Origin: Naegleria gruberi
Taxonomy: Eukaryota
DNA length: 7,596 nucleotides
NCBI GenBank assembly: GCA_000004985.1
Contig: GG739016.1
Direction: 5' to 3' (one strand)
In this document: positions 1-7,596 of the stretch, in pieces
Layout of the letters: each line of letters opens with the position of its first letter
Position numbering within the stretch: position 1 is the stretch's first letter
Made by a program: the position numbers and the translations under genes
Notes under the pieces: model-generated
What the model was told of the DNA's origin: nothing
The model's input: the letters and a program-made list of their open reading frames with translations, nothing else
The model's database searches: none

Positions 1-487
1 TCAAACTGATTATTTGAAATTAATTAAATCCGTAAGGGATTAAAACTAGTAACAGTTTTTAGGGAGTTGTTTCTTGCTGCAGTTTTTGATTTAACAATAA
101 AAAATTCTAACCACAATAAAAAAGAACAAAAATTAATTAACAAGATTTACTGTTTTGAAAACACATTCGGCAAAGTGAAACTTTTGGTTTCATTAATACT
201 GTTTCATATGATGGAAAACTTTATTTACACATTAATTATTAACCGAGGAGACCGGCGTGTCACCACCTCATGACGGACTACATCACTATGCTATCTGAGA
301 TTCAGCACTCTGTTTTGCTTAAAGTTTTTAATGTACAATTTTAATGTCACTACCAGAGTAGTTTCTATCAGCCAGGCGAAAACTAGTGTACCGACAAGAA
401 AAAAAAAATGCGACAACAACTGAAGATGAATCTACACAATATCAATCATTACATCAACACCACAAAACGCAAACAAATACGATAATA

Positions 488-1348
488 ATGGATTTCATTG
501 ACTATATGGATTTTGAAGAAGAATCCAATGAACAACAAAACAGTGCTGAAGAAATGTTACTTCTAATGAGACAGCAGCGATATGGAAGAACAGATATCTC
601 TTTGATGGATATTTTACACAATAACACACAAACAATATCCACCAACTTGAACCAATACAAAGAAAGAATAATCAACAATGACCAACAACAATATGAAGAC
701 AACGATGACATTGATGATTTGGATGAAGATGGTGATGTGTTAATGGCAGAGGCTAATACTTATCAACAATGGAGAATCATTGAAGAGAAGTATTGGGATA
801 AATATATAGATATTTGTAAGGATGGATTTAAATCAGAATCCTATGACAAACAAAACTCTGTGGAAAAAGCAATCCTTTTTAGTGCCATCCAACATTTGGG
901 AAGAGTTGCAAGACATAAGGTTTTCAATGCCATGAAACCTGGAAAAGCAAGAATTAGAAAAGATATATTCATTGGAGCAATGGAACCAAGATTGTTTGAT
1001 TATTTTATGAAAGAAGCTGGTGGTGAGAGATCTTTCAGGAGATACACAAAAACACAAGAGGATGGATCAAAATTGCTGCAAGGTTGTGTTGTATATTCAT
1101 TTGAAGGTGAGAAATATCCATATTTCGGAATCAGTGATAATTGGCGAATTAAGTATCATTATGAGGTAGAAGATGATGTTCAATTAATTGTTAGAAAAAG
1201 AGTATCTACAATGACTAGCTGTAAAGTTAAATGCAATGTTGTTTCGTGGGAGGTTAGAATGGATTTAACTTGGAAACGAGAGGTAATGGATGTTATTAAC
1301 TATGATCAAGAAAATGAACAGTATGGAGAGCCAGAACTCTGTGATTAA
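488..1348 (+). CDS. Hypothetical protein, 286 aa from the first ATG (the track ORF begins at a GTG at 386). Acidic, Q/N-rich N-terminal half and a C-terminal half with no domain I recognise
   Basis: It is the longest stop-free frame in the first 1.4 kb. A is at -3 of ATG 488. AATAAA lies 13 nt after the TAA stop at 1361-1366. Codon usage matches that of the transposase ORF. There is no recognisable family motif. It contains acidic stretches such as DNDDIDDLDEDGD and the motif GISDNWRIKYHYEVEDD. Confidence 0.45.
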   Translation: MDFIDYMDFEEESNEQQNSAEEMLLLMRQQRYGRTDISLMDILHNNTQTISTNLNQYKERIINNDQQQYEDNDDIDDLDEDGDVLMAEANTYQQWRIIEEKYWDKYIDICKDGFKSESYDKQNSVEKAILFSAIQHLGRVARHKVFNAMKPGKARIRKDIFIGAMEPRLFDYFMKEAGGERSFRRYTKTQEDGSKLLQGCVVYSFEGEKYPYFGISDNWRIKYHYEVEDDVQLIVRKRVSTMTSCKVKCNVVSWEVRMDLTWKREVMDVINYDQENEQYGEPELCD

Positions 1349-1360
1349 TTGGTAGTAATT

Positions 1361-1366
1361 AATAAA
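1361..1366 (+). terminator. AATAAA polyadenylation-signal hexamer 13 nt after the stop of the 488-1348 ORF
   Basis: Hexamer seen in the sequence. Chance occurrence is plausible in AT-rich DNA. Confidence 0.3.
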
Positions 1367-1630
1367 AAAATTAAAATCGGTTTAAAAAAAATGACAATCA
1401 CTACAACCTTTATTAATTTGTTTCATCCATCAAAATCCAACATACCCAAACCTTTATTGGCGGGCCCCGTCATTAGTAGGCTTTTGGGTTGGAAAATGAT
1501 GCATAAATAATTGGTAAAGGTTGTCACTAAATGGCAGGGAATGGCAAAGCAGGTTCTTCATGGATATGGATTATGTGATGACCATGATGCGGCGATTATT
1601 GTTCCTATTCATTGATGTTTGCTTGTGTGA

Positions 1631-2764
1631 ACTTTGATGACATGTGTCTTTTGGTTCTTGGTTGCCCTGGGTAGACCATCACATCTATCGCAACCTAACA
1701 CAAGTAAATGTGGTGGTGAAAATCTTTTTTCATTTAACCCTTCTACAAACAACAATATTTAAACCGGTTAGTTTTTATTTAAATTTTCAAATTTATTAAT
1801 TAATAATTTGTAAATTAATGTTGGAAAATATAAAGGAATTTTGTTGTGAAAAAGTCCAAACAAATATGTTCTGTTGGTAACAAACACGGGTGCTGTTTAG
1901 TTGACATAAGTTGCCAAGAGTGGTTTATTGGGTGAGAATGTTGTTACTTATTCTAACAGCAATGCTGCATTGACTTTTACTGGTTGTGTTGTTATGGTTG
2001 TCGCAACTCTGTTCTTTTCTCTTTGGATGTATTAATGACAGGAGATGAGATTTTGTTCACCATTCAAACATGGGAAGAAAATCACTTGACCAACACTTTT
2101 GAAATCAAGATTGATCAACAAATTGCTGGAAATGGAAGCTTGTTTGAATTCTTCTCCATCTGTTGTTCCATCAAAGGAAATTGATGATCCAACTGATAAG
2201 AAGCCACTTGGTTGGGTTGATGAAGAATTAATGGATGATCCAGAAGCCAGTAAGCTGGAAGATTGGGATGAAACATTGTCAAGAGAAGAAGAATTTATTT
2301 CAGATCCAGAAGATAACATGTTGGAGGATTGGTTAGAAAATGAACAAGACATGATTCCAGATTCAGAAGCCAAAATGTTGGAATGGGATGAGGATGAAGA
2401 TGGTGCTTGGGAAACTCCAATTGTTGGGAATAAGAAGTGTGAAACTCAACCAAGATTGATTAAAAATCCAGCTTACAGGGGTAAATGGGTTGCTCGAGAT
2501 TAAGAATTCAAGTGTTTGGGCTTCAAAGAAAATCTAAATCCAAATTATTTTGAAGATAAGTAGCTATCAAATCTGTCTGGAAGGATTGGTGTTGTTTTTA
2601 CTGAAATCTGGACCATGCAACAAAATACCTTCTTTGATAACTTTATCATTGCTCACGTTCAGAAAGTTGCTGATTTACAATTGCCAAGATTAATTCAAAC
2701 ACCAACTTTTATTCGTTCCAACCTGTATCAAAGGGTGTTCAGTTGTAGCCTGTGTTGCTTGTGA
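1631..2764 (+). pseudogene. Calnexin-type (calnexin/calreticulin family) ER lectin chaperone pseudogene; intronless, frameshifted, with in-frame stops
   Basis: Collinear similarity to the calnexin luminal domain is recoverable across three reading-frame segments. N-lobe remnant: ...NTSKCGGENLFSFNPS, cf. the conserved CGG-[AG]-YVKLF motif (about 1703-1760). Mid section: [50 protein letters not shown] (frame 1, 1984-2150), cf. calreticulin NYKGKNVLINKDIRCKDDEFTHLYTLIVRPDNTYEVKIDNSQVESGSL. P-domain (frame 2, 2160-2500) has four motif-1 repeats, [10 protein letters not shown] / SKLEDWDE / NMLEDWLE / [11 protein letters not shown], cf. KPEDWDE and KPEGWLDDE. These are followed by motif-2 repeats [17 protein letters not shown] / [11 protein letters not shown] / NLNPNYFED, then GRIGVVFTEIWTMQQNTFFDNFII, cf. 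calnexin NPDFFED...AIGLELWSMTSDIFFDNFII. Four motif-1 repeats plus a Cys in motif 2 indicate the calnexin type rather than calreticulin. The calnexin and calreticulin reference sequences are recalled from memory. Disruptions: stops at 1628 and 1760, a frameshift near 2143-2160, an in-frame TAA at 2501-2503 and TAG at 2561-2563, and an N-terminal lectin lobe that is truncated or unrecognisable. Confidence 0.7.
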
Positions 2765-3164
2765 TGGAGAAACCACAAATGCAGGTGCAGGCTTGACAAA
2801 TGAAATTACCAATACTAATACTCAACAATCACAATTTCTAAAAATATTTTGTACAGGCAAAGTATTGACAATCTTGATTCTGATACTTTCCAGGCAACAA
2901 ATTTTGATGGTGTCGATGATACCATTTTCATTGTCAATATGAACATTTATAACAACAAACCAACGCTCACAACTGCATTAACAATGGCTTCTGGTTATTC
3001 AGTGGATGCCATCTTTTTGACTTCTACTGACTCATTTACTGAAGCAAACATTCCTTCTGCTGATAGAATTGATTTCTCCCTTATCAGTACTGCTTAGCAG
3101 CAAAAGACACTGGTGAAAAGTTCGTTCCTTAAGTTCGTTCGATGTTGGGAAGTGCATTTTCCAT

Positions 3165-3431
3165 TCAATACACTGACATATGGAGGACTAAAGTCCTCAC
3201 ACCTGCATTTGCTACCAACTCAAGGAGCTGCATTAATTGTTTGAATACACCATCCAAATCAGTGACAACATAAGCAAAGAGCTTCACTTGTTGAGAAACA
3301 CATGGAGCTGAAATTTCCATTGATGCAGCAACAATCAGTGCCAACTCACTAAACACTTCCCTGTCAAGCGCAATGCAAGACAGCAGGTACTCCTTATTCA
3401 ATTCTGCTGCTGATTCCAATGGGACTCTCAA
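3165..3431 (-). other. Stop-free protein-like fragment on the minus strand (about 100 aa, no ATG start). A possible terminal exon or a remnant of a decayed gene
   Basis: The translation ...LNKEYLLSCIALDREVFSELALIVAASMEISAPCVSQQVKLFAYVVTDLDGVFKQLMQLLELVANAGVRT has a globular, helical-looking composition, unlike the low-complexity shadow ORFs. It is bounded upstream by TAA. I recognise no family. Confidence 0.2.
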
Positions 3432-4774
3432 TATTAATCTCCTTGCAATCCTTCTGGAACTAATCCATTAACTCTAGTGGAGCTTCCGTCTTTTTCCAAA
3501 TGGCTGGTAAGAGAGTTCAAACTGCACCTATACCATTTCTGATAATTTGTCTGCATCTGGACTGAGACTATCTATCAACCATCCAATTTACAAGTTGGTA
3601 ATGATACATTCACATATTCAGTAGCTGATACATTGGACATTTCTGCGTCGTATGCATTGCAGTGGAAATTACAAGGACTCAAACAGATCCATTTGATCAA
3701 ATTTATGGTGTTCATTGGATATGGTGTGGTTGCAATTTCACAGATGTAGGTACATGACCTGCTCTATAGGAACTGACTGTGTTGGAACTGACAAAATCGT
3801 TCTTAAGTATCACGTTGGTCTTGGTGCCAACAAAATTGCTGCAACTGTCAATATTTACAACTCGAAAGTCATGTTGAATGAATGTGGAGTGGTTTTGTTT
3901 TTGATAAGGAACAAAAACTTTTTTGTTCTTTCAACCTCTGTATGGTCTGTTGTCAGGAATGGTGGAACTTTTCTATGCTTGCTTCATCAGATGCTAATGG
4001 AAATTCCTTGTTGGCTTCAATTAGGAGCATTGTTCACTGTTGTTTGTGGTTTTTCTGCTCACATTACGTCCCAACAAGTGGTTTCATTGGAAGAACTGGT
4101 CTTGCCTTTGTTATGGTCCGCACTGTTAAACATCAATTGCCTTCTGTATAGAGGGGTTCTGATGGGTTGTTGTGAAATTCACTGAAAGTGATGTCAAATT
4201 TGTTTCCACTGTGATTCCAGAATTTGCCAGAGTTGGGATTTCTGCAAATCAAGGAGGAATAAGGTAACATATGATCGTGGTGTACTTGTTTTGCCAAGAG
4301 CTGTGAAATTCTCTTGACGTGACCAAAAAAACCCCTAATCAATCCCAGATGTCCAATTGTTGAGTTGATCTTTAGGATGACTTGAACAGTACAAAATGTT
4401 TCGTTTGGTTGGTTTGTCTGTCACTTTACGAAATTGCATTCATATCTTGCTCATGATGCTCCTCGTTGCCTCACTTGTTGAAGAGAAATTTATTTATCGA
4501 ATCACACAGGACGCCAACTGCTTGTGTGCAAAGCAGATTGTTTTGGTAACGATGCTCGAATCTGATTGCAATCTTCATAGGAATGAGAGGATGAGTGTGA
4601 AGAAATTGCCAAATCATCAGCCAATGCATTTATTAAGCATACGACGAACTCAACTGAGATGCTGTTCTCTCACAGTTGGGCAAATGAATTAGTAACGATA
4701 CTGCATGGCAAATAACAACTCATTAATGGGAGTGGTGAGGTGGTGTTCAACAAAAACAAAGAGCAGCATATTTT

Positions 4775-4785
4775 AAAAAAAAAAA
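4775..4785 (+). promoter_or_regulatory. A11 homopolymer immediately 5' of the transposase initiator ATG (aaaaaaaaaaacaATG): A-rich leader / initiation context
   Basis: Seen in the sequence. The same A-run-then-ATG arrangement recurs at 399-410 and 7306-7315. Confidence 0.3.
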
Positions 4786-4787
4786 CA

Positions 4788-7292
4788 ATGACTCTCTCTA
4801 CTATTGAGAGTTTATTTTCTGTGACAGGTAATGGACAAACAAACACACTTGTTTCTCCATCTGCAAGAATCAGCAGATACAAAACAATCAAAGACTTTGT
4901 TAACATCACCAAGAAACATGGCAATAACAAAGAATTCACTCTAAAAGAATCTCCAATGCAGAAATATTGTTCCAAAGTGGGAGATACATTTTTGTGTCAA
5001 CAAAGAAATAGCAAAGGTAATTCAACAAGTGTGTGTGTTGATGTTGGTGTTGCCAATTTTTCTTCCATGATGTTTAGTGAATCTTTTTTAATGGTCCAAC
5101 CAAAAAAACAAACAAACAATGACACATCCTTGGTGGATTTATTGTCATTGTTCAACATGTTGACACATACATTGCGAGATGAGACAGTTTATGAATTGTT
5201 GTTGCAGCTTTTTTCAAATGATATTGACTTATTCGAAACCTTTTGTAAAGATTTACAAAAGAGAAACGAAAAAGTATCTTCATTATTCATTGCTTTTTCT
5301 GTAAATGTGGTTTCATTTAATTCTTACATCCTTTTGCAAAAAGATAGAATGCGAATTTCAGATAGTCTTTACCATGAGATTCGAATTAGATTCTTTCTTG
5401 AAAAATATTTACCTCCCTTAGATGACTTAAAAGACACAAGAAAAGAAAAAAACATAGAAGTGCTTGGCTTTTATGATGTAAATATTAGATCTGTCAGTTA
5501 TGTAGCCAGTGTTCAGCATGAAAAAGAGCAGATATATGAGGACATTGATGAGCCAGAGGATGCCTGTGAAGATACTTGTCAAAATATTTGTCAAGATAGC
5601 TGTCAGAATATTTCTTCAAATCCTACACAAGACAACCAATCGTCCAACAGTGTTGGTGTTGCAATGAGTATGTCGAGTAATGTGTTGAATGAATCACCTG
5701 TGACGGTAAAAGGAAATAAGAAACAAACGACAGTCGTGTTTGTTAAAAATATTACAAAATTGGTAAAGAGTATTTTGAAATTGGAATTAATCGAAACCAT
5801 CAATAGACAAACAAAAGGAAAAGTTATTTCTGAGAACGATATGGCTTTTTTGGAAAAAGCAACAAAAGAGGCCATTATGAGTTATGGAATGGATCAAAAG
5901 GGTCTTAATGGTTTGACAGTTTTGGGTGTATCTATGCGAGGTTCTAGAGTTTTTAATGCTCAATGTCCCTTTTCAATAATTCCATTGGCCCTATGGAATG
6001 GTAAGGAAAAAGATATTTTATTTATATCAAACATTATAAGGGCAGAGCTTGATGAATTGCGTAAACAGGTAGTGGTTATTGAATACAATGGAAAAAATTA
6101 CAAGTATGAATTAAAAAACAAACTTGTTACTGATTTGTCTGCGTTTAAATATTTAAATGGATGGAGCAGAATTAATTGTCCATTTTGTGATTGTCCAAAC
6201 GCACATAGTTCAATTAAACAGGGATGCACTGTTGTGGAAAGGTCTGGTAACACAGAAATTTCAAATTGTTTAGGATTTGATCATACTGATTTTATAATTT
6301 GTTATTTACATTTACTCGAAAGAATCATTCAACATCTATTAAGGCTTAGTTTAGGTACAGCAGAAGAAAATTTCGATTCTATGGTAAAAGAAATTCAAAT
6401 GGTTTCAACATTAAGAAACTTGATGTTTGAACCAGATGAAAATGGAGATTACAATTTATATCTCACTGGTGACCAATGTGAAGCTCTATTGCAAGGACGT
6501 GCTAAATTTTTTAAAAATTGTCCAAAACATATTCAAGAATTATGGAACGAAGGCAATCACATTCTTGATATATTCAAAAAAGGGCTGAGCAATGGCGATT
6601 ATCAAGATTTCCAATTATCTCTTGATCGTTTCTTCCAGAAATTTAAAAAGTATTCAACAATAGGAAGCTGGTATGTTCACATAATTATGTATCATGGGGT
6701 TGCTTTGTTAAAAACGTATGGAGGCTTGTCAAAATGGAGTGCAGAAGGTTTTGAACATTTTCATAGACTTCTTGAATATATTTTGGAAAATTGTGTGCAA
6801 CATGGAACAAATACAAAAGAGTACTGGTATTTGATGCTTAAAAAACCAACAAAGCCGAGTGATTATCCTCCCCTTCCAACCAAGAATACAGAAATACTTT
6901 CATATACTGACATGGAATTTAGCAGTGATAATCTCAAAAATCCCTCAGAAGAGAGATATGGTAGAAAAGATTTTGGTTGTTCTATTGAGATCTCTGCTGG
7001 GTTAAAGTTGGCTCAAATTTTGGCCTATTTTTTAAGATGTATTCAGTTAACTTTGGATTTGGATGAGTCTTGGAATAGGATTGAGAACAGAACAACAAAA
7101 ACAAAAGAGGAAGAATTTAAAAGAAAGATCGAACTGAACAACAATGAATTCTCAACCAATCCAAATGTTGATGGAGTTAATTCTTGGATAAAGGTTAAAA
7201 GGGTCAAACATTCTAAACAAACAACTCACATTGAAAGCCAACAGGAACAAACCATTCCAACATCTGCCTACAACAAGTTCTATACTTTATAA
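4788..7292 (+). CDS. Transib-superfamily (RAG1-like) DDE transposase; apparently intact, intronless ORF (834 aa from the first ATG; the track ORF starts earlier at a GTG)
   Basis: The translation contains, in the canonical order and spacing of the RAG1 core and Transib transposases: (1) PLALWNGKEKDILFISNIIRAELDEL, cf. RAG1 [27 protein letters not shown] (first catalytic D, nt 6012-6014). (2) VTDLSAFKYLNGWSRINCPFCDCP, cf. RAG1 GYDEK...VYICTLCD (second D at nt 6132-6134, Cys pair at nt 6177-6194). (3) DHTDFIICYLHLLERIIQHL, cf. RAG1 HSITRSHAENLERY. (4) SWYVHIIMYHGVALLKTYGGLSKWSAEGFEHFHRLL, cf. RAG1 [38 protein letters not shown] (H-x4-H zinc pair at nt 6678-6695, catalytic E at nt 6744-6746). 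(5) EYWYLMLKK, cf. RAG1 HHWLYTSKYLQK. The RAG1 sequence is recalled from memory, not from a database search. The ATG at 4788 has an A-rich leader. The ORF ends with a double TAA stop. Confidence 0.8.
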   Translation: MTLSTIESLFSVTGNGQTNTLVSPSARISRYKTIKDFVNITKKHGNNKEFTLKESPMQKYCSKVGDTFLCQQRNSKGNSTSVCVDVGVANFSSMMFSESFLMVQPKKQTNNDTSLVDLLSLFNMLTHTLRDETVYELLLQLFSNDIDLFETFCKDLQKRNEKVSSLFIAFSVNVVSFNSYILLQKDRMRISDSLYHEIRIRFFLEKYLPPLDDLKDTRKEKNIEVLGFYDVNIRSVSYVASVQHEKEQIYEDIDEPEDACEDTCQNICQDSCQNISSNPTQDNQSSNSVGVAMSMSSNVLNESPVTVKGNKKQTTVVFVKNITKLVKSILKLELIETINRQTKGKVISENDMAFLEKATKEAIMSYGMDQKGLNGLTVLGVSMRGSRVFNAQCPFSIIPLALWNGKEKDILFISNIIRAELDELRKQVVVIEYNGKNYKYELKNKLVTDLSAFKYLNGWSRINCPFCDCPNAHSSIKQGCTVVERSGNTEISNCLGFDHTDFIICYLHLLERIIQHLLRLSLGTAEENFDSMVKEIQMVSTLRNLMFEPDENGDYNLYLTGDQCEALLQGRAKFFKNCPKHIQELWNEGNHILDIFKKGLSNGDYQDFQLSLDRFFQKFKKYSTIGSWYVHIIMYHGVALLKTYGGLSKWSAEGFEHFHRLLEYILENCVQHGTNTKEYWYLMLKKPTKPSDYPPLPTKNTEILSYTDMEFSSDNLKNPSEERYGRKDFGCSIEISAGLKLAQILAYFLRCIQLTLDLDESWNRIENRTTKTKEEEFKRKIELNNNEFSTNPNVDGVNSWIKVKRVKHSKQTTHIESQQEQTIPTSAYNKFYTL
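5565..5612 (+). repeat. Imperfect 12-nt tandem repeat x4 inside the transposase ORF (tgtgaagatact / tgtcaaaatatt / tgtcaagatagc / tgtcagaatatt), encoding CEDT-CQNI-CQDS-CQNI
   Basis: Read directly from the sequence. It is in frame and sits in the N-terminal, non-catalytic part of the ORF. Confidence 0.8.
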
Positions 7293-7296
7293 TAAA
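7291..7296 (+). terminator. AATAAA hexamer overlapping the TAA-TAA double stop of the transposase ORF
   Basis: Seen in the sequence (tAATAAAttt). Confidence 0.25.
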
Positions 7297-7305
7297 TTTA
7301 ATTTT

Positions 7306-7312
7306 AAAAAAA
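7306..7312 (+). promoter_or_regulatory. A7 run immediately 5' of ATG 7313
   Basis: Seen in the sequence; the same arrangement as at 4775-4790. Confidence 0.25.
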
Positions 7313-7576
7313 ATGGGCAAAGAAGATGTTGTTCTTTGCAACAATAACCACACTGTCAATCTACGTTCTCAAAAAAATAACTACATCAACAAATTTAAAA
7401 AGAAATTTAATGATGGTTCGGAAGATGGTGTATTCTTGGAAACTCTTGGAAAAGCAAAATTCAAAAAAACAAATAGTAATTGGGATACAAATATCAACCA
7501 TACAACGTTTATGATAAATGACAACGGACATCCTGATGTTGTTTTCTTGAAGCAGTTTTTAAAAAATAAATTTTGA
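7313..7576 (+). CDS. Small hypothetical ORF (87 aa) starting 20 nt downstream of the transposase stop. It could be a second element-encoded ORF or spurious
   Basis: An ATG preceded by an A7 run (aaaaaaaATGg). The frame is open for 87 codons and ends with TGA. It is Lys/Asn-rich with no recognisable motif. Confidence 0.25.
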   Translation: MGKEDVVLCNNNHTVNLRSQKNNYINKFKKKFNDGSEDGVFLETLGKAKFKKTNSNWDTNINHTTFMINDNGHPDVVFLKQFLKNKF

Positions 7577-7596
7577 TGGAGTGGAAATCATAAAGA

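Follow-up and report, generated by a model that had tools for sequence, protein, structure and literature searches.

The DNA analysed here (the window) makes up an entire scaffold of Naegleria gruberi, 7,596 bp long, small and unplaced, with a GC content of 34.6%. The fragment and the ORFs described below lie on its plus strand. We found that a calnexin-homologous fragment occupies positions 2092-2674, and that GenBank annotates a 123-aa "predicted protein [Naegleria gruberi]" (P0001) at 2132-2503. Upstream lies a 320-aa ORF with an acidic N-terminus (386-1348); downstream lie an 834-aa ORF (4785-7292; P0040, a GenBank protein of N. gruberi) and an 87-aa ORF (7313-7576). The ORFs adjoining the fragment are uninterrupted and free of introns over 0.96 and 2.5 kb. 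Neither the 320-aa nor the 87-aa ORF gave a detectable family in the libraries tried. The neighbouring ORFs and the stretch 2700-4800 matched nothing in Pfam, and the ORFs also matched nothing in NCBIfam, PHROG or PDB.

The 834-aa ORF was without a match in Pfam, NCBIfam, PHROG, PDB and IMG/VR. We observed that it has a 92%-identical paralog (P0041) on another N. gruberi contig of 10,176 bp. Inspected by eye, its motifs CPFCDC, DHTDFIICYLHLLERI and GGLSKWSAEGFEHFH are presumably reminiscent of tnp2/DUF4218-type (CACTA/KDZ) transposases; an AlphaFold model of its core reached a pLDDT of 39.7, too low for use. Runs of 8-11 A residues were seen at 399-408, 1384-1391, 4775-4785 and 7306-7313, and at all four sites a candidate ATG stands at the run or no more than about 80 nt downstream of it. 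The run at 1384-1391 leads to an ATG at 1391, which opens a frame of only 39 codons and may be all that is left of the start of a dead gene lying before the calnexin fragment. A viral or foreign origin of the fragment was considered and set aside: neither the fragment nor the two neighbouring ORFs had a relative in IMG/VR, and the composition of the fragment (35-37% GC) is host-like.

A reading of the locus from its sequence alone (the sequence-only reading) had taken it for a decayed calnexin copy, and profile searches bear out the similarity. The stitched translation, in which the frames are joined across the frame breaks, matched the Pfam Calreticulin family PF00262 with E = 5.9e-54 and 183.8 bits (cut-off 25) over profile positions 173-369 of 369. 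The best solved structure was calnexin (1jhn, 4e-36), followed at a distance by calreticulin (2e-16). A calnexin HMM of 547 positions, for which 76 full-length cluster representatives were aligned, was also run with the filters off against the six reading frames of the window. It matched only 2089-2154 and 2150-2674, covering profile positions 196-398 of 547 with E = 3.9e-52, and no other match was found in any of the six frames even at E <= 100. A custom-written frameshift-aware alignment of profile to DNA gave 217.9 bits over 2092-2674 (profile positions 197-398 of 547). On the evidence of Pfam, PDB, our HMM and the frameshift-aware alignment, the fragment spans the final lectin strand on the N side, the complete P-domain arm and the lectin strands on the C side.

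The P-domain architecture described in the sequence-only reading was recovered. Translations and the codon table place four motif-1 (KPEDWDE-type) repeats at 2180-2224, 2231-2272, 2297-2338 and 2354-2395, and within this array lies a direct repeat, D1, with 66-nt spacing (2219-2339). Alignment to the calnexin profile places four motif-2 (GxW..P.I.NP.Y) repeats, partly deleted, at 2402-2557, and the FFDNFII strand of the lectin domain was located at 2630-2650 by structure match, translation and frameshift-aware alignment. As in calnexin (PF00262, 1JHN), four repeats of motif 1 precede four of motif 2 in the fragment, and the lectin strands NTFEIKID and FFDNFII flank them. Calreticulin, including the N. 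gruberi protein D2V0Z9_NAEGR, belongs to the same Pfam family and shares the P-domain architecture, but it has three plus three repeats and scores far below calnexin. Judged by its sequence, the fragment is therefore a member of the calnexin/calreticulin family and of the calnexin subtype, since it has four repeats of each motif and calnexin scores ahead of calreticulin. The low calreticulin score in the comparison with solved structures also argues that the fragment is not a copy of the HDEL-ended calreticulin D2V0Z9_NAEGR.

The copy had been drawn at 1631-2764, with collinearity to the mature protein over roughly 1.1 kb. We found homology only over 2092-2674, about 0.58 kb, so that the interval as first drawn is too large by about half; as far as the searches used here can tell, 1631-2091 and 2675-2764 carry no demonstrable calnexin signal. 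For 1631-2091 this was the outcome with Pfam, our HMM and frameshift-tolerant alignment. Pfam gave no match in the three plus-strand frames of 1350-2100, and frameshift-tolerant alignment of profile positions 1-200 to 1350-2095 scored 15.1 bits, against 13.6 +/- 1.8 for shuffled sequence (11 of 60 shuffles reached at least 15.1). The sole upstream piece collinear with the fragment is QTWEENHL at 2065-2088, which is below threshold. The resemblance of KCGGENL at 1706-1726 to DKCGEDY, and other upstream matches picked out by eye, were considered as an N-terminal half and found unsupported by Pfam, tblastn, the HMM and frameshift-tolerant alignment. Accordingly, a complete lectin domain was not found: its N-terminal half (profile positions 1-196) was missing from the scaffold by six-frame HMM, Pfam and frameshift-tolerant alignment. 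Beyond 2674 there was no HMM match, and the downstream frameshift-aware score was 13.0 against 10.5 +/- 1.2 for shuffles, a comparison of low power because the tail is poorly conserved. Unlike calnexin, then, the fragment amounts to about 37% of the protein, with no signal peptide, N-terminal lectin half, anchor or tail detected.

We found no uninterrupted reading frame across the homologous region. It is broken by three frameshifts and a nonsense codon, in agreement with the earlier count of at least four breaks. Translation and frameshift-aware alignment place the first frameshift at about 2153 (+1; 2149-2158), where TTCTTCTCC has gained 1 nt or lost 2 nt; the second at about 2499 (+1; 2495-2499); and the third at about 2534 (-1; 2534-2537), which returns to the earlier frame. 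One of the frameshifts falls within a short TTC/TC repeat. The frameshift-aware alignment further shows an in-frame TAG at 2561-2563, and the annotated ORF stops at a TAA (2501-2503) that arises only from the second frameshift. In addition, the motif-2 repeats have lost about 6 residues and about 4 residues in frame (profile positions 315-322 and 337-345), and the first of these deletions takes out the second cysteine of the arm tip (GCG), so that the tip cysteine pair is broken.

All three frameshifts and the TAG are present, in identical form, in an independent ENA metagenome contig (L002; k127_383843, 2,804 bp, sample ERZ929261) that encodes the exact 123-aa product. Exact-protein look-ups returned no independent contig besides this one. 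Aligned over window positions 1993-4718, the two sequences are about 1% diverged, with 25 substitutions, mostly transitions (21), and with four indels (1, 76, 2 and 1 bp). Since the same lesions occur in an independent contig they are not assembly errors, and since they are common to both sequences the inactivation is older than the split between the two. The description of a decayed calnexin copy with a mutated P-domain was therefore right in this respect, the disablements being genuine, and the mis-assembly that had been offered as a fallback explanation is excluded by this contig.

Within the fragment the window and the metagenome contig differ by two substitutions only, AGT/GGT at 2511 and GTT/GCT at 2592. 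Both are nonsynonymous and at both the metagenome contig keeps the calnexin-consensus residue: the window copy is drifting now. There are no substitutions over 1993-2510, compared with 1.1% divergence downstream. The contrast between 2 of 682 and 23 of 2,053 positions is not significant (Fisher p = 0.06), nor is a gap of at least 518 nt among 25 events improbable (p ~0.13, a scan statistic calculated from substitution counts). The lack of substitutions over 1993-2510 may speak against pure neutrality, although not significantly.

Several further observations concern the metagenome contig and the stretch that follows the fragment. The contig shows that a public metagenome holds Naegleria-like DNA about 1% diverged from the scaffold. 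Its ends correspond to window position 1993 and to about 4718, the latter some 65 nt before the start codon of the 834-aa ORF, as expected of a repeat boundary near a multi-copy ORF. The roughly 2 kb at 2700-4730 (625-2804 of the contig) are 98.9% identical between the two; an indel of 76 bp lies at 3057, and small ones lie at 2703, 3094 and 4228. The longest ORF in this stretch is at most 156 aa, Pfam gave no match in six frames, and the plus-strand translation contains repetitive ...NIYN.../...LNIN... patterns; this is perhaps another decayed gene.

The near-invariant proline of KPEDWDE had been said to be replaced in three of the four repeats, and the codons confirm it: the proline is kept in the first motif-1 repeat only, and repeats 2-4 have leucine (CTG at 2255, TTG at 2321, TTG at 2378). 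The loss extends beyond these repeats. At columns at least 80% conserved among the calnexins, 10 of 18 prolines were lost, against a mean of 1.3 and a maximum of 5 in working calnexins. At the same threshold 44 of 48 non-proline residues were kept; the loss of four compares with a mean of 3.45 in working calnexins, and the difference between prolines and other residues is significant (Fisher p = 1e-4). At columns at least 90% conserved, none of 28 non-proline residues and 7 of 13 prolines were lost (p = 7.6e-5). The mean identity of the fragment to the 76 calnexins is 44%, compared with 51% among those calnexins (189 aligned columns). On these alignments the decay is slight apart from the disabling lesions and the proline loss, and the low TpA/ApT ratio of the fragment, given below, points the same way. 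Compared with calnexin, the fragment shows four breaks of the frame, the deletion of one tip cysteine and the replacement of more than half of the conserved prolines.

The retained prolines are all encoded by CCA, and the replaced proline codons now read TCA (four), CTG, CTA, TTG, CGA, AGA and AAG, mostly changes of CCA to TCA or CTN. We considered mutational causes of this pattern. RIP-like hypermutation was rejected: TpA/ApT is 0.34 in the fragment, compared with 0.54-0.69 in two intact ORFs and both flanks, and (CpA+TpG)/(ApC+GpT) is 2.09, the opposite of the RIP signature. One-strand C-to-T hypermutation fared no better. Third-position C is 0.20 against 0.24-0.27 in intact ORFs, with no clear synonymous depletion of C; the CAA/CAG glutamine codons of the fragment are, by eye, still intact; and there is no plus-strand C/T excess among the changes between the window and the metagenome contig. 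Nor had conserved Asp, Gly, Trp, Glu and Cys codons suffered matching G-to-A losses. Most simply, a divergent gene of calnexin type would have had its prolines replaced with the remainder of the arm still under selection, and would have been inactivated only recently. A strand-specific mutation process, and not a selected phase, could nevertheless lie behind the proline loss.

We then looked for a parent or close relative. With the fragment as query the sole Naegleria protein retrieved was its own 123-aa ORF, in a word-indexed search from which a parent less than about 50% identical could escape; the next matches were fungal calnexin exons at about 50% identity. A HMMER scan of 1.84 billion cluster representatives returned none with more than 60% identity to the fragment. 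The best named representative was a Histomonas calnexin (60%), followed by Mallomonas and other scattered eukaryotes, and no Naegleria was among 30 representatives looked up by name. In JGI metagenomes the best identity to the fragment was at most 52%, and a profile search placed no Naegleria among the best 120 of 6,014 matches. As N. gruberi proteins are in the searched database, a near-identical parent would be expected if an extant N. gruberi gene had been copied. In the literature we found no intact N. gruberi calnexin, only the calreticulin D2V0Z9; the HDEL-ended calreticulin D2V0Z9_NAEGR is given for this species in table S15 of PMC10903960. The best-scoring representative (P0042) belongs to an intron-containing calnexin gene of an AT-rich eukaryote (metagenome contigs L003-L007, 28% GC), and it has LMDDP, WLENE and RLIKNP in common with the fragment.

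The intron-free collinearity of the locus had been put forward as a hint of a processed pseudogene. Over 583 nt the absence of introns is uninformative, since the neighbouring ORFs are intron-free over 0.96 and 2.5 kb; intron density in N. gruberi is described as moderate (PMC3174169). Like processed pseudogenes, the fragment is intron-free, 5'-truncated and disabled, but no poly(A), significant target-site duplication, 3' end or identified parent accompanies it. There is no run of seven or more A residues between 1392 and 4324, so that no poly(A) relic is present where the homology ends on its 3' side; among the 30-mers of 2660-3400 the highest count is 16 A. As to flanking direct repeats, which had been suggested as a check, none of at least 14 nt was found. 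The longest repeat from flank to flank is the 9-nt ATTCAAACA at 2062-2070 and 2693-2701. Its position at both borders of the fragment is suggestive; its length is at chance level, being reached in 47 of 300 shuffles (16%), and no A-tract precedes the 3' copy. We also considered 2071-2692 as an insert in a host gene and rejected this, as excision between the 9-nt repeats joins a frame of only about 50 codons.

How the fragment arose is not directly readable, because a retrocopy, or a partial duplicate made at the DNA level whose ends were lost later, would have the same appearance as a relic decaying in place. Reverse transcription of a calnexin mRNA, followed by 5'-truncated insertion and decay, would account for the lack of introns and the missing 5' end, since 5' truncation is usual in many LINE-made copies, and the repeat at 2062 and 2693 fits it. 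Retrocopies, however, usually keep the 3' end of the coding sequence, and here the membrane anchor and tail were undetected. Together with the missing A-rich tract, the chance-level repeat, the normality of intron-free stretches of 0.96-2.5 kb in the window and the failure of the fragment to retrieve a parent protein, this leaves the retrocopy without positive evidence, and we regard it as unlikely. That a piece of an extant calnexin gene was copied at the DNA level into a repeat-rich region, by partial duplication or transposon capture and possibly by the neighbouring multi-copy element, is unlikely too, if slightly less so. It agrees with an internal fragment lacking both ends, with the neighbouring 834-aa ORF having its close paralog on another scaffold, and with the metagenome contig stopping just short of that ORF. 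Against it, neither terminal inverted repeats nor target duplications were found around the fragment, the 834-aa ORF has no recognisable transposase domain and its model is unusable, and the search with the fragment turned up no extant donor.

Two further explanations would leave the locus alive. It is scarcely credible that the gene works and that its frameshifts and stops were introduced in sequencing or assembly. In favour of this are the small size and unplaced state of the scaffold and the short repeat in which one frameshift falls, but all four lesions recur in a contig that differs from the window at 25 substitutions and 4 indels, and neither the N-terminal lectin half nor the membrane anchor was detected. 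It is also very improbable that 2132-2503 encodes a mini-protein still in use, made up of a P-domain arm poor in proline. This stretch is annotated as a protein, is identical in the metagenome contig against 1.1% divergence downstream, and retains its conserved non-proline residues. Its frame, however, begins inside the arm and so has no signal peptide; homology is still recognisable past the stop (2504-2674), which indicates a recent truncation; the difference-free stretch is not significant; and the tip cysteine pair is broken. The 123-aa protein is an artefact of ORF calling on a pseudogene.

Our results thus support pseudogene status for the fragment, an ordinary one with no function today. 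With somewhat more confidence than doubt, we interpret the locus as the recently inactivated, doubly truncated relic of a divergent calnexin-type gene, decaying in place. It resembles unitary or relic pseudogenes in its host-like composition, in the small amount of neutral decay outside the disabling lesions, and in that the searches retrieved no close intact counterpart. Its ancestor would have been a gene of divergent calnexin type in N. gruberi, whether a paralog or the calnexin proper of this lineage. This gene would have moved away from other calnexins mostly while it was still selected, and the arm probably lost many of its prolines then. Constraint would have been lost late and the small indels and the stop codon acquired, and the 5' and 3' parts were probably also lost late, at the DNA level, by deletion or rearrangement. 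On this reading the locus is not a reverse-transcribed mRNA copy. What would remain is a 583-nt relic of the middle third only, on a scaffold with orphan ORFs and one multi-copy ORF.

Kinetoplastids carry out glycoprotein folding control with calreticulin alone. By analogy, the fragment might be the last remnant of Naegleria's own calnexin, recently lost after a phase in which most conserved prolines of the arm were shed and all other conserved residues stayed under selection, so that calreticulin alone would control glycoprotein folding. We consider this improbable, to a degree between the duplicate and the retrocopy.

The significance of the locus is mostly a matter of housekeeping: the GenBank/UniProt entry is not a chaperone, and this "predicted protein" with a calreticulin-family domain should be left out when chaperones are counted to compare ER quality control between species. 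That a P-domain so well preserved otherwise is eroded at its prolines only is relevant to the question of which arm residues can be dispensed with, or to mutation bias in the N. gruberi genome. If the genome has no other sequence of calnexin type, the fragment would date a loss of calnexin in Heterolobosea.

What the first reader, a model, noticed from the sequence alone, without database searches (positions are those of the whole stretch)
4788..7292. Apparently intact Transib/RAG1-like transposase gene
All hallmark residues of the RAG1-core / Transib transposase fold are present in order: both catalytic Asp, the Cys pair, the His pair with H-x4-H spacing, and the catalytic Glu in a WSAEG motif aligned to RAG1 AWASEGNES (RAG1 recalled from memory). 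They sit in an uninterrupted 2.5-kb ORF with no frameshift or stop. Transib elements are the transposon relatives of the V(D)J recombinase, and most genomic copies are decayed. An intact copy suggests recent activity or domestication. The roughly 400 aa N-terminal to the first Asp show no similarity I can recognise and may carry a lineage-specific DNA-binding module.
Basis: partly seen in the sequence, partly recalled or inferred. Interest (0 to 1): 0.8.

Follow-up and report, generated by a model that had tools for sequence, protein, structure and literature searches.

The report
RAG1-like transposase gene in Naegleria
The 2.5-kb open reading frame is a real, intact gene for a DNA-cutting enzyme built like the antibody-gene recombinase RAG1, and it belongs to a previously unnamed two-gene jumping-DNA family of Naegleria-type amoebae rather than to a proven Transib element.

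Summary
Window 4788-7292 (+) is an uninterrupted 834-codon ORF, identical to Naegleria gruberi EFC35813.1 ("predicted protein"). It has no Pfam hit and no direct PDB sequence hit.

D369, D449, C464/C467, H631/H636 and E656 are conserved in the family and align with RAG1 D708, C727/C730, H937/H942 and E962.

"Transib" is not established. HzTransib is not hit by sequence, and C2C plus H3-4H motifs are shared by the whole CACTA-Mirage-Chapaev-Transib clade.

Relatives have 12-19 nt inverted termini starting CAC(A/T)ACA and no target-site duplication. They carry a conserved ~160-230-aa companion gene directly upstream. Two also carry a Tet-like dioxygenase gene inside the termini.

In the window the companion gene (488-1348) lies 3.4 kb from the transposase, separated partly by a calnexin pseudogene. 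No element ends were found in the contig.

Verdict: new lineage of a known kind, interest moderate.

The parts
4788..7292 (+). Intact 834-aa ORF encoding a RAG1-like DDE transposase (N. gruberi EFC35813.1)
   Evidence: The family HMM scores this ORF at 399.6 bits.
5733..6857 (+). Catalytic core, aa 316-690: RNase H-like domain plus C2 and H2 zinc-binding insertion, modelled
5892..5894 (+). Codon of D369, proposed first catalytic Asp (RAG1 D600 equivalent, inferred)
   Evidence: Conserved 14/14 in the family. It lies on the first beta strand of the model (core residue 54, strand E44-55). Not covered by the HMMER alignment to RAG1.
6132..6134 (+). Codon of D449, second catalytic Asp (aligns with RAG1 D708)
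   Evidence: Conserved 16/16. HMMER aligns 'sDLkal' with RAG1 'YDEKLV'.
6177..6188 (+). C464-x2-C467 (CPFC), aligns with RAG1 C727/C730
   Evidence: 20/20 and 17/19.
6300..6311 (+). C505-x2-H508 (CYLH), an extra conserved pair. The [L/M]H motif is also seen in ESTA (EILHVV).
   Evidence: 22/23 each. ESTA alignment.
6678..6695 (+). H631-x4-H636, aligns with RAG1 H937/H942
   Evidence: 22/22 each. HMMER alignments.
6753..6755 (+). Codon of E656 (GFE), catalytic Glu equivalent to RAG1 E962
   Evidence: 22/22 in the family. Aligned to the Glu of RAG1 GNE, with numbering checked against chain offsets. E653 (6744-6746) is E in 10 and Q in 12 sequences.
4953..5495 (+). N-terminal region, aa 56-236, conserved within the subfamily. 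Helical; a candidate DNA-binding or dimerisation module (inferred).
   Evidence: BLASTP to P0003 residues 61-248, E 3e-13. Helices in the single-sequence model (low confidence).
5247..6668 (+). Internal segment present as a 100%-identical partial copy in EFC35781.1 on a 10,176-bp contig. That copy ends before H631, H636 and E656.
488..1348 (+). Companion gene ORF1 (EFC35811.1, 286 aa; open from 362). Its homologues sit directly upstream of the transposase in five other loci.
   Evidence: A 100%-identical 280-aa copy, EFC43139.1, lies on a 396-kb scaffold.
1500..2761 (+). Calnexin/calreticulin-like pseudogene lying between ORF1 and the transposase
   Evidence: Pfam PF00262 E 2.7e-32, with the C-terminal end of the model at 2564-2761. 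There is a frameshift near 2150 and in-frame stops at 2501-2503 and about 2561-2563 inside collinear homology.
2762..4715 (.). Spacer of higher G+C (0.37-0.41) with no recognisable gene
348..361 (+). Candidate left terminus CACTACCAGAGTAG, 140 nt upstream of the ORF1 ATG. Unverified; no partner found in the contig.
   Evidence: In relatives the left terminus lies 129-299 nt upstream of ORF1.
1399..4174 (.). Weak candidate for a nested non-autonomous element bounded by CACTACAACC (+) and CACAACAACC (-), carrying the calnexin pseudogene
   Evidence: Below the 12/16 threshold of the scan, so close to chance.

Best explanation
The ORF encodes the transposase of a cut-and-paste DNA transposon family found so far in heterolobosean amoebae (Naegleria, Willaertia) and in related metagenome contigs. 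The enzyme has the RAG1-type architecture: an RNase H-like domain carrying D369 and D449, an all-helical insertion that would hold a zinc ion through C464/C467 and H631/H636, and the third catalytic residue E656 on the helix after the insertion.

By analogy with RAG1, ProtoRAG and HzTransib, it is expected to nick the element ends, form hairpins on the flanking DNA, and then join the freed 3'-OH ends to a target. These chemical steps are inferred, not shown.

The canonical element, seen in relatives, has this layout:
- a terminal inverted repeat beginning CAC(A/T)ACA;
- about 130-300 nt of spacer;
- a companion gene of about 160-230 aa (ORF1);
- 15-131 nt of spacer;
- the transposase;
- optional cargo (a Tet-like dioxygenase in one subfamily);
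- the second inverted repeat.

The family belongs to the RAG1/Transib-CACTA-Mirage-Chapaev (CMCT) clade. In its H-x4-H motif and its profile score it is closer to RAG1/RAG1L than to a fungal EnSpm-like element, but it cannot be assigned to Transib proper.

The copy in this window keeps both genes open. Its structure is nonetheless atypical: 3.4 kb, including a decayed calnexin copy, separates ORF1 from the transposase, and the ends were not found in the contig. It may therefore be a young but rearranged copy.
For: Real ORF.

Homology to RAG1:
- Family profile against PDB sequences: only RAG1L (E 3.1e-7 and 3.4e-6) and RAG1 (down to 7.7e-6).
- AF2 core model: pLDDT 87.8.
- Foldseek: top 44 hits are RAG1, BbRAGL or HzTransib, E 9e-10 to 5.7e-6. 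The next hit is Hermes at 2e-3.
- Catalytic and zinc residues are invariant in the family and sit on the expected secondary-structure elements.

Mobile-element nature:
- Inverted termini in relatives: L002 51/3469, 12/13 identical; L003 4663/11174, 15/16; L006 45/4745, 18/19 plus a second block; L007 9177/17238, 14/15.
- The same 16-mer ends L003's left arm and starts contig L005.
- Contig L006 stops 44 and 41 nt outside its termini.
- Each genome holds several divergent lineages in different gene neighbourhoods.
- One member carries a fused Ulp1 protease domain.
- The N. gruberi genome holds 100%-identical partial copies of both window genes.

Companion gene: homologous ORF1 lies directly upstream in L002, L003, L005, L006 and L007, and in the window.

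Closer to RAG1 than to an EnSpm-like element: the family HMM scores BbRAG1L at 30.7 bits and mouse RAG1 at 24.8 bits. The equivalent H..H..E exon of the fungal ESTA-10_MLP scores 9 bits and has H-x3-H.
Against: - No terminal inverted repeat pair and no target-site duplication could be found in the window itself.
- None of the four relatives with both ends shows a 2-9 bp target duplication. That is unusual for this clade and leaves the exact ends uncertain.
- Each short inverted repeat is only moderately significant on its own in AT-rich DNA.
- ORF1 and the transposase are not adjacent here.
- Only one full-length transposase copy is annotated in N. gruberi.
- No transcription or activity data exist.
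- No reference set of Transib, Chapaev, Mirage or EnSpm proteins was available, so placement inside the clade rests on one fungal comparator, PDB chains and motif spacing.
- AlphaFold was trained on RAG1 structures, which could inflate the resemblance. The profile-sequence hit is independent of that.
Confidence: 0.75

Rival explanations
1. It is a true member of the Transib superfamily in the strict sense: the same lineage as insect Transib and the ancestor of RAG1.
For: - RAG1-type fold and zinc/catalytic residues.
- H-x4-H spacing and H-to-E distance identical to RAG1.
- Better profile score to RAG1/RAG1L than to a fungal EnSpm-like transposase.
- Termini beginning CACA, like the Transib CACAATG heptamer.
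- True Transib proteins can also lack InterPro hits, and their target duplications vary.
Against: - HzTransib is not hit by the family profile at E<=10 and is a weaker structural match than RAG1.
- No 5-bp target duplication in relatives.
- The termini CACTACA(A) of L006 and L007 match the CACTA type.
- The companion ORF1 is unknown in Transib.
- No phylogeny was possible.
Confidence: 0.25
2. It is a CACTA/EnSpm-type (CMC) element: a two-gene transposon with CACTA termini whose transposase resembles RAG1 only because all members of the wider clade do.
For: - Termini CACTACAGGG (L006) and CACTACAATTTA (L007).
- From my own knowledge, maize En/Spm ends read CACTACAAGAAAA and En/Spm encodes two proteins.
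- A Ulp1 protease fusion occurs in one member.
- Tet cargo is found, as in fungal EnSpm, ESTA and Plavaka elements.
Against: - No member matches Pfam Transposase_21 or any other CACTA-transposase core model, even at E<=10. One member gives a weak, sub-threshold match to Transposase_23 (TNP1/EN/SPM), E 0.0013.
- The family has H-x4-H, whereas the one EnSpm-like element tested has H-x3-H and scores only 9 bits.
- No 3-bp target duplication.
- Gene order (small ORF first) differs from En/Spm.
Confidence: 0.2
3. It is a domesticated host gene: a RAG1-like nuclease, together with ORF1, kept by heteroloboseans for a cellular function and no longer mobile.
For: - The ORF is intact with every catalytic residue.
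- No inverted termini were found in the window.
- Only one full-length copy is annotated.
- The family is conserved across genera.
Against: - Relatives are bounded by inverted repeats.
- Neighbouring genes differ between loci.
- Several highly divergent paralogues occur per genome.
- Identical fragments are scattered on other scaffolds.
- In this locus the gene sits next to a pseudogene and featureless DNA.
Confidence: 0.1
4. The copy is an immobile remnant: a recently duplicated, rearranged piece whose ORF is open only because too little time has passed for it to decay.
For: - ORF1 and the transposase are 3.4 kb apart instead of 15-131 nt.
- A calnexin pseudogene lies between them.
- No ends are present in the contig.
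- The other copies are fragments, 100% identical, so duplication was recent.
Against: - Both ORFs are fully open, and the transposase could act in trans on other copies.
- The right end may simply lie beyond the contig, which stops 304 nt after the stop codon. In relatives the right end lies 239-4523 nt after it.
Confidence: 0.35

Closest known systems
RAG1 core / amphioxus ProtoRAG RAG1L (PDB 4wwx, 6dbi, 6b40)
   Same: - Same order of residues: D, D, C-x2-C, [L]H, H-x4-H, then E 20 residues after the second His.
- It is the only protein family hit by the family profile in the PDB.
   Different: - 11-14% identity.
- No RAG1 N-terminal RING or Chapa zinc domains were detected.
- There is no RAG2-like kelch or PHD partner. 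The partner here is an unrelated small protein encoded upstream on the same strand.
- The host is a discoban amoeba, not an animal.
Transib transposons (HzTransib, PDB 6pqn/6pqx)
   Same: - Cut-and-paste DDE transposase of RAG1 type.
- Foldseek E 1.3e-6, TM 0.57, 16% identity.
- Termini begin CAC(A).
   Different: - Not detected by the family sequence profile.
- Canonical Transib makes 5-bp target duplications and has a CACAATG heptamer. Relatives here show no duplication and read CACAACA or CACTACA.
- Transib has a single gene.
CACTA/EnSpm and the wider CMC group
   Same: - CACTACA-type termini in L006 and L007.
- More than one gene per element.
- C(2)C and His-pair motifs.
- Occasional Ulp1 protease fusion.
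   Different: - No match to a Pfam CACTA-transposase core model (Transposase_21); only one weak, sub-threshold Transposase_23 match.
- H-x4-H instead of the H-x3-H seen in the EnSpm-like ESTA element, which scores only 9 bits.
- No 2-4 bp target duplication seen.
Fungal TET/JBP-carrying transposons of the CMCT clade (ESTA, Plavaka, TET+ EnSpm; Kojima 2025, PMC12730594)
   Same: In two relatives (L003 Naegleria-like, L007 Willaertia magna) a Tet-like dioxygenase gene lies inside the inverted termini. In L003 it matches NgTet1 (PDB 5cg8) at E 2.7e-12; in L007 a tblastn match to an NgTet1 fragment gives E 1.2e-5.
   Different: The host is a protist, not a fungus. The window copy has no Tet gene. 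The transposase is far from ESTA in sequence.

Membership tests
RAG1-core-type transposase fold | RNase H-like domain with an inserted helical zinc-binding module, superposable on RAG1 | tested here: met
   [not shown]
RAG1-core-type transposase fold | D, D, E triad and the C2/H2 zinc ligands at positions equivalent to RAG1 D600/D708/E962 and C727/C730/H937/H942 | tested here: met
   HMMER alignments cover D708, C727, C730, H937, H942 and E962. All are invariant or nearly so in the family. D369 = D600 is inferred only from conservation and its place on strand 1.
CMCT clade (EnSpm/CACTA-Mirage-Chapaev-Transib, Kojima 2025) | [quoted passage not shown] | tested here: met
   C464-x2-C467 and H631-x4-H636 lie between D449 and E656. 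Definition taken from PMC12730594.
CMCT clade (EnSpm/CACTA-Mirage-Chapaev-Transib, Kojima 2025) | Termini 5'-CA..TG-3' | tested here: met
   Met in relatives L002, L003, L006 and L007, all CAC(A/T)ACA...TGT(A/T)GTG. Not found for the window copy.
CMCT clade (EnSpm/CACTA-Mirage-Chapaev-Transib, Kojima 2025) | Target-site duplication of 2-5 bp | tested here: not met
   No direct repeat of 2-9 bp flanks the termini in L002, L003, L006 or L007. The flanks of the two metagenome contigs may be chimeric. Not testable in the window.
Transib superfamily (strict sense) | Transposase groups with Transib/RAG1 in a phylogeny or by significant sequence similarity to Transib proteins | tested here: inconclusive
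   The profile hits RAG1L and RAG1 but not HzTransib at E<=10. It scores higher to RAG1 than to one EnSpm-like element. No reference set was available for a tree.
Transib superfamily (strict sense) | 5-bp target-site duplication | tested here: not met
   None in four relatives. The window was not testable. TSD length is variable in some Transib lineages.
Transib superfamily (strict sense) | RSS-like inverted repeats with a CACAATG-like heptamer | tested here: inconclusive
   Termini read CACAACA or CACTACA, sharing 4-5 of 7 bases with CACAATG. No heptamer-spacer-nonamer analysis was done.
CACTA/EnSpm superfamily | CACTA termini with a 3-bp target duplication | tested here: inconclusive
   CACTA termini occur in L006 and L007, but CACAA in L002, L003 and L005. 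There is no 3-bp duplication.
CACTA/EnSpm superfamily | Transposase matching the CACTA transposase models (Pfam Transposase_21 and relatives) | tested here: not met
   None of 25 family members matches Transposase_21, even at E<=10. One member gives a weak, sub-threshold Transposase_23 (TNP1/EN/SPM) match at E 0.0013. The ESTA comparator scores 9 bits.
RAG/ProtoRAG two-gene system | RAG2-like partner (kelch beta-propeller with or without a PHD finger) encoded next to RAG1-like | tested here: not met
   The partner ORF1 has a conserved region of only about 160 aa and gives no Pfam or PDB hit. No kelch gene is present in any locus.
TET/JBP-carrying DNA transposons | Tet/JBP dioxygenase gene inside the element's termini | tested here: not met
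   No Tet-like sequence in the window. Met in relatives L003 (9906-10925) and L007 (16029-17077).

The most novel reading that the evidence does not exclude
The heterolobosean family is a deep, previously unrecognised sister lineage of RAG1/Transib, sharing the H-x4-H signature, and it works as an obligate two-protein system. Its small upstream partner (ORF1) would play a role analogous to RAG2 or TnpA. Its elements insert without making a target-site duplication. One branch has independently captured a Tet dioxygenase, as fungal transposons have. That would extend RAG1-type recombinases with a dedicated partner to Discoba, and would give a second, independent example of Tet-carrying transposons.
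Probability: 0.25. Interest if true: 0.75.

Novelty: new variant of a known kind. Interest (0 to 1): 0.55.

Why it matters
RAG1, the enzyme that assembles antibody and T-cell receptor genes, descends from a transposase. Its known transposon relatives (Transib, ProtoRAG, Chapaev) are described mostly from animals.

The protein here has a confidently RAG1-like core and belongs to a family with only about 28 detectable relatives among 1.84 billion representative proteins. All of those relatives are unannotated.

The family comes from a discoban amoeba lineage, with its own termini, a conserved partner gene and in some members a Tet dioxygenase cargo. This widens the known host range and architecture of this enzyme clade.

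It also offers compact (3.4-8 kb) natural elements for studying how such transposases use partner proteins. It is not evidence for anything like V(D)J recombination in amoebae.

Tried and rejected
- Pfam on the ORF: 0 families at E<=1. Pfam on 25 relatives at E<=10: no RAG1 model and no Transposase_21.
- phmmer of the single protein against PDB sequences: nothing.
- Word-indexed protein search: only the protein itself and one paralogue. With the core profile: 2 hits.
- Single-sequence AlphaFold: pLDDT 33.7, unusable.
- The afdb50 fold library was not available, so no comparison with predicted CACTA, Chapaev or Mirage structures was possible.
With profile A4 it found nothing in metagenome contigs or viral contigs.
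- N. gruberi contigs for EFC35781, EFC43139, EFC35667 and the window protein are not in the gene-position index. Copy boundaries in the source genome could therefore not be mapped.
- Inverted-repeat and target-duplication scans of the window gave only chance-level pairs.
- The ORF1 profile gave no PDB or Pfam match and is not fused to any family transposase.
- The Iyer et al. and Yuan & Wessler papers are not held.
- No supplementary alignment of Transib or CMC cores is held.
- I considered reading the calnexin-like stretch as a normal intron-containing host gene. I rejected this because the stops and the frameshift lie inside collinear homology.
Full report
**1. The observation**

The window is a complete 7596-bp contig of Naegleria gruberi. 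The translation of 4788-7292 is 100% identical over all 834 residues to EFC35813.1 / NAEGRDRAFT_82344, annotated "predicted protein", whose longest contig is 7596 bp.

The ORF starts at ATG 4788 and ends at TAA 7290-7292. The frame is open from 4716, after the stop at 4711-4713. With this window's stop-codon frequency the chance of 858 open codons is about 3e-21. The longest open frame in 200 shuffles was 167 aa.

**2. What the protein is**

Simple searches fail. Pfam gives no family at E<=1, and phmmer against all PDB chain sequences gives nothing relevant. An exhaustive phmmer search of 1.84 billion representative proteins found 28 proteins at E<=0.001 (the query protein and its N. gruberi paralogue among them), 12 of them at E<=1e-10.

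The named homologues come from N. gruberi and Willaertia magna; the rest are metagenome or read-assembly proteins. All are "hypothetical".

A profile built from 25 of these sequences hits only RAG1-family chains among 177,635 distinct PDB sequences. Amphioxus RAG1L (6b40) scores E 3.1e-7, and mouse or zebrafish RAG1 score down to 6e-5. With the core-only profile the values are 3.4e-6 and 7.7e-6.

The HMMER alignment places:
- the family's Y-x-H-x4-H...G-x-E on RAG1 YFHKTLAH...EGNE;
- more weakly, the family's sDL...CpyC on RAG1 YDEK...CTLC.

Chain offsets confirm that these are H937, H942, E962, D708, C727 and C730.

An AlphaFold2 model of residues 316-690, made with the 22-sequence alignment and no templates, has pLDDT 87.8 and pTM 0.86.
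- Foldseek against the PDB returns RAG1, BbRAGL and HzTransib as the top 44 hits (E 9e-10 to 5.7e-6, query TM 0.44-0.67). The next family is Hermes at E 2e-3.

In the model D369 lies on the first strand, D449 just after the long fourth strand, and H631, H636 and E656 on helices after the insertion. That is what a RAG1-type active site requires.

Conservation in the family:

| Residue | Conserved |
|---|---|
| D369 | 14/14 |
| D449 | 16/16 |
| C464 | 20/20 |
| C467 | 17/19 |
| C505 | 22/23 |
| H508 | 22/23 |
| H631 | 22/22 |
| H636 | 22/22 |
| E656 | 22/22 |

The catalytic Glu is therefore E656, three residues further on.

**3. Is it Transib?**

The motif set does not decide this. [quoted passage not shown]

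To my knowledge the PDB holds no CACTA, Mirage or Chapaev transposase, so RAG1 would be the best PDB hit for any member of that clade. The AlphaFold-database library that could have tested this was unavailable.

Two partial tests were possible.

First, HzTransib, the solved true Transib, is not hit by the family profile even at E<=10. It is also a weaker structural match than RAG1.

Second, I took the fungal EnSpm-like element ESTA-10_MLP from the supplement of PMC12730594 and scored its reading frames with the family HMM.
- Its H..H..E exon (FHMLVHL...TEKNES, H-x3-H) scores 9 bits.
- The same region scores 30.7 bits in BbRAG1L and 24.8 bits in mouse RAG1, both with H-x4-H as in the Naegleria family.

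So the family is nearer RAG1/RAG1L than to that EnSpm-like lineage. Membership in Transib proper remains unproven.

**4. Surroundings and relatives: a two-gene element with defined ends**

I fetched the contigs of six relatives. In five independent loci a small ORF lies directly upstream of the transposase on the same strand:

| Locus | ORF1 | Transposase |
|---|---|---|
| L002 | 350-841 | 951-3230 |
| L003 | 4871-5509 | 5641-8784 |
| L005 | 200-889 | 905-3847 |
| L006 | 308-958 | 1022-3157 |
| L007 (W. magna) | 9306-9947 | 10001-12715 |

These small proteins are homologous to one another and to window ORF 386/488-1348. BLASTP gives window vs L002 1e-15, vs L006 2e-9, vs L005 2e-5, and L003 vs L007 1e-18. 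An HMM of the six finds exactly these ORFs in all loci at E<=1e-58.

N. gruberi's second lineage also has the pair side by side: EFC35668.1 and EFC35667.1 on one 8206-bp contig. ORF1 has no Pfam or PDB match and is never fused to the transposase. Its function is unknown. I infer an accessory role, such as DNA binding or regulation.

The relatives have terminal inverted repeats:

| Locus | Termini | Match | Element size |
|---|---|---|---|
| L006 | CACTACAGGGTAC(A/C)CCAGC at 45 and 4745 | 18/19, plus a second shared block | 4.7 kb; the contig stops 44 and 41 nt outside them |
| L003 | CACAACAAATTA(A/G)CGG at 4663 and 11174 | 15/16 | 6.5 kb |
| L007 | CACTACAATTTA(G/A)CA at 9177 and 17238 | 14/15 | 8.06 kb |
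| L002 | CACAACACC(C/T)TTA at 51 and 3469 | 12/13 | 3.4 kb |

In addition, contig L005 begins with the same 16-mer as L003's left end.

Each left end lies 129-299 nt upstream of ORF1. The shared start CAC(A/T)ACA fits the CA..TG rule of the clade. It resembles both the Transib/RSS heptamer (CACAATG / CACAGTG) and, from memory, the En/Spm end CACTACAAGAAAA.

No 2-9 bp target-site duplication flanks any of the four elements with both ends. I cannot explain this. The two metagenome contigs may have chimeric flanks, but L007 comes from a genome assembly.

In L003 the gene at 9906-10925, inside the termini, is a Tet-like dioxygenase (E 2.7e-12 to NgTet1, PDB 5cg8). L007 has a Tet-like gene at 16029-17077, also inside its termini. 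This parallels the fungal Tet-carrying transposons of the same clade. One metagenome member has a C-terminal Ulp1 protease domain.

**5. The copy in the window**

ORF1 (488-1348, EFC35811.1) and the transposase are both open. They are 3.4 kb apart instead of 15-131 nt.

The spacer holds a calnexin/calreticulin-like sequence at about 1500-2761 (Pfam PF00262, E 2.7e-32). It has a frameshift near 2150 and two in-frame stops inside collinear homology, so it is a pseudogene. After it come 2 kb of higher-G+C DNA with no recognisable gene.

No inverted-repeat pair encloses the genes. A possible left end, CACTACCAGAGTAG at 348, lies at the expected distance from ORF1. The right end would be expected beyond the contig, which stops 304 nt after the stop codon.

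Elsewhere in N. gruberi there are two identical partial copies:
- a 100%-identical 280-aa ORF1 copy on a 396-kb scaffold (EFC43139.1);
- a 100%-identical internal transposase fragment (window 5247-6668) inside a chimeric gene model on a 10,176-bp contig, ending just before H631.

These show recent duplication, but not necessarily transposition. No other full-length copy is annotated.

**6. Mechanism**

Shown:
- the fold;
- the conserved active-site and zinc residues;
- the inverted termini, partner gene and cargo in relatives.

Inferred from the biochemistry of RAG1/2, ProtoRAG and HzTransib (named in the PDB entries and):
- the enzyme pairs two ends, nicks them, forms hairpins on the flanking DNA and integrates the 3'-OH ends;
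- ORF1 assists.

Whether this particular copy can still move is open.

**7. Novelty and verdict**

In the literature I could search, no paper links RAG1-like or Transib transposases with Naegleria. Repbase could not be consulted, so an existing entry cannot be excluded.

I classify it as a new variant of a known kind. It is a heterolobosean lineage of the RAG1/Transib-CMC clade with a conserved partner gene, CAC(A/T)ACA termini, no visible target duplication and, in one branch, Tet cargo.

Interest is moderate (0.55), and would be higher if the partner protein and the missing target duplication prove real.

Noticed in passing
window 488-1348 (+): ORF1 (EFC35811.1, 286 aa) belongs to a conserved, unannotated protein family. 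Its members are encoded directly upstream of the RAG1-like transposase in five other loci. There is no Pfam or PDB match.
   Followed up: yes
window ~1500-2761 (+): Calnexin/calreticulin-like sequence with a frameshift near 2150 and in-frame stops at 2501-2503 and about 2561-2563 inside collinear homology. It is a pseudogene, possibly a captured host fragment. An annotated gene model (EFC35812, by accession order) probably covers it.
   Followed up: partly
L003 9906-10925 (-) and L007 16029-17077 (+): Tet-like dioxygenase genes lie inside the inverted termini of two related elements. The L003 gene matches NgTet1 (PDB 5cg8) at E 2.7e-12. This suggests Tet-carrying transposons in heteroloboseans like those described in fungi.
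   Followed up: partly
L002, L003, L006, L007 termini: None of the four elements with both ends shows a target-site duplication of 2-9 bp. The right flanks of L003 and L007, and of window position 1848, all begin with (G)AAAAAG.
   Followed up: partly
window 1399-1408 (+), 1839-1848 (-), 4165-4174 (-): Family-type terminal heptamers CAC(A/T)ACA occur inside the ORF1-transposase spacer (CACTACAACC, CACAACAAAA, CACAACAACC). They may be the ends of a nested non-autonomous element, but the match is close to chance.
   Followed up: partly
window 348-388 (+): A 41-nt stretch upstream of ORF1 starts with CACTAC and ends with CTAGTG. Its start is the candidate left terminus of the element.
   Followed up: no
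window 7313-7576 (+): A lysine- and asparagine-rich 87-aa ORF begins 21 nt after the transposase stop. It has no Pfam match and no clear homologue downstream of the related transposases.
   Followed up: partly
window 2762-4715: About 2 kb of higher G+C (0.37-0.41), with negative GC skew in its first half. It contains only short ORFs on both strands and no domain hits, so its origin is unknown.
   Followed up: partly
P0014 residues 1155-1250: A 1290-aa family member from a read assembly has a C-terminal Ulp1 (Peptidase_C48) domain fused to the transposase (E 1.8e-7).
   Followed up: no
L004 1-22 and its last 23 bases: Both ends of this Logan contig carry the Illumina adapter sequence CTACACGACGCTCTTCCGATCT, which is an assembly artefact. 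L004 otherwise duplicates part of L003 from the same sequencing run.
   Followed up: no
L001 11255-12724: The Willaertia magna P0008 locus has only a roughly 490-aa open stretch matching the transposase core and no ORF1. It is probably a degraded copy buried in an intron-containing gene model.
   Followed up: no
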